Of a stretch of DNA of 64,000 bases, positions 1-64,000 are shown piece after piece. Position 1 is the first letter of the stretch. Every line of letters starts with the position of its first letter. The notes under the pieces are model-generated. The model had not been told where the DNA came from. It worked only from the letters and a program-made list of their open reading frames with translations, and searched no databases. Origin of the DNA: an uncultured virus (IMG/VR IMGVR_UViG_3300029705_003235) (lineage: Duplodnaviria; Heunggongvirae; Uroviricota; Caudoviricetes); the IMG/VR virus record IMGVR_UViG_3300029705_003235; one strand, 5' to 3'. A program made the translations under genes and the position numbers.

Positions 1-48
1 AAGTCGTTTTTTCTGTGAAAGACTGCATATTTTGATAGAATTTCACCA

Positions 49-119
49 AGGGGGTGCATTTTGCATTTAGGGGGTGCAAATGACCCTTTAGGGGGTGCAA
101 AATCTATCAAGGGGGTGCA
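49..119. repeat. Four phased direct repeats AGGGGGTGCA
   Basis: Exact 10-mers start at 49, 69, 90 and 110 (20/21/20-bp period). Confidence 0.9.
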
Positions 120-127
120 TCACCCAA

Positions 128-826
128 TTACCTTCTCTCTAACACTTGGCATTCAACATATAATTGATTGTAATAATCACACCAAGATTCATCAATTTTT
201 CCGCTTACGATTACAAGGTCACCTTCTTCAACACTTTCATTAATGTTGTTACCCCAAGTTCTGTCACCAATTCTTACAATTAAGCCGGGGGCTTCTTTAT
301 CTGAAGCATTTCCGGCAGCAACATCAATTATATGACTGGTGCCACCATCGTAGGTGGTATGACTATGAACATAGCCTTCAAATTCCACATATCGTCCGTC
401 ATATTCGGAAGCAAAAGATGTATAACTCAAATCAGTAGTATACAATGCTGTTTTCAAGTCAGGACAGTTATCTATGGTGAGCATTGGAAATTCATTGTAA
501 TAAATACTTATTTCGGAATCAGCATCAAATTCCTGTCCTGCTTCCCACGGGTCTGTGCTAAACATACCTGTTTCTATGTACATTTCAAATATATTTTTTT
601 CATACTTATCGTCATCTGGGTCGCATGGTACGGTTCGGAATTTTGTGAATCCAAGCTCTTTAAAATGCTCTGTTATAGAATCTACTGTCCAGTCAGAATC
701 TATATACTCTTCTGTGCTTTTTGGCATTTTTATTTTTCCGTTATTAGTTGTTTCTCCCGCATCACAAGCAGATAAAACAAATATTAAAATCAAGACTGTT
801 AGCAAAGCAATAATCCTATTTTTCAT
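128..826 (-). CDS. Putative lipoprotein, possible C-terminal OB-fold
   Basis: MKNR, hydrophobic stretch and lipobox LSAC; C-terminal YDGRYVEFEGYV...GDLVIVSGKI. Confidence 0.75.
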   Translation of the reverse strand: MKNRIIALLTVLILIFVLSACDAGETTNNGKIKMPKSTEEYIDSDWTVDSITEHFKELGFTKFRTVPCDPDDDKYEKNIFEMYIETGMFSTDPWEAGQEFDADSEISIYYNEFPMLTIDNCPDLKTALYTTDLSYTSFASEYDGRYVEFEGYVHSHTTYDGGTSHIIDVAAGNASDKEAPGLIVRIGDRTWGNNINESVEEGDLVIVSGKIDESWCDYYNQLYVECQVLERR

Positions 827-870
827 TGTTTTTATGCACCCTTCTTGCTAAATTATTTATACTTTTAATA

Positions 871-899
871 ATTATATCACAATTGGGTGCAGAAAACAA
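871..899 (-). promoter_or_regulatory. Sigma70-type promoter for the lipoprotein gene
   Basis: TTGTTT-17 bp-TATAAT with extended TG on the minus strand. Confidence 0.55.
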
Positions 900-941
900 T
901 GGATTTGATAAGATTTCTACCTTTTGCACAACTTTAATTAT

Positions 942-985
942 AAAAAACAAAGCCATCGGAAACCGACTCCGATGGTTTTGCTTTT
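942..985. terminator. Intrinsic terminator, probably ending the leftward cargo operon
   Basis: CCATCGGA(953-960)/TCCGATGG(968-975) stem flanked by A-rich and T-rich tracts. Confidence 0.65.
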
Positions 986-1057
986 GAGCTAAAAAGCTCA
1001 CTTTATAACTTTCTCATTTGAAGGCTGAGATACACCTTTCCATACGATATATTTTAG

Positions 1058-1402
1058 TCAGTATTCGGCATCAAACCAATATTCACCACAAGGAGTATCC
1101 TCATTAATATCATAAATGTGGAGCTTCGTTCCCGGTTGCCCATTGAAATAATTTTTGCAAAGTTCGGTAGCTTCTTTCTTTGTATGGTCACCGAGATAAT
1201 TGACCCTTTCATTTATGTATTCATAGAAAGTATCTGTATCAAGCATCAATTTTGCCTCGTCTATATCAAGATACAAAAAAGTCCATTCAGCACTTCTGTA
1301 TTTGGTTTTTGAGAGGTCTGCATTGTTAAAGAAAATATTTCCTTGCATATGGATTACTCGTTTGCCATTATCTTCTTCAAGTAAATAAAAGTATTTGTCC
1401 AT
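1058..1402 (-). CDS. Hypothetical protein
   Basis: ORF in operon; start moved to MDKYF (uncertain). Confidence 0.6.
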   Translation of the reverse strand: MDKYFYLLEEDNGKRVIHMQGNIFFNNADLSKTKYRSAEWTFLYLDIDEAKLMLDTDTFYEYINERVNYLGDHTKKEATELCKNYFNGQPGTKLHIYDINEDTPCGEYWFDAEY

Positions 1403-1415
1403 CCTGAAATAGAAC

Positions 1416-1718
1416 CTATTGTTCGTCCTCCTTTTCTTCAAATTGCATACGAAACAAGTTTATATGCTCACCAACCATCTGCGGAAATGTATCATATACA
1501 TAGCGGCATAATCGCTTATATAGTTGCAGAAAGCATTCATCATCGCAGAAATCTAATAGACCATCCATTATTCGTTCAATGTCGGTTTCAGAAGTTATTT
1601 GCCCATTAAAGACAGATGTCACCAATTGAACATAGTGGTTATATATACCTTTTTTCTGTTCGTTAAATTGAGTCAATAATTGCTCTAATTCCTCAAGAAC
1701 CTTATTTTCGTTACTCAT
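1416..1718 (-). CDS. Hypothetical helical protein
   Basis: Likely start MSNENK overlapping the upstream stop; the longer track ORF overlaps its neighbour. Confidence 0.65.
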   Translation of the reverse strand: MSNENKVLEELEQLLTQFNEQKKGIYNHYVQLVTSVFNGQITSETDIERIMDGLLDFCDDECFLQLYKRLCRYVYDTFPQMVGEHINLFRMQFEEKEDEQ

Positions 1719-2169
1719 CAACTTCACCAGTCTTTTTGGGAGATTTTCTTTTATGTATACCGTCCCAACAATACGAAACAAATTCATCAAACCTATACTC
1801 GACTTGATTCCAGATATCAATTTTTGCTTTATCACCGAATATCTGCGATTTGATATGTTTGTCGGCAAAACCGCACCAGTCGAATGTTTTATCATCAGTA
1901 ACATCAATTGTAGCGGCTTTTTCGTCATAGCACCCAACCAACGGAATAAGATATATACGTCCTTCTTCGTTTCGTTCAATTATTAACTCATATTGGCATC
2001 TCGACCAATAATGGTACATCAATTCACTGCGTATTGCTTTATTGAATTCTTCTTGTGTTTTTTTCTTTTTCTTCAGTTCAAGTAGAAAAGTTTTGAAATA
2101 TGGAAATAGGTCATAATCTATAATCTTTTGCTTATGACAATCAAAGTTTTTTACAATCCATTTCATCAA
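1711..2169 (-). CDS. Hypothetical protein
   Basis: GGAGG RBS; start overlaps the upstream stop. Confidence 0.7.
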   Translation of the reverse strand: MMKWIVKNFDCHKQKIIDYDLFPYFKTFLLELKKKKKTQEEFNKAIRSELMYHYWSRCQYELIIERNEEGRIYLIPLVGCYDEKAATIDVTDDKTFDWCGFADKHIKSQIFGDKAKIDIWNQVEYRFDEFVSYCWDGIHKRKSPKKTGEVDE

Positions 2170-2948
2170 GCCAAACCTCCTATATTATTTTTTGCTTCGC
2201 TTTTTAGCCAATTCACACAGCACTCTCTGCAGCCGGACGGTTCAACACAATCCATTGAAGAAAAACCCATATTCGTTATATCTTCAAAACCCTCCAAAGG
2301 ACATTTTATACCTTTTGCCATATCTTCGACACTTAATGTCCGAACCTTGTCGTAATTTGTAAAAACAGGTGGTGGCATCTTTTTTGCAAGAATTTCATCA
2401 AGAGTTACTGGCTCATAATTCCAATGCATACACCCAACATTATAAATCTCATTCAGAAAACCTCTCTTGTTTAACTCCCATGACATCGCTCTTTCAATAT
2501 CGCATTCTATTGAAGAGTGAGAATGTCCGTGTAGCAAGATGGTTTGGTATTGGTGAGCATTGTAAAAAGGCATATAGAAATGATTCAAAATACATCTTCG
2601 TTTCGTACCATTTTCAAGGGTAACAACAATATCATCAGAATCTTTTACTCCTGCGAGAGCTTTCTTAGCTTTCGCATTATTTATAAAGCGGTCGTGGTTA
2701 CCCTTAATAAGGATAATTTGACCATTAAGGCTTTTGATTAGTGGTTCGGCATAGTTGGTGAGAGATTTCCAAATCATGTCACCAAGAACATAAACAAGGT
2801 CACCCTTACCAACTTTCTTATTCCATCGCTTTATCATTTCCGCATCCATTTCCTCAACGGAAGCAAATGGTCGGTTGTCGAACTGAATAGCATTTACATG
2901 ACCGAAATGTGTATCGGCTGTAAAGAAGATTTTTTGCATAGGCATCAT
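2166..2948 (-). CDS. Calcineurin-like metallophosphoesterase with Cys-rich C-terminal extension
   Basis: DTHFGH, LGD, GNHD and HGHSH motifs. Confidence 0.9.
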   Translation of the reverse strand: MMPMQKIFFTADTHFGHVNAIQFDNRPFASVEEMDAEMIKRWNKKVGKGDLVYVLGDMIWKSLTNYAEPLIKSLNGQIILIKGNHDRFINNAKAKKALAGVKDSDDIVVTLENGTKRRCILNHFYMPFYNAHQYQTILLHGHSHSSIECDIERAMSWELNKRGFLNEIYNVGCMHWNYEPVTLDEILAKKMPPPVFTNYDKVRTLSVEDMAKGIKCPLEGFEDITNMGFSSMDCVEPSGCRECCVNWLKSEAKNNIGGLA

Positions 2949-3154
2949 CCCTCCAATTCTATGAATTCAATAAATTCTGTAGGCGAGCAATCCAACGCCA
3001 TACATATTTTATAAATAATCGTTGTGTTTATGTGCATATTATGACGGAGTTTTAGCATGGTGTGAGCAGTCAATCCGGCTGCTTCCTTGAGGTCTTTTTT
3101 ACGCATTCCTCTGTCTATTAGCATATGCCATAACTTCTTATACGAAACAGCCAT
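2945..3154 (-). CDS. Cro/C1-type XRE HTH regulator
   Basis: MAVSYKKLWHMLIDRGMRKKDL...KICMALDC; GGAGG RBS. Confidence 0.85.
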   Translation of the reverse strand: MAVSYKKLWHMLIDRGMRKKDLKEAAGLTAHTMLKLRHNMHINTTIIYKICMALDCSPTEFIEFIELEG

Positions 3155-3159
3155 TTTAC

Positions 3160-4410
3160 TCAATCCTCCTCGGAAATTAATTTGACTTCTTTGATATCTT
3201 GCCATACGCATTTACTTGCAACTCGTTCAGGATTTTCGATTGGAAGATTCATAAAAGAAATTATATCCTCACCGGGGAAATCTCCGCTGCGATATTTAGG
3301 AATTATATTGCTTGGTACAACACCAATTTTTTCAGCACCTTGCATTCTTCTCTTAAATACATCGGCTTTATAAAGGTAAACTGGCAATCTTGCTCTTGAA
3401 GTAGCCAAGAAAAACTTCAATGTTTCATTGGCTCTATTGGCCCCGGCAAGATAGAAGTAATAACCATCAGAATCAAAATCCACCTGAAAATCAATATGGG
3501 TTGAGTTACCGCCTCGACTAACTTCCCACGGGTGACCATAGCCTCTGCCATCAAAGGTTAACCATTCTTTGAATGCTTCTTCGGAATCTGGGTCAATGGT
3601 AGAGAGTTCTTCATCACGACCATCGGCAAATCTGTAATATTGTTCTTTGGGTGTCATTCCTTCAACCTTATAGCCCATTGCTTTGTACCCAATAGCACAG
3701 TAATTATAAAAATCATTAGCGGTCACCGATTCAATTCTCCCAATTGGTTTATAGCCTTCTTTGGGTTGCTCATCAATATAATGAAATATTTCATCTACAT
3801 CATCACTTGAAAGACCATCAAATAACTCGGCTCGGTCTTTAGGATATATTTCCCATAACTCACTTTGAAGGATTGTCCCGGTTTTATATTCATCCGGGAG
3901 GTTGCTTCTGACAAAATCCATATAAGTTCCATTTCTTATGTCCCTTATACATTGTTTTACACTCTCAAGCAACCAATTTGTGAATCCTTTTATGTCGTGC
4001 GGATATCCTTCTTCATCGGAAGGTCGAACCTCTATAACAAGGCGGTTATTTACAACCACGCTTTGGTAACCATCTTCTGTATCTACAGCTAATATGTGAT
4101 ACCATTTTGTCTCATCCGGGTAGAATGTTTTCCACTCTTGTTCAAATTCCTCATAGCTGTCACCAGCCCCGGCATCATACCACTCTTGATAATCACCATA
4201 GGCTTCAATATCACCTCGTTCTACGCACACATACAGTTCACGACACCCATTTTCTGAAATGGGTGTTATTTTGTGTAACTCTTCAAAAAACTGATTTAAA
4301 AGGCTATAGCTGTCTTCATCGTATATTATGTTTCCAATTCCGTTATAGCCTCTTTTACCAAAGCACTCAATGAAGTGGTCAATTTGTGGTGCATATATTT
4401 TCTCAATCAT
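3160..4410 (-). CDS. Hypothetical protein (~416 aa)
   Basis: Long ORF coupled to neighbours; GHPWE..RGGNSTH segment looks conserved, family not recognised. Confidence 0.75.
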   Translation of the reverse strand: MIEKIYAPQIDHFIECFGKRGYNGIGNIIYDEDSYSLLNQFFEELHKITPISENGCRELYVCVERGDIEAYGDYQEWYDAGAGDSYEEFEQEWKTFYPDETKWYHILAVDTEDGYQSVVVNNRLVIEVRPSDEEGYPHDIKGFTNWLLESVKQCIRDIRNGTYMDFVRSNLPDEYKTGTILQSELWEIYPKDRAELFDGLSSDDVDEIFHYIDEQPKEGYKPIGRIESVTANDFYNYCAIGYKAMGYKVEGMTPKEQYYRFADGRDEELSTIDPDSEEAFKEWLTFDGRGYGHPWEVSRGGNSTHIDFQVDFDSDGYYFYLAGANRANETLKFFLATSRARLPVYLYKADVFKRRMQGAEKIGVVPSNIIPKYRSGDFPGEDIISFMNLPIENPERVASKCVWQDIKEVKLISEED

Positions 4411-5128
4411 TATCAATACCTTCTTCCTCTGAATAGAATACCTTCATATCATCAAGCCTCAAACAAGCAAGCCTGCCGATAGTTTCACCTTCAAATTGCG
4501 ATTTTGGAAAACCAGAACCGCAGTCAATACCAATTGCATTATCACAATATAATATCTCTAATGGGTCATTATCCTGAAAGTTTATTGTAGGCGTATGTCC
4601 GAATATTAATGTATAACCTTCTGGAACCGGGTCAAAAGGCTGCCATCGTTCCCAGACAGCGAATTTCTCTTTTGTTTCGTACTCACGGAATATCCACCCG
4701 TAGTTTTCTAAAGGCGAGCCGTGAACAAGTAAATATTTCTTGTTTTCAACTTCAATTTTAATATTTACTGGCAGTTTCCGCAAATAGTCAAAAACCTCTC
4801 TGCGGATATCTTTTCTGATATGTTTCAAATAGTTATGTGTAACATAGCCACCATTTCTGTACCACAAACGCAGTGAACGCTCTTGTTCCCATTCATCTCT
4901 TTCGCTGATAGGGTCGACAGCATTCAACATCATATATTCGTGATTGCCGAGCAGCATCTTTACATTATCCATTTTCATTATTCTTCTCAAGAGCTTAATC
5001 CCGTCAGGATATCTGTCAACGACATCCCCAAGGATATACAAGGTATCTTCCGGCTGAAGATTTATCTGTTTTATTATAGAATTAAATCTCTCCGTATTTC
5101 CGTGTATATCGGAAAGAACATATATCAT
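4403..5128 (-). CDS. PPP-type Ser/Thr phosphatase family metallophosphoesterase
   Basis: SDIHG, GDVVDR, LGNHE, VHG, FGHTP and IDCG motifs. Confidence 0.9.
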   Translation of the reverse strand: MIYVLSDIHGNTERFNSIIKQINLQPEDTLYILGDVVDRYPDGIKLLRRIMKMDNVKMLLGNHEYMMLNAVDPISERDEWEQERSLRLWYRNGGYVTHNYLKHIRKDIRREVFDYLRKLPVNIKIEVENKKYLLVHGSPLENYGWIFREYETKEKFAVWERWQPFDPVPEGYTLIFGHTPTINFQDNDPLEILYCDNAIGIDCGSGFPKSQFEGETIGRLACLRLDDMKVFYSEEEGIDND

Positions 5129-5131
5129 TTT

Positions 5132-5317
5132 TTAACCTCCTTTTGCAATACGCAAGTCCTCCTCGGTACAAGCAAACGGAATTTTACCATAGTCAACCAT
5201 TGCCTTTATAAACAAAACACAAGCTCCTTCAAAGGTCAATCCATACTTCTGAAAGACCTTTGTTGCTTCATTATAAAGTTCTGTATCAATTTCAAAAGTT
5301 ATAGTAGTCATTGCCAT
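5132..5317 (-). CDS. RelB/DinJ-like antitoxin (RHH) protein
   Basis: ITFEIDTELYNEATKVFQKYGLT...FIKAMVDYGKIPF matches the RelB/DinJ pattern. Confidence 0.65.
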   Translation of the reverse strand: MAMTTITFEIDTELYNEATKVFQKYGLTFEGACVLFIKAMVDYGKIPFACTEEDLRIAKGG

Positions 5318-5322
5318 AATAA

Positions 5323-5955
5323 TCACCCGTCTGCGAAGATTTCATCGCATATCCTTTTCAATTCAATTTTGTCATCAATTAACATATCATTTACAGCTGA
5401 ATCGACATCATTTTCGTAGTGTTCTTCCTCAACAAATAATAGATTTGTAAATGTAAAATCTGTACTATTGGGCATAGAAGCAACACAAAGTATAGAATCA
5501 TTACCCCAAAAACCACCACTTAATGGATTCCAGTTTCCTCCGAAACTTTCATAGCATAGGTTCTTAAGCCAAGCACGGACACAGCGATAAGTATTACCGT
5601 CATAATTGAATACGATTTGATGAATAAGGGCATCATCACACTTCATTTCATAAGGGAATCCCCATATGTTTATGTGAGTCCATTTCTTATTTTTAAATGC
5701 AGCCTTGTGTTCGGCTTCAATATTTAATGGCACTAAAACCTTTTGTGTTCTGTATGCAATGCGATGTTCGGCAGAATGGTTTCCTTTGAAATAGCTCCTG
5801 ATCGCTGCAACAGTTTCAGGGTAATGTCCGGCTTTGTCAAGATTGTTCACTACCATATTTATCGTTTCTTCCGTTCCTACATACAATTTATTAAAAGAAC
5901 AGAAGCCGGGAGTGGCAGGGTCATCCAAATTCAGTATATAGTACTTTTCAGCCAA
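5323..5955 (-). CDS. Hypothetical protein
   Basis: 210-aa ORF with GGAGG RBS, in operon. Confidence 0.7.
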   Translation of the reverse strand: MAEKYYILNLDDPATPGFCSFNKLYVGTEETINMVVNNLDKAGHYPETVAAIRSYFKGNHSAEHRIAYRTQKVLVPLNIEAEHKAAFKNKKWTHINIWGFPYEMKCDDALIHQIVFNYDGNTYRCVRAWLKNLCYESFGGNWNPLSGGFWGNDSILCVASMPNSTDFTFTNLLFVEEEHYENDVDSAVNDMLIDDKIELKRICDEIFADG

Positions 5956-5956
5956 C

Positions 5957-6391
5957 CTATTCGACCTCCCATTTTTTCATTTCCTTTTTTCGTTCAATCA
6001 ATTCTTTTCTTAAACCAACCCACAATTCTTCTTGGTCGATTCCAAACTTCAACTCCGAAGTGATATCTTCAATCATCACATCGATTGTTTTATCATCAAG
6101 AACCTCCATATACTTTCGTACAAAGTTACAAACAACACCGGGCATATATGTATGCCTGCCGATAGCATATCGAACAGCACTATTAATCACGCATCCGAAA
6201 TCGTTATCAAATTGAAAAGCCATCCACCTTGCAGGACAAATAACCAAATCACTTTTATTATCATCTGATATAACAAAGCCTACATTTTCGCTGTCAATCT
6301 TATCAATAATTTCATCAAGTCTTTCACCGAATTCTTTACGGCTTATACGCTCCATTTCATCAATAGGGTGTATGTATTCGTACTTTCTCAT
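5957..6391 (-). CDS. Hypothetical protein with Phd/YefM-like N-terminus
   Basis: ISRKEFGERLDEIIDKI....GFVIS...DLVICP resembles Phd. Confidence 0.55.
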   Translation of the reverse strand: MRKYEYIHPIDEMERISRKEFGERLDEIIDKIDSENVGFVISDDNKSDLVICPARWMAFQFDNDFGCVINSAVRYAIGRHTYMPGVVCNFVRKYMEVLDDKTIDVMIEDITSELKFGIDQEELWVGLRKELIERKKEMKKWEVE

Positions 6392-6405
6392 GTCTTTCAC
6401 CTTTC

Positions 6406-7101
6406 TCATAATAAATTGTCGGTTGTCTCCCATGTATTAAACAGAAAGTGAATTTTATTGACACGCTTGTCCGTATGCCAGTGTCCGCAAAGCCAGTCCT
6501 TGTAATAATAGCTTTTTTCAATTTTATCAAGCCATTCTTCAGTGCTTCTGTCAACACCTGACTGGTCTATGCCGGGAATAAACATCTCGGTCGGTTCGTA
6601 AGAAAACGGACAGGTATGCGAAAGTATAACATCAAATTCTTTTTCAGAAAGTTGTTTCTCCACATAAGCCTTTATTTCATCCGAAGGCTGTTCGTCCTCC
6701 CACCAACCATAACCTCTTGAAAGACGGTAATATTTATCAACACTATAAGCCCCACCAATTACGAAGTATCGTCTGCCTTCAATGCTGTATACTTCACCGT
6801 CTTTTGCAAATTTTAGATGCGGATACTTCTCTTCAACCCAAACCTTACCATTGTTCCATGTCTCCAAATGGTAGGATTCAATATTTGACGGACGGATTTC
6901 GTGATTACCATGAATGCAAAGAATATCCACACCTATCATATCAAGGTTTTTCTTCATAGCATCGTCTCTCTCATCCAAGAAATAATTAGCACCAACATCT
7001 CCAAGAATAACGATTGTGTCATTGTTTGAAAGCCCCATCTTGCTTGCAAACTTTATTATTTTCCACGGAACTCCGTGGATGTCACCTGTAAAATAAACCA
7101 T
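6406..7101 (-). CDS. Calcineurin-like metallophosphoesterase
   Basis: GDIHG, LGDVG, GNHE, SHTCP and CGHWH motifs; AGGAGG RBS before MVYFTGD. Confidence 0.9.
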   Translation of the reverse strand: MVYFTGDIHGVPWKIIKFASKMGLSNNDTIVILGDVGANYFLDERDDAMKKNLDMIGVDILCIHGNHEIRPSNIESYHLETWNNGKVWVEEKYPHLKFAKDGEVYSIEGRRYFVIGGAYSVDKYYRLSRGYGWWEDEQPSDEIKAYVEKQLSEKEFDVILSHTCPFSYEPTEMFIPGIDQSGVDRSTEEWLDKIEKSYYYKDWLCGHWHTDKRVNKIHFLFNTWETTDNLL

Positions 7102-7158
7102 AGAATAAACCTCCTCATAAAAGTATATCATAATGGTTGTGCAAAATCTCGCTTTGAC

Positions 7159-7195
7159 CGAAAATGTAATCGGTTTTAGCGAAAATGTAGACACT
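7159..7195 (+). repeat. Left copy of 37-bp imperfect inverted repeat
   Basis: CGAAAATGTAATCGGTTTTAGCGAAAATGTAGACACT, 32/37 identical to the reverse complement of 13917-13953. Confidence 0.85.
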
Positions 7196-7275
7196 GGATT
7201 TTTTGTGTTTTTTTAAACTGTATGTCAAGTATCTGACTGTCGGATTATTGAGTCAACGCATCGGTTCATTTATAA

Positions 7276-7629
7276 TCAATAATATGTTCGTGTGATGCGT
7301 TCATCCCGGAGAGATTGCTTGAGAGCTTTTGCTATATCTGTTATCACCTTCTTTTCGTAAGTGCTGCAGTTTTCAAGAATGGAGCTGAATTCACTCTTGG
7401 CTTCGCTCTTGTATTCAATGTTGAACGAAAGCAAATCATCCGCTGAAACTTGCAGAGTGTTCGCTATATCAACCAATGTTTCGAGGCTTAATTGCTTCCT
7501 GCCATTTTCGATATAGCTTATGTAGCTTGGGCATTTGTCGATTTTCTCGGCAAGGTTCTCTTGAGTGAGTTTCATCCTTTTCCGAGCCTGTTTGATTCTT
7601 TTGCCAATAATAGTGTAATTGAGTGTCAT
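7276..7629 (-). CDS. XRE-family HTH regulator
   Basis: IGKRIKQARKRMKLTQENLAE...ISYIENG...SLETLVDIANTLQVS. Confidence 0.9.
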   Translation of the reverse strand: MTLNYTIIGKRIKQARKRMKLTQENLAEKIDKCPSYISYIENGRKQLSLETLVDIANTLQVSADDLLSFNIEYKSEAKSEFSSILENCSTYEKKVITDIAKALKQSLRDERITRTYY

Positions 7630-7769
7630 AAAATTACCTCCTAAAAATTTTTTACACTTCAATTATACCTCATTGACTATAACTTCGTCATCTCGCTGTT
7701 CACAACATAGTCAAGTGATGATAAAATTATTAAAAAATATATCCTATCGGATATGCGGAGGTGAGAAAC

Positions 7770-8129
7770 TTGGAAGATAATACTATGATGAAAGAAATCG
7801 GACAACGAATCCGTGAAATTCGCTTATCAAAGAAAATGACACAGAATGACCTTGCATTTGCTGCTCACATCTCAACATCAAATGTAAGCGACATCGAACT
7901 TGGCAAGAGCAAGATATGGTTAACCACATTCATAAAAATTGTTGAAGCTTTGCAAGTTTCTTCGGATAGCATTATCCGTCCTGATGTTCCGGCAGTGAAT
8001 GAAATTTATCAAAAAGAGTATTCGGAGCTTCTTTCCGATTGCACACCTTCAGAAATAGAATCCATTATGAAGATTGCAAAACAAGTAAAATCTTCGCTTC
8101 ACCAACCGAAAAATAATGACGATTATTGA
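7770..8129 (+). CDS. XRE-family HTH regulator (paralog of the divergent gene)
   Basis: IGQRIREIRLSKKMTQNDLA...SDIELGK; TTG start after GGAGGTG (GTG 7761 alternative). Confidence 0.9.
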   Translation: MEDNTMMKEIGQRIREIRLSKKMTQNDLAFAAHISTSNVSDIELGKSKIWLTTFIKIVEALQVSSDSIIRPDVPAVNEIYQKEYSELLSDCTPSEIESIMKIAKQVKSSLHQPKNNDDY

Positions 8130-8160
8130 GTGAGAAAATTCTTCTCACTCTATTTTTTTT
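8128..8160 (+). terminator. Intrinsic terminator
   Basis: GAGTGAGAA/TTCTCACTC stem followed by a T run. Confidence 0.8.
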
Positions 8161-8192
8161 GCCTTTTTTTGAAAATTTTTTTATTTTTTTCG

Positions 8193-8219
8193 ACCCACTG
8201 TCAAGTCTTGACTGTGGGT
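8193..8219. promoter_or_regulatory. Palindromic operator upstream of the recombinase operon
   Basis: ACCCAC-T-GTCAAG-T-CTTGAC-T-GTGGGT; TATAAT at 8246-8251. Confidence 0.55.
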
Positions 8220-8286
8220 TTATTCCTTACTTGGTCAGTTGACTATATAATGTCTTTATGAAGAATTTAGAATGGAGGAACCATAC

Positions 8287-8928
8287 ATGGATGAAATAGA
8301 GATTTTTGACAAACTAAGTGCAATTGCCACTCCTCAGTTTGCTTTAACATTTGCTGATGATTCCGAACAAGCAATGAAGGTCGCTGAATTCAAGTCTTGG
8401 TTTAACAGTGTCCGTCATGAACATCCAAGTACAAATAAACCCTTTAAGATTGGGGTGTATATAAGGTATTTTAATCAAACAAAATATGATAATTACCTTG
8501 AGTTCCATAAAAAACAGTTTGCAGATACGATTTCGCTTTGTCCTAAATGGACACTGGTAGATTTCTATATTGACGAAGGGCAAACTGCTCCGAATATGGA
8601 GAATGCACCTGCTTGGAGTGCTCTGCTGAATGATGCAATGGAAGGTAAGGTCGATTTAATCATCACACAGAAAGTTTCCAATGTTTCAAAGAAAATGCAC
8701 GAGGTTCAATTCTGCACAAGGATTCTTGCTGCACTGGAAAAACCCATAGGCATATACTTCGTTTCCGAGGATATTTATTCTCTTTCTTCATATTTTCTTG
8801 AAGACTTAAGAGACTTATCATTCTTCCCAACACATGAATGGCAAATACTACCTGACGATGAACAGGAGGCTCGGCTTCTTTTGGATTCTCGGTTGCTGTT
8901 GGGTGAAAGGAGTAGCACCAATGATTGA
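8287..8928 (+). CDS. Resolvase-domain protein lacking catalytic residues
   Basis: YIRYFN in place of YARVS; YIDEG; GKVDLIITQKVSNVSK in place of KSVSRFAR. Confidence 0.75.
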   Translation: MDEIEIFDKLSAIATPQFALTFADDSEQAMKVAEFKSWFNSVRHEHPSTNKPFKIGVYIRYFNQTKYDNYLEFHKKQFADTISLCPKWTLVDFYIDEGQTAPNMENAPAWSALLNDAMEGKVDLIITQKVSNVSKKMHEVQFCTRILAALEKPIGIYFVSEDIYSLSSYFLEDLRDLSFFPTHEWQILPDDEQEARLLLDSRLLLGERSSTND

Positions 8929-10819
8929 TGAAAGCAAACGCCAACAAAGAGCTGAAGCAGTCGCAAAAAACAAAAGACGAATGCACGTGGAAATTGACGA
9001 AGATAATTATGAGTATATCCCTGCGGAAAAACAGACCGATTACTACGATAACGATGTGCATCAGCGAGTTGCTATATATGCCCGTGTTTCAACTGGTGAT
9101 GAAAGGCAAACAACATCATTTGAACTACAGCAAATATATTATAAGGACTTTGTTGACAGACACCCCAATTGGACACTTGTAAAAATTTATGCGGATGAAG
9201 GTATAAGCGGAACATCACTTGCTCATCGTGACCAGTTCAATCAGATGATTGCAGATGCAAGAGCCGGAAAAATTGACCTCATTATCACAAAAAGTGTATC
9301 TCGTTTTGCCCGTAATGTCATGATAACAATAGGCATGGTTCGTGAGCTTGCGGAAATGAAGCCACCTGTCGGTGTATTCTTTGAGTCCGAAGCCATCTTT
9401 TCTCTTAATGAAGATTCGCAAATGGCTCTTTCATTTCAGGCTACAATGGCTGAAGAAGAATCACATACCCGTAGTCGAAGTATGGAAACTTCACTTCGTA
9501 TGCGACTTGATAACGGTATCCCTCTTACACCAAAACTTCTCGGTTTTACCCATGACAAAGATGGTAATCTTGTTGTAAACCACGATGAAGCACCAACTGT
9601 CAAGCTCGCATTTTATATGTACTTATACGGCTATTCCACAAAGCAGATTGCAGCGACTTTGATAGCATTAGGAAGGAAGTCTTATCTTGGTAATATCAAG
9701 TGGACTGCCGGAGGTATTGTTCAGATCTTGCGGAATGAGCGTCATTGCGGAGATGTATTCACAAGAAAAACATTCACCCCAAACTATCGTGACCACAAGT
9801 CAAAGCGAAACACCGGGCAGAGACCTCGAAGTAGGTATAAAAACCATCACGAAGCAATTGTGTCAAGGGATGATTTTATTGCTGTTCAACAGCTTCTTGA
9901 CAATGCAAAGTATCGGCATAATTCTTTTCTGCCTGAACTTCGAGTTATAGACAAAGGACTTCTAAAAGGATATGTTGTAATAAATCCTCGTTGGGCTGCT
10001 TTCAAAGAAGATGATTATTTGAAAGCATCACACAGTGGTTATGGTGAGGAAGGTATCCCAAGCGAAACATCCGATACAGAAGTTCAAGTACAGGTCGACA
10101 CAGGAGATTTTGACCTGCGTGGATTTGAAGTAGCTCGCATGGAGCTGTTTGATACGAACAACCGTCCCTTTATCACTTTTTCCGATAGATTTATTAAGTT
10201 GAGTGCTATTTGCACACACAAACTTGGAGAACGAAATCATATCGAATTACTTGTGAACCCTATTACAAGAAAATTTGCTATACGAACCACTGATGAGAAG
10301 AATCGTCAGGCTGTGGTCTGTTCAAAGAAATCAAATAAAGTGTACACACCAAAGCAGATACAAATAACGGCTTTTTATGATACTTTGTTTTCTTTATTCG
10401 GTTGGAATACTGACTATCGTTACCGAATAACCGGAACTATGTATGAGGACGGAAAGGAAATCGCATACATTTTTGATTCCGCAAATTCAGAAGCATTTTT
10501 GAAGTCATATCTTGTTCCAAAAGGCTCACAAGATGGTGACGGAGAGTATGCAGCATACCACCCCTTAACTCCATACGGAAAAAGAATCCGAGCCATTCCT
10601 GAATCGTGGACGAATAATTTCGGTAAGCAGTATTATTTGCACGAGCAGACTTTGGCAGAATTAAGTAATCAAAGTGAAGCTGATTGGAAACTTCGTATTG
10701 AAGGTCAATTAATTGAAACTGGTAAAAAGATAAATGTTACAAGTTTCGAGGAGCTTCAAAGCTATATCAAGCAAGAATTAGGAGATTTAGTTATACAGGA
10801 GGATTTAAACGATGAATGA
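8921..10819 (+). CDS. Large serine recombinase with C-terminal extension
   Basis: YARVST, YADEGISGT, KSVSRFARN, AEEES, ILRNERHCGD, HEAIV; AAGGAG RBS before MIDESK. Confidence 0.92.
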   Translation: MIDESKRQQRAEAVAKNKRRMHVEIDEDNYEYIPAEKQTDYYDNDVHQRVAIYARVSTGDERQTTSFELQQIYYKDFVDRHPNWTLVKIYADEGISGTSLAHRDQFNQMIADARAGKIDLIITKSVSRFARNVMITIGMVRELAEMKPPVGVFFESEAIFSLNEDSQMALSFQATMAEEESHTRSRSMETSLRMRLDNGIPLTPKLLGFTHDKDGNLVVNHDEAPTVKLAFYMYLYGYSTKQIAATLIALGRKSYLGNIKWTAGGIVQILRNERHCGDVFTRKTFTPNYRDHKSKRNTGQRPRSRYKNHHEAIVSRDDFIAVQQLLDNAKYRHNSFLPELRVIDKGLLKGYVVINPRWAAFKEDDYLKASHSGYGEEGIPSETSDTEVQVQVDTGDFDLRGFEVARMELFDTNNRPFITFSDRFIKLSAICTHKLGERNHIELLVNPITRKFAIRTTDEKNRQAVVCSKKSNKVYTPKQIQITAFYDTLFSLFGWNTDYRYRITGTMYEDGKEIAYIFDSANSEAFLKSYLVPKGSQDGDGEYAAYHPLTPYGKRIRAIPESWTNNFGKQYYLHEQTLAELSNQSEADWKLRIEGQLIETGKKINVTSFEELQSYIKQELGDLVIQEDLNDE

Positions 10820-11597
10820 TTATAATAATCTATATTCAACGCCTACAAATACACCAAGCGAAAACACAAATGATGTGGCTGATGAGTTTGTGGAAAATAT
10901 CGCACCCGTTCTTAAGGAGGATGATGAGGTCATCAACTTAGGTGAGGATTTTGATTTTGACGGATTCCAAGTTGTAAGACGAGAGTTTTTTGCACACACA
11001 AGAGAACCATCTTGTACTTTTAACAATTGCAAATTCTATGTCAATTCAGCTTGCCTTTCCAAATTCCCAACATCGGATTATGCACAAGTTCTGATTAATA
11101 GAGAAAACAAAATACTCGCTCTTCGTCCCTGCCCGGAAGGAGCAAGGGATTCTTTTCAATGGTGTACTTTGTCAAAGGGTAAAAGAAAACCCAAAGCCAT
11201 CACTTGCAGACTTTTCTTTGCAAAGGTTGTTTCTATGATGGAGTGGGACCCAAACCACCGATACAAAATGCTTGGAAAAATTATTCATTCCAATAACGAA
11301 TATCTTCTTGCATTTGACCTTTCTTCGTGTGAGACCTATCAAAGAACATTTATCGATGGAGAGAAACCCAAAACATCAAGGACACCCGTATATCCTGCTG
11401 ATTGGCAGAATCAGTTCGGGCTTCCATACAATGAACATAAGCAATCAATGAAAATCAACATTGTAGATGGCTATGCTGTGTATTCAATCAAAGAAACCTC
11501 AAAACCTAACAAAGCTGCAGAGGAAACGAATAACGGTGTGCCGGAAGCCACTATTCTTGCTCTTGGTAATGGCAATTCAGGAGGTGAAGCATTATGA
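10812..11597 (+). CDS. Recombinase-associated protein, paralog of the recombinase C-terminal domain
   Basis: DFDFDGFQVVRREFF...WDPNHRYKMLG...PADWQNQFG aligns with DFDLRGFEVARMELF...WNTDYRYRITG...PESWTNNFG. Confidence 0.8.
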   Translation: MNDYNNLYSTPTNTPSENTNDVADEFVENIAPVLKEDDEVINLGEDFDFDGFQVVRREFFAHTREPSCTFNNCKFYVNSACLSKFPTSDYAQVLINRENKILALRPCPEGARDSFQWCTLSKGKRKPKAITCRLFFAKVVSMMEWDPNHRYKMLGKIIHSNNEYLLAFDLSSCETYQRTFIDGEKPKTSRTPVYPADWQNQFGLPYNEHKQSMKINIVDGYAVYSIKETSKPNKAAEETNNGVPEATILALGNGNSGGEAL

Positions 11598-11968
11598 TTG
11601 AAAATCCAAATTCCCAAGTTGTTATATCAATCGACCAAAGAAAAAACCGTATTCGCATATACAAGAGTATGCTTCAGCTGCTTGGCTTTCCAAAATACAT
11701 ACAGCTACTCGTAAACCCAAATAACAAATATGTTGCAATAAAGGCTATAGAGAATCCTACACCAGAGGACCAAGCGGAACGAATCAAACCGCAAGAATTC
11801 ATGGTAAATGATTCTTACGAGCTTTATAGCAAATCTTTTATAAAAAAGCTCTGCGAAGTTTATGGAAAACTTGACCCCAAGTATACCTATCGTTTAACCG
11901 GGAGCATTGTTTCATCGCATAATATGGCTGTGTTTTCACTGAAAACATTAGCGGCAATAGAAGTATGA
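11594..11968 (+). CDS. Small recombinase-associated protein, possible AbrB/MraZ-like fold
   Basis: ISIDQRKNRIRIYKSMLQLLGFPKYIQLLVNP...TYRLTG shares motifs with the two preceding proteins. Confidence 0.7.
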   Translation: MIENPNSQVVISIDQRKNRIRIYKSMLQLLGFPKYIQLLVNPNNKYVAIKAIENPTPEDQAERIKPQEFMVNDSYELYSKSFIKKLCEVYGKLDPKYTYRLTGSIVSSHNMAVFSLKTLAAIEV

Positions 11969-11981
11969 AGGAGGTTTCTGA

Positions 11982-12923
11982 ATGAGCATTGAATTGAAAA
12001 TCAAGAAGGAATTCAAAAACCTTATTCGACCACTTCACAGACAAGAGTTCCTTCAGCTTGAAGAAAACATTCTGCGAGATGGGTGCATTCACCCTATTGT
12101 CACATGGAATGGTTTCATTGTAGACGGACACAACCGATACGAAATATGCACCAAGCACAACATCAGATTTAAAGTTCTTGAAATGGACTTTGAAAGTAAC
12201 GAGGACGCAATCGTATGGATATGTGCGAATCAGCTCGGAAGAAGAAACATATCCGATGAAACTCGCAAATTCTTAATTGGTATGCAGTACGAATCCGAGA
12301 AGATTATTAACCAACGAAAGAACCCATTGGGGCTGAATCAGTATTCGGAAGATGATGACCTTGTTCCGGGAGATATTGCCGGAGAACCATATTCAGCTCA
12401 CTCTAAACACAAGACAGCACTTCGCATTGGTGAAGAAAACCATGTGTCCGCAGGAACAGTCCTGAAATACGCACAGTACACAAGGGCACTGGAAGAAATC
12501 GGTGCAAAAGAACCTGAACTTGTACCCAAGATACTATCCGGCAGATATAAGATTTCCCATAGTAATGTAATGAGAATGGCAAGCTGTTCGTCCGAGGAAT
12601 TAAAAACAATCAATAGACACCTTAATAGGAACAAGAATCCATACTTTCAGTACAATCAATCTCGCAGTGTGTTGAATAGTAATGTTCCATTTGAACCCCA
12701 ACAACCTCCAAAAATCAAAGAAATGCCCGCCTTTGACCCTGATGCGGAAGTTACTGAATTGACACTTACCATTCCAACATGGTGCAGTTCAATCAAGCGT
12801 ACAAGGAACAATGCCAATTTAAGTATTATTTCAGAAAAAGCGAGAGATAAGTTAATCGCTGCACTTTTATCCTTACAAGAAAATGCAGAAGAAATGTTAA
12901 AGTTAATCAAGGAGGAATACTAA
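11982..12923 (+). CDS. ParB N-terminal-domain protein
   Basis: LEENILRDG...PIVTWNGFIVDGHNRYEIC...NQLGRRN. Confidence 0.8.
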   Translation: MSIELKIKKEFKNLIRPLHRQEFLQLEENILRDGCIHPIVTWNGFIVDGHNRYEICTKHNIRFKVLEMDFESNEDAIVWICANQLGRRNISDETRKFLIGMQYESEKIINQRKNPLGLNQYSEDDDLVPGDIAGEPYSAHSKHKTALRIGEENHVSAGTVLKYAQYTRALEEIGAKEPELVPKILSGRYKISHSNVMRMASCSSEELKTINRHLNRNKNPYFQYNQSRSVLNSNVPFEPQQPPKIKEMPAFDPDAEVTELTLTIPTWCSSIKRTRNNANLSIISEKARDKLIAALLSLQENAEEMLKLIKEEY

Positions 12924-13852
12924 TGGACAACTTTGAACAGTTTATACCAAATGTGCATTTTGAGTTAATACCTATAAAGAACCTTGTTTCAAACCAAGAG
13001 TATCAAAGAATTATTTCTCATTCTCATATAGACCGAACCGCAGACGATTTTGATGTTTGTCAGATAAATCCTGTCAAGGTAAGTCGAAGAGATGGAGTAA
13101 ACTATGTTTTTAATGGTCAGCACACCATTGAGATTGTTGCTTTGGTTTCAGGTTCTCGTGATTGCCCTGTTTGGTGTATGATTTATGACGATTTAACCTA
13201 CGAACAAGAAGCGGAGATTTTCTCCGACCAGATGAAGCACGCAAAAGCTCTCATGCCTTATGAAAAGTTTAATGCAAAGATTGAAGCCGGACGAGAAGCT
13301 CAACTCATGATAAAGCAGCTCGTTGAATCATACGGACTTGAAGTCGGCATCAGAAAATCGCCGGGAGTGGTTGGTGCAGTTTCAACCCTTGAGAGTATTT
13401 ATGAAAAATACGGATACCATGTACTGAACCGAACTTTGAGATTGGTTATTGCTACATGGGAAGGTGAAACTAATTCCTTAAGTGCTAATATGTTAAATGC
13501 GGTTGCAAAGCTCATAGTTACATATAACGGAATTCTGGATGAAGAATTATTCAGAGAAAAGCTCGGAAATGTATCCGTAAAGACTCTCATTCGTACTGGC
13601 AAGGAACGCCGCCCCGGTTCTTTCGGTTTGGCAGAAGCTATGATTCTTATTTATAACGGCAAGAAAAAGATTAACTCAAACAAGCTGTTTATAAACAGAC
13701 TATACGCAAAAGACTTTACTGCCATTATTGACGATGAGGATTTTGCAAATGATGAAAACCTTGATATATACCAAGAGCCGACTGAAGACGAAATTGATGA
13801 CTACGAACCAGTATCCGAACTCGATGAAATCATTGAAAAAACGGAACAATAA
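12923..13852 (+). CDS. DUF6551/DGQHR-like (ParB-fold) protein
   Basis: EYQR...INPVKVSRRDGVNYVFNGQHT; acidic tail. Confidence 0.7.
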   Translation: MDNFEQFIPNVHFELIPIKNLVSNQEYQRIISHSHIDRTADDFDVCQINPVKVSRRDGVNYVFNGQHTIEIVALVSGSRDCPVWCMIYDDLTYEQEAEIFSDQMKHAKALMPYEKFNAKIEAGREAQLMIKQLVESYGLEVGIRKSPGVVGAVSTLESIYEKYGYHVLNRTLRLVIATWEGETNSLSANMLNAVAKLIVTYNGILDEELFREKLGNVSVKTLIRTGKERRPGSFGLAEAMILIYNGKKKINSNKLFINRLYAKDFTAIIDDEDFANDENLDIYQEPTEDEIDDYEPVSELDEIIEKTEQ

Positions 13853-13860
13853 CAGCGACT

Positions 13861-13899
13861 AAAAACACTCCTGTCGAGTTTTACGCAGGAGATGTTTTT
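13861..13899. terminator. Bidirectional terminator between convergent operons
   Basis: AAAAACACTCCTG...CAGGAGATGTTTTT. Confidence 0.65.
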
Positions 13900-13916
13900 A
13901 TGTTTCGATGAAGTTG

Positions 13917-13953
13917 AGTGTCTACATTTTCACAAAAATTGATTACATTTTGG
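13917..13953 (-). repeat. Right copy of 37-bp imperfect inverted repeat
   Basis: Reverse complement CCAAAATGTAATCAATTTTTGTGAAAATGTAGACACT. Confidence 0.85.
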
Positions 13954-13959
13954 TTTGTT

Positions 13960-15555
13960 CTATTTTGTAGACAATACCTCAATTTCAGTTCCGCTTCTGA
14001 AAACGAACCGCATTGTACCGCTGTTTTCAACCACAACTTTGTCAATGGTTGCAAGCCATAAATCTTCATCGAACTCGTCAATAAAACTGTCGATGTCGGA
14101 AAAAGCATCAATGAAGTCACTGAAGGCTTCGCCTCGTGATTTACGCAGCAACTTTTCATCTTCCAGTCCCTTGAGCCGTTCTGTTGCTTCCTCGAATCTT
14201 GCAACATAGCCGTTATAGCGTTTTAAGTATTCCTCTTGGCTTTGTGGTGTTGACGCATTCTCTTTGATACCTTTATGCACCATTTCGGTTATGACCTCAA
14301 GTTCCTGCTTAAGCTCGGTGATTTGGTTATCAATGGAAGTGCAATCCGTGAGGTTCTCTGCGATTGTTTGACAGTTTTCGATAATTTCATCCATTTCGGT
14401 AAATATGGTATTAAAAGCCTTAATGAATGCTTCTTTAATATCGTCCTCGGTGATATGTGGTGTTCCGCATTTTTTCTCACCTTTGAACTTATCGTTGCAT
14501 TGCCATATTGTCCTTCGGTATTTTTCGCTTGTTGAATTCCAGACTTTTGAACCGAAGAAGGCACCGCAATCACCGCAGACAACCCTCGTTGCAAAGATGC
14601 TGTTTCCGCTGTACTTTCTGCCCATTGACTTTCTTCTTACAAATTCTTTCTGGACCTTTTCCCATTCATCGGGGGGGATAATTGCCTCGTGGCTATCCTC
14701 AACATAATACTGTGGGATTTCACCCTCGTTGGTTTTCATTTTCTTGCTTAAGTAATCAACAGTGAATTTTTTCTGTAACAGTGCTGCACCTTTGTATTTT
14801 TCGTTTGTCAGAATGCTCTCTATTACACTCACTCGCCAGTTAGTGGACTTGCCGGAAGGCGTTGGAATATTATCCTTTGCAAGTTCGCTTGCAATCATAA
14901 ACGGGGTCTTGCCTTGCATAAATTCTCTGTAGATTCTTTTGACAATGACCGCTTGCTCTTGATTTACAACCAGTGAACCTTTTTCACCCTTATCGTAACC
15001 GAGGAACTGTTTGTAGCCGAGGCTGATTTTTCCGTCTGCTGCACTTTTTCTTTTACCCCATGTTACATTCTCCGAAATGGAACGGCTTTCTTCCTGTGCC
15101 AACGAGGACATGATGGTAAGAAGAAGTTCGCCCTTGCTGTCCAGTGTCCATATGTTTTCTTTTTCAAAATAAACCTCGACACCTTTTGCTTTAAGCTCTC
15201 GGATGGTTACCAAGCTGTCAACCGTGTTTCTTGCAAAACGGCTGACCGATTTTGTTACAATCAGGTCAATTTTTCCGTTGAGAGCATCCTCAATCATCTG
15301 CTTGAAGCCGTCTCTCTTTTTAGTATTTGTTCCCGTGATGCCTTCGTCCGTGTACACCTTTACGAATTCCCAGTCGTGGTTAGCTTTTATAAATTTGGTA
15401 TAGTAATCAACCTGTGCTTCATACGAAGTGAACTGTTCGTCTTTATCTGTTGAAACCCTCGCATATCCACAAGTTCTTCGCTTTGCTAACGAAAGTGTGG
15501 GTAGCTTTGTCAGTGGGTTTATCTTTGCAGGTATGACCGTTACTGCTTTTGCCAT
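13960..15555 (-). CDS. Large serine recombinase with zinc ribbon and coiled coil
   Basis: YARVST, KSVSRFARN, AQEESRSISEN, CGDCG...WQC. Confidence 0.95.
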   Translation of the reverse strand: MAKAVTVIPAKINPLTKLPTLSLAKRRTCGYARVSTDKDEQFTSYEAQVDYYTKFIKANHDWEFVKVYTDEGITGTNTKKRDGFKQMIEDALNGKIDLIVTKSVSRFARNTVDSLVTIRELKAKGVEVYFEKENIWTLDSKGELLLTIMSSLAQEESRSISENVTWGKRKSAADGKISLGYKQFLGYDKGEKGSLVVNQEQAVIVKRIYREFMQGKTPFMIASELAKDNIPTPSGKSTNWRVSVIESILTNEKYKGAALLQKKFTVDYLSKKMKTNEGEIPQYYVEDSHEAIIPPDEWEKVQKEFVRRKSMGRKYSGNSIFATRVVCGDCGAFFGSKVWNSTSEKYRRTIWQCNDKFKGEKKCGTPHITEDDIKEAFIKAFNTIFTEMDEIIENCQTIAENLTDCTSIDNQITELKQELEVITEMVHKGIKENASTPQSQEEYLKRYNGYVARFEEATERLKGLEDEKLLRKSRGEAFSDFIDAFSDIDSFIDEFDEDLWLATIDKVVVENSGTMRFVFRSGTEIEVLSTK

Positions 15556-16859
15556 TCTTGATTTCTCCTTTTCAAATTATTCTGTCGCACTTGCTCTCTC
15601 ATTTCAGGTGTCCAACTTTCGCTGCGTGAACGGTCTTTCCATGTTGTTTCAACCGTATGTCCGTCTTTGAAATGGTAAATCAAGTGGTTTGCTTCCGGCA
15701 CTGTAATCTTGATTATTTTTTCTTCAAAAAGGTCTGCATCAAAATCTGCAATGCCAAGCATCTCGGCTGAAACAGCACACAAGGTTTCATCTGGTATTTG
15801 CTTTGAGGCACAGACTTTTTTGCCGAGCCTATCAAAAGTGCTGCAAATCCAAACAACCCTCGTTGCGGTTACCTTTCTTCGGAAGTTCTTACCGCAGTTT
15901 TCGCATAGTATTTTTCCTGTAAAAGCATACTTTTGGGGTACGACTTCTTTACAGTGTTTTTCTCGTCTTTTCTCAAGCTCCAACTGAACCGCTTCAAAAA
16001 CTTCTCTTGGGATGATTGGTTCGTGGTTATCCTCGACATAGTATTGAGTTTTTTCGCCTCTGTTCCGAACCGTTTTTTTGGTTAAATGGTCGAGCCTGAA
16101 AGACTTCTGCAAAAGCAAATCGCCTATGTACTTTTCATTAGAAAGTATGTACCGCACTTTCTTTGCTGACCATGTATCTCTGGTGTTGCTTTCAATACCC
16201 ATTTCGTTGAGAATTTGAGCTATCTTTAAAACACCTAAACCGTCAAGGTACAATTTGTAGATTTGCTCTACAATTTCGGCTTCTTCTGGAATAATCTCCA
16301 ATCCGCCATCTGGTGTTCTTTTGTAGCCATAAATGTTCCAAACACTCATCGGCAGTTTGCCTTGCTTGAAATCATTCTGAATACGCCACTTAACATTCTC
16401 ACTTGCGGAAAGGCTTTCTTCCTGTGCGTAAGAAGCTAAAATTGTAAGCATCAGTTCACCTTCGGCACTTAAGGTGTTGATGTTCTGTTCTTCAAAGAAA
16501 ACTCCGATTCCGAGCAGTTTTAGCTCTCTTACTGTGTTTAGCAGTGTGACCGTGTTTCTTGCAAACCTTGAAATGCTCTTTGTTATTACAAGGTCTATTT
16601 TCCCGGCTCGGCAATCTGCAATTAACCTTTGAAAATCTTCTCGGCTCTCCTTTGTTCCTGTCAGTGCCTCATCCGAATACACTCCGCAATATATCCAACC
16701 CTCATGGTTTTGAATCAGGTTTGAATAATAACTGACTTGAGCTGAAAGCGAATGGAGCATTGTATCTTTTCCGTTTGAAACTCGGCTGTATGCTGCAACC
16801 CTTAACAGCCGTTCTTGCTTGGGTGCTTCAAACTTCACCCTTTGTACTATTCTATCCAT
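15540..16859 (-). CDS. Large serine recombinase with zinc ribbon
   Basis: YSRVSN, KSISRFARN, AQEES, CENCG...WIC. Confidence 0.95.
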   Translation of the reverse strand: MDRIVQRVKFEAPKQERLLRVAAYSRVSNGKDTMLHSLSAQVSYYSNLIQNHEGWIYCGVYSDEALTGTKESREDFQRLIADCRAGKIDLVITKSISRFARNTVTLLNTVRELKLLGIGVFFEEQNINTLSAEGELMLTILASYAQEESLSASENVKWRIQNDFKQGKLPMSVWNIYGYKRTPDGGLEIIPEEAEIVEQIYKLYLDGLGVLKIAQILNEMGIESNTRDTWSAKKVRYILSNEKYIGDLLLQKSFRLDHLTKKTVRNRGEKTQYYVEDNHEPIIPREVFEAVQLELEKRREKHCKEVVPQKYAFTGKILCENCGKNFRRKVTATRVVWICSTFDRLGKKVCASKQIPDETLCAVSAEMLGIADFDADLFEEKIIKITVPEANHLIYHFKDGHTVETTWKDRSRSESWTPEMREQVRQNNLKRRNQEWQKQ

Positions 16860-16886
16860 TTCTACCTCCTTACAATGGTTTATACC

Positions 16887-16915
16887 ATATTCGCTCTAAA
16901 AGCCAGTAAAGTCAA
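16887..16915 (-). promoter_or_regulatory. Sigma70-type promoter for the recombinases
   Basis: TTGACT-17 bp-GAATAT; shares the CATATT..CTCTAAA core with the moron promoters. Confidence 0.55.
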
Positions 16916-16931
16916 GGGTTTCAGGCACTTT

Positions 16932-17093
16932 TTAACGATATATAACTGACGAATTTAAGCCGTATTTATTGGCTATAATTGTTTCGATTTCAGCATACTC
17001 ATCGGCAGTAATCAATCCTTGCTTTAGCATCAGTTTTGCCTTTGACATCGTTGCTTTATAAAGAAGAACGGCTCTATACAAATTTTCATCCAT
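16932..17093 (-). CDS. Small SHOCT-domain protein upstream of the recombinases
   Basis: MLKQGLITADEYAEIETIIANKY; GGAGG RBS before MDENL. Confidence 0.8.
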   Translation of the reverse strand: MDENLYRAVLLYKATMSKAKLMLKQGLITADEYAEIETIIANKYGLNSSVIYR

Positions 17094-17463
17094 CGTATTC
17101 AGCCTCCCTTCGTCTTGCATCAGCATAACATGACCGAGAACAGTATTTCCGATGCGTGTTATAGCTCTGAAATTTCTTCCCACAAAACTCACAAGTGTAA
17201 TCGTACATAGTTTTCCGATTTACCAATTCCGGGTGCGAATTCCACCATTCAAGTCGGCATTTATCTGAGCAGAATTTTTTTGCCCTTTTCTGCGGAGTGT
17301 CTTTGATGGTTTTTCCGCACTGTATGCAAATCTTTTGAGATTTGTCGAGTGGATTTCTTCTGCAATATGACTTCACAGAGTTTTCAGCCAAGCCGAGAAG
17401 TGCTGCAATTTTCTTATAGCCGTAACCCTGAAATCGCAATTTATCTATTTCAACATTTTGCAT
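17086..17463 (-). CDS. HTH plus Cys-rich zinc-finger protein
   Basis: GYGYKKIAALLGLAENSVKSYCRR; two CxxC...CSxxC units. Confidence 0.85.
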   Translation of the reverse strand: MQNVEIDKLRFQGYGYKKIAALLGLAENSVKSYCRRNPLDKSQKICIQCGKTIKDTPQKRAKKFCSDKCRLEWWNSHPELVNRKTMYDYTCEFCGKKFQSYNTHRKYCSRSCYADARRREAEYDG

Positions 17464-17484
17464 TTAAAATCACTCCTTTCGCCT

Positions 17485-17515
17485 TACGGAGATTTAAGCT
17501 GTGTTTTGGGGAGGT
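17485..17515 (-). promoter_or_regulatory. Candidate phage-sigma promoter, copy 1
   Basis: TACGGAGATTTA-N5-TGTTTTGGGGAGGT; both blocks identical at 55668-55698. Confidence 0.65.
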
Positions 17516-17542
17516 ATTTTAATAATTTTTTTTAGTTTTTCT

Positions 17543-17584
17543 AAAAAAAAATAAGCCTGCAAAGGAAATTATCCCTTGCAGGCT
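17543..17584 (-). terminator. Terminator after the endolysin
   Basis: AGCCTGCA/TGCAGGCT stem with an A run on + (U tract on -). Confidence 0.8.
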
Positions 17585-17592
17585 CGTAAAAA

Positions 17593-18327
17593 TTATACAT
17601 TTTTATTTCTTAAATAGTTAGCTGTCTTACGGGCAAGCCAGTAGCTGTTTGTGTCCTCTTCAAGTTTCTTCAGCCACAAAGCTGAATCGGAAATAATGCC
17701 ACGATGGGCAAGCTCCCAGACGATATCATTAACCGTTGTAAGCTCTGCGATGGGGGCTTTAGTTGCAGAGCCGGACAATAGCTTCTTAACATCAGATCTG
17801 AAAGTATCCATGCTTTTTCCGTGTTTCGGAAACCAATGCATAACATCACCGTGGTTTGAAGCGATACCTTTCTTGTAACCCTCCGAATGGCAAATGATAT
17901 CCTTTTCGGTAAGTCCGTACTCTTTACAAAGGTAAGCACAAAGTTCAACGGCTTCTTTGTACACTGCATTGAAATATGTAGCATCGTTCAGTCCGTCCTC
18001 ACAGATTTCAAAACCGATATGAGTATTGTTAGCCGAACCGCCTGCGTGCCAGCCTCTGTGGTTCCACGGTAAGGTCTGGTAGGTCGCAACCGAACCATCA
18101 GCAAGCTTGCCGATGAATCCGTGAACACATACCTGAATGCCACCGGGACGGGCAGTGTTCCAGTGATTGCCATACTGGTTCTTACCGATTTTTCCGTCAT
18201 CAGGAAGATAGCGTTTAAGCCACGGATTGTTTGCACCCGTGGAATGAACCATAATACCTTTTACAGTGATTTTCTTGCCTGCCTTATAGCAGTCATTGTT
18301 GGTTAAAAATAACTTATTTAGATTCAT
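17593..18327 (-). CDS. N-acetylmuramoyl-L-alanine amidase endolysin (Amidase_2)
   Basis: IMVHSTG, WHAGG..NNTHIGFEICE, ICHSE...SNHGD. Confidence 0.92.
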   Translation of the reverse strand: MNLNKLFLTNNDCYKAGKKITVKGIMVHSTGANNPWLKRYLPDDGKIGKNQYGNHWNTARPGGIQVCVHGFIGKLADGSVATYQTLPWNHRGWHAGGSANNTHIGFEICEDGLNDATYFNAVYKEAVELCAYLCKEYGLTEKDIICHSEGYKKGIASNHGDVMHWFPKHGKSMDTFRSDVKKLLSGSATKAPIAELTTVNDIVWELAHRGIISDSALWLKKLEEDTNSYWLARKTANYLRNKNV

Positions 18328-18715
18328 TGTCATTCTCCTCTCTTAATTTAGCAAGTGCATCTTTGAGTACCTTTGGAAGCGGAAGTCCTAACTGGCCCCA
18401 ATTTTCAAGAATTGAGAAACCTTCGTTTGCTATGTAATACGAGATAGCCACAGTTCGCAGTGCCATGCTGTCAACATGGATGAATTTATCAAGCTGTGCT
18501 GCCACCGCTACAATAAGCAAGATTCCGAGTTTCTTGACTCCACCAATGTAGAATTTGCTTGAGTCAAACTGCTTCAATGCCCAAGCCTTTGTGAAGCCAC
18601 TTACAAAATCGGTAATCATGAAAATAATAAGGATGGAAAGCATCGTATCCATCCCACCGAAAATGTAAGCAATTGAAGTTGAAATTGCTGTGAAAAAAAG
18701 TTTGATTTTTCCCAT
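18314..18715 (-). CDS. Phage holin
   Basis: Transmembrane segments; YYIANEGFSILENWGQLGLPLPKVLK. Confidence 0.9.
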   Translation of the reverse strand: MGKIKLFFTAISTSIAYIFGGMDTMLSILIIFMITDFVSGFTKAWALKQFDSSKFYIGGVKKLGILLIVAVAAQLDKFIHVDSMALRTVAISYYIANEGFSILENWGQLGLPLPKVLKDALAKLREENDNESK

Positions 18716-18718
18716 AAG

Positions 18719-19579
18719 TTAATCCTCCTTATAAATTTGTAAATAGCTTTCGCTTAATTCTTCTTCACCGTAATAATGCATTACGGAAATATAATAAAGA
18801 GTTCCGGCAGTAAGCTCGAAACTCTCATCATAAAAATATCCGTCATAAAGCTCTGTGAAATCCGAACCATATAGACGAAGTTCATGGTCTCCTGATACTC
18901 GTTTTTCTCTTATACAGTAAGTTCCAGAGGTAGGCGGTGTAAATCCAAAGACCCGTGTTGAATCAGACTCCGAAGTATAATGTGCAGAATGAACAGTTCG
19001 TACAGGCATAAGAGTTCCATCCACATTTGCAAGTACATTTGTTGCAGGAACTAAAACTCCATCAATATTTACGAACACCTCGTGCAAATTTTGATAAAGG
19101 GAATTGTATCGATTTGCAAAGACACCATATTGGAATTTCCCTGTTTCAAGCTCTTGCAGTTCAAGACTTTCTGTCAATGTTATTGATTCTACAGCATACC
19201 AAGAATCCCAGCTTCGGCTCGAACCGGGGTCCGAGGATGGCACGAAGCAAAATTTTGTAATGTCGAGATTATTTATATCGCAGTCGATTGTGTAAAGTCC
19301 CGTATCCGGCAAAGTGAAAGTTTCTATTTCCACCCAACTGCCGGAAGATTTACAAACAAAGAAATCCCAACTTCTGTCATAAATAGTGCCTGAACCTGTA
19401 TTTATAATTTCAATACTGATTTTCAAATGTTTACATCCGGTTACTGTGTTGTTGAAAACCATAGGATATGTGTAAGAACCATTTCTTGTTATTCTTGTTT
19501 CAGACCATTGGTTCTGAAATCTTCCTTCTTCGCCATAGCCTGTATAAGGATATTCATAAACAAAATCTATAGTTGCCAT
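18719..19579 (-). CDS. Hypothetical tail/receptor-binding-associated protein
   Basis: Beta-rich ORF between the fibre genes and the holin. Confidence 0.65.
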   Translation of the reverse strand: MATIDFVYEYPYTGYGEEGRFQNQWSETRITRNGSYTYPMVFNNTVTGCKHLKISIEIINTGSGTIYDRSWDFFVCKSSGSWVEIETFTLPDTGLYTIDCDINNLDITKFCFVPSSDPGSSRSWDSWYAVESITLTESLELQELETGKFQYGVFANRYNSLYQNLHEVFVNIDGVLVPATNVLANVDGTLMPVRTVHSAHYTSESDSTRVFGFTPPTSGTYCIREKRVSGDHELRLYGSDFTELYDGYFYDESFELTAGTLYYISVMHYYGEEELSESYLQIYKED

Positions 19580-19587
19580 AACTCACC

Positions 19588-20205
19588 TCAAAATGTCTTG
19601 ATAACGATGTCACCATAACTTGTTGCCGGAGGGGTATCACCGCTTGTCCACAGTACAATATTTCTTACTTGTTTTGTGGTATATGAAGTGTTTGAATAGG
19701 CAGTAAGCTGTGCGGTCATCGTTGTCGCAGCATTCTTTCTTACAAAGTTTGAATCAACATAAGTCTTGTTTGCAATGTCGTATGAGTTTGACGGATTCTG
19801 AACTCTTGCACGTCCGCTTGAATCTCTCATCATAAGAGTGCTTGCAGTATATGAACTGGTTGCATTATTCATTTTTGTTTTATCAGTGCTGCTCATAAAA
19901 CCATTAGCTGATGTTGTTGCGTTTGCATGAGTTCCGTTATTAATATGGTCAGCACATTCCTCAAGGCTAACCGATGGGTCAGCCTGCCAAGATGACTGTC
20001 CTGTAATGGCTTTTATGCGGTTTGCAATCCAACCAAGAACAGTTTGAAGTTTCCCACGTGATGAACTTCCCGGTGCATCTGTAGCTAAAATAGACGGAGT
20101 CAAGGCCCCGTCTATTTCATCAAAGTTTTCATTCAATACTGCAATATCCGCATTATCAGAATAAAGCGGTTTTTTCAGTAAGTAGTTTGTGGTTTCCTTT
20201 GGCAT
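19588..20205 (-). CDS. Tail fibre-like protein
   Basis: TNYLLKKP...NENFDEID N-terminus; ATTSANGFMSSTDKTK; DIANKTYVD. Confidence 0.75.
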   Translation of the reverse strand: MPKETTNYLLKKPLYSDNADIAVLNENFDEIDGALTPSILATDAPGSSSRGKLQTVLGWIANRIKAITGQSSWQADPSVSLEECADHINNGTHANATTSANGFMSSTDKTKMNNATSSYTASTLMMRDSSGRARVQNPSNSYDIANKTYVDSNFVRKNAATTMTAQLTAYSNTSYTTKQVRNIVLWTSGDTPPATSYGDIVIKTF

Positions 20206-20211
20206 AATTTA

Positions 20212-22164
20212 TCACTCCTTAAACCATACGAGAATCTTGTCCTCGGATACTCTCTTCAATACTGGATAGCCGTTCTCAATGGATTTTACAGCAATTCCAT
20301 CTGTTCCCGGTCTGCAAAGGTCACCGCTTTTGAGTGTTCCGTCATCATAAACAACAAGTTTTCCGAGAACCCCTACAGGTGACCATTCAGGTCGGTTCTT
20401 TCTCGGAACATACTCTTCGGTGCTATCCCAATCCGGGTTTAACACGGGCTGTCTTTCAATATGCTCCTCTGAAATAAGGTTATACTCATCATCGTATTCA
20501 GCCGAAACCACCACATCATGATATTGAACTCTTCCAAAATCATCAGTGAGATATTTACCTTTCCAGTGCATTTCACCGCTATCACCGATAATAGCAGGCT
20601 TTGCAGAAACAATGCCGAGAGGCTTCTCGAACTCACCGCATTTGACAATCTTTTCTCCGTTGAGTTTTACGAAATACCCAACACGGTCTTCGGAGTTAGG
20701 ATTTCCATCCTCCCACTCGAAATACTCGGCATAGTCGGCACATGGTGTTGTATATTCAGCATCAGCATGAACACTTCCGTCCGAAAGAACTTTGAATGCA
20801 AGACCATGAGATTTGTGTGCAGTACCATTTGCAAGGGCAAGTGAGTATGGTTCTGTAATCGTTCCATACTTGCCCCAGATGTTCGCACCTTCGCCTGCAG
20901 CTATGGTGTGATAACCATTTGCATTTGTATACTTGCCGGAAGCAATGGTATAGTAACCGCCTGTTTGGGATGCATTTGCATACGAAGTAGAAGAATCGCA
21001 TACAAAAACCAATCCGTCTGGGAAAAGTTTATATGCATAACTTCCGCTGCCCCCCATGTAAGCAGAACTATCAAGGTAGATTGTGTTTCCGCTAACAGAC
21101 TTTACTGTTTGTTCGGAAAACACAAATGAGTTAGCACTATTGTAGCAACGCATTAAAATTTTTGTTCCCTCGGATATTCCAGAAAGCGAATATGTGCTGT
21201 CAATAGTCAGATACCTACTTGTTGTATTCAAAGCTGTTGCTTTAAGAGGTCTGCCTACAACTCTCGAATAATATCCTATTGCTGTTGAGTACGGAGAATA
21301 GTTGTAAGCGTAGTTTAATGCTGTACCATATTCGCCATAGCTTCTTCCAGAATTAGCTGAAAAAGAGCTATTCTTGGTTGCTTGGGAAAGCCCAAAAGCT
21401 GCCGCATACGCACCAGTTGCTGTAGCCGAACAAGCTGCAAAAGAATAGTTCCCATCAGCACGACCTGCACCGGCAGCCATGGCTTTTCCACCTGTTGCTG
21501 TTCCACCAAAAGAGATGCATCCGCTTGTTCCAACCAATTTATGTTCATCGTTTAATACCACGAAGGCAGCAGGATATGAGTAATCTTCCATAATATGTAT
21601 ATCGTCAGGCGGCTCTGTTTGCATACTGAATCCATCGATAGTAAACCATCCCGATGACTCGTCAATGCCAATAATTTCGCATATCTGTAGTCCTGAATAT
21701 ACACTAACGTAATCGTCCCAGTTTTCAGTAGTCCAATTCCGACATACTTCTATTGCTACTTTGTCACCGACTTTGAAAGGAGGCACAAATTCTTCTTCAC
21801 CCCAATAGTAATACCACATGGTATTGCTATATACATCGAACCAATCATAGCTTAATTCGTCATAAGGGATGTGGTCTTTAACAATGCCATCAGTTACAAA
21901 TGCTAAATTTTCTCCTACGATTATGTTGTTCGAACCTATGACAAGATTACCTTTACCATAAACAACATTGTTCTCACCGATGACGACATTATCTTCGCCA
22001 TCAATATAAAGCTGTTCACCGAGAACATTTGTAATCGAGCCACCACTCTGATAAAGTTCATTGATTGCTCCAACTATATTTTTTGCTGCAGTTCTTAATT
22101 TTTTGACCTCACCAACATCCTCATAAGTGGCAAGACCAATATCACTTGGTTTTATTTCAGCCAT
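20212..22164 (-). CDS. Tail spike/fibre with peptidase G2-type intramolecular chaperone domain
   Basis: Ala/Gly/Ser beta-roll repeats; ADYAEYFEWEDGN...YVPRKNRPEWSPVGVLGK. Confidence 0.85.
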   Translation of the reverse strand: MAEIKPSDIGLATYEDVGEVKKLRTAAKNIVGAINELYQSGGSITNVLGEQLYIDGEDNVVIGENNVVYGKGNLVIGSNNIIVGENLAFVTDGIVKDHIPYDELSYDWFDVYSNTMWYYYWGEEEFVPPFKVGDKVAIEVCRNWTTENWDDYVSVYSGLQICEIIGIDESSGWFTIDGFSMQTEPPDDIHIMEDYSYPAAFVVLNDEHKLVGTSGCISFGGTATGGKAMAAGAGRADGNYSFAACSATATGAYAAAFGLSQATKNSSFSANSGRSYGEYGTALNYAYNYSPYSTAIGYYSRVVGRPLKATALNTTSRYLTIDSTYSLSGISEGTKILMRCYNSANSFVFSEQTVKSVSGNTIYLDSSAYMGGSGSYAYKLFPDGLVFVCDSSTSYANASQTGGYYTIASGKYTNANGYHTIAAGEGANIWGKYGTITEPYSLALANGTAHKSHGLAFKVLSDGSVHADAEYTTPCADYAEYFEWEDGNPNSEDRVGYFVKLNGEKIVKCGEFEKPLGIVSAKPAIIGDSGEMHWKGKYLTDDFGRVQYHDVVVSAEYDDEYNLISEEHIERQPVLNPDWDSTEEYVPRKNRPEWSPVGVLGKLVVYDDGTLKSGDLCRPGTDGIAVKSIENGYPVLKRVSEDKILVWFKE

Positions 22165-22808
22165 TATTCATTCCTCCTTGCATATGCATTTGTGCCATCC
22201 CAAACGACTGTACCATTCCCGGTTTCTTCGGTGGTATAATAAACGGCACCTTCATCAGTAATGTTTAATACTTTTTTGTGTTCAAACACCAATACCTCAT
22301 CCCAAGTATAAGTTTTTACTGTTGTCCAGTTTTGGAGTGTATCAATGACATCTTCCCAAAGCCTATAAGTGAAAATATATTCGACAGCGAGATGGGCAGG
22401 TTTGATTTCTTCAACCATAGCCTGAATATCAGCTATGTTGTATGGGATACCTGTTCTTGAAGTGAACTTAACAGCAAAGCAGTATTGAGAGGGATATTCA
22501 ATTATTTCTATATCTCCATTCACAAAGGACGCTGCAACATTTTTCATCATTGTTTTTGTAACTGTTCCCGTACCACGAAGCCTTGACATAACTCGACCTC
22601 GTCTTGTTTCAATGTCAGCCGAGGGGTCTGGTGTTAAACCCACATCTTGCTCGTGGTTTTGGATGTTTTCATCCGTCAAAATAACAAAGAACTGATTTTC
22701 AGTAAGAGCAACCTTATCCTTGAGCCTTTCAAATTCCAACTCTATGCTTTTAAACAGCTCTTGCATGACTTTGGATTTTCTATAGTATGAGGGTAGTTTC
22801 TTAAGCAA
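22164..22808 (-). CDS. Baseplate wedge protein (XkdU/YmfQ, DUF2313)
   Basis: LPSYY...IETRRGRVMSRLRG...EEIKPAHL. Confidence 0.85.
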   Translation of the reverse strand: MLKKLPSYYRKSKVMQELFKSIELEFERLKDKVALTENQFFVILTDENIQNHEQDVGLTPDPSADIETRRGRVMSRLRGTGTVTKTMMKNVAASFVNGDIEIIEYPSQYCFAVKFTSRTGIPYNIADIQAMVEEIKPAHLAVEYIFTYRLWEDVIDTLQNWTTVKTYTWDEVLVFEHKKVLNITDEGAVYYTTEETGNGTVVWDGTNAYARRNE

Positions 22809-23835
22809 GAGTAATCACCCCCAAAGCCGGAACCTCTGTTTCACCGATGTCAATATTATCTGTGCCACCATTTAGGGAAAGGTCACTGTAGTCGGTGACA
22901 GCATCGCAATTCAAAATACAACCACCGATTTGTGCATAAGAAATATAAGTACCTGAAAAAGCATTTTTTTGCAGATACTTAGTTATGCTCTCGGAGATTT
23001 TTTCTATAGCTGTTTCTTCTGTATACCCGTTTGCGAGAACAAGAGAAACTGCGATATCAATAACAAGCGGAGTTGCACTTTCCACTGTTACTTCAGCTCC
23101 TATGGGTCTGTTTTCTTCAATGTGCTGTGCGACCTCTGCAATAAGTTCTTCACTTGCAGCACCCTTGTCCGAGTTGATTATGATTACCTTAACGGTGCCA
23201 TTGCCATTCCAAAGCGGCAGACACTTCGCATCACCAACACCACCGATTTCTTTTGCCCACATGATGTAATGATACTTACTGCCGGAGGTTGCAGGCAAGG
23301 ACACCTTTTCAAAGTAACGCTCACGAAGTTCGTCATCGGTTTCTTCGTCAAATCCGTCTTCTGCTGCGATAGTGTTTGTAACCGAAACCAGTCCGGGGAG
23401 CGTGACCGGGAAACGATTTATTGCACCCACTGGAACATTACCGATTCTGCCGGGGGTATCGCACTTTGCAGACACTGTCGCTGAACCCGTATCATCAAGG
23501 GTTGTGGATTCTGTTACAGTGAAGATGAGTGTATCCGATGCCACCTTATCACCGCTTGAAATTATGCTGCCGGGTGTTCCTACCAAAGTTACACTAACAA
23601 TGGAGTTTGTGGCTGCTTTTCTTACGATACCTTGTTCTGCAACCTTGCTGTCAAGGTAAACCCCGGTAGCTGTCAAAGCAAAGCCGTTTTTAAGTATTTC
23701 TTCGGTTCGGTTACTTATGATAGCAATTTGTTCAGAAAGCGGTTTATCAACATCATAAAAAAATGAGCCGACAGTCTTGTCGAACTCATCACTAATCTGC
23801 GACAGTAACCGTGATAGAATTTGCTCCTGATTCAC
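22801..23835 (-). CDS. Baseplate J-like protein (XkdT)
   Basis: ATGVYLD, GNVPVGAI, GFDEETDDELRER, WNGNGTVKV. Confidence 0.92.
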   Translation of the reverse strand: MNQEQILSRLLSQISDEFDKTVGSFFYDVDKPLSEQIAIISNRTEEILKNGFALTATGVYLDSKVAEQGIVRKAATNSIVSVTLVGTPGSIISSGDKVASDTLIFTVTESTTLDDTGSATVSAKCDTPGRIGNVPVGAINRFPVTLPGLVSVTNTIAAEDGFDEETDDELRERYFEKVSLPATSGSKYHYIMWAKEIGGVGDAKCLPLWNGNGTVKVIIINSDKGAASEELIAEVAQHIEENRPIGAEVTVESATPLVIDIAVSLVLANGYTEETAIEKISESITKYLQKNAFSGTYISYAQIGGCILNCDAVTDYSDLSLNGGTDNIDIGETEVPALGVITLA

Positions 23836-24232
23836 CTATATACACCTCCAATGCAACTGTGATTGAACCTTTATCTCTTGTGAGATTAAAACTGCTGACA
23901 TTTGTTATTTGAGGATTTTGAAGCAGAGCTTCCTCAATCTCACGTTTCAGCTCGGCTTCTATGAACTCAACGGTGTAGTTATTACCGATGATTAAATCCT
24001 CCAAATGGCAGCCGTATTCAGTACCATCATAAATTTGGTATCTGCCTTTTTCGGTTCGGATGATTTTTTCAATCCAAACCCTTATAGCTTCAATTCCGTC
24101 ACACTCTATGAGCTTACCATCAAGCACCACAAAATCTCCCTTGTCAAAATCAAAGAGATAAGTTTTTGTACCGCCGGAATTGTCAGCTGTGTTTTGGGTG
24201 ACGGTTATTTCTTTCGATTGTGGAAACATCAC
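23792..24232 (-). CDS. Baseplate protein (XkdS/DUF2634)
   Basis: FDFDKGDF...EAIRVWIEK..RTE..RY.IY..EYG. Confidence 0.85.
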   Translation of the reverse strand: MMFPQSKEITVTQNTADNSGGTKTYLFDFDKGDFVVLDGKLIECDGIEAIRVWIEKIIRTEKGRYQIYDGTEYGCHLEDLIIGNNYTVEFIEAELKREIEEALLQNPQITNVSSFNLTRDKGSITVALEVYIGESGANSITVTVAD

Positions 24233-24495
24233 ATCACCATCCCAACTACTATAAATTTTTGATTATTGGAAAACGGAAGGAGTACAACCTCTTTTCCAAG
24301 ATTTATATAATCACCATCATAATTCTGTTCTTTAAGATTAAACAGGCAAACCAGATGGCTGTCATTTAATATTACCTTTTCATTGATTCGTATTTTTGTT
24401 CTCGGAAGCTCTATAATCTTACCGAACATAGGAGAATATCCGGCATCATTATTTCTTTCTTTGAAGAGCTTTGCAAGTTCAGTAATACCACTCAT
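24229..24495 (-). CDS. Baseplate spike-like protein (XkdR/DUF2577)
   Basis: Synteny; GKEVVLLP...QKFIVV. Confidence 0.7.
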   Translation of the reverse strand: MSGITELAKLFKERNNDAGYSPMFGKIIELPRTKIRINEKVILNDSHLVCLFNLKEQNYDGDYINLGKEVVLLPFSNNQKFIVVGMVM

Positions 24496-25448
24496 GATGC
24501 CCACCTCCGTAAATCAAGTTTTACATAGTGCCTTCCGTTTTTAATACTGTGACCGCTGCCTTCAATGAGATAGTTCAAATCACCGATTGTAATAACCGAG
24601 CCTGCTCTTGTATAGCTGTTTAGGGCTTCGATGATTTCACATGAGAATGTTTCTTTCTTTTTGTTCAGTTCGGCAAGCTGCGTATCTGCCACAGTATTCG
24701 CATTTTCCTTTTCAGGGTCTATCTTCACAACCTTTTGAAGCAAGCCATATTTTTCAATACTTGCATCGTCCTTTTTAGTTGCTTTCAAAGAATAGACACT
24801 GTCTTTCTCGGTAACGACCTTTATGCTGTTTTTCATTTCATCAATGCTTAAGGAATGAGAAACACTCCCACGAAGTAAAGGAGAGAATATGAGCCGTGTA
24901 TTCGGAGTGATTCTGAATTCCGGGTACGCATAAAGGTCACCGAGCTTATATATTCGCACACCGCTTGGAGTCACATCAAGGTTATATCCTCCGCCACAAA
25001 GCTTTAAGATGTCCTTGATAATCTCCGACAGCACCTTGTCAAGGTAGAGCTGTGTAATTTCTGTGTTAAGATCAGGAATTGTGTCGATGGGGATGCCATA
25101 ATCTTCGCATATCTTTTTTATCGCTTTTTTCGCAGTCATCTTATTGAACTGATAGGTTTCGGAGGACTTATTCAAATACCACCCAAAGTCACAAGAGGTG
25201 TATTTGTTTACAGTCTCTGAACCATCATCAACAGATATAATAATTCCTCTGAAAATCTCACCATTCGTTACAATGCTTACAATGCCGCCTTCTTGCGGTG
25301 CGTAGAAGTTTAAGTATTTTGTGTCCGTTTTTGCCACCTCAAAAGAAAGTGAAGTGGCAAGCTCATCAACAGTATTCTGCCATGAGATATTTCCGGCATA
25401 GGCTGTAATGTCAACACCATCTGCAAAAAGCTGAAAGTTTTCACTCAT
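24492..25448 (-). CDS. Baseplate hub (XkdQ/YqbQ-like)
   Basis: Synteny and size; SIEKYGLLQKV. Confidence 0.85.
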   Translation of the reverse strand: MSENFQLFADGVDITAYAGNISWQNTVDELATSLSFEVAKTDTKYLNFYAPQEGGIVSIVTNGEIFRGIIISVDDGSETVNKYTSCDFGWYLNKSSETYQFNKMTAKKAIKKICEDYGIPIDTIPDLNTEITQLYLDKVLSEIIKDILKLCGGGYNLDVTPSGVRIYKLGDLYAYPEFRITPNTRLIFSPLLRGSVSHSLSIDEMKNSIKVVTEKDSVYSLKATKKDDASIEKYGLLQKVVKIDPEKENANTVADTQLAELNKKKETFSCEIIEALNSYTRAGSVITIGDLNYLIEGSGHSIKNGRHYVKLDLRRWAS

Positions 25449-25459
25449 CCGAACACCCC

Positions 25460-25855
25460 CTATAAAAGAGGCACTTCGCCAAGTGTTATGCTGTAGTTCA
25501 TATCACCGTCTTTTTTTATGGTGTATGAGAAGTCGTCTATACAGCAAGCCATGTTGATTGGTGTTTCTGTAATTATGAGCCGTATGGGTAATTTTTGTTT
25601 TACCCAAGTGTCTATAGTATAGAGGTAACCGAAAGCTGTGTCGCTTCTGTCACGAAGGAACGGGTAATCTCGAACCGGGAAGAAACAGCTCCACGATATA
25701 CTCTTTAACGCAGGTCTTCCGATGAGCTTTAGTTGTCCCTGTGTTACGGTTTCAAAGGTCTCATTGGAGTGAGGTTTTGAAACCGTAAATTCAGGAGGGA
25801 GAACAGGCAAACGGAGAACCTGTTCTCGGTTATTCACACTCAAATAAATATCCAT
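25460..25855 (-). CDS. Tail tube initiator (XkdP-like, no LysM seen)
   Basis: LRLPVLPPEF...ISWSCFFP; follows the tape measure gene. Confidence 0.75.
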   Translation of the reverse strand: MDIYLSVNNREQVLRLPVLPPEFTVSKPHSNETFETVTQGQLKLIGRPALKSISWSCFFPVRDYPFLRDRSDTAFGYLYTIDTWVKQKLPIRLIITETPINMACCIDDFSYTIKKDGDMNYSITLGEVPLL

Positions 25856-25868
25856 TTGTCTGTCTCCT

Positions 25869-27899
25869 TTACAAGTTTGATAGTGCAAGCTTCAGTTTTG
25901 GCATCAGCTCGTCAACAATATCATCAATTGACTTTCCGTCAGCATAGATATTGATATTAAAATGGTTTTCAGATTTTTGTGCAGTCTTATTTGCAAGCGG
26001 AGTAACTTGTGCTCCTCTTGGCAAGGTCAACATTTCGGGACCTTTTTCACCGACAATTACAGTACCATCGGTTCGGATAGTACCACCTTTTGCCAGAAGC
26101 GGAATCTGCGGAGCCGTGAATGTTGGAATTGCAGGAATGCCAACAACACCAGTGACCTTATTGATACCTTTAATAAGTCCGTTGATGCCGGAAACCGCAC
26201 CACGAATCATTCCGTTAATTGCTGAAATGATGCCGTTAATAGCACCTTTGACCGCACCTACGATTCCGTTCCACACATTTGAGATTGCATTTCCGATGCC
26301 AGTGAAGACAGATGTCGCAGCAGATGAAATCGTGTTCCAAGCACCACTCAAAAAGCCTGTGATTCCGTTCCAGACAGACATCACAGTATTTTTGATGCCC
26401 TCCCACAAGCCGGAGAAAAATGATGCGATTGATGTGCCGATTGACACGAAGAAATCTCCAACTGCTTGAAATGCCTGTTTACACCATGCACAGATTGAGT
26501 CCCAATTCATCCACATAGCTACACCGATTGCAATAAGGGCACCGATGGCTACGATGATTATGCCGATTGGGTTTGCTGTAAGAGCCACATTCAATGCCCA
26601 CTGTGCAGCGGTACAGATGCCTTGACAAATTGCCCATGCATTCTGAACAAGGTTAATGGCAAGAACCGCACCTTTATAAACAAGAATTGCTCCGGCGATA
26701 CCTGCGATGATTGGAGCTATAAGGCCCCAATTGTTCACGAAGAAGTTAAACACCGCTGTTGCACCAGAAACAACACCTGCAAGTGCATTTACAATCAAAG
26801 GTAGTCCAACATCCTTGACCCAATTCAAAGCAGGCTTACAGAACTCAAACGCAGAAAAAAGGGCATCCTTCAATCCACCGAGGATTGTAAGGATACCGCT
26901 GAAGGCACCTGAATTTGCCTGAACTGCATTTTTGATATTTGTAAAAGCCGATACACCATAGTTCCATACCGCTTGAAAAGCTATACCAAGAGGTGGAAGT
27001 ACATTGTCCTTTATCCATACAAGAGGAACAGATGCAGCATCAATAGCTGAAACAACTACATTTTGAATCGTTGGCATCACACTTGCAACATATCCAAAGG
27101 TAGAAGTCAGTACCGGGTACAACTTGCCACCAATAACCTCTTGCATATCACCCCAAGCATTTTTTACTTGTATGATTTTACCCTCTGGGGTATTTGCCAT
27201 TGCCTCGGAAAGTCCACCAAAATTCTGACCTAATACTTCAACAAGCATTGCTGCTCTTTCGCTTTCGTTTCCGTTTGCAAGAATTTTCTTTTGTGTTTCG
27301 TCAAGAGTAACACCATATCTGGTAAGAGCACCGACATTCCCTGTCATAACCTTACCCATAAGGTTTGCCATCTGCTGCATTTGGTCACCTGATACTGAAA
27401 CGCCATACTGTGAAACAGCCAAGTCTTGAAGAGAAGGAAGAAGTGTTTTTATCGTGTCACTTTGCAACTGAAAAGTAGCAAGCTGTGAAGCTCCTTGAAT
27501 GGTAGCTTCATCTCCAACTGTTGTTATGCCTTGAAGTTCACTTGCATACTTTTTCATTGCATCCACATTTTCAAGTGTTGTACCTTTTACATTCATCATC
27601 AGCTGTTCAAGACGGGCTTCCGACTTAACCTGTGTTTCGCAAGCAGTTATACACTGTTTGGTAAAGTCCACGATTTTTGAAAACCCGGCATACGCTGCCA
27701 CCACGCCAGTTACCTTTTTTGCAAGACTTGAAAGAGATGCTCCTGTCAGCTTGTTTTGATTGCTCAATTTTTTTAGGCTTCCCGTGGCATTCGTAGTATG
27801 TGTTTTAAGGTTTTTTGTCCCCGTGATAGCATTTTTTATCCCAGCGGTGAAATTACCATCTTTGATAGAAAGCGTTGCACCAATGTTCTTTTTAGCCAT
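25869..27899 (-). CDS. Tape measure protein
   Basis: Ala/Gly-rich helical W/F repeats; LAKGG...VGEKGPEML. Confidence 0.92.
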   Translation of the reverse strand: MAKKNIGATLSIKDGNFTAGIKNAITGTKNLKTHTTNATGSLKKLSNQNKLTGASLSSLAKKVTGVVAAYAGFSKIVDFTKQCITACETQVKSEARLEQLMMNVKGTTLENVDAMKKYASELQGITTVGDEATIQGASQLATFQLQSDTIKTLLPSLQDLAVSQYGVSVSGDQMQQMANLMGKVMTGNVGALTRYGVTLDETQKKILANGNESERAAMLVEVLGQNFGGLSEAMANTPEGKIIQVKNAWGDMQEVIGGKLYPVLTSTFGYVASVMPTIQNVVVSAIDAASVPLVWIKDNVLPPLGIAFQAVWNYGVSAFTNIKNAVQANSGAFSGILTILGGLKDALFSAFEFCKPALNWVKDVGLPLIVNALAGVVSGATAVFNFFVNNWGLIAPIIAGIAGAILVYKGAVLAINLVQNAWAICQGICTAAQWALNVALTANPIGIIIVAIGALIAIGVAMWMNWDSICAWCKQAFQAVGDFFVSIGTSIASFFSGLWEGIKNTVMSVWNGITGFLSGAWNTISSAATSVFTGIGNAISNVWNGIVGAVKGAINGIISAINGMIRGAVSGINGLIKGINKVTGVVGIPAIPTFTAPQIPLLAKGGTIRTDGTVIVGEKGPEMLTLPRGAQVTPLANKTAQKSENHFNINIYADGKSIDDIVDELMPKLKLALSNL

Positions 27900-28075
27900 T
27901 AGCTTTCACCACCTGTCAGTGCCTTGTATTTTTCAAGTTCATCCTCCATATAAACTTCATAACATCCTTTATAAAAGAGCTTTTCTGTAAAGGACAAATT
28001 TATAATCTTTTCAGGAGGAATCCCTCGATTAAGGAAGTGACAGAGCATGGCAAGCTCTCCATCACCTCTTATGAG
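27899..28075 (-). CDS. -1 frame extension of the tail assembly chaperone (G-T product)
   Basis: Open 58-aa frame LIRGDGELAMLCHFLNRGIPPEK...GGES after slippery AAAAAAC; its stop overlaps the tape measure ATG. Confidence 0.75.
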   Translation of the reverse strand, partial: LIRGDGELAMLCHFLNRGIPPEKIINLSFTEKLFYKGCYEVYMEDELEKYKALTGGES

Positions 28076-28449
28076 TTTTTTATCTCATTTACCACCTTAA
28101 CGCCATCGACATATCCGGCAAGTTTAAGGCACTCAACGGCAATTTGCGGAATTTCACCCGCATCGAAAATCTTGTCAACAATCTCCATGGGGTCAACACA
28201 GCCGAACTCGGTCTGTAATTCCTTTGATTTGAGACAAGGCTCGGTTACACAGGAGTAAACCATGTACGCATCGCCATTGTCCATTTCCTGTGCATCACGG
28301 GCAAGTGCTGCAGTAGGACTTTCAATGGTGATTGTTCCTCCGAGAGATTTGATGAACAGAGTTGCTGTTTTCGGCTGTTTCTTGCTTTCAAGCATCTGTT
28401 CTTTTCTGCGGATAAGTTCCTGCAGTGTGATTTTTGTATTCTTATTCAT
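28069..28449 (-). CDS. Tail assembly chaperone (XkdN-like)
   Basis: Between tube and tape measure; VTEPCLKSKELQ...IFDAGEI...LAGY. Confidence 0.85.
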   Translation of the reverse strand: MNKNTKITLQELIRRKEQMLESKKQPKTATLFIKSLGGTITIESPTAALARDAQEMDNGDAYMVYSCVTEPCLKSKELQTEFGCVDPMEIVDKIFDAGEIPQIAVECLKLAGYVDGVKVVNEIKNS

Positions 28450-28455
28450 ATCTTT

Positions 28456-28896
28456 TTACCTCACTTCCACTAAATCCGGGAAATAGTAATCGGTGAAACC
28501 ACCGCTGTATTCCTCGTCAATCATTTTTGCGTTTTCAAACTTCTGCAATGTCAGCTCATTGAACCAAGCATTTTCGATTACAAGTCGTTCACTGCCGTAA
28601 GCATCAGGGTCATCAATTTTTGAGATGATCTGAATACGGACATCCTGACCTTGCTTTATTTTTTCGGAAAGGAGCTGTGCTCCACGGGAGAACACCTTCT
28701 TAACCTTCATGCTCCATTCACCCGTGAGACCAGTCATTTTGGAGTCTTTTGCCATCTGCATAACAAAGTCTACATCCTCACGTTCAATCTTTACTTTTGC
28801 TTCGTATGAATCGGTTTCATAGACAGGCTCACCATCAATGTAAACCATGCCCCATTTACCATTCATAACTCTTGGTGCTGTAGGTTTAACTGCCAT
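28456..28896 (-). CDS. Tail tube protein (XkdM-like)
   Basis: NGKWG.VYIDG...KIDDPDAYGSER. Confidence 0.9.
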   Translation of the reverse strand: MAVKPTAPRVMNGKWGMVYIDGEPVYETDSYEAKVKIEREDVDFVMQMAKDSKMTGLTGEWSMKVKKVFSRGAQLLSEKIKQGQDVRIQIISKIDDPDAYGSERLVIENAWFNELTLQKFENAKMIDEEYSGGFTDYYFPDLVEVR

Positions 28897-28910
28897 ACTC
28901 GGTTACCTCC

Positions 28911-29966
28911 TTACTCAATATAGATTCTAAAGTTCAAATCTTCGATGGCATCTTGGATTTGAATGTTTGCTTTTACAAACACATTTGTTCCTGTATTTGC
29001 GGTCTTGATTCTTTCATCCTCCCAAGCAGAAACATCCTTTGTTTGACTAAGCCACTCACGGGTAGCATCGAGGTCAATTTCAGCCTTGTTATCAAACTGG
29101 TCATAAAGAACTCCACGACCTGCGAGGTCTTTGAAATACTTATTGACCGCAGCAATGAACACGATTTTGTTGTCGTATGAGTTTTCAACCTTACCAACAA
29201 ACTCATCTTCAAAAGTGTTTCTGATATCATCACGAATCATGTCGACAGCTTCCACGATTTTGATTTTTGCGAAGTCTTCACCTTTATTTTCGTTGAAATC
29301 AACAAGTGAGTTTACGCCTCTTGCAATCTTAATCTTTGTGCCATCGTTGATAAGGATGAGCTTGCCGCTGTCTACATCGGTATCGGGAGTTTCGCTCTCC
29401 GTGATGCTTTCAACCTCTGAAAGAGTGTAGTATGTGGCACTTCTGTTAAGAGGAAGTCCGGCAAGGATACCTGCGATTCTTGCACAAAACTCTGCTGTGG
29501 TATATGTCTTCGCTCCGACCTTGATATTATCAGTGGCAAAGTTTATGATACCTTCAAAATTTGCAGAACAGTTCGGCAGAACTGCTTTGAATGTTTTATG
29601 GTGCAAATTACGCATCTGTGTAGTGAAACCAACAACAGTTGTAATTTCTTCAGATGTAATCTGCGGCACAGTTAAATAATACCACTGCTTATTCTTAAGC
29701 CTCTCAAGTGCGGTTCCGATGTCTCCGTCAGTGCGGATTCGCTCAACAATCACTTTTGAAGGGCTGCCCATAAATATGAGCTGTAAAAAAGCGAGATTGG
29801 AAGCTGTAAAATGGCTCTTCACAATTTCGCTTTCTCTGTTGTATATGTGCGTCTCTGTTGTGTTGCTGTTATCTTTCAGAATGACAGCAACAATACCTCG
29901 CTCACTTCTTGTGATGATTGTTTCTGCGAGGGTTTTGAATTCAATTAAAATTTTAGGAAGTCCCAT
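28911..29966 (-). CDS. Contractile tail sheath protein (XkdK-like)
   Basis: RSERGIVAVIL, RIAGILAG, KIARGVNSL, KIKIVEAVD. Confidence 0.92.
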   Translation of the reverse strand: MGLPKILIEFKTLAETIITRSERGIVAVILKDNSNTTETHIYNRESEIVKSHFTASNLAFLQLIFMGSPSKVIVERIRTDGDIGTALERLKNKQWYYLTVPQITSEEITTVVGFTTQMRNLHHKTFKAVLPNCSANFEGIINFATDNIKVGAKTYTTAEFCARIAGILAGLPLNRSATYYTLSEVESITESETPDTDVDSGKLILINDGTKIKIARGVNSLVDFNENKGEDFAKIKIVEAVDMIRDDIRNTFEDEFVGKVENSYDNKIVFIAAVNKYFKDLAGRGVLYDQFDNKAEIDLDATREWLSQTKDVSAWEDERIKTANTGTNVFVKANIQIQDAIEDLNFRIYIE

Positions 29967-30396
29967 GACTGCCTGTCACCACGCTTTCTTTTAGTGTTTT
30001 CATTTTCGGAATTCTTGTTGCTTTTTGAGTAATTTCTTGTAAGAACTCAAGCTCGAAGTATGCAAGCAGAGTTGATTTGTCGGCATCAAATGAAATCTCA
30101 TTGATAGACAAATATCTGTCTTTGACCTTCAACGGAGAATACAAGAATATTTTCTTGAAATCTTCCGCTGTTTTGATAAGCTCCTCTTTAGTTTCTATTG
30201 ATGGGAAATATGAAATCTCCACACTGTTAGTTATCAGCTCATTGAACTGGTTTTCAATCGTTACACTGACAGGCATAACCTCAATAAAACACGCAGGCTT
30301 TGTAAAGCCTTCTTTTACCTCGGAAGCAACAACCGAGTAATCGTTCTTTTTCAGGAGCTTCGCTACAGCGGTTTGTATGTCTTTAATCTCAATCAT
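29953..30396 (-). CDS. Tail terminator-like protein
   Basis: Synteny; EVKEGFTKPACFI. Confidence 0.75.
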   Translation of the reverse strand: MIEIKDIQTAVAKLLKKNDYSVVASEVKEGFTKPACFIEVMPVSVTIENQFNELITNSVEISYFPSIETKEELIKTAEDFKKIFLYSPLKVKDRYLSINEISFDADKSTLLAYFELEFLQEITQKATRIPKMKTLKESVVTGSHGTS

Positions 30397-30857
30397 AATT
30401 CAACCTCTTTCACAAGGTCGGCAAGGAGCTTCTCTGCCGACTTGTCAAATGTACTTTCAATGTCGCTCATTGCTGAAGCAATCATCTTTTTACCTTCGGT
30501 TCGACCGCCGGATTTAACTCCTCGGACAGCTCGCTGTAAGACATTGAGCTTCCGTCCGTTTTTGTTGCCTTTACCGCCAGTGACAATCTCATGTCCGTCT
30601 TCAACAAGATGGGCATAACGAGAAGCGGACTGCATACGGGCAACTCGTGCTTTACCATAAACTTTAGGCTTTTTAGTACGCCATGTGGATTTGAGTTTTT
30701 TTGTTTCACCCACAGGTGTTTTGCCTTTGGTTCGGTTGGCAGCGATACGAGCCATTGCCATAAGCATTGCATCCGTTTTATTTGGGTATTTCTGTTCTAT
30801 GCGGTTAAAGGCTTTCTGCAAATCATCGAAACCGAAAGTGCCGTCATCATTCGCCAT
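30393..30857 (-). CDS. HK97 gp10-family neck protein
   Basis: TPVGETKKLKSTW...YAHLVEDGH; start MANDD. Confidence 0.85.
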   Translation of the reverse strand: MANDDGTFGFDDLQKAFNRIEQKYPNKTDAMLMAMARIAANRTKGKTPVGETKKLKSTWRTKKPKVYGKARVARMQSASRYAHLVEDGHEIVTGGKGNKNGRKLNVLQRAVRGVKSGGRTEGKKMIASAMSDIESTFDKSAEKLLADLVKEVEL

Positions 30858-31341
30858 CGTATTCCTCGGTATCAAGACTTTGTGCTGTGGTTCTGTCTTT
30901 TTCAGTAGCCACAATTTGAAGCTCCTCATGTCTGCCGTTGAGGTCAAGGATTGATACGATTTCAAATTCCCGGTTGTCATAAAGGATGTGCATATCCTGC
31001 GTTATCCGGGGAAAGAAGCGAGTTGATATTTTGTATGTTGTTTCAGCACGGAGCTTTTGGCTTTCTTCATACTCTCTGCCACTCATCGGAACGACAAGTC
31101 CGGCAACAGAGTAATTCTTAAGAGCCAACTTTTGAGCATACGGCTTACCATCAACATAAGCCAAGAGAGCATTTCCGTCATCATCATATGTCAAATACAC
31201 CTTATCATCATCCACCTGCAAAGGAAGCGGAAGATAAGGTTTGAAGGGTTTGTATTTCGGCACAGTTTCGCCCATAGAATTTGTTTCAATATCTGTGGGA
31301 CGAAGAAATACAATTCTGTGCCTGAGTTTGGAAAAGTTCAT
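30847..31341 (-). CDS. Head closure/head-tail adaptor
   Basis: MNFSKLRHRIVF...SGREY...DMHILYDNREFEIVSI. Confidence 0.85.
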   Translation of the reverse strand: MNFSKLRHRIVFLRPTDIETNSMGETVPKYKPFKPYLPLPLQVDDDKVYLTYDDDGNALLAYVDGKPYAQKLALKNYSVAGLVVPMSGREYEESQKLRAETTYKISTRFFPRITQDMHILYDNREFEIVSILDLNGRHEELQIVATEKDRTTAQSLDTEEYDGE

Positions 31342-31598
31342 CAGAACACCTCATTTCTGTAATCATCCAATAAACGATACACCGCCTTGGGAAGAGGTGT
31401 GCCGTCTCTGTGTTCAAAGTAATGGGAGATTACCAACAGCTGTGCCAATCGTATGCTTTCAACTGGTTCTTTTGGTATCTCCCTACGGAGATAATTTTCG
31501 CACAGCTCTTTTGCAAGAATAAGGAGGACAGAAAGATATCTGTCCTCCGCATCCGTGTCGAGCCTTAAAAACTGCTTTACATTATCAAGATTCAGCAT
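31341..31598 (-). CDS. Head-tail connector (gp6-like)
   Basis: LDNVKQFLRLDTDAED...ISHYFEHR. Confidence 0.88.
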   Translation of the reverse strand: MLNLDNVKQFLRLDTDAEDRYLSVLLILAKELCENYLRREIPKEPVESIRLAQLLVISHYFEHRDGTPLPKAVYRLLDDYRNEVF

Positions 31599-31761
31599 CG
31601 GCTTTTGCACCCGCCTTTGGTTTGGCAGTTGTGGTCTTGATTTCTTCAGCAAGGTTGGCTTCAACAAGGTCTTTTCCGACCGTATTTGTTACATCAACAA
31701 CATCGCCTTTTTTATAAGAAAACTTAAGTCCACTACAGCCTTTAAGAATTCTTATCTTCAT
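31585..31761 (-). CDS. Small head-associated protein, 58 aa (not in ORF track)
   Basis: MKIRILKGCSGLKFSYKKGDVVDV...ADAES; GAGGTG RBS; fills the capsid-connector gap. Confidence 0.75.
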   Translation of the reverse strand: MKIRILKGCSGLKFSYKKGDVVDVTNTVGKDLVEANLAEEIKTTTAKPKAGAKADAES

Positions 31762-31772
31762 CAGGCATCACC

Positions 31773-32975
31773 TCACGCAGATTTCATTTTCAGAACCTTC
31801 ATGGATTCAGGAAGGATGAGCTTGCCGTCAAGTCTCTTTGTTGCAAGGAATCCGACCTGACCGCTGTCAGCGAATCTTTCATTGAGTCTCTTGAAGGTAA
31901 TACCTTCACGGTCACCAATCCAGTAGTAAGAGAAGTCACCGAAAAGAACAGGCTTCTGTCCGGCTTTCAGTTCCGGCATAAAGGGTGAAGTATAAACTCT
32001 CTTACCAAGAATTGTTTCATAATCCCCGGCATGGAGAGCAGGCTGCCACAAGAACTGTCCGTTTTCGTCCTTGAGTTTTCTGATAGCCGCAACTGTAGCA
32101 TCGTTGAGAACCCAGATTGCATTCTTACGATACGGAGCCTTAAGGCTATAGAAAAGGTCTACAATGTCATCCGCTGTAATTGCTGTAGCGGATGCTGCTG
32201 TAATACCGATTTCAGCACCGCCATCATCAGCAAGGACACCGAGAGGCTTCTTGACACCGTTACCAGTAAAGAAGGATTCTTCTTCCTTGTCACCGATTCT
32301 TCTTGTGAATTCGGCAGAGAAATATGACTCAAGGTCGAAAGCAGAGTCATTAAGAAGCTCTTCCGAAACCTTAATGATTGTACCAACCTTGTGTGCATCA
32401 ATCTGCTGCTGACCGAATACGTCATCACCATCGGGGATGATGCCTTCTTCTTCAACCCAAGAAGCGGTACCTTTTTCTGTAACGATAGGGATTTTACGGC
32501 TTCCGTTTTCGGTTGTGATTACGGTTGCGTGTTTACGGACAATGGTCTCATTTTCAAGAGACTGCACAAGAGTTCTTTCAAACTCATCCGGCACAAGGTA
32601 ACCGCCTTCACTGTCGACACCTTCCTGAAGGGCGTTTCTTACTTCATAAGATACACTGCCGTTCTTTGCTCTTGCCTGATTCCAGAACGCATCTTTATAG
32701 GAATCGGAAGCACGCCCGGTTTTGGTGTCGTCTTTTGCCTTTGCAGGCTTTTCGGTAATAGGTGTAGAAACAGGCTTTGAAAGCTCTGCATCCATTGCTT
32801 CGAGTCTTTCCATTCTGCCGATTGCTTCATCGTACTTTTTGATGCTCTTTTCCATATCATCATAGGTTGCTGCATCTTCCGCAGAAAGGATTCCGTCAAC
32901 AGCGTGTGCCTCAATAAAAGCCTTTGCCGCTTCAAACGCCTTTGCTCTTTTGTTACGCATTTCAATAATATTCAT
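31773..32975 (-). CDS. HK97-family major capsid protein
   Basis: EGGYLVPDEF, VSEELLNDS, FGDFSYY. Confidence 0.95.
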   Translation of the reverse strand: MNIIEMRNKRAKAFEAAKAFIEAHAVDGILSAEDAATYDDMEKSIKKYDEAIGRMERLEAMDAELSKPVSTPITEKPAKAKDDTKTGRASDSYKDAFWNQARAKNGSVSYEVRNALQEGVDSEGGYLVPDEFERTLVQSLENETIVRKHATVITTENGSRKIPIVTEKGTASWVEEEGIIPDGDDVFGQQQIDAHKVGTIIKVSEELLNDSAFDLESYFSAEFTRRIGDKEEESFFTGNGVKKPLGVLADDGGAEIGITAASATAITADDIVDLFYSLKAPYRKNAIWVLNDATVAAIRKLKDENGQFLWQPALHAGDYETILGKRVYTSPFMPELKAGQKPVLFGDFSYYWIGDREGITFKRLNERFADSGQVGFLATKRLDGKLILPESMKVLKMKSA

Positions 32976-32995
32976 AGTATAAGTCCTCCTTAAAT

Positions 32996-33877
32996 TTATC
33001 TTTTTAATAGATTGAGTCTTTCCATAAGTTCATCTACGGAACGACCAGTTTTGGGTGTTGCTGTGTTTGTGGGGCTGTAATGCTTTTTGAGTTTAGTCAT
33101 CAAAGCATTGTCAGCTGTCTTGCGAGAAAACATTACTGCATCGGCAGGCTCTTTGGAAGGTGCCGGAGGAGCAGTTTTTTTCTTTTCATCATCGTCCTCA
33201 TCCTCATCGGGTTCTTCCTTCGGAGTTTCTTCCGGGTCAGTTTCCTTTGGCTCATCGGTTTTTGGTTCTTCCTTTTTGGTTTCTTCTGTGCCGAGTTCGA
33301 GTTCTTTTTCCTCGTCCTCATCATCCTGTTCATCATTTCTGAAAAGAATGTCATCTGCAAAACCAAGCTCGACAGCTTTGTAGGCATTCATCCAAGTTTC
33401 AGAATCCATAAGGTGCGATATCTTTGCTCTCGACATTCCTGTCTTGAGGTGATAAGCATTTATAATGGATTCCTTAACCTCATCAAGCATCTCGATTGCT
33501 TTCTGCATATCCCCGGCATTGCCCATTGCAACTGTCATAGGGTTATGAATCATAAGCATTGAGACGGGTGACATTAACACTGTACTGCCTGCCATAGCAA
33601 TTACAGATGCTGCCGATGCTGCAATGCCATCAATTTTAATAGTTACATTGCCGTTGTAATCCTTCAGCATATTGTAAATCTGTGCAGCAGCTACGCAGTC
33701 GCCACCGGGAGAGTTAATCCAAACAGTAACATCACCGTCCCCGGAAAACAGCTCGTCTTTGAAAATCTGCGGTGTGACATCATCGTCAAACCAACTTTCC
33801 TCTGCGATTGTTCCGTTGAGGTGAAGTATCCTCGCTTGGCTCTCCTGATTGTTTGTCCAATTCCAGAACTTCTTCAT
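32996..33877 (-). CDS. ClpP-type prohead protease with acidic tail
   Basis: INSPGGD, IDGIAASAASVIAMAG, MIHNP, ETWM. Confidence 0.92.
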   Translation of the reverse strand: MKKFWNWTNNQESQARILHLNGTIAEESWFDDDVTPQIFKDELFSGDGDVTVWINSPGGDCVAAAQIYNMLKDYNGNVTIKIDGIAASAASVIAMAGSTVLMSPVSMLMIHNPMTVAMGNAGDMQKAIEMLDEVKESIINAYHLKTGMSRAKISHLMDSETWMNAYKAVELGFADDILFRNDEQDDEDEEKELELGTEETKKEEPKTDEPKETDPEETPKEEPDEDEDDDEKKKTAPPAPSKEPADAVMFSRKTADNALMTKLKKHYSPTNTATPKTGRSVDELMERLNLLKR

Positions 33878-35135
33878 TGCTTTCGCTTACCTCCTTATCG
33901 GTGTTTATATTTGCAAAGGCTCCTGCGTTTCCAAGCGGGAGCATATTGCCATTGATTAAGTAAAGGTCACCACCAAGCTCGGCAGGAATGCGGTCGAGGT
34001 TTTCAAGCTCACGGATGTCGTTTGCACTCATCCAACCGTTCTGTCTTGCGATGGAGTAACCATTCATTCTGCTCTGGTAATCACCACGGAGCAGACCTTC
34101 AAGATTGAATTTAATAAAATACTCCTTCTTATCATCCAAAGTGAGCAAGGCTCGTGTCATGGATTGCTCCCATCGGATAACCCACGGGTCAAGGGTGTAT
34201 TTTACAAACTCAAGGGATTGTTGCTCAATATTAGAAAAGCTCGACTTCTCAAGGTCTCCGACCATATGCGGTGGAACTCTGAAAATTCGAGCAATTTCAT
34301 TGATTTGAAACTTTCTTGTTTCCAAGAATTGTGCTTGTTCCGGGGAGATGGAGATAGGTGTATATTTCATTCCTTCTTCCAGAACTGCGACTTTGCCGGA
34401 GTTTGAAGAGCCTCCGAACTGGCTCTGCCATGCATCCCGAACCCTTGTGGGGTCTTTGATTGTGCCGGGGTGTTCAAGTACACCGCTTGGGGCTGCACCA
34501 TTGGCAAAGAACTTGGCCCCGAACTCTTCGCAGGCAATTGCCATACCGATTGCATTCTTTGCCATTGCTATGGGTGAATATCCAACCAGTCCGTCAAATC
34601 CAAGACCGGGAATATGAAGCACATCATATGGATTTAGTTTCACCGATGTGCCTTCCATAGTATGAGCTTCTTCATTTGCCCTCTGGTAGGTATAATAAAG
34701 ATGCCCGTTTTCATCTCGGTCAACAGTCATCTTGTTCGGCATAAGCGGATACAGAGCAATGACTTCACCTTTGCCGTTTCTGATGATTTGTGCGTAAGCA
34801 TTACCCCAAAGTAGGAGATGCGTCATAAGTGTTTCTCTGAACACAAAAGAACTCATTTCCGGGTTCGGCTCATCATGCAACAGCAAATACAGTGGATGGT
34901 CACAGGCTTTTTCTTTGCCACCGCTTTCCGTGTATTTGTAAAGGTGAAGAGGTAGTCCGGCGATTGCTTCAGCGAGAATTCTCACGCAAGAGTATACCGC
35001 TGTCATTTGCATGGCTGACCTTTCGTTTACTGGTTTGCCGGAAGTCGAGCCACCCATAAAGAATGAAAAGTTACTTCCGACTGTTCGGTTTTGAGGCTTA
35101 TCCCTTGAACGGAATAGACCAGATAGAATACCCAT
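33786..35135 (-). CDS. HK97-family portal protein
   Basis: AVYSCVRILAE, LLLWGNAY, IARIFRVPP, SFSNIEQQ. Confidence 0.95.
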   Translation of the reverse strand: MGILSGLFRSRDKPQNRTVGSNFSFFMGGSTSGKPVNERSAMQMTAVYSCVRILAEAIAGLPLHLYKYTESGGKEKACDHPLYLLLHDEPNPEMSSFVFRETLMTHLLLWGNAYAQIIRNGKGEVIALYPLMPNKMTVDRDENGHLYYTYQRANEEAHTMEGTSVKLNPYDVLHIPGLGFDGLVGYSPIAMAKNAIGMAIACEEFGAKFFANGAAPSGVLEHPGTIKDPTRVRDAWQSQFGGSSNSGKVAVLEEGMKYTPISISPEQAQFLETRKFQINEIARIFRVPPHMVGDLEKSSFSNIEQQSLEFVKYTLDPWVIRWEQSMTRALLTLDDKKEYFIKFNLEGLLRGDYQSRMNGYSIARQNGWMSANDIRELENLDRIPAELGGDLYLINGNMLPLGNAGAFANINTDKEVSESNEEVLELDKQSGEPSEDTSPQRNNRRGKLV

Positions 35136-35137
35136 TG

Positions 35138-35911
35138 TTAATCAACCCCTTTCAGTTTTTCTTTTAATGTATTAAAAAAGGCTTTACCTTTAATCGGCAA
35201 GCCTTGACTTGTCAGCTCATCCTCATAAGCAAATCGGACTTCGAGCTGTTCTACGGAGTAGTTTTTCAGAAACTTTCTCCATGTGTGCTTATCCATGTAG
35301 CGAAGTTTCTCCCAAAGCTCTGGGAAATGTCTACGGAGCTTTCGGAGTTCCTCGAAAGATTGTAACGGGCAGCACCAACAAGAAACTCGATTAAAAATGT
35401 CATATAAGCCATCCCAATCGAAACCTCGCTCTTTGCAGTAGGCAAGGCAGTCTGCTTCGGTCATACCCCAATCAATAAGAGGATAGTTGAATTTACGGAT
35501 ACGCTGTGGTTCATCGGCAGCAATGCCAATGTACTGACACAGAGTATATTCTTCCGATAGGTCTTTAAGGTATCGGTCGATTACCCGTGTCTTTAAAACA
35601 GAAGTACACCAACGATTACGGGGACCGCCCCAACTGAATCCTTTTCTGCCTTCAAGTTCAGGATTCTTTCTTTTGGGCATATATTCATAAAAAAGGTATT
35701 CAAATGATTGTGGAGCTTTCAGCCGTGTTATAGGTTTGTTTATGTATTGTTCCAACTTATCAATATGACGGTACATTGCATCAAACTCTAATCCTGTGTC
35801 GCAAAAGAGAATGATATCAACGGGCATTCCTTCTTCAAGCATTCGCAGAAGCATTGCTGTTGAATCCTTACCGCCGGAGAGTGAAACAATATGTTTTATA
35901 GGTTTTTCCAT
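35138..35911 (-). CDS. PAPS reductase-family (PP-loop) protein
   Basis: SLSGGKDS, CDTGLEF, RWCT..LK, RVSCWCCP; GGAGG RBS before MEKPI. Confidence 0.88.
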   Translation of the reverse strand: MEKPIKHIVSLSGGKDSTAMLLRMLEEGMPVDIILFCDTGLEFDAMYRHIDKLEQYINKPITRLKAPQSFEYLFYEYMPKRKNPELEGRKGFSWGGPRNRWCTSVLKTRVIDRYLKDLSEEYTLCQYIGIAADEPQRIRKFNYPLIDWGMTEADCLAYCKERGFDWDGLYDIFNRVSCWCCPLQSFEELRKLRRHFPELWEKLRYMDKHTWRKFLKNYSVEQLEVRFAYEDELTSQGLPIKGKAFFNTLKEKLKGVD

Positions 35912-35921
35912 TTTGTCCTCC

Positions 35922-37532
35922 TTATATAAACAGAATTCCACGCTCGTCATAGACACTTTCTGTTGTGTCATTACCGCAGCGGATGGCACGGTCAAGAGCC
36001 ATAATGGTTGCAACAGCACCATCAATCTTTTCAGTGGATTTTTCCTTGTCCGGCTTTATGTTTCCGGCAGGGTCAGTCCTTACATAAATGTTATCCATCA
36101 TCCAGTGCAGAACCGGGTGTCCGCCATGAGCAATTCGCTCTTCAAGCACGAGCTTCATCAGCTCTTTAGTTGGTGGGGACATATCCTTAAACCCCTGACC
36201 GAAAGGAACAACAGTAAATCCCATACCCTCAAGGTTCTGAACCATTTGAACAGCACCCCAACGGTCAAATGCTATTTCACGGATGTTATATTTTTCACCG
36301 AGCTTTTCGATGAATTTCTCTATAAATCCGTAATGAATAACATTACCCTCGGTTGATTTCAGAACTCCTTGCTTTTCCCAAAGGTCATAAGGAACGTGGT
36401 CCCTCCGAACTCGAAGGTCAAGGTTATCTTCTGGAATCCAAAAGTAAGGAAGAATAATGTATTTGTCGGCTTCATCCATTGGTGGGAACACAAGGACGAA
36501 AGCGGTGATATCGGTTGTGCTTGAAAGGTCAAGTCCACCATAACAAACTCTGCCGTGAAGTTCTTCTTCATCCACAGCAAAGGAACATTTATCCCATTTT
36601 TCCATCGGCATCCACCGAACCACCTGTTTAACCCACTGGTTAAGTCGCAACTGACGGAAAGCATTTTCTTCAGCCGGATTTTGCTTTGCCGATTCACAGG
36701 CAGCACGAACTTTGTCTACGCCAACCGTAATGCCGAGAGAGGGGTTTGCCTTTTTCCATACTTTAGGGTCAGTCCAGTCATCCTCTTCATCAGCACCGTA
36801 TATCACGGGATAGAATGTTGGGTCAATTTTTCTGCCCTCAATGATGTCCTTTGCCTTCTGGTGTGTTTCATAGCAGATGGAATGAGTATCTGTCCCGGCT
36901 GTGGTGATCAGGAAATACAGAGGTTGCATTCGAGCATCACCTGAACCTTTGGTCATAACATCAAACAGCTTTCTGTTCGGCTGCGTGTGAAGCTCGTCAA
37001 ATACAACTCCGTGGATATTGAAGCCGTGCTTCGAGTATGCTTCAGCCGACAGTACTTGGTAGAAGCTGTTGGTTGGAGTGAAGATGATTCTTTTCTGCGA
37101 AGCAAGGATTTTAACTCGCTTTGCAAGAGCCGGACACATCTTTACCATATCGGCAGCAACCTCAAAAACGATTGAAGCCTGCTGTCGGTCAGCAGCACAG
37201 CCATAAACTTCGGCTCGTTCCTCACCATCACCACAGCACAATAAAAGGGCAATCGCAGCCGCAAGCTCCGATTTGCCCATCTTTTTTGGTATTTCAATGT
37301 AGGCGGTGTTGAACTGCCGATAACCATTCGGCTTGAGTGTTCCGAAAAGGTCACGGATTATTTGCTCTTGCCAATCAATCAGCTCGAATGGTTTTCCTGC
37401 CCATGTACCTTTGGTGTGGCACAGGCATTCAATAAAGTTCACAGCATAGTCCGCAGCATCTTTATTATAGGATGAGTCCTTTGCCATAAACTTTGTAGGG
37501 GTATATTTCTTCAGTTTTTTCGTTTCAATCAC
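35922..37532 (-). CDS. terL: Terminase large subunit
   Basis: IPKKMGKSEL Walker A, VVFDELH, GGLDLSSTTD, KIDG. Confidence 0.95.
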   Translation of the reverse strand: MIETKKLKKYTPTKFMAKDSSYNKDAADYAVNFIECLCHTKGTWAGKPFELIDWQEQIIRDLFGTLKPNGYRQFNTAYIEIPKKMGKSELAAAIALLLCCGDGEERAEVYGCAADRQQASIVFEVAADMVKMCPALAKRVKILASQKRIIFTPTNSFYQVLSAEAYSKHGFNIHGVVFDELHTQPNRKLFDVMTKGSGDARMQPLYFLITTAGTDTHSICYETHQKAKDIIEGRKIDPTFYPVIYGADEEDDWTDPKVWKKANPSLGITVGVDKVRAACESAKQNPAEENAFRQLRLNQWVKQVVRWMPMEKWDKCSFAVDEEELHGRVCYGGLDLSSTTDITAFVLVFPPMDEADKYIILPYFWIPEDNLDLRVRRDHVPYDLWEKQGVLKSTEGNVIHYGFIEKFIEKLGEKYNIREIAFDRWGAVQMVQNLEGMGFTVVPFGQGFKDMSPPTKELMKLVLEERIAHGGHPVLHWMMDNIYVRTDPAGNIKPDKEKSTEKIDGAVATIMALDRAIRCGNDTTESVYDERGILFI

Positions 37533-37623
37533 CTCCTTGAAAATGAGTATAAAAATAAGACCCTTTCAGGTCTTGGTGTAACGAGGAACAGAGCCGTCCG
37601 GCTCCGTTCAGTTTAAGACTGTT

Positions 37624-37890
37624 TTATTTTCGGTCGATGGTTTCAAAGCACCACTTGATTGCTTCACCGCTGTTTTTGAATGCCTCGGTTGCTTTTTCAT
37701 TTGAAGCAATTCTGCATTCGATTTCAGCGAACTCTTCATCGGGTTCATCGACATATTCAAAAACCTCGGCTTCGTATGTGCCTTTGTAGGTAAGGGTTGC
37801 AAGGCATACAAAACCCTTGTATCTTACAATTGCATCGTAGCTTGGTGAAGCATTAAGTGCCAGTCTTTCGATTGTTGTAAAGTCAGCCAT
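37624..37890 (-). CDS. Hypothetical protein
   Basis: AAGGAGG RBS; 88 aa. Confidence 0.7.
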   Translation of the reverse strand: MADFTTIERLALNASPSYDAIVRYKGFVCLATLTYKGTYEAEVFEYVDEPDEEFAEIECRIASNEKATEAFKNSGEAIKWCFETIDRK

Positions 37891-37903
37891 TTTTGTTACC
37901 TCC

Positions 37904-38266
37904 TTATATTGAAAGCATTCTGATTGCAGGAATGCGTTTCTTTTTGTCCGAGCCGATTTCGGTGTATCGTGCGTTTACTTCAGTCAAGCCAGCCATTTGA
38001 AAACCGTGCTTCTGAAACTCTGCGAGGGTTTCAATAAGGCTTGAGAAGGTGCTTGAAATGGTGAACTCGTAAATTCCGTTTGCCTTGAGGCAGTTTGCAA
38101 TGTCCTCAATTTCATGCTCCCAAATGCACTCGTTGAAGTCGATTCTCTCGTTCTCGGTTTCTTCAAGTGTGCGGTATGCCCAGAAAAGTGTAGGGTTGAT
38201 TCCAACCTCTCGAAGGTTGGGAACTTTGTTTTCGATTGCCTTTTCAAATGCTTCAATTTTTTTCAT
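37904..38266 (-). CDS. Conserved phage hypothetical protein
   Basis: GIYEFTISSTFSSL...IPAI; has its own promoter. Confidence 0.75.
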   Translation of the reverse strand: MKKIEAFEKAIENKVPNLREVGINPTLFWAYRTLEETENERIDFNECIWEHEIEDIANCLKANGIYEFTISSTFSSLIETLAEFQKHGFQMAGLTEVNARYTEIGSDKKKRIPAIRMLSI

Positions 38267-38290
38267 TTCAGAATCCTCCAAATAATGTGT

Positions 38291-38397
38291 TTTTGTCCCT
38301 TTCGGTAGTACACATATTACCTCTAAATGTACATTATATCAAGTCATTTAGGGGTAATATACTACACAAAGATTTGGGGTTGGAATTGTGTATATTA
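38291..38397 (-). promoter_or_regulatory. Repeated moron promoter/operator, copy A
   Basis: TTGATA-17 bp-TAATAT with upstream TACACAA..TTGTGTA dyad; homologous to 40129-40233. Confidence 0.75.
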
Positions 38398-38401
38398 TAT
38401 C

Positions 38402-38605
38402 TTAATTGCCACTTTGACAACTATGGATTTTTTCAATGATTTTATTCTGTTCGGCAGCATCAACACCGATGCTTTCAAGTGCCTCTCTCGTTCCGCAATC
38501 AGGGCAGATTTGGCTTTCATTGTCTACCCTTGATAAAGCGGAAGCTCCATAGTAAGTGTTCCCGCATTTGGAACATACTTTTCTTTTATGGGTGTTAGTT
38601 TTCAT
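38402..38605 (-). CDS. Small zinc-finger protein
   Basis: CSKCG...ALSRVDN...ICPDCGTREALESIG. Confidence 0.75.
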   Translation of the reverse strand: MKTNTHKRKVCSKCGNTYYGASALSRVDNESQICPDCGTREALESIGVDAAEQNKIIEKIHSCQSGN

Positions 38606-39068
38606 TCTTGATACCTTCCTTACTGTCAAGCAGAGCTTGGTATAGTATTGTTTCATCGAATTTAAAGTCATGGTAGCCCTCAAGACAAGTCCAATAATAT
38701 GCTTTGGTAGGTATGCCGAGAGGTCGTTCCTCGTGCATTATATATACAAAGCATTTTCTGTGCCTTATCTTGCCTGATTTAATACCCTTGATGTCAAGCT
38801 CCAGTTCCTTCTTGTAATAAAAGTTGGGAAATCCCTCATATGCATCAAGCCGTCTCTCATCGTAGGGTGTAACTTCCCAAACCGCAAGTGGAACGGACGA
38901 GCCTTGCTTTTCCTCAATGGTGAGGTATGAACCTGTCTTGCTTCCTTTGAAGAGAAGCTGATAGTTTTCAAGAACCGCAGTTCCTATGATTCTTGAGCTG
39001 GGGCATCTGTATTTCATCTGCCCAATGTTGAGGTTGCTGCCGTAGGCTAAGTAGTAGCGTTTTTCCAT
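38595..39068 (-). CDS. Gamma-glutamylcyclotransferase (AIG2-like)
   Basis: YLAYGSNL, LDAYEGFPNFY. Confidence 0.9.
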   Translation of the reverse strand: MEKRYYLAYGSNLNIGQMKYRCPSSRIIGTAVLENYQLLFKGSKTGSYLTIEEKQGSSVPLAVWEVTPYDERRLDAYEGFPNFYYKKELELDIKGIKSGKIRHRKCFVYIMHEERPLGIPTKAYYWTCLEGYHDFKFDETILYQALLDSKEGIKNEN

Positions 39069-39153
39069 GTTTTCTTTCATCCTTTCTGAAGGTAATTGTC
39101 CTTCTACCACCTTAAGACCGCCGAAGCGGTCGGTGGGGCTGTGCCTATGACCT

Positions 39154-40104
39154 TCAAGCAACCCTTGAGGTATGTCTAAAGGCTGTGTCCCCTGTAAGGT
39201 TTCTTGTAAGGATGTCTCTTGCGGTTTCAAATTCCTTTCCGATGAAGCCGAGGCGGAGAAGCCAAGTTCTCATTGCATATTTTGGGTTTTCGTTTTGCTG
39301 TGGCTTTGAGCTTGCCGTGCGTACTGTTTTTGCAAGGTTTGAAAGGGCAAGGCAAAGCTGAATGTAACTCTTGAGCTGTCCTGCGTGTAAGCCGTTCAGT
39401 TTTCCGTTGGAGGGTTCATCAAATTGGAAAAGTCTGAATTCAATAGTTCCTTTCGTAAAGGTAGCATGGAGGTTTAGCATATGGTATCGGCTGTCGTTGT
39501 AATGGTTGCTTCTGCCATAGTTTGCACCGTTGCAGTCGTACCAAATGTCTGCAAGTGCTGACATCGTTTTCGGTTTCTTGCGGTTCAGGGTGTCAAGGAA
39601 TCGTGGGTTAACCGTTCGGCAGTAGCTTGAAATTCTGTCTCGGTCGATTTTAAGGCTGTCTGTAAGAAGCCTTTCGTGACTTGCCATAATGTTTGCAAGA
39701 TTGCGAAGGGTCTGTGGTGTGTGTCCCTTTGCACCTATGTGAATGTGAACTCCGCATCCTCGTGAAGCATCGCTTTTTGCTCCGGCTTTTCGTAGCTTTC
39801 TTATAAGCTCCTGTAAAAGCTCTATGTCCTTGTATGTAAGGATGGGGGTTACAAGTTCGCACTTTTGACTGTCAGCTCCGTGAATACTGCTATCCTTTTG
39901 GAATTTCCATTCTCGACCTTCTGAATCCCAAGCCGACCAAGTGCAGTATCCGTTTCTTGCCTCGGTGTTTTGGTAGCGGTCTGTTCCAAAAAGGTCGGCT
40001 GCAATCTTGGCTGCCTTGTCCCTTGTGATGTTGTTCATCTCAACCTCGACCCCAATGGTCTGTTTCTTCATTTCTTCTACAAAAAGTGTTGTTTTTTCGC
40101 TCAT
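39154..40104 (-). CDS. Amidoligase family protein (COOH-NH2 ligase)
   Basis: IGVEVEM, DSSI, CELVTP, CGVHIHIG, RYHMLN, TIEFRLF. Confidence 0.9.
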   Translation of the reverse strand: MSEKTTLFVEEMKKQTIGVEVEMNNITRDKAAKIAADLFGTDRYQNTEARNGYCTWSAWDSEGREWKFQKDSSIHGADSQKCELVTPILTYKDIELLQELIRKLRKAGAKSDASRGCGVHIHIGAKGHTPQTLRNLANIMASHERLLTDSLKIDRDRISSYCRTVNPRFLDTLNRKKPKTMSALADIWYDCNGANYGRSNHYNDSRYHMLNLHATFTKGTIEFRLFQFDEPSNGKLNGLHAGQLKSYIQLCLALSNLAKTVRTASSKPQQNENPKYAMRTWLLRLGFIGKEFETARDILTRNLTGDTAFRHTSRVA

Positions 40105-40128
40105 TACCAAGCCCTCCATAAATCTTTG

Positions 40129-40233
40129 TTTTGTCCCTTTCGGTAGTAACATATTACCTCTAAAAACACATAATATCCAGATGTTTTTCGGCATATACTA
40201 CACAAAGATTTAAGGGTTAAATTGTGTATATTA
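40129..40233 (-). promoter_or_regulatory. Repeated moron promoter/operator, copy B
   Basis: TGGATA-17 bp-TAATAT with the same dyad. Confidence 0.72.
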
Positions 40234-40728
40234 CAGCTCGCTGAACAATGCGTGTCCGAAGAGTTCACGGCACTTTTTGCATAGCAAATCTTCTTCAGTT
40301 CCATCCGCAATTTCACCGCAGTATTTGCAGATGTGTTGGTCTTGTAAGTCCGTGCATATTTCGTTCCCAGACATAAGCTCAAGGTATATTTTGGCGTACC
40401 TTTCAAATTCGCTGCCTGCAGAGTTCTTGGAAGCTTCAATGAAAAACTCCATTGCTTCTTTTCTGCTGTCCCATACTTTTTCAGTTCCGTAGCATATGGT
40501 TTTTACTGTCGCAAGTTTTCTGCACTGGTCTTCACCATAAACAACACTCAAGCCTGAACCATTATCCCACCGAACCATAATTGAACCGGCATCATCGACA
40601 CCTTTCACTGTCCCTTTTGTGCCGATGGGCGGTGCATACGAGTCATTCATATGCACCAATTCAACTCGTGTTCCTTCAGGGTATTGGGTGCGGAGTCTTT
40701 CGACTACTTCTTTGCTTGGGAATTTCAT
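40231..40728 (-). CDS. DUF4314-like protein with C-terminal extensions
   Basis: YPEGTRVELVHMND...GTVKGVDDAG...WDNGSGL; C-terminal CxxC...CxxC. Confidence 0.8.
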   Translation of the reverse strand: MKFPSKEVVERLRTQYPEGTRVELVHMNDSYAPPIGTKGTVKGVDDAGSIMVRWDNGSGLSVVYGEDQCRKLATVKTICYGTEKVWDSRKEAMEFFIEASKNSAGSEFERYAKIYLELMSGNEICTDLQDQHICKYCGEIADGTEEDLLCKKCRELFGHALFSEL

Positions 40729-40729
40729 T

Positions 40730-41425
40730 TTATTCAGCCTCCGTTTCTGTTCGGTTTCCGCTTTTGAAAGCGGAGCTTCCTTCAAGGTTGCGAAGGAGCA
40801 CCTTTCGGATTTCCTTATATTCCTTACCAATGAATCCGAGCCTTAAAAGGAAACAGCGGAAAGCATACTTTTCATTGTCCACCTGCTTTTCTGTTGCAGT
40901 TACTCGCTTTTGGGTCCGTGCCATTTCGCAGAGCTTACATATGAAATGGTCGTAAGCCTTAACCTCGTCCGGCGATTCTCCGCTGAACCAAGGGAAGCAA
41001 ACCTTTTCATCTTCTTCAAGAATTGACAGTTCGTCTGTTTTAAAGGCTTTCTTTAAAAGGTTAGCCTTTGCTGCAACGATGCTCTTAAGGTTTGCCATTG
41101 CCGTTTCTGTGAAAAGGCTTCTCGGCATTGAAACACACAAGCCTGTCGATTCGCTTTGGTCGGAAGGTTCTGCTGGCTCGTCAGCTTCCGGCAATCCCTC
41201 TGCTTCAAAGTTGTTGTCGTGGAGCATTTCAAGCAATCTTTCAATAACCTCGCTGTCGGCATTGTCATCGAAACATAAAGTTCCGTTCTTGTCGATGGTC
41301 AGGTAACCAACCTCATAAGCAAAGGTCGGTGCTCCCTTGTACTTTGCTTCGTAGCCCATCCAATTTGCGATTGTTTGAACAAGTTCTTTTCTTTTGCTGC
41401 CTGTTACATTGTACTTAACTGTCAT
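40730..41425 (-). CDS. Conserved phage protein (often labelled virulence-related)
   Basis: YKGAPTFAYEV...NEKYAFRCFLLRLGFIG; C-terminus resembles the amidoligase tail. Confidence 0.8.
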   Translation of the reverse strand: MTVKYNVTGSKRKELVQTIANWMGYEAKYKGAPTFAYEVGYLTIDKNGTLCFDDNADSEVIERLLEMLHDNNFEAEGLPEADEPAEPSDQSESTGLCVSMPRSLFTETAMANLKSIVAAKANLLKKAFKTDELSILEEDEKVCFPWFSGESPDEVKAYDHFICKLCEMARTQKRVTATEKQVDNEKYAFRCFLLRLGFIGKEYKEIRKVLLRNLEGSSAFKSGNRTETEAE

Positions 41426-41445
41426 AAAATGACCTCCTTCAATTT

Positions 41446-41490
41446 TGGTAGTCACATATTACCTCTAAACCCCTGATATATCAAGTCAAT
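41446..41490 (-). promoter_or_regulatory. Repeated moron promoter, copy C
   Basis: TTGATA-17 bp-TAATAT; GGTAGT.ACATATTACCTCTAAA core. Confidence 0.7.
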
Positions 41491-41514
41491 TACGACACTA
41501 ATTATGTAGAAGAA

Positions 41515-43164
41515 TCAAAGCTCAATTTGTGTACTCCACACAATGCCTGAAAGTACAAAGTATACGCACGGCAAAGCGACACCGTTGCCCCACATTTTAT
41601 ATTCCGAGGCATCGGAGTAAGGGGCCTTGAGCCATCGAATAATCTGCTTGAGGGTTTTTGGCTTCTTGCTTGGGTCCGTAACCTTGCGATATGTTTCAAA
41701 CACATCATACCAGAATCTTAAATCCTCGGTTGTTGGTTCGCTGGTCTCAAGAGAGGAACACCACCAATCTGGGAAACCTTGCAGTCTCGCACACTCGGTT
41801 GGTGTTAATCTCCGAACCATATAACTTGTCTCAACCACACCATTTTGGTAACCGGGGTTCGTTCCGTTAACAAGTGTATTTGAAATATCCTCAAGGGGTG
41901 ATTGGCATTCAGCTTTCATCTGTGGATAGAATGAAACTGGCTGTGCTAATGCACCGGGGCCTTTAGCAACAAGAGTCGGTGAAAGCTCCTCTTCAATAGA
42001 AGGCTTATATAAAGCATTCTTGCCTTGATTGAATGCTGCCCGGTCTATGCCATAGCATGGTTCAGAAACACACGCAGCATCTTTATAATCTCTTGAGAGA
42101 AGTGTAGGAGCTTTTCCTTTTTCGACTTGCATATAATAACCAGTAGTTATGGCATACACATCCGGCACATCAACTATAGCAATGCCTCCTTGATTGCAAG
42201 TAGGCGGTGTACCGCTTTTGTCAATTGTGCGAGATGTCTTTGCTTCATATATTCCACTGTGCGGATTATCCGATTTCATCGCATTGCTGTCAGCCGAGCT
42301 GATACCATAAGCTATAGGAGGGTTCATTATCAGCGGTACATTTCCACCGCCAGTCCCCATTCGAGAACTTAAGGTTTGTACCACACCATCGTCATTAAGA
42401 CGGACACGGCTGTCGCACGGATGGTTTTCAATGTTTACGCATTCGCTTGTCTCATCAAAGCAACTTTCAGAACACCGGGTAGCTCTTTGCCACGCTCCGA
42501 AGCTCTCCGCAGAATACCCTGACAAGCCTTCTGACTCAAATAATATTTTTCCGGCACTCCCACTTGCAAAATCTGCGACAAGGAAGATTCTACGCCTGCG
42601 TTGGGGCACTCCCCAATGTTGAGCATCAAGAGTTCTGTATGCAATGCTCCATCCGTCACCCAAGAGGATGTCGGAGTATGCCCATTTGTCTTTTGGAGGC
42701 ATAGGCACCTCGGCTGTCTGTCCTGTGATGCCGATGATGGCTTCGAGGACTGCCTTGAAGTCCCTTCCTTGATTGGAGGAGAAAGCACCGGGGACATTTT
42801 CCCAGACGATGTATCGTGGGTATTTTCCATTGGTTGCACACCTCATTTCTTTTACAATTCTTATTGCTTCAAAGAACAGACTGGATTGTTCACCTTCCAG
42901 TCCGGCTCTTTTGCCTGCAACCGAAAGGTCGGTGCAAGGTGAACCAAATGTAATAATATCAACTGGCTCAATCTTTGCACCATCCATCTTTGAAACATCA
43001 CCATAGTGTTTCATAAACGGCAGCCGTTTTGTTGTTACCCGTATAGGGAACGGTTCAATCTCCGATGCCCATACAGGAACGACCCCGGCAAGTAACCCAC
43101 CAAGAGGGAAACCGCCGGAGCCGTCAAACAGACTGCCGAGAGTCATTTTTTTATTTTCTTGCAT
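41515..43164 (-). CDS. DNA (cytosine-5) methyltransferase
   Basis: LFDGSGG, GSPC, WENVPG, PQRRRR, RRLTPTECARLQGFPD, GNGV. Confidence 0.95.
   Translation of the reverse strand: MQENKKMTLGSLFDGSGGFPLGGLLAGVVPVWASEIEPFPIRVTTKRLPFMKHYGDVSKMDGAKIEPVDIITFGSPCTDLSVAGKRAGLEGEQSSLFFEAIRIVKEMRCATNGKYPRYIVWENVPGAFSSNQGRDFKAVLEAIIGITGQTAEVPMPPKDKWAYSDILLGDGWSIAYRTLDAQHWGVPQRRRRIFLVADFASGSAGKILFESEGLSGYSAESFGAWQRATRCSESCFDETSECVNIENHPCDSRVRLNDDGVVQTLSSRMGTGGGNVPLIMNPPIAYGISSADSNAMKSDNPHSGIYEAKTSRTIDKSGTPPTCNQGGIAIVDVPDVYAITTGYYMQVEKGKAPTLLSRDYKDAACVSEPCYGIDRAAFNQGKNALYKPSIEEELSPTLVAKGPGALAQPVSFYPQMKAECQSPLEDISNTLVNGTNPGYQNGVVETSYMVRRLTPTECARLQGFPDWWCSSLETSEPTTEDLRFWYDVFETYRKVTDPSKKPKTLKQIIRWLKAPYSDASEYKMWGNGVALPCVYFVLSGIVWSTQIEL
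42435..42830 (-). CDS. Nested alternate-frame ORF, M.EcoHK31I beta-subunit-like
   Basis: GAGGTG RBS before ATG 42830; SLSQILQ..VPEKYYLSQKACQGILRRASERGKELP..L..AL. Confidence 0.7.
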   Translation of the reverse strand: MENTHDTSSGKMSPVLSPPIKEGTSRQSSKPSSASQDRQPRCLCLQKTNGHTPTSSWVTDGALHTELLMLNIGECPNAGVESSLSQILQVGVPEKYYLSQKACQGILRRASERGKELPGVLKVALMRQANA

Positions 43165-43174
43165 GGCTTACCTC

Positions 43175-44422
43175 CTAAAACTGCGGAATAGTTTCTTCAT
43201 CCTCAACTTCGGAGTAAGGAATGGTAACGCCATCACGGATGAGCTGTACTTTTTCGGATGAACCGACCTGCTCAATGAAACGGCTTACTATAACATCACA
43301 GAACTTTTCATCAAGCTCAATTGTTCGGCAGATACGATTTGACTGCTCACAAGTAATGAGTGTTGAACCACTGCCACCAAATGGGTCAAGAACAATTGCG
43401 TTTGTCATACTTGAATTCATTATTGGGTAAGCAAGAAGCGGTATCGGCTTCATTGTAGGATGGTCACCATTCTTTTTCGGTTTGTCGAATTCCCAAATGG
43501 TCGATTCTTTTCTGCCAGTGTACCACTGGTGTTTACCTTTCTTTTTCCAACCGAACAACACAGGCTCGTGCTGCCATTGGTAAGGTGAACGACCGAGAAC
43601 AAGGGACTGTTTCTTCCAAATACAAGTGCCGGAAAGATAAAATCCAGCATCATTAAATGCTTTTCTGAAATTCAATCCTTCGGTGTCTGCATGGAACACA
43701 TAAATACTCGCATCATCTGCCATTGCGTTTTCTGTATTAATAAACGCATCAAGCAGAAAATGATAGAATTTGTCATCAGCCATGTTATCATTTTTGATTT
43801 TCCCGGCTGACCCTTCATAATTTACATTGTACGGAGGGTCTGTAATAACAAGATTTGCCTTTTCTTCACCCATCAGCAAAGCGAAGGTTTCAGCCTTTGT
43901 GCTATCACCGCACACGAGCTTGTGTCTGCCAAGTAGCCACACATCACCGGGTTTTGTTTTTACTGGTTTTTTCAGTTCGGCTTCAACATCGAAGCCATCA
44001 TCTTTGATTCCATCTTTAAGTGTGTCTTTGAAGAGGTCATCAATTTCAGCAGGTTCAAAACCAGTAAGTGAAACATCGAAATCCGAACCTTGAAGGTCAG
44101 CTATCAAAAGAGCAAGTTTATCCTTGTCCCAATCACCGCTGATTTTGTTAAGAGCTACATTGAGTGCTTTTTCTTTTTCTTCTGAAAGTTCTACAACTAC
44201 ACATTCAATTTCAGTCATTCCCATAGCCATTAAGACTTTGAGCCTCTGGTGACCTCCGACCACATTGCCAGTTGTCTTATTCCAAATAACGGGTTCAACA
44301 TATCCGAACTCCTCAAGGGAGCGTTTCAGCTTTTCATATTCAGCATCACCGGGTTTCAAATCTTTACGGGGGTTGTAGTCCGCAGGCATAAGCTCGGATA
44401 CTTTTATTTTTTCAATTAACAT
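43175..44422 (-). CDS. ParB-domain N6/N4 DNA methyltransferase
   Basis: YNPR...VGGHQR; TDPPYN; HPTMKP; LDPFGGSGST. Confidence 0.93.
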   Translation of the reverse strand: MLIEKIKVSELMPADYNPRKDLKPGDAEYEKLKRSLEEFGYVEPVIWNKTTGNVVGGHQRLKVLMAMGMTEIECVVVELSEEKEKALNVALNKISGDWDKDKLALLIADLQGSDFDVSLTGFEPAEIDDLFKDTLKDGIKDDGFDVEAELKKPVKTKPGDVWLLGRHKLVCGDSTKAETFALLMGEEKANLVITDPPYNVNYEGSAGKIKNDNMADDKFYHFLLDAFINTENAMADDASIYVFHADTEGLNFRKAFNDAGFYLSGTCIWKKQSLVLGRSPYQWQHEPVLFGWKKKGKHQWYTGRKESTIWEFDKPKKNGDHPTMKPIPLLAYPIMNSSMTNAIVLDPFGGSGSTLITCEQSNRICRTIELDEKFCDVIVSRFIEQVGSSEKVQLIRDGVTIPYSEVEDEETIPQF

Positions 44423-45204
44423 ACCAGACCCCACTCAGCGAAAGCTTCAAAACCACCAACGGAGCGGATGAACTCTCTTGCTGTTTCCACAATTTCATTG
44501 TAAGGAATACCATTAACGGTTTCATCACCGATTGCACAGCAAAGTTCAATCGGCTGCCCGGTTCTCTGTGCTTCAAGCCATGCATAAATATTTACACTTA
44601 CATCTGCTTTGGATAAGTCTTTACCATGCAGACCACCGCCTGTTACACTGTCAGCCATATCGCTACCGAGCTTTCGGTTCGTGGCCCCGGTGTCTACATC
44701 TGTACCACCAGTCCAGTCTCCAATAGGGTTGATTTCCGCATTTGGGAATAAAGAACGCAATACATCAGAACTCGCATTGCTCTGGCAAATAATAAGACGG
44801 CTTCCGTCTTTGATGTACTTGCCATCAAAAGGAAACTGTTCATATATACCTTTTGCAATGTTTGCAAGTGTCTGCTGTTCATAAGTAACGGGTGTTCCTT
44901 TAAAAATTCCATTATCACCGCAACGGATGATTCCATCCTGATTACGAGCAAGATGCTCATCCTGCGGAGTGATTGCAATGTTGCACATAAGGTTTGCACC
45001 GCCTATACGGTTTATGGCTTTTGCAACATCAGTTTTGTCGATTGGAGCAGAGGTTTCGATAATCGCATGGCAAACACCATGTCCAATTAACACCTCAACT
45101 GCAACCTTTGGGTCTTTTTGAGCATTGTATGCTAAATCAACAATTGCTCCTGCAATTCTGTCTGCCACCTTATCGGGGTGAGAGGGATTCACTTTTTCAA
45201 ACAT
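44416..45204 (-). CDS. metK: Short S-adenosylmethionine synthetase
   Basis: HPDKVADRI, GDNG, GGTDVDTGATNRK, GGGLHGKDLSKAD. Confidence 0.82.
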   Translation of the reverse strand: MFEKVNPSHPDKVADRIAGAIVDLAYNAQKDPKVAVEVLIGHGVCHAIIETSAPIDKTDVAKAINRIGGANLMCNIAITPQDEHLARNQDGIIRCGDNGIFKGTPVTYEQQTLANIAKGIYEQFPFDGKYIKDGSRLIICQSNASSDVLRSLFPNAEINPIGDWTGGTDVDTGATNRKLGSDMADSVTGGGLHGKDLSKADVSVNIYAWLEAQRTGQPIELCCAIGDETVNGIPYNEIVETAREFIRSVGGFEAFAEWGLVC

Positions 45205-45207
45205 AAA

Positions 45208-45753
45208 TCATCGTCCTTTCCGAGCATTCAATAAACGCTCCATTAAATCGTCCTGCGGATTTGAACCACCATATTCCGTAGAACAGTTTTCTTTTACTAC
45301 TTGGTAAATCTGATACCAAGTTTGATTGACTTGCTTCATATAGGTTTGGCTCATCGCCACATACGGAGATGCTATAGCATTACCCGTTGTAGGATGCTTT
45401 GCAAGGAATCCGTATTCAGAAATACATTCCTCACATTGAATCCATCTCGACACACTCATTGCATATTGCTCAATGAGCTGTGTGTTAACAAGCTGCTCAC
45501 AACCTCGTTCTCGAAGCCACATCCATGTATCCCTATATACAGCTTCCGCACACAAGTCTTTTCCATTTTTCTGTTCAGCCTTTAGGTATTCTTTAATTGG
45601 CGGTACATCAACACCTTCAAAGCTGACGGGTTCAGGCAGAGTTATTACACTTGCGGTTTTTGTTTTGCCGCTTGCAATTTTGTCGGTGAGTGCTTTTGGC
45701 TTTCTGCCTGCACCGACACGCTGACCGCCTCGGTTCGTACCGTCTTTTGCCAC
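45208..45753 (-). CDS. terS: Terminase small subunit (P27 family)
   Basis: RGGQRVGAGRKPK; HPTTG...SPYV; follows HNH and cos. Confidence 0.85.
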   Translation of the reverse strand: MAKDGTNRGGQRVGAGRKPKALTDKIASGKTKTASVITLPEPVSFEGVDVPPIKEYLKAEQKNGKDLCAEAVYRDTWMWLRERGCEQLVNTQLIEQYAMSVSRWIQCEECISEYGFLAKHPTTGNAIASPYVAMSQTYMKQVNQTWYQIYQVVKENCSTEYGGSNPQDDLMERLLNARKGR

Positions 45754-45779
45754 TGCAAAATCACCTCGCTTTTTAATGC

Positions 45780-45876
45780 CGGGTTAATACCCCGTTTGAT
45801 TTCCGAAATTTGCACACGAAGGGGGGCGCCCGTTCCTCAGCGAGATGGTCGCAGAGATTTTGATACCCCTACCGGG
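45780..45876 (-). other. Putative cos packaging region
   Basis: Non-coding, between HNH and terS; GGGGTATCAAAATCTCT...ACGGGCGCCCCCC. Confidence 0.6.
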
Positions 45877-45913
45877 ATGAAAAAATAAATATAAATTTTA
45901 TTATTTTTATCAT

Positions 45914-46276
45914 CTATGACCGCTTACCCCATCTGTCACCATCACGAGCTGTTATCTCTGAGTGACACGACTTACAAAGCGACATAAGGTTGTCGGATGC
46001 GTGTGTACCACCACGGGAGAGAGGAACGATGTGATGAACCTCTTCGGTCGGAGTAACCTTTCCGTTCTTAAGACACATCTCACAAAGCGGATGCTGTGCT
46101 GCGTGTCTGTCACGGATTCTTTTCCAAGCTCTGCCGTACCTACTCTTGGTTGCAGGGTCACGGATGTATTTCTCGTAGCGTTGGTTCTCTTGCCGTTGGT
46201 GTTCCTCACAGAACCTTCCGTCCGTAAGTTTGGGACAGCCGGGGTGTGAACACGGTCGCTTTGGTTTCTTTGGCAT
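45914..46276 (-). CDS. HNH endonuclease (terminase-associated)
   Basis: CEMC...EVHHIVPLSRGGTH...NLMSLCKSCH. Confidence 0.93.
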   Translation of the reverse strand: MPKKPKRPCSHPGCPKLTDGRFCEEHQRQENQRYEKYIRDPATKSRYGRAWKRIRDRHAAQHPLCEMCLKNGKVTPTEEVHHIVPLSRGGTHASDNLMSLCKSCHSEITARDGDRWGKRS

Positions 46277-46355
46277 TGTGTTTCACCTCCTCGTTGCAAA
46301 AGAAAAACCCCGGTACCTTTTAGCGTACCGAGGTTTGTTCTATTTCGATGATACT

Positions 46356-46389
46356 ATTATAACACAGGTAAACCGAACAAAACGAACAA
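46356..46389 (-). promoter_or_regulatory. Candidate late promoter
   Basis: TGtTATAAT with tandem TTGTTCG repeats in place of a -35 box. Confidence 0.55.
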
Positions 46390-46391
46390 CT

Positions 46392-46787
46392 TTAATTTTT
46401 TTGCAAAAATCTATCATGAGCCATGCGGACACCGTCTTCCGTATTACCACCGCCAATGCTGAAAGCAATCTGCCTCCAACTCAATCCGTTGATGTAGCGA
46501 AGTGCCAATATCATTCTCATTTGGCTGTCCTCAACTGTTTCAATGTATCTATTCAGGCGGTTAAACTCGTAGAAGCATTTCTTAAGGTTCAAATCAAGCA
46601 GTGCTTTAAGGTCTGCGATTTCCGCTGCGTACTTTGCAACCTTGTCGCTGTTCCACGATACCTTTGGCATTCCAGTAATTTGTGCGGTGCAAGATGTGGC
46701 AAGACCCTCAAGCTCAAGAAGCCTGCGTTGCTGTTCTTCAATTTCACGATTTAAATAATAAAGCTGTGAAAGCTCTTTTTTTGTCAT
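46392..46787 (-). CDS. RinA/ArpU-like late transcriptional activator
   Basis: ILALRYINGLSWRQIA; immediately upstream of the packaging genes. Confidence 0.8.
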   Translation of the reverse strand: MTKKELSQLYYLNREIEEQQRRLLELEGLATSCTAQITGMPKVSWNSDKVAKYAAEIADLKALLDLNLKKCFYEFNRLNRYIETVEDSQMRMILALRYINGLSWRQIAFSIGGGNTEDGVRMAHDRFLQKN

Positions 46788-48142
46788 AGGCAAATCCCTC
46801 CAATCTCTGCTTTTACTGCATCCATTAATGCAGACTGCATTGTTTCCTTTGTACGAAGAGCTTTCATAATTCGCTCATCGGTTGTTCCTTTTGTAATGAT
46901 GTGGTGGATAACCACTGTTTTGGATTTCTGACCTTGTCTCCATAACCTTGCATTGGTTTGAAGGTAAAGTTCCAAGCTCCAAGTCAACCCAAACCATATA
47001 AGGGTTGAACCGCCTTCTTGGATGTTGAGTCCATGACCTGCAGATGCCGGATGAATTACAGCAACTGGAATGTTACCGCTGTTCCAATCGGTTATATCCT
47101 TTGAAGATTTAATCTCTCTTACATCAAACCGCTTTTGAATTCTCTCAAGGTCGTGTTTGAACCAATACGCCACAAGCACTGGTTTGCCGTTTGCTTGTTC
47201 GATTAAATCCTCAAGGGCATCAAGTTTTCTGCTATGGATTTCTATGAAGTTTTTCTCCTCATCATAAACAGCACCATTTGCCATTTGCGATAGTTTATTA
47301 CTTAATGCTCCAGCGTTGACCGCATCAATCTCTTTATTGGCAATTGCAAGAACGAGGTCTTTTTTCAGTCCGTTATACATTTTCATTTCCTTTTCTGAAA
47401 GACTTACTTCAACTTCGTTCATAATGCATTCAGGCATTTGAAGGTAGTCCGTGCTTTTCATTGAAATGGTTATGTCAGAAATTCTTCTGTATATTTCATC
47501 TTCCGCACCATCTTTCGGTTTATAAGAAAATATCACTTGACCGTTGCGTTTGTCAGGACGGAAGAACTCGTCCCTGTAATGGGTAATGAACCTTCCGAGT
47601 CGTTTGCCCATATCAAGTAGTTTGAACTCTGCCCATAAGTCCATAAGACCATTTGAAGAAGGTGTACCCGTGAGACCTACCATTCGTTTAACAGTGGGTC
47701 GCACTCTCATTAAACTTTTGAACCTTTTAGCTTGATGGCTCTTAAAGGATGACAGCTCATCAATTACCACCATGTCAAAGTTGAAATTAATACCGCTTTG
47801 CTCAATCAGCCATCCCACATTTTCTCGGTTGATAATGTAAAGGTTGGCAGGCTTTTGAAGTGCCAGTTTTCTTTCGGTTTCTGTTCCAACTGCAATGGAA
47901 TATTTGAGATGTTTTAAATGGTCCCACTTCTCAATCTCTGCTTTCCATGTATCCCTTGCTACACGGAGAGGTGCGATGACGAGAACTTTCTGCACCTCAA
48001 ATGTATCAAGGCAGAGGTTGTTGATAGCGGTAAGTGTTATGATACTTTTTCCAAGTCCCATATCTAATAGGACAGCTGCTACTGGGTGCTTTTCAATGAA
48101 CTCGGTTGCATAGGTTTGATAGTTATGCGGTACATATTTCAT
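46784..48142 (-). CDS. SNF2-family helicase
   Basis: DMGLGKS, IDELS, LTGTP, QTNARLWRQGQ. Confidence 0.93.
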   Translation of the reverse strand: MKYVPHNYQTYATEFIEKHPVAAVLLDMGLGKSIITLTAINNLCLDTFEVQKVLVIAPLRVARDTWKAEIEKWDHLKHLKYSIAVGTETERKLALQKPANLYIINRENVGWLIEQSGINFNFDMVVIDELSSFKSHQAKRFKSLMRVRPTVKRMVGLTGTPSSNGLMDLWAEFKLLDMGKRLGRFITHYRDEFFRPDKRNGQVIFSYKPKDGAEDEIYRRISDITISMKSTDYLQMPECIMNEVEVSLSEKEMKMYNGLKKDLVLAIANKEIDAVNAGALSNKLSQMANGAVYDEEKNFIEIHSRKLDALEDLIEQANGKPVLVAYWFKHDLERIQKRFDVREIKSSKDITDWNSGNIPVAVIHPASAGHGLNIQEGGSTLIWFGLTWSLELYLQTNARLWRQGQKSKTVVIHHIITKGTTDERIMKALRTKETMQSALMDAVKAEIGGICL

Positions 48143-48404
48143 CAAGTACACCTCCAATGCATTCAGGGTTGTCAATGCAGAAAACCAAAAAGCCAAGTGA
48201 TTCTAACTGTCGTTTTCTGCGTTCTTGAAGCGGTCGGAGTTTTTTGCCCGGTGCTTTAAGTTCTGCAAATGCAATAATGCCGTTTGGCATCAGAATGATT
48301 CTGTCAGGTACACCATCAAAGCCGGGAGACACAAACTTCATGCAAAGACCGCCTTTTTCTTTGACTGCTGTTTTTAATTTATTTTCTATCGTTTTTTCTC
48401 TCAT
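48123..48404 (-). CDS. VRR-NUC domain nuclease
   Basis: GVPDRI...FAELKAPG...LQ. Confidence 0.9.
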   Translation of the reverse strand: MREKTIENKLKTAVKEKGGLCMKFVSPGFDGVPDRIILMPNGIIAFAELKAPGKKLRPLQERRKRQLESLGFLVFCIDNPECIGGVLDEICTA

Positions 48405-48415
48405 TTTGAACTCCT

Positions 48416-48661
48416 TGTTTCCCGTTGTTGTTTCCAAAGGGGTAAAAACTCTCTCGTGCGTGTATGCGTGTATATGTTGCTATTTCTCTCTTTATCTTTA
48501 TATTTTTCTTATATATAAAGTAATTGGGAAACATAGGAAACAACCACACTGCAAGGCTGACCGCCACTGGCTTTGGGTTGTTTCCTGAAAAAGTTTCCAT
48601 TATCCCATTTGAGAAATGAGGGAAACAGCATTAACCGTTTTCTATGTTTCCGTTGGAAACA
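48416..48661. repeat. GGAAACA/TGTTTCC heptamer cluster, candidate replication origin
   Basis: Eight exact copies in both orientations around an AT-rich core. Confidence 0.6.
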
Positions 48662-51003
48662 CGGACGAATGTTTTCTGAACTCCGTAGCCGGGTATTCTT
48701 GTCTTGCCGGATGCGTTACCTGAATAACGCTCCCAACCACCGAGCTTGTAAAGAATACCTTCGATTTCATATGAATCCGATTTTTTGATGCTCTCACGAG
48801 CTTTACCGAAGCATTCGCACCATATCTCCATAACGCAAACACGGTCACGCTCGACAGAGCCATTTCTTTTAACCTCACCGAACTCTGTGCCATTGAGGTA
48901 GCTTTTTCTTTCGTATAAATCCATCGATGACCATTCTTCGGGAAGTAATGTATCAAGGTAATCCTCAACAATACCTTCTCGGTCATCTGCTTCCATTGCA
49001 TTTCTCTGCATTGCATATGCTTGCTCTGCGACTTTACCTTTAAGGAACAGCTCCTCGCCACGATTGTAATACTCGACAGCTTCTGCCCATATTTGGTCTA
49101 CATCAGTAAGCTCCCACGGATGATGCTTGCCTTTGCCTGTTATGTTAACGGGAAAGAAGCGGCGGTTTCCAGTGATGTCACGAAGGAATCCACTATCGCT
49201 GTTGGTTGTGCCTACAATGATACAGCTTCTCGGATGGCTTTCAACTGAAGTGCCATAAGCCTGACGGTACTTATCATCGGTTCGTGTAACAAAGGATTTG
49301 ATGGTTTCCACATCAACCTTTTTCATTCCGTTAAGCTCCGATATTTCAAGAATCCAATATCCCTGTAATTTTTCAGGAGCAGTCTTATCCTTCATATCGG
49401 CTATAGACAAAGAGTCAGAGAACCACTGCTTTCCGAGCTTTGCAAAAAGAGTGGATTTTCCGATGCCTTGCTTGCCACCAATAACGAGGATGGTATCAAA
49501 CTTTATGCCCGGTTCAAAAATTCTCGCAACAGCTGCTACGAGTGTCTTTCTTGTTACAGCACGAACATACTCCGTATCATCAGCACCGAGGTAATCAATA
49601 AGAAGTGTATCTAATCTTTCAATTCCATCCCATTTCAGATCTGATAAATATTCTTTTACAGGATGGTAAAGGCGGTCAGCTGAAGCTACGGCAAGGAGAG
49701 CATCCTTGAACTTGGTAGGTGACCATATTCCATAGATGCGTTCAAAATACATCTTTGCACAAGCAAGGTCGGTATCGCTCCAACCCGGCTTTACCTGATT
49801 CCAAGGCAGAGTGCCAACAACATCAATCATATTTTTAAATTGATTAAACACGATGCATTTGAGGTTTTCATCGTTACGGATAATGGTACAAATGTTGGTC
49901 ATGGTGTCTTTGATGTTCCCGGCTTTGTCAAGTTCCAAAGTGGTCTGCCAGTCATCTGTGGCAAAGTCATCCGAAGCCTGTGCCATTCGCTCTTCAGCAA
50001 AAACTGCACGGACAGCATCGTCTTTAAGAGCTAAATCGCACATTGCTTTATATGAGGGGAGCTTGGATGGCGGTGTATTTCTGTCGCACTTATCATCAAG
50101 GTCATGAAACTTATGAAGGCGTACCAAGTCGAAGGCATTCAGCAGATGTCCGCACACGGGGTCAGTCGCATGGTGGCTATATGCAAACTTTCCGTCATAC
50201 ACAACTACACCTGCGGAAGAGTCTGCCGGGATATAATCAAAGCGACCATTCATTGCACTTGGTGCATAAACTTCTGACAGAAACTTTTCAATTGCATCCT
50301 CAATGGTGTATGCACGGCAAAATGCTCCTACAACACCCGGTTTTGTCAGGGGGTCAGCTTGTGCAGATACATTTCTGCTTACAACTTCCGACTGCCTTGA
50401 GGATACCGGGTAAGTGGATACATCCTTCCAATCGTCATACTTGGCAAGATACACATCAGGGTCAAGGTCATCTCCTCGCTTCACATCGTGGAAGAACTCT
50501 CCGTTGATGGAGGTTGACGGAAAATACATAAGTCTGCAAGGCTCATATGTAGTGTCATCGAACATATCAATGCCGATTTCCTTTGCGACCATTCTTGCGA
50601 CCGCTGGGTATTCCTCTTCGGAAATATCACGGGAAAGCGGAATAAGCAATCGCAGTCTCGGATTCTCTTTGGTGTGTTTATGCGTGGTATATACGCAGCA
50701 TCTGAAATCATATAGCATCTTGATGCTTTCCCAAATATCAGGGGTTGCATAGTCCATATCAAGGGTCAACATACTGCGGCAGAGTACATTCCCGTTCTTT
50801 CGTCTGCCTTCACGAAGATGACCGCCAACGAAGCCACCGACATCCTTGATGTTATCCTGCTGACCTTTTTTCATTTTTCTGTATTCTTCAACGGTCTCGG
50901 TAGTGCGTTTGGTGTAGCTCACAACCTCACACAATTCCTCCCAAGACATCTCTTTGTTTTTCCACCGCTTATCCATACGGCTATTACCAAATGCTATCTT
51001 CAT
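48631..51003 (-). CDS. Primase-helicase with VapE domain
   Basis: LTLDMD...THKHT..PRLR; GKQGIGKST; TGNRRF. Confidence 0.9.
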   Translation of the reverse strand: MKIAFGNSRMDKRWKNKEMSWEELCEVVSYTKRTTETVEEYRKMKKGQQDNIKDVGGFVGGHLREGRRKNGNVLCRSMLTLDMDYATPDIWESIKMLYDFRCCVYTTHKHTKENPRLRLLIPLSRDISEEEYPAVARMVAKEIGIDMFDDTTYEPCRLMYFPSTSINGEFFHDVKRGDDLDPDVYLAKYDDWKDVSTYPVSSRQSEVVSRNVSAQADPLTKPGVVGAFCRAYTIEDAIEKFLSEVYAPSAMNGRFDYIPADSSAGVVVYDGKFAYSHHATDPVCGHLLNAFDLVRLHKFHDLDDKCDRNTPPSKLPSYKAMCDLALKDDAVRAVFAEERMAQASDDFATDDWQTTLELDKAGNIKDTMTNICTIIRNDENLKCIVFNQFKNMIDVVGTLPWNQVKPGWSDTDLACAKMYFERIYGIWSPTKFKDALLAVASADRLYHPVKEYLSDLKWDGIERLDTLLIDYLGADDTEYVRAVTRKTLVAAVARIFEPGIKFDTILVIGGKQGIGKSTLFAKLGKQWFSDSLSIADMKDKTAPEKLQGYWILEISELNGMKKVDVETIKSFVTRTDDKYRQAYGTSVESHPRSCIIVGTTNSDSGFLRDITGNRRFFPVNITGKGKHHPWELTDVDQIWAEAVEYYNRGEELFLKGKVAEQAYAMQRNAMEADDREGIVEDYLDTLLPEEWSSMDLYERKSYLNGTEFGEVKRNGSVERDRVCVMEIWCECFGKARESIKKSDSYEIEGILYKLGGWERYSGNASGKTRIPGYGVQKTFVRVSNGNIENG

Positions 51004-51422
51004 TTTTTGACCTCCTTACAAGCCTCGGTGAAATACCTGATAGGCTGTCCTTTCTTTTTTGCCTTTGCTATCTCAATTCCCATGCCGTTTGATATCTTCT
51101 TACCGAACACCCAAAGTTCGGCACATTTCGACAAGAGAACAATATCCATAAATATTGCAAGGTTTCTTTCTTTTGGGTTTTCATCCGACAGAAATTGTGG
51201 GAAGAACAGATGCGGTGCTATGGGAATGCACCCTTTGTCAACTGCAAACTTACAATACTTTCTTGCTTTTTCAATGTTTGTTTTTGTATCCCCGGAAAAC
51301 GGAGAACATATATAAACGATTGGTCGGAAGGCTGACTTCTTTGCTTCCGCTTCAATCCGTGTTAATGCTTCATATGCTGTCGGGTCATAGTAGCGTTCTG
51401 AATTGTATAAATTAACACTCAT
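51000..51422 (-). CDS. DUF4406-like protein (nucleoside deoxyribosyltransferase fold)
   Basis: VYICSPFSGD...PIAPHL...CAELWVFG..IS.GM..EI. Confidence 0.8.
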   Translation of the reverse strand: MSVNLYNSERYYDPTAYEALTRIEAEAKKSAFRPIVYICSPFSGDTKTNIEKARKYCKFAVDKGCIPIAPHLFFPQFLSDENPKERNLAIFMDIVLLSKCAELWVFGKKISNGMGIEIAKAKKKGQPIRYFTEACKEVKK

Positions 51423-51426
51423 ACCT

Positions 51427-53355
51427 TTAATCCTTTCTGTAAAAATCACAGACATATCCATCGGCACGGAGGATGAGACCCTCTGCCCATGATGGAGTTT
51501 GTCCCATTACCCGACATATATCGTCAAGCGAAGTTTCGGGCGCTGCTTCGATAACAGCTTCATCGTGTATGTGCATAACAATGTCAAAGCCGGAATCATT
51601 CAATCGGAGCATTGCTTCCGCAAGAATGTCACGAGCCGTTGCTTGGACAATATTCTCGACAAATTTCGCTCCATAACTTTCGAGTCGTTCCCATTTCTTT
51701 GTGCCGCCGACACCTTCGTAGGTCACGGACTCACCACCAAAGCGGTTCTCGCCAATCCTCGGTTTTACATAAGCAAGCCGTCTGCCGGAAGGGAGAGTAA
51801 TAAAGAGTATTCCGCTTTGCAATGAAAAGCCGATGCCGTGTGTTTTTGTTGCTTGTTTGGTTTTGATGCATTCTTTGACTGCATTGTCCACTGCATACCA
51901 GAACTGCACAATTCTTGTATTTGCTTGCCTCCAAGCATCCACAAGTGGCTGAAGCTCCGATTCCTCAATGCCCATTTGCAATGCACCCATTGCTTTCAAT
52001 GCACCGACCGAACCGCCATACCCAAGTGCCAATTCAGCGATTTTTCCTTTTTGTCGGAGGTGTCCGTTTACACCATTTTTCTCAACTGGTACATGAAACA
52101 TCTGCGATGCGGATGCACAATAAATGTCACCACCATTTTCAAACACACCTTGTCTCCATTGCTCTCCTGCAAGCCACGCAATGACACGAGCCTCAATTGC
52201 TGCGAAGTCAGCAACATAGAATCGGCACCCCGGTTTTGGAACGAATGCTGTTCTTATAAGCTCCGAAAGTACAAACGGCACAAAATCATAGAGCATCTCA
52301 ACATCTTTATAAAATCCCTTTTTGACAAGGGTGCGAGCTTGCTCCAAGTCAGGCAGATGATTCTGTGGAAGGTTCTGAACTTGAATGAGTCTTCCGGCAT
52401 ATCTGCCAGTGCGGTTTGCACCATAAAATTGTATAAGACCTCTGGCACGACCATCTGAACCGACAGCATTTTCCATTGCTGTATATTTCTTAACACTGCT
52501 TTTTGCCAGTTGCTTCCGTAGATTAAGCATTTCAGCAACCTCATCGGTTGCTTCCGAAAGCAACTCTTCCACGGCATCTTTACTCAAAGTTTCCGTTTCC
52601 ACTCCTTGTTCGGACAACCATTCCTTCAGCTGAACCGTGGAGTTCGGATTTTCAAGTCCCGTAATCTCACGAGCCGTTTGGAGGTTAGATTCACGCATTT
52701 CGGTATCGCATTTTATTGCAGAAGCTACCAATTTCAAATCAAGCATGATTCCTCGGTCATTAATTTCTTGGTCGAGGATGTAATTCTGCCATTCGGTATC
52801 CGATACAGGAAATTTTGAAAGCCTCTGCTGAATAGACATCTCAACCTCAACATCTCGAATGTTGTATTGCTTGAAGCTCTCCCAACGGTCCGGGGCATCT
52901 TGGGGAAAGTGTCTTATTTGTGTACCATCACGGAGCTTTCCGGGAGTACAAAAATAACGGATGAGTTCTTTCCCTTCTGTGAGCTTTTGCTTTTCAAGCC
53001 CAAGAACCGCTCCGACACCTTCAAGTGAAAGTGGAAGTCCGAGAGTTGCTGCCCAGACCATAGTGCATCGCCATGCTTTGGCGGTCATATGTTTACCGAT
53101 ATATTTTGAAAGGCATATGCGTTCAAACTGTGCATTAAATGCCCACTTTATTACAGAATCATCTGTTAACGCATTAAGCACATCGGAAGGGATAGATTCT
53201 CCCAATGCCAAGTCAACAACCTCAACCTTACCGCCATCTATGGAATAAGCAAAAAGGAGTATTTCAAAATCTTTTGATTCGCTATACTTGTATACTCCAG
53301 ATTTGGTAAGGTTCACAGAGGAGTATGTCTCAATATCAATGCTTATCGTTTTCAT
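51427..53355 (-). CDS. Family A DNA polymerase (phage)
   Basis: IDIET exonuclease motif; ADFAAIEAR; RQKGKIAELALGYG; HIHDE. Confidence 0.95.
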   Translation of the reverse strand: MKTISIDIETYSSVNLTKSGVYKYSESKDFEILLFAYSIDGGKVEVVDLALGESIPSDVLNALTDDSVIKWAFNAQFERICLSKYIGKHMTAKAWRCTMVWAATLGLPLSLEGVGAVLGLEKQKLTEGKELIRYFCTPGKLRDGTQIRHFPQDAPDRWESFKQYNIRDVEVEMSIQQRLSKFPVSDTEWQNYILDQEINDRGIMLDLKLVASAIKCDTEMRESNLQTAREITGLENPNSTVQLKEWLSEQGVETETLSKDAVEELLSEATDEVAEMLNLRKQLAKSSVKKYTAMENAVGSDGRARGLIQFYGANRTGRYAGRLIQVQNLPQNHLPDLEQARTLVKKGFYKDVEMLYDFVPFVLSELIRTAFVPKPGCRFYVADFAAIEARVIAWLAGEQWRQGVFENGGDIYCASASQMFHVPVEKNGVNGHLRQKGKIAELALGYGGSVGALKAMGALQMGIEESELQPLVDAWRQANTRIVQFWYAVDNAVKECIKTKQATKTHGIGFSLQSGILFITLPSGRRLAYVKPRIGENRFGGESVTYEGVGGTKKWERLESYGAKFVENIVQATARDILAEAMLRLNDSGFDIVMHIHDEAVIEAAPETSLDDICRVMGQTPSWAEGLILRADGYVCDFYRKD

Positions 53356-53409
53356 AGTTACTCCTTTCTGCTATAGGGGACAGAGTGGCTCTGTCCCCAT
53401 ATATGTTAA

Positions 53410-53955
53410 TTAGTCAAGAAAATCCTCATCATCAAGGGTTGTGAAGTCATCTGCTGCATTGGTTCTGCCACCGAGTGGTTCACCGTCTCTTACTTTTTGA
53501 ATGTTTCCAAGACCGCAGGCGATACCTTTGTTACCATTTGAGTTGAATGCATAGAAGGTAATGGACACTCTTGCATACACACCGCTATACACCTCATTGC
53601 GGTCAAGTATAGGCTGAACCTTTGCATCTACAATCTGCGGAGCCGTTGTGCTGTTTGCATTTACAAAGAAACTATCCTTATATGCTTCATCGTCACGCTC
53701 AACATCCCCGTCACGGAGAGGAAGCTTAAGAGCTGCCTTGTTGGGAATCTTGCCACCGAACTTTGAAGCACCTTCTTTGATTGCATTGTCGATTGCCGCT
53801 TCAATCTGTGAAATCGTCTTTTTATCCGACTTGGGGATAATCAGCGAAACAGAGTATTTTTCTGCACCGCCATTTATTGATTTCGGTTCCCACACATTTG
53901 CATATGAAAGTCTTACTACGCCTGTAACTACTTTTGTGTTATTCTGATTTGTCAT
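53410..53955 (-). CDS. DUF2815 ssDNA-binding protein
   Basis: RLSYANVWEP, PLRDGD, GLGNIQK; acidic tail. Confidence 0.9.
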   Translation of the reverse strand: MTNQNNTKVVTGVVRLSYANVWEPKSINGGAEKYSVSLIIPKSDKKTISQIEAAIDNAIKEGASKFGGKIPNKAALKLPLRDGDVERDDEAYKDSFFVNANSTTAPQIVDAKVQPILDRNEVYSGVYARVSITFYAFNSNGNKGIACGLGNIQKVRDGEPLGGRTNAADDFTTLDDEDFLD

Positions 53956-53960
53956 GATTA

Positions 53961-55103
53961 TCAATCCTCCGTAATTTCATTAAATTCATCATTTACATTT
54001 GATTTTGTGATTGCCTGTCTTTTGTCACTCGCAGGCACGAGTGTTGGTTTTCCCGGTGGCTTATATACAAGACCTCCGAGGATTTCAGCAAAGCCTTTTT
54101 TACCCATGAGCTTTTCCATTTCAGTTATGGTGATAAGGCTTTGTTTGAAGATGTCAGTGTATCCGGCAGCCTTCGCTGCTTCAGCAACTGCATCTTCATC
54201 TGTGTACTTGCGATTCGAGCGACCTTCGACCACCTTAAATCCACGCCATTCTTTGCCGTGGTTCAGAGCAGCATCCTGTGCATAAGCGGTGATTTCATTA
54301 GCCCACTTTGTAAGGTCATCAAGTTTTCCAAGAATGTCCTCAATTTCATCGTCTGTCAACAGTGGCGGAGCTTTGAATTCATACTTTGCAAGCCTTAACT
54401 TTTCTTCAGCTCTTGCTCTGCACTTAACAGCTGCTTTGCAGAATGTACACCACGAACCGGGACAATATTCACCTTCGCCTTTATATGCTTTTTCAGCTTT
54501 GGGGATGAGGGTGTTTTCCGTCCATTCTCGAAGCTCTGAAACAGGAATCGTCCAAGTGCTTATGTTTTCACGACGTGGTTGATATATGGTCATGGAAATT
54601 TGTTCGATGTCATAAAGACCATCATAGATTTCCAATGCACCAAGTGCATAAAGCATCATCTGCGGATTGTGTTCTGCTTCCACAAGCACACCTTGACCAT
54701 ATTTGAAATCTATAATATGTAGTGTGCTGTCGGAAATAATGATGCAGTCACCAGTTCCGAAGCCATCAGGTACAAATCGTGAAAAATCGAGTTTTTGCTC
54801 AATAAGTATAATTGGGTCTGTGCATACATTTTTTGCTTCTTCCAAAGTCTCAAGGACAAAAACTACATACCCGTCAGTATGCTCATCCATCTCATCGGAG
54901 TCATACTGTGATGTAGGTTTCCGGGAACGCATTTTCAGTGCCTTGCGAAGTTTGTGTTCACAAAGAGCATGAGCAGCAGTTCCTTCCGCTGCAGCATCGG
55001 TTTCCTTGTTCTCAAATTCAAGTTCAAGTCTTGCCGATGGGTTACAGTTAAGCCAACGGTGAGAAGATGATGCAGATAAGACAGCGTGTTTCTTTTCAGC
55101 CAT
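53961..55103 (-). CDS. DUF2800 PD-(D/E)xK nuclease (Cas4-like)
   Basis: HAVLSASS, EGTAAH, FGTGD, IDFKYG, CTFC. Confidence 0.9.
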   Translation of the reverse strand: MAEKKHAVLSASSSHRWLNCNPSARLELEFENKETDAAAEGTAAHALCEHKLRKALKMRSRKPTSQYDSDEMDEHTDGYVVFVLETLEEAKNVCTDPIILIEQKLDFSRFVPDGFGTGDCIIISDSTLHIIDFKYGQGVLVEAEHNPQMMLYALGALEIYDGLYDIEQISMTIYQPRRENISTWTIPVSELREWTENTLIPKAEKAYKGEGEYCPGSWCTFCKAAVKCRARAEEKLRLAKYEFKAPPLLTDDEIEDILGKLDDLTKWANEITAYAQDAALNHGKEWRGFKVVEGRSNRKYTDEDAVAEAAKAAGYTDIFKQSLITITEMEKLMGKKGFAEILGGLVYKPPGKPTLVPASDKRQAITKSNVNDEFNEITED

Positions 55104-55430
55104 TTATAACACCTCCGCATCGGCAAGCAATGCCGGATAATCTTTTGGGTCAATCTCGCTTAACTTGGAATGACCATACTTTTGCAAAAGCTCTCGAATT
55201 TCTGCACCGTGTCCGTTTGCACTTTTTGTAGATAAGACACTTCGGACATCTTCAAGTGTGAGCTTCGGCTCATCGTGTACTTCCTGCGTAGGTTCAAGAT
55301 CAGGAGCTTGGGGTTCGGTTTCTTCTGATACCGTGTTAGTGTCGCACATCGCATCAGCCACCGCTTCCAAACTATCTGCCAATGAACGCATTCCCGATAC
55401 AACATCGAGTAGGAGCTTAACTTTACTCAT
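55104..55430 (-). CDS. Conserved phage replication-region protein
   Basis: LTLEDVRSVL...LLQKYG..KLSEIDPKDY. Confidence 0.8.
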   Translation of the reverse strand: MSKVKLLLDVVSGMRSLADSLEAVADAMCDTNTVSEETEPQAPDLEPTQEVHDEPKLTLEDVRSVLSTKSANGHGAEIRELLQKYGHSKLSEIDPKDYPALLADAEVL

Positions 55431-55621
55431 ACATTTTCACCTCCTGACACTTCATTGATTGACAGTGATTGAACACTATCTCCGGGAACAACAATTGTCA
55501 GCTTTGTCGGACTGCCGAGCAGAAACCTTAATAACCGTTCCCTTACCGAAATACTGCGACAACTAACGATGCCACTGTTTTTCGGTTTCTTTGAAACACT
55601 GATTTGTAAGTTGTGCTTCAT
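55427..55621 (-). CDS. Hypothetical protein
   Basis: AAGGAG RBS; first gene of the replication operon. Confidence 0.75.
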   Translation of the reverse strand: MKHNLQISVSKKPKNSGIVSCRSISVRERLLRFLLGSPTKLTIVVPGDSVQSLSINEVSGGENV

Positions 55622-55667
55622 GTTTCTCCTTCTTTCCGAAAGGCTGATTTTGTTGTGCCTTTCACCC

Positions 55668-55698
55668 TACGGAGATTTATTGGCTGTTTTGGGGAGGT
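55668..55698 (-). promoter_or_regulatory. Candidate phage-sigma promoter, copy 2
   Basis: Same two blocks and spacing as 17485-17515. Confidence 0.65.
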
Positions 55699-56084
55699 GT
55701 TTTCAAAATTTTTTTTATTTTTTTTCTTGCTGCATCAATTGAATAGCAAACTGCCTTGTGGTCTTTGTTTTCTCTTCGAGCAATTTCTCGTATAGATAAA
55801 CCACTCGCAAGCATTAGTAATCGTCTTTGCTGTACTTCAGTAAGTTCACTTAAAGCTTCATATAAGGATTCATTTTCAAGTCCCTGAAAATATATACTTT
55901 CCGGGGTGTCCGGGTCTGCGTAGTCTAAACCTTCCCAAGCTGCATCGGAAGAGTAACAATGATACCTCTCTTTACGAGCAAGGTTCTCTTCTATTCTTCT
56001 GGAATCCAAAATCCATGTGCCGATATTTTCATCAACTTCGATTTCCGTTTTTTCACCATTAACAAATTCATACTTAATTTTCAT
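55677..56084 (-). CDS. Sigma-70 region-4 (ECF-like) factor
   Basis: LYEALSELTEVQQRRL...GLSIREIARRE...SIDAARKKIKK. Confidence 0.85.
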   Translation of the reverse strand: MKIKYEFVNGEKTEIEVDENIGTWILDSRRIEENLARKERYHCYSSDAAWEGLDYADPDTPESIYFQGLENESLYEALSELTEVQQRRLLMLASGLSIREIARRENKDHKAVCYSIDAARKKIKKILKTPPQNSQ

Positions 56085-56108
56085 AAATAGGCTCCTTTCA
56101 GATTTTGA

Positions 56109-56216
56109 AATCCGTCCAGAGCCGCTTCATCCACCAAACAGAAAAAGACGACAGAGAAGACCGACTTCCCGTGGGGAAAGTACAGTCCGCACTGCCGTCT
56201 TGCGTTCTGGCGGATT
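56109..56216 (-). promoter_or_regulatory. Structured leader/attenuator upstream of the sigma gene
   Basis: Nested stems AATCCGCCAGA/TCTGGACGGATT and AAGACGGCAG/CTGTCGTCTT; inner stem followed by TTTCTGTTT. Confidence 0.6.
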
Positions 56217-56226
56217 ACTTAATTAC

Positions 56227-56379
56227 TTATGCTACTTTTTTTATGTGTTCAATTTTCAGTGAACCATCTGGGTTCGCTGTTATTCGGGTTAAGCAGTCTT
56301 TGTTTACAATTTCCACGACCCTTCGGTCTGGACTTATATCGCAGACACGCTTCCCATTGAGGTTGCGTATTTCAGCCAT
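56227..56379 (-). CDS. Small protein, 50 aa (not in ORF track)
   Basis: AAAGGAGGT RBS; MAEIRNLNGKRVCDISPDRRVVEIVNKDCLTRITANPDGSLKIEHIKKVA. Confidence 0.75.
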   Translation of the reverse strand: MAEIRNLNGKRVCDISPDRRVVEIVNKDCLTRITANPDGSLKIEHIKKVA

Positions 56380-56506
56380 GAGATGACCTCCTTTCAATAT
56401 TTTTTTTGTTTTCCTCTATTAAAATTATAAAAGATGTGGTATAATATATTCAAATATTGAATATACATACTTTTTACGAATATTTATCAATGGGAGGAAT
56501 ATAAAT

Positions 56507-57136
56507 ATGATAAATCTGAATACTGATATGTTAAAAGAGAATATTGCTATGCTTATGAAGCAAAATGGTACTACACAACAAACACTTGCTACAGCAATAG
56601 GGATGTCGCAGGCAAATTTAAGTAAGGCACTTAACCCCAACGAAAAGAAGTGTTTTACTGTAGAACAGCTTTTCAACATTGCTCAATATTATAATGTTTC
56701 AATTGATGAGCTTGTCGACAACCATGCAGCAGAAAGAGCTACTACAAACCCTTTATTTGTATTCAATTATCTTTCACATCTTCTTCGTGAACGCTGCATA
56801 AAAACTACAACTGTTGAGCTTGAAGAATGTGTATATACTCAATTTCATAATAGTCAGGGATTTCCAGATGGTCGAATCGATACAATCCCCGTTGAGTACA
56901 CCGCTTTTTATTTCCCTGATTATTTAAACCCTGCCGAACTTACAGATAACGACCAAGATTTTAGTGAGATGTCAACTGAATTCTATTATAGTGGCAATAG
57001 GTCGGAGTTTTATCACATGAACGAGATTCTTAAAAAGTTCATTCCCGTTATACAACTTCATCTACAAAAGCAAATCAAGGATGATGCTTTTGAAATTATC
57101 CTAAAAGGATATCAAAAGGAATTTGAGAAAGAATAA
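56507..57136 (+). CDS. XRE-family HTH protein with C-terminal domain
   Basis: TQQTLATAIGMSQANLSKAL...IAQYYNVSIDEL. Confidence 0.85.
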   Translation: MINLNTDMLKENIAMLMKQNGTTQQTLATAIGMSQANLSKALNPNEKKCFTVEQLFNIAQYYNVSIDELVDNHAAERATTNPLFVFNYLSHLLRERCIKTTTVELEECVYTQFHNSQGFPDGRIDTIPVEYTAFYFPDYLNPAELTDNDQDFSEMSTEFYYSGNRSEFYHMNEILKKFIPVIQLHLQKQIKDDAFEIILKGYQKEFEKE

Positions 57137-57180
57137 AAATAGCCGGAGTAAAGCATTGAATTGCTCTACTCCGGCTATTT
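57134..57180. terminator. Strong hairpin/bidirectional terminator
   Basis: AAATAGCCGGAGTA/TACTCCGGCTATTT, 14-bp perfect stem. Confidence 0.8.
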
Positions 57181-57216
57181 GGTCACTCGTTTATAAGCGG
57201 TGCCGTTGCTCGGTAG

Positions 57217-57375
57217 TTAGATTCTATTATCAACCGATATATTAACAATATTTTTACAGTGGGGGCATTTGAGTTGAACCTCAACACTTCCTTGCGGAGC
57301 ACTCTGAACATCAAAGACCCTTTTCTTACAGTTCGGACATTTTACCATTTTTGCAGTTTTAACTGGTTTGCTCAA
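57217..57375 (-). CDS. Com-like zinc-ribbon protein, 52 aa (not in ORF track)
   Basis: AGGAGGT RBS and TTG start; VKCPNCKKRVFD...VQLKCPHCK. Confidence 0.75.
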   Translation of the reverse strand: MSKPVKTAKMVKCPNCKKRVFDVQSAPQGSVEVQLKCPHCKNIVNISVDNRI

Positions 57376-57386
57376 ATTGTTACCTC

Positions 57387-58628
57387 CTAACGATACATCA
57401 TGCCCGGCATCGTTATTTCATGAGCACTGTGGTTCGGCATTTTTAAATCACCCATAAGGGATGCTGAAAACACAGAGTGTTTTCCAAATCTTCTGCGGAT
57501 TTCTTCTATGGTATTATCAATAGTTTCCCTCCGCATTCTTTTTTCGTGGTCAGTAAATAAGTCAAGCTGAATTGCTGTATTCTTATCTTTTAAATTAATA
57601 GCACGAACCGTAACAGCTCTTACCGGGACACTCCATGTGTAGTTTCTTTTAAATAAGTCGTGTGCTGCTTGAGCTATTTCTAAAGGACTCTGGGTCGGAA
57701 GTCCAAGTTGACACTGAAACTGCTTGTAATACAGTTCACTATTTTTAACCGAAATTTGCACACCGTTTGCGGTTAAGTTATGTACTCGCAGTTTGTGTCC
57801 GAGGTCTTGGCATAGTTCAAGCATTACACGCCATACCTCTGTGTTGTTTTCAAGGTCTGCTGTGCAGGTGATTCCGTGACCGATTGTCTTAACGGGTGAA
57901 ACAAAATCCTTCTGCATTACACGAGAATTATCTGTGCCATTGGCATAGTGCCATAGTGCAAGACCATTGACACCGAACCAACTTTTGAGAAATTGTGGAC
58001 TCACCGAGGCAAGCTGACCGATTGTGTGTATGCCATATTTTTCGAGCTTTGCTGTTGTGGCTCGTCCGACATACAAAAGTTCCGAAGCCGGGAGTGTCCA
58101 TACTTTACTTTCAACATCGGCTTCTGAAATAACAGTCACAGCATCCGGCTTTTTCATATCCGAGCCAAGCTTGGCAAATATCTTATTATATGAAACTCCG
58201 ATGCTTACTGTCAGTCCGAGTTCTTCTTTCATTGCTTTTCTTATTTCCTGTGCGATTTTTTCGCCTGATCCATGTATGCGAGAAGAACAAGAAACATCAA
58301 GCCAACATTCATCCATTCCGAAAGGTTCAACCAAATCTGTATAACGATAATATATCTCGTGTGCAAGTTTTGAATATTTGAGATACTGGTCATATTGGGG
58401 AGGAACAAGAATCAGGTCGGGGCATAACCTTTGAGCCTCCCAATTAACCATCCCTGTTTTTACGCCTGCCTTTTTTGCTTTCTCCGATTTTGCAAGAACA
58501 ATACCATGCCTGTCCTCGGTTGCACCACAGACCGCCACAGCTTTTCCTCTTAATTCAGGATTCAGCATCATTTCAACGGATGCATAGAAACAGTTCATAT
58601 CACTATGAAGTATTGATGTGTCTTTCAT
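57387..58628 (-). CDS. dinB: Y-family DNA polymerase IV
   Basis: HSDMNCFYASVE, FGMDECWLD, AKLGSDMKKP, VGRAT. Confidence 0.93.
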   Translation of the reverse strand: MKDTSILHSDMNCFYASVEMMLNPELRGKAVAVCGATEDRHGIVLAKSEKAKKAGVKTGMVNWEAQRLCPDLILVPPQYDQYLKYSKLAHEIYYRYTDLVEPFGMDECWLDVSCSSRIHGSGEKIAQEIRKAMKEELGLTVSIGVSYNKIFAKLGSDMKKPDAVTVISEADVESKVWTLPASELLYVGRATTAKLEKYGIHTIGQLASVSPQFLKSWFGVNGLALWHYANGTDNSRVMQKDFVSPVKTIGHGITCTADLENNTEVWRVMLELCQDLGHKLRVHNLTANGVQISVKNSELYYKQFQCQLGLPTQSPLEIAQAAHDLFKRNYTWSVPVRAVTVRAINLKDKNTAIQLDLFTDHEKRMRRETIDNTIEEIRRRFGKHSVFSASLMGDLKMPNHSAHEITMPGMMYR

Positions 58629-58657
58629 GGTAGTATGACCTCCTTTCAAATTTAATT

Positions 58658-58802
58658 GAAGTTTTTAGAACTTTTTTGAAGTTTTCTATTGACAAATTGG
58701 AAGTTCTGCTATATAATTAACTTGCAACTTCGATAAACTTCATATCTATATTAGCACCTTTTAGAAGTTTTGTCAATAGAAAATTAGAAGTTTTTAGAAG
58801 TT
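58658..58802. promoter_or_regulatory. Face-to-face promoters with GAAGTT operator array
   Basis: + TTGACA(58689)-17-TATAAT(58712); - TTGACA(58776)-17-TAATAT(58753); eight GAAGTT/AACTTC hexamers. Confidence 0.8.
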
Positions 58803-58826
58803 TTACACTTTTTACAAAAGGAGTGC

Positions 58827-59276
58827 ATGATTAAAATGAAGTCTTTAGCAGAAAAAATAAGTGATGCAAGATATGCATTGGGAATCTCCCAGACAGAGTT
58901 AGGAGAAAATGTAGGAGTATCTTTGCGTTCCATCCTTGCTTATGAAAAGGGTGAATCAACACCCCGAAAGAATATAATTCTGAAATTAGCAAAGGTTCTG
59001 GGCGTTTCTGTAAAATATCTTACAGATGAAAATTGCGAGAACCCCATTGAGGATATTGAAAAGGATGGATACATAGATGAGGTTCGTGAACGCTACGGAG
59101 CTAAAGGTGCTCGTGACCTTAACACCCTCATCAGCGAAAACTGTGCTTTGTTTGCAGGTGGTGAATTGACCTCTGAAGAAAAGGATGTATTCTTTGAAGC
59201 ATTAACAAAGGCGTACATTGCTTGTAAAGAAGAGGCAAGGGAAAAATTCACTCCCAAATCAAAGAAAAACGAGTAA
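58827..59276 (+). CDS. ImmR-like XRE repressor
   Basis: ISQTELGENVGVSLRSILAYEKGESTP; adjacent to an ImmA-like gene. Confidence 0.88.
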   Translation: MIKMKSLAEKISDARYALGISQTELGENVGVSLRSILAYEKGESTPRKNIILKLAKVLGVSVKYLTDENCENPIEDIEKDGYIDEVRERYGAKGARDLNTLISENCALFAGGELTSEEKDVFFEALTKAYIACKEEAREKFTPKSKKNE

Positions 59277-59335
59277 CATCTCGCAGTCCGTTTTTTGGGA
59301 CAGTAGTTTGTGATAAAATAAATAATGGAAGCGAG

Positions 59336-59914
59336 GTGTTTCTTTTGTATAATAGCTTTGACTTTATTTGCAACGAGGCTGAAAAGCTGAAAGCAAAGTA
59401 TGATGAAACTAATCCCTTCAAGTTGGCTCGTCAAATGGGCATCAATGTTTTATATGCTCCTATGGGTAAAAACATCGAGAGCTGCAAGGGGTTTTACCTC
59501 ACGCATAGCCGTATTCGTACTATGACAATCAATTCAGATTTGTCCAGTGAATTTCAGAGAATTATATGTTCACATGAACTCGGTCATGCTGTGCTACATA
59601 ATAAACAAGCCGGAGTAAAAGCATTTCATGACTTCGGTCTATTTGATACTGCCTCTACATTTGAATATGAGGCTAATATGTTCGCTGCAGAAATACTACT
59701 CGAAGATGATGATGTGCTTGACCGATTAAATGATGATTTATCATTCTTCCAAGCTGCAGCAGAACTCAATGTTCCGGCAGAAATCTTGGACTTTAAGTTC
59801 AGAACCATGAAATGGAAAGGCTACAAGGTAAGAGAAGCACCACTTTTGACACCGGGTAATTGGCTGAAGAATGCAGCCGATGGCGGATGCCCGGATGACT
59901 TTTATGGTGCATAG
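59336..59914 (+). CDS. ImmA/IrrE-family metallopeptidase
   Basis: HELGHAVLH...EYEANMFAAEIL. Confidence 0.92.
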   Translation: MFLLYNSFDFICNEAEKLKAKYDETNPFKLARQMGINVLYAPMGKNIESCKGFYLTHSRIRTMTINSDLSSEFQRIICSHELGHAVLHNKQAGVKAFHDFGLFDTASTFEYEANMFAAEILLEDDDVLDRLNDDLSFFQAAAELNVPAEILDFKFRTMKWKGYKVREAPLLTPGNWLKNAADGGCPDDFYGA

Positions 59915-59926
59915 GAGGGATTTTTT

Positions 59927-60118
59927 ATGATTGCGACAGATGTACTTGTAAAAAAGTTTGACAATGTTTACCCAGTGAAATTTGGTAAACTGAAAATGTT
60001 GAAGGCAGATGGTTCGTTTGAAGAAACAACCGTTTTTGATATAGATTACGATGAAGCGGAAATAATCCGTGGAACAATGACACCTGCCGAATTAGAAAGG
60101 CAAAGGTCAATCTTATGA
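59927..60118 (+). CDS. Hypothetical protein
   Basis: AGGAGG RBS; coupled to the next gene. Confidence 0.65.
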   Translation: MIATDVLVKKFDNVYPVKFGKLKMLKADGSFEETTVFDIDYDEAEIIRGTMTPAELERQRSIL

Positions 60119-60384
60119 ATATAAAGGTTTATGTGGAGGTCAATGCTTCCTTCGGTGAAGATGGGCAAATGCTGCCGAAGTCACTCATTTGGGAAGATGG
60201 GACAACCTACAATATTGATAAAGTAACAGACATCAGACAAGCTGCCGCAATGAAAGCCGGGGGTCAAGGTGACCGCTACACGATAATTATAAACGGAAAG
60301 CAAAGCTATCTGTTTTTTGAAAGGTCGACAAATCTGTCCGGCAATATAATTGGACGATGGTTTGTGGAGAGGAAGATAGCCTAA
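60115..60384 (+). CDS. Conserved small beta-rich protein near the dinB/immA locus
   Basis: WEDGTTYNIDKV...KAGGQGDRYT...YLFFE...WFVE. Confidence 0.75.
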   Translation: MNIKVYVEVNASFGEDGQMLPKSLIWEDGTTYNIDKVTDIRQAAAMKAGGQGDRYTIIINGKQSYLFFERSTNLSGNIIGRWFVERKIA

Positions 60385-60402
60385 TACGGAGGAGAGAAAA
60401 TT

Positions 60403-61608
60403 ATGGGATTATTTGATATATTTAAGAAAAAAATATCTGCGGTAATAGAACCAAAAGTGGAACAAGAATCCACACAGCAAATTGAAAAGAATACACCCAA
60501 ACCAACAATAATTAAAAAAGAAATAATTGCAAATAATCAGGGAGTTGAATTTTCTGTTGAGGTTGAAGGGCCCCCTCCGCTTGAAGAACTTCTGAAAACA
60601 GCTGTTGCGAGTAAGCAAGGGCTGTATCCGCATGAAATTATTATGTTAGAGTATGCTCCATCATATAAAACAGCAAATAATTCATTTCAGCAATTTTGGT
60701 TTTATCAATACTCTGTTAAAGAACCGCAGAAAATTTTGGATTCGTTGTTTGATAGAGGCTTTATAAAAATCGGAGACCTTAAATCGGCTCTTGAAAAATT
60801 AAAACTTCCCGAAATTAAAGACGAGCTAAAAGCGATTGAACAGAAAGTAACTGGTAAAAAAGCTGAACTTATAGACCGACTTCTTGAAAATGCAGATAAA
60901 GAATATCTTGAAAAGAAATACTCGGAGCGGTATTTTGCGTTAACAGAAAAAGGAGAATCCGAGCTTAAGGACAATGAATATGTGAGCTATTTGCATAGAA
61001 ATAGAGTTATGACTGTTTGGGAGATGAACCAGAGGATATCTCAAACACACTATCCGTATCGTGATGTGCTTTGGGGATATTTCAACGAACAAAGCACGTT
61101 GCATTTTCAAAATTTTGATTTCGGACTTTATCGTAATACCCGGTTGAATATGTATCGTTTTCTTATGGAGGAGAATAAACCGAAAACTGCTTTTCAAATG
61201 TTATGCGAAGTTATGTCCTTCGATTTGAGTGGCTTGGGAAATAGCGAAAAATCAATGTTCAAGTGGGAACAATCAGACCCTGAATTTTATTTGGAAATGT
61301 ATAAGTCAAGAATTGAACAATTCTTTCCTTACGATGAAGAAAAACTAATTATACCTCCGGCTGTTTTAGGATGGGCTGCAGAACTGCAAGAAACACTGGG
61401 ATTTGATGATAATGAATTCAAGAAAGAAATGCTTGAATCATTTGAAAAGGTTCATCCACCCCGTAGAATCTTTACCGATGAGGAATGTGCAAATATTGTA
61501 ATTGCATCTATACATGAAGATACAAATTCCTTATCAGCTATATTCAAAAAAGTCGAAATTCGTGAGAATGCAAAAATTAAGGAAATTGAAGCAAGAATAC
61601 AAAAATGA
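60403..61608 (+). CDS. SAP-domain protein
   Basis: LKLPEIKDELKAIEQKVTGKKAELIDRL SAP motif; MGLFD N-terminus. Confidence 0.75.
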   Translation: MGLFDIFKKKISAVIEPKVEQESTQQIEKNTPKPTIIKKEIIANNQGVEFSVEVEGPPPLEELLKTAVASKQGLYPHEIIMLEYAPSYKTANNSFQQFWFYQYSVKEPQKILDSLFDRGFIKIGDLKSALEKLKLPEIKDELKAIEQKVTGKKAELIDRLLENADKEYLEKKYSERYFALTEKGESELKDNEYVSYLHRNRVMTVWEMNQRISQTHYPYRDVLWGYFNEQSTLHFQNFDFGLYRNTRLNMYRFLMEENKPKTAFQMLCEVMSFDLSGLGNSEKSMFKWEQSDPEFYLEMYKSRIEQFFPYDEEKLIIPPAVLGWAAELQETLGFDDNEFKKEMLESFEKVHPPRRIFTDEECANIVIASIHEDTNSLSAIFKKVEIRENAKIKEIEARIQK

Positions 61609-62075
61609 CAAATAAGGAAATTAGCATGATACAAAAAATACAAATCATATCAAATAACATCTGTTACGGGCCCCCACCAGATAACGGGACAGAGGTGGAA
61701 CAACATTTCACAGTATCAACAAGTGGTCGTATTTGGTTCAACGGATACAATTTTATAGGCGGTTTTAATAACTATGAAAGAGGTCGCTCAATCCAAATGA
61801 GCATCGGCAAGGAAAATGCAAAGACCATACTTGATTTGATTGAAAAACACTTGGAATCCGATGTTCTGATAATGGCTACGGATTGTGGCTCGTGGGATTT
61901 AAAGGTTACCGCCTCGGACGGAAATACAACCGAGAGAAGAGGCTCTCTTATAGATGAAATCTATGCCGGAAACACACCAATCTCCAAAACAATAAGAAGT
62001 ATAGTTTCAATTGAAGATATGTTTTTGTTTGATGGAAATTACCCGGAAGATGAGGTGTTGGACGATGACGAATAA
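61605..62075 (+). CDS. Hypothetical protein
   Basis: Coupled ORF, 156 aa. Confidence 0.7.
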   Translation: MTNKEISMIQKIQIISNNICYGPPPDNGTEVEQHFTVSTSGRIWFNGYNFIGGFNNYERGRSIQMSIGKENAKTILDLIEKHLESDVLIMATDCGSWDLKVTASDGNTTERRGSLIDEIYAGNTPISKTIRSIVSIEDMFLFDGNYPEDEVLDDDE

Positions 62076-62448
62076 AGAAAAACTACATCTCTTGAAAGCG
62101 GTGCCACCGAAACCTTGCTGCTTAGCGGATTACTATTACAAGTTGCTTGAAAATATGTGTTCAATGAAAAATGACTACGGAGATTATATGACCACCGAAC
62201 CGATAAATTGCGATGAAGAGCTGAAGCGAACTGCAACCGCAGATTGGGATTTGTGCTGTGCATTACTCACGATGCTCCTTCGAGAAGACCACTTTGCACA
62301 GTATGGTTGCTTTGATAGCAGAGTTGAAAAAGGTGATGTTCAAATAATCATTGACAGAATGATTGCGGTTTTGGAAAAGAAAGAAGCAGAAATTAAAAGA
62401 CGGCTTTCCGGGAGGGCAGCCGAATATTTGATGTTTATGGACGATTAA
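62065..62448 (+). CDS. DUF6508-like protein
   Basis: LLTMLLREDHF..G.F...VEKG.V..II.RM; GAGGTG RBS before MTNKEK. Confidence 0.65.
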   Translation: MTNKEKLHLLKAVPPKPCCLADYYYKLLENMCSMKNDYGDYMTTEPINCDEELKRTATADWDLCCALLTMLLREDHFAQYGCFDSRVEKGDVQIIIDRMIAVLEKKEAEIKRRLSGRAAEYLMFMDD

Positions 62449-62487
62449 AAAAACCTCGCTTGATAGTGATTATCAAGCGAGGTTTTT
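62447..62487. terminator. Bidirectional intrinsic terminator
   Basis: AACCTCGCTTGATA/TATCAAGCGAGGTT stem with A and T tails. Confidence 0.9.
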
Positions 62488-62489
62488 AC

Positions 62490-63956
62490 TTATAGGTTAA
62501 GTAATGTAATATCCAATTTCTGACCGTGCAAGTATAGCTCATAGGCTTTTTTTGCCGGAATAAACCGATTCTGAATAGGTTCTAATCCAAGGCTACCAAG
62601 CATATCCATTTCTACTTGACCTTTGGGTATATAGTTATCCTGCTGTGTCGGCATAAGAAAACAGTTCTTTACAATACTAAATTTGTGTTCCTGTATGAAC
62701 CGCTGATATGCCAATTGATATAAGTATTGTTTTGTGACAGATTCAAGACCGGGTTGTCCACGGAGAGGTTTGTTACTCTCTAATTGCATATTGTAATACT
62801 TGGCATCAAAAATGATGAAGTAGCTTTGACCGTTTGCTGAGCCAACTGAAATCAAATCAGGAATTAAAGTATCCGCTTCCCGTGTGAATAGAGTTCCATT
62901 TTTATCTTTATCCGACCATATCGGCTTGTCGATGAGTGTTTCGAGTGCCTGTGTACGGTCATACTTTTCAAGTAGAGGATTTGGTAACTTCAAAGAACCA
63001 AGCGGAGTCTTGAGCTGATTATTCAAGATTTCAGCACATACATTTTCCCATACCAAATTGAAACTGTTTGTGCCGAATAGGCTGAAGCAATCAGTGTCAT
63101 CCAAATTACTGCTATGGTCTATGTAAGCATACATTGTTTTCAACACGAGCTGTTTGCGAGTATTGAACTGAACATTAAGTTCATTCTGAATACGATATAG
63201 GATGTACTCTTTTTCACCGAAATCGTCAAGTTCCTCATCTGAAAGGTCAACGGGGTCAATGTCAAACAAGTCAGTCAAGTCGCAAGCTTCGAGTTCTTTT
63301 GAACACTTTGTGAGGATACAATCGTGAAGTCTTTTGAAATAGTCGTATTCATCGTTTACACGCTTCCTTGTGAGCAATTCAGGATAATAGGGTCTGTTGT
63401 TGCTCAAAAGAGTAAAGGTCTCATTGATGGTTTTATCCCAAAGAATATCTCCGGCTCCGTTGCTTTCAATGATGTCTTCGGTGTTGGAATAAGAGCCGTA
63501 TTCATAATAATCTTGCAAAAGGAACATTATTACTGCGAGGAGGTTAAAAGCGGTACTTTCCATATTATCGTTATACATTCTGATAATTTGGTTTTTGGTA
63601 TTGTAACGCTCAATTACACGAAGCACCTGCTTGAGTTCTTCTTTCGGTTCTTTTGCATCAAGAAGATATTTTGGGTAGCATTTTATAACACAGCCGGACA
63701 CAGCTACAACCCCAACAAAAGTGAATACATAAAGGTACTCGTTTTCACCAACTTCAACATCCGCAATCTCAATATCTTCATCGATAAGGTCGGTGAGGTC
63801 TTTTTGTTGTTCAGAATACTTGACCGCTTTAAGAATGCCGTACTCCTTGAGTGCCTTAAGAATAGACACCGTTTTTTCTTCTGAAAGACCGAATATCTTT
63901 GTCAGCTCATCTTGGGTATAGCGTTTCTGTTCACGGACATATCTTTTTGGTTTCAT
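62490..63956 (-). CDS. LlaJI-family restriction endonuclease (McrC-like)
   Basis: FTFVGV..YPKY; FNLVWE; LIPDL...IFDAKYY...KQYLYQLAY. Confidence 0.88.
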   Translation of the reverse strand: MKPKRYVREQKRYTQDELTKIFGLSEEKTVSILKALKEYGILKAVKYSEQQKDLTDLIDEDIEIADVEVGENEYLYVFTFVGVVAVSGCVIKCYPKYLLDAKEPKEELKQVLRVIERYNTKNQIIRMYNDNMESTAFNLLAVIMFLLQDYYEYGSYSNTEDIIESNGAGDILWDKTINETFTLLSNNRPYYPELLTRKRVNDEYDYFKRLHDCILTKCSKELEACDLTDLFDIDPVDLSDEELDDFGEKEYILYRIQNELNVQFNTRKQLVLKTMYAYIDHSSNLDDTDCFSLFGTNSFNLVWENVCAEILNNQLKTPLGSLKLPNPLLEKYDRTQALETLIDKPIWSDKDKNGTLFTREADTLIPDLISVGSANGQSYFIIFDAKYYNMQLESNKPLRGQPGLESVTKQYLYQLAYQRFIQEHKFSIVKNCFLMPTQQDNYIPKGQVEMDMLGSLGLEPIQNRFIPAKKAYELYLHGQKLDITLLNL

Positions 63957-64000
63957 TCGGTTTCACCCTCTCCATTTGCGGGTGCCGGGAACTGATTATG

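Follow-up and report, generated by a model that had tools for sequence, protein, structure and literature searches.

The window analysed here is a stretch of 64,000 nucleotides from an uncultured member of the Caudoviricetes (IMG/VR IMGVR_UViG_3300029705_003235), and all of the features described below lie on its minus strand. Positions 41515..43164 encode a C5 cytosine DNA methyltransferase (MTase) of 549 amino acids, which starts at ATG 43164 behind an AGGAGG and carries motifs I-X in a single frame. The product matches PF00145 in Pfam (E 7.3e-42) and the dcm family TIGR00675 in NCBIfam (E 1.8e-36, 126.5 bits against a cut-off of 100.65). Its place in PF00145 is borne out by the presence of motifs I, IV (PC), VI (ENV), VIII (QxRxR), IX and X on one polypeptide, the main-frame translation containing LFDGSGG, GSPC, ENVPG, QRRRR, RRLTPTECARLQGFP and GNGV. 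Motif VI (ENVPG) occupies residues 122-126 at 42787..42801, motif VIII (GVPQRRRR) residues 185-192 at 42589..42612, and motif IX (VRRLTPTECARLQGFP) residues 450-465 at 41770..41817, of which RRLTPTECARLQGFP makes up residues 451-465; motif X is likewise on the main chain.

Wholly within this gene lies a second open reading frame of 131 codons plus TAA, which runs from an ATG over 42435..42830; the offset of 334 nt between 43164 and 42830 places it in the +1 frame of the MTase. The ORF listing extends the same frame to 42435..42839, giving 134 amino acids from a GTG. The first-pass annotation had described a same-strand, other-frame ORF of this length inside the MTase, with a GAGGTG ribosome-binding site of its own, and both are found. 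The Shine-Dalgarno (SD)-like GAGGTG at 42839..42844 is formed by the main codons GAA ATG AGG TGT, and the end of GAGG is 10 nt from the nested start codon at 42828..42830, which the main frame reads as AAT|G across Asn112-Gly113. A +1-frame TGA (42845..42843) stands four codons ahead of the nested ATG.

The nested ORF is composed of a leader and a tail. The leader (residues 2-82, 42585..42827) keeps its frame open across main motifs VI-VIII, with its residues GKMSP overlapping motif VI; the main frame determines its sequence, and it is mostly disordered in an AF2 model. The tail domain (residues 83-131, 42438..42584) has nearly invariant columns, SLSQIL..KYYLS.KAC.GILRRA..RGK.LP..L..AL, and is predicted to be helical, with pLDDT >90 at residues 100-130. 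Its motif YYLS starts 67 nt downstream of motif VIII, and the same DNA read in the main frame is a poorly conserved linker of about residues 194-242. The ORF ends ...GVLKVALMRQANA, followed by TAA, and the sequence originally singled out as a protein-like tail, SLSQILQVGVPEKYYLSQKACQGILRRASERGKELP, corresponds to nested residues 83-118. No Pfam or NCBIfam match was obtained for the nested ORF or for its counterparts in phage P1 and mycobacteriophage Omega, a profile of 65 nested proteins matched no solved structure at E values up to 10, and a search of the ESM Atlas with the nested protein returned only unnamed clusters of 97-132 amino acids.

Selection on the +1 frame and its start signals

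Stop codons were counted over a fixed 85-codon stretch in 58 relatives (<80% nucleotide identity) and compared with the expectation from synonymous-codon shuffles. The +1 frame contains 7 stops where 126.3 are expected, and it is stop-free in 54 of the 58 loci against an expectation of 7.0, figures whose statistics overstate independence given the shared ancestry of the relatives. In the same 58 relatives the +2 frame holds 171 stops against 279 expected, a 1.6-fold depletion compared with 18-fold in the +1 frame. The openness across homologues that a genuine nested gene would imply is thus what is seen.

Positional entropy, measured in 25 relatives (<85% nucleotide identity), follows the same division of the nested ORF into leader and tail. 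As far as the end of motif VIII, variability is greatest at the main-frame wobble (H3 1.0-1.6 bits). Within the tail, main-frame third positions fall to 0.17-0.56 and first positions climb to 1.05-1.26, which is the wobble pattern of the +1 frame, and past the nested stop the pattern returns to the main-frame type. Mean pairwise amino-acid identity over the roughly 50 codons of the tail is 0.75 in the +1 frame versus 0.50 in the main frame. The leader gives 0.67 in the main frame versus 0.46 in the +1 frame and an upstream control 0.80 versus 0.41, and the first ~80 nested residues are without +1-frame amino-acid constraint. Judged by these comparisons of related sequences, the 131-codon nested ORF is a real protein-coding gene under purifying selection and not a product of chance.

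Furthermore, the SD word GAGG and the ATG of the nested gene are conserved at synonymous sites. Of 47 distinct start contexts, 43 retain GAA ATG AGG, with variation at adjacent synonymous sites, and an SD-like word precedes the first ATG by 4-12 nt in 50/58 diverse relatives. At the standard start position the main codon, compared in 42 sequences, is AAT (33), GAT (6) or CAT (3); it is always xAT and never xAC (0), indicating that the nested ATG is kept even where the main residue has changed. Some lineages have a later first ATG, and there the start still lies upstream of the tail.

Occurrence and annotation among relatives

Members of the family were recognised by (Y/F)(Y/F)LS..AC.GIL in the +1 frame, 55-100 nt past motif VIII, within an ORF beginning ahead of motif VIII, a description that fits the nested ORF at 42435..42830 (+67 nt) and all 298 usable loci. 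Collection scans gave at least 572-600 matched stretches and, among the matches listed, the +1-frame tail is present in 298/298 examined loci in which motif VIII lies away from the locus end. These are made up of 6/6 annotated records, 217 viral loci (211 by pattern and 6 by eye) and 75/75 loci from bacterial genomes. The relatives range from gut phages to phage P1, with P1 dmt and the loci of Vibrio phage 24 and mycobacteriophage Omega among them.

The nested stop is kept in 142/169 distinct loci, which suggests that most lineages retain a separate small protein. In 13 of the 169, the frame carrying motif VIII ends 62-112 codons past that motif, and the +1 frame continues past leader and tail to take in the variable region and motif IX, essential motifs being found there in the +1 frame only (for example proteins P0013, P0014, P0031, P0155 and P0210). 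Proteins of ~240 amino acids that join motifs I-VI to the tail (P0213, P0234, P0263) were also considered as a natural architecture and rejected, as the switch points differ and most are singletons; such a junction occurs in one of the 75 bacterial-genome loci (L249). These joined proteins are read as frameshift alleles or errors, which the open +1 frame exposes.

The expectation that standard annotation would miss the nested gene holds for five of seven deposited records (Javan261, NatCom_9287, P1, Vibrio phage 24 and Omega), which have no CDS in the nested frame. The exceptions are FP_Toutatis, where an annotated CDS runs into the tail, and Streptococcus phage MM1, where the nested frame is annotated as ORF14. 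Deposited precedents for the nested gene are the MM1 ORF13/ORF14 annotation and phrog_16143. A literature search found no functional study of the nested gene, and no description of it was found in the literature on overlapping or nested phage MTase genes and P1 dmt. It is unmentioned in the accessible portions of the review literature on the subject and is not discussed in PMC6755750.

Comparison with known methyltransferases

M.EcoHK31I from E. coli, an alpha/beta C5 methyltransferase with the target YGGCCR, is a single characterised restriction-modification enzyme. According to the accessible parts of two reports, the MTase gene contains the whole coding sequence of a second polypeptide in another frame, this small chain associates with its large partner, and alpha lacks motif IX, which is supplied by beta (PMC2836561, PMC3404938). 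The first-pass annotation took this enzyme as its model and the tail as reminiscent of its beta chain. The analogy stands for the layout, the ORF at 42435..42830 being likewise nested wholly in the large-chain gene in another frame, but fails for the content: here the large chain has motifs I-X, motif IX included, and the small chain is a helical tail encoded just past motif VIII. M.EcoHK31I is also one enzyme, whereas the nested-tail genes belong to phage and prophage MTases that form a very large family. A tblastn search over plasmids (533 records) returned, among the 40 matches listed, no MTase beyond P1-type dmt/Dam-family genes.

M.AquI, which recognises CYCGRG, is a split alpha/beta C5 methyltransferase. 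Its large chain is described, in the section of the source available, as carrying motifs I-VIII and its small chain the distal variable region and motifs IX-X (PMC3404938). The 13/169 related loci mentioned above are split in this manner, their second chain beginning within the first in its +1 frame. In contrast, the main ORF at 41515..43164 is unsplit and has both IX and X on the main chain, so that only the N-terminal module of a would-be beta chain stays as a separate nested ORF.

Within the phages, MM1 provides an annotated counterpart, with ORF14 (putative methyltransferase) placed in the +1 frame inside ORF13 (putative DNA methylase). The full length of MM1 ORF14 is covered by its match to phrog_16143 (E 5.3e-82), whereas the nested ORF of the window reaches E 3.2e-4 and 21.2 bits over just profile positions 82-133 of 139, and is 44% identical to MM1 ORF14 over 36 residues in the tail region (E 9e-07); the similarity is distant, and the MM1 entry is an annotation only. 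P1 Dmt is a bifunctional Dam-like and C5 MTase with a C-terminal adenine MTase domain, and its gene contains a 162-codon +1-frame ORF that closes with this tail (...LLSQVLEQTSIPQRYFLSSKACAGILRRGEKRRKSLPPLLQMAL) in the equivalent position past motif VIII. It differs in that the nested ORF is unannotated in the P1 record and among the P1-like plasmid matches listed, and in that no SD-like word precedes its first ATG.

The single-chain E. coli Dcm offers a weak parallel of another kind. Nested residues 56-112 are set by hhalign on Dcm 283-338, directly past Dcm motif VIII, in a weak alignment (probability 9.7%, pairwise E 0.0033) that pairs IGECPNA with ISECFPA and SLSQILQVGVPEKYYLS with TLAQLLDPMVEAKYILT (nested versus Dcm). 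Dcm has this segment on one chain and in one frame with motif VIII, whereas here it overlaps motif VIII in the other frame and therefore cannot be provided in cis. An AF2 model of the natural fused form P0004 (leader, tail, variable region, IX and X; mean pLDDT 67.6), compared with the PDB by VIA-align, matched only unrelated chains at Z <=4.2, which leaves the equation of the tail with the canonical post-VIII segment without structural confirmation and is neutral either way.

Candidate roles of the nested chain

When the main chain was modelled with nested residues 38-131, the predicted complex reached an ipSAE of 0.72 compared with 0.00 for the best of three controls, a mark attained by 116/157 solved complexes and 2/215 mismatched pairs, these counts being approximate for alignments of our own making. 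At least 85% of contacts are shared between the runs, partner pLDDT is at least 67, and the tightest predicted contacts join nested residues 87-89 and 96-98 to main residues 449-461, which makes motif IX the predicted dock for the tail. This predicted docking points to a small trans-acting subunit as the likeliest role, and the product of the nested gene is probably a small second chain of the enzyme. The best explanation for the locus, and one we hold to be reasonably likely, is that of an overprinted gene with an internal start whose product would dock in trans through its tail as a small subunit. The two-chain phage MTase proposed at first pass is accordingly kept as the best-supported reading, on the strength of the modelled complex and the fused forms in relatives.

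The conserved signals suggest that ribosomes would start at the nested SD word and ATG 42830 inside the MTase message. The first ~80 codons, set by main motifs VI-VIII, would yield a largely unconstrained, disordered leader, to be followed by the conserved helical tail of ~50 residues, whose DNA would give the main chain just a loose linker past motif VIII. The tail would then bind the MTase in trans where its large and small domains meet, packing on the strand of motif IX and on the variable region that serves target recognition. It would lie approximately at the site taken by the post-motif-VIII segment in single-chain C5 MTases, E. coli Dcm being one. The active enzyme would consist of a large and a small chain from one stretch of DNA. 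As all ten motifs are in one main-chain frame, the main chain may also be active alone. The complex prediction speaks for binding only, and its score may owe more to single-chain MTase folds known to the model than to real binding in trans.

A nested protein that is real but separate, whether a regulator or accessory acting on MTase activity, timing or specificity or a protein of unrelated phage function, with overprinting merely coupling its dose to the MTase message, seems unlikely. It would suit a main chain equipped with all ten motifs, a tail that is a small helical unit without a known family, and the stop conserved in 142/169 loci. However, the tail forms the N-terminal part of the chain bearing the variable region and motifs IX-X in the 13 split loci, none of the 298 loci examined has it without an accompanying C5 MTase gene, and its predicted interface falls on motif IX and the variable region.

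Less probable again is that the tail is reached mainly by +1 ribosomal frameshifting past motif VIII, which would yield, alongside the full-length enzyme, a shortened form made of motifs I-VIII and the tail. Selection on the +1 frame does start exactly where motif VIII ends, rare Arg codons (AGG, AGA) occur within the RRRR run, and the leader is free of amino-acid constraint, but the +1 frame is open for ~75 codons upstream of motif VIII, which a shift would not need, and the SD word and ATG are conserved at synonymous sites. Wobble across motif VIII varies freely (H3 about 1.06-1.13), so no conserved shift site is visible, and the lineages with a later first ATG begin, even so, ahead of the tail.

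The shared nested, other-frame layout, as given in the accessible part of PMC2836561, might suggest that the nested chain is homologous or functionally equivalent to M.EcoHK31I beta and gives motif IX to a chain without it, yet motif IX is on the main chain and none is in the nested ORF, which therefore does not encode an equivalent of beta; beta is said in a supplement legend to hold motif IX only, the nested ORF has no Pfam match, and this reading is very improbable. An untranslated by-product of main-frame or nucleotide-level constraints deserves hardly any credence. The leader's apparent motifs (such as GKMSP over ENVPG) do stem from the main frame, but the codon-position pattern of the tail is that of +1-frame coding, the depletion of stops is far stronger in the +1 frame (18-fold) than in the +2 frame (1.6-fold), the start signals are conserved, and relatives fuse the frame to essential motifs.

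The small-subunit reading can be extended, rather more doubtfully, to the whole of this very large phage and prophage family, P1 Dmt included. All of its MTases would then be obligate two-chain enzymes, in which the post-motif-VIII element has moved into the +1 frame, is made by internal initiation and docks back on motif IX and the recognition domain. Were this true, cloning or annotating the long ORF alone would give an incomplete enzyme, and the main-chain linker and the nested tail would touch, as they do in the modelled complex.

To our knowledge, bacteria and phages have few conserved genes nested on the same strand, and gene callers discard them. Here, one is found with clear signals of selection in hundreds of sampled phage and prophage MTase genes, and also in the textbook phage P1, where it is unlisted in the record. 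Should activity or specificity depend on the small chain, then heterologous expression, REBASE-style specificity prediction and engineering of these phage MTases ought to include it. Alongside M.EcoHK31I, the nested-tail genes would be a second natural case, and a far commoner one, of a single DNA segment supplying the parts of an MTase in two frames, and could offer a clean system for studying the co-evolution of two proteins on the same nucleotides.

The nested gene and its surroundings

The C5 cytosine DNA methyltransferase (MTase) gene occupies 41515..43164 on the minus strand and encodes 549 aa (Pfam PF00145, E 7.3e-42), with motifs I, IV, VI, VIII, IX and X all translated in a single main frame. 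An ORF in its +1 frame is listed at 42435..42839 on the same strand; from the ATG at 42830 it runs for 131 codons to the C-terminus ...RQANA and a TAA stop, with a +1-frame TGA four codons upstream of the ATG and a Shine-Dalgarno (SD)-like GAGGTG at 42844..42839 (minus), the GAGG of which ends 10 nt 5' of the ATG. Every element described in the first-pass annotation, i.e. a 131-codon alternate-frame ORF with a GAGGTG ribosome binding site inside the MTase, is found in the window, and the nested gene is very probably real.

The MTase lies among phage or prophage genes for DNA metabolism and packaging, and a VapE-like protein and an SNF2 helicase are also annotated nearby. Immediately upstream, domain matches identify a ParB_N and N6_N4 MTase fusion (43175-44434, minus), and this fusion and the C5 MTase are paired in the same order in Streptococcus phage Javan261 and phage NatCom_9287. 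The two MTase genes are adjoined on their upstream side by a 262-aa ORF (44416-45204, minus) that has just the N-terminal S-adenosylmethionine (SAM) synthetase domain (PF00438, E 3.1e-10), which may be a shortened phage-encoded SAM synthetase supplying both MTases. Downstream lies a pair of Amidoligase_2 (E 3.5e-58) and GGACT/AIG2-like ORFs (38595-40194, minus). The terminase large (35922-37532, minus) and small (45208-45753, minus) subunit genes are separated by ~8 kb that holds the MTase pair, the SAM synthetase-like ORF, a DUF4314 protein and the amidoligase pair.

Conservation of the +1 frame

A tblastn search of 50,697 phage records with the nested ORF matched 150, including phage P1, Vibrio phages and mycobacteriophages, and in 30 of these at least 80% of the ORF was covered unbroken at 45-68% identity. 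The matches in P1 dmt, Vibrio phage 24 and mycobacteriophage Omega are likewise in the +1 frame relative to the annotated MTase; each corresponds to a nested ORF of 153-162 codons that the record leaves unannotated and that has the same tail at its end. The tail (nested residues 83-131) was then sought in six annotated records, 240 viral-contig loci and 80 loci from bacterial species genomes. Its motif, starting (Y/F)(Y/F)LS (YYLS in the window), was located in the +1 frame 55-100 nt 3' of motif VIII in all six annotated records, 211 viral and 75 genome loci; 23 viral and four genome loci end before motif VIII, and one genome locus has it at the edge. Of the six other viral loci, which the search pattern missed, five have variant +1-frame tails by eye, and no case of tail absence was found among annotated, viral or genome loci with a usable motif VIII. 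The sixth, L173, carries additional codons behind motif VIII, and its +1-frame tail (ESHLSDILERNPNPRYNLSPKA...) starts ~40 codons downstream rather than directly after it.

The 66 complete loci gave 56 distinct sequences, and positional entropy was calculated for 25 relatives among them that share less than 85% nucleotide identity. As far as the end of motif VIII, it is the third position of main-frame codons that varies most, at 1.0-1.6 bits, with the first and second at 0.15-0.6. Between there and the nested stop the third position drops to 0.17-0.56 and the first rises to 1.05-1.26 bits, i.e. the wobble of the +1 frame, and the main-frame pattern returns past the nested stop. Mean pairwise amino-acid identity in the main and +1 frames is 0.80 and 0.41 in an upstream control, 0.67 and 0.46 in the leader (nested residues 2-82, over motifs VI-VIII), 0.91 and 0.85 in the eight codons of the motif VIII strand, and 0.50 and 0.75 in the tail. 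The entropy switch and the tail identities together indicate that the last ~50 nested codons evolve as a +1-frame protein, and the same DNA, as read in the main frame, encodes a loose linker of the main chain.

The leader is unconstrained in its amino acids, and yet its frame is held open. When 58 relatives less than 80% identical were compared over a fixed stretch of 85 codons, seven +1-frame stops were observed against 126.3 expected from synonymous shuffling (171 against 279 in the +2 frame), and 54 of the 58 loci are free of +1-frame stops against 7.0 expected, figures that are not exact probabilities because the relatives have common ancestry. An open frame across homologues was a check that the first-pass annotation had proposed.

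Architectures among relatives

Patterns were used to assign 169 distinct loci to architecture classes. The window-like form, with one long MTase chain and a nested stop 36-48 codons after YYLS, accounts for 142. In 13 the motif VIII frame closes 62-112 codons after motif VIII, while the +1 frame extends past leader and tail to take in the variable region and motif IX; 14 were left unclassified, some being Omega-like with three ORFs. The main MTases of relatives L007-L086 range from 486 to 784 aa, because their linker-to-motif IX region gains and loses repeated-looking modules that recall multispecific phage MTases.

In a library of 1.84 billion representatives, 3,472 proteins match the nested ORF at E ≤ 0.001. 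Many are ~130-150 aa; in others the match is N-terminal in proteins of 300-600 aa and is followed by the variable region, motif IX and motif X, and in several by motif I at the C-terminus, a circular permutation. In phages with these fused proteins essential motifs are present only in the nested frame, and this is the strongest indirect sign that the frame yields protein and forms part of the enzyme. FP_Toutatis (L001, 1171-2582) and proteins P0013, P0014, P0026, P0061 and P0109 carry motif I (LFDGIGGFP) C-terminally, after motif X, and look like circularly permuted C5 MTases. In Toutatis the frame with motifs IV and VI enters the nested tail, and motif VIII is in another frame.

Many database proteins of ~240 aa (P0213, P0234, P0263; locus L249) fuse motifs I-VI with the nested tail, and the point of the switch varies among lineages; P0213 occurs on 19 contigs, and only one of the 75 bacterial-genome loci (L249) has this form. 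These are probably frameshift alleles, a functional split being the possible alternative.

Start signals, predicted role and known systems

Start signals are well preserved, with GAA ATG AGG in 43 of 47 distinct contexts; its Arg is always AGG, and five different codons serve for another Arg lying a few codons 5' of it. Among 42 sequences with the standard position, the AT of the nested ATG comes from AAT (33), GAT (6) or CAT (3) and never from xAC, so the ATG outlasts main-frame residue changes. Production of the tail by a frameshift after motif VIII is argued against by SD-like words 4-12 nt before the first ATG in 50 of 58 diverse relatives, and by a few later-starting lineages whose products of 74-96 residues still include the tail. 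Internal initiation would accordingly be favoured, and the late-starting lineages also suggest that the leader is dispensable.

An AF2 model of the nested protein, built with 65 homologues, has residues 1-40 disordered, a low-confidence hairpin at 41-59 and a confident helical tail at 84-131 (pLDDT >90 at 100-130). A predicted complex between the main chain and nested residues 38-131 scored 0.72, against 0.00 for the best of three controls. This is a mark that 116 of 157 solved complexes attain, as do 2 of 215 mismatched pairs, rates only roughly valid because our own alignments were used. At least 85% of contacts agreed between runs, with partner pLDDT of at least 67. The closest contacts are those of nested 87-89 and 96-98 (QIL, YYL) with main 449-461 (motif IX strand and helix); others link nested 42-44 to main 165-168, and the interface takes in the main-chain linker (205-223) and parts of the variable region. 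The prediction supports binding of the nested protein to the main chain, albeit possibly as memory of a fold, since single-chain C5 MTase structures are already solved. With hhalign, nested 56-112 aligned to E. coli Dcm 283-338, immediately 3' of Dcm motif VIII, at a probability of only 9.7%. Jointly, complex prediction and alignment suggest that the tail may replace the segment that single-chain enzymes have in cis after motif VIII. In M.HhaI-type structures this segment starts the small (recognition) domain. The nested product is most likely, if by no means certainly, a small trans-acting chain of the MTase.

The expectation that standard annotation would miss such a gene holds for P1, Vibrio phage 24 and Omega, but not for Streptococcus phage MM1, where GenBank lists, within ORF13 (putative DNA methylase), a +1-frame ORF14 (putative methyltransferase). 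MM1 ORF14 defines phrog_16143 (E 5.3e-82), which the window's nested ORF matches weakly (E 3.2e-4), aligning with ORF14 over the tail. A literature search found no paper describing or testing this nested gene; the original MM1 and 1995 EcoHK31I papers may add more. M.EcoHK31I is the known precedent for one chain encoded inside another in a different frame, with motifs I-VIII, X and the recognition domain in alpha and motif IX in beta (PMC2836561, PMC3404938). The proposed analogy with this enzyme therefore stands for the layout but not for the content, because the window's main chain itself carries motif IX. M.AquI, described as split after motif VIII (PMC3404938), resembles the 13 split relatives and not the window's gene. 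The nested MTase gene is an arrangement of the EcoHK31I kind in a new and very widespread form.
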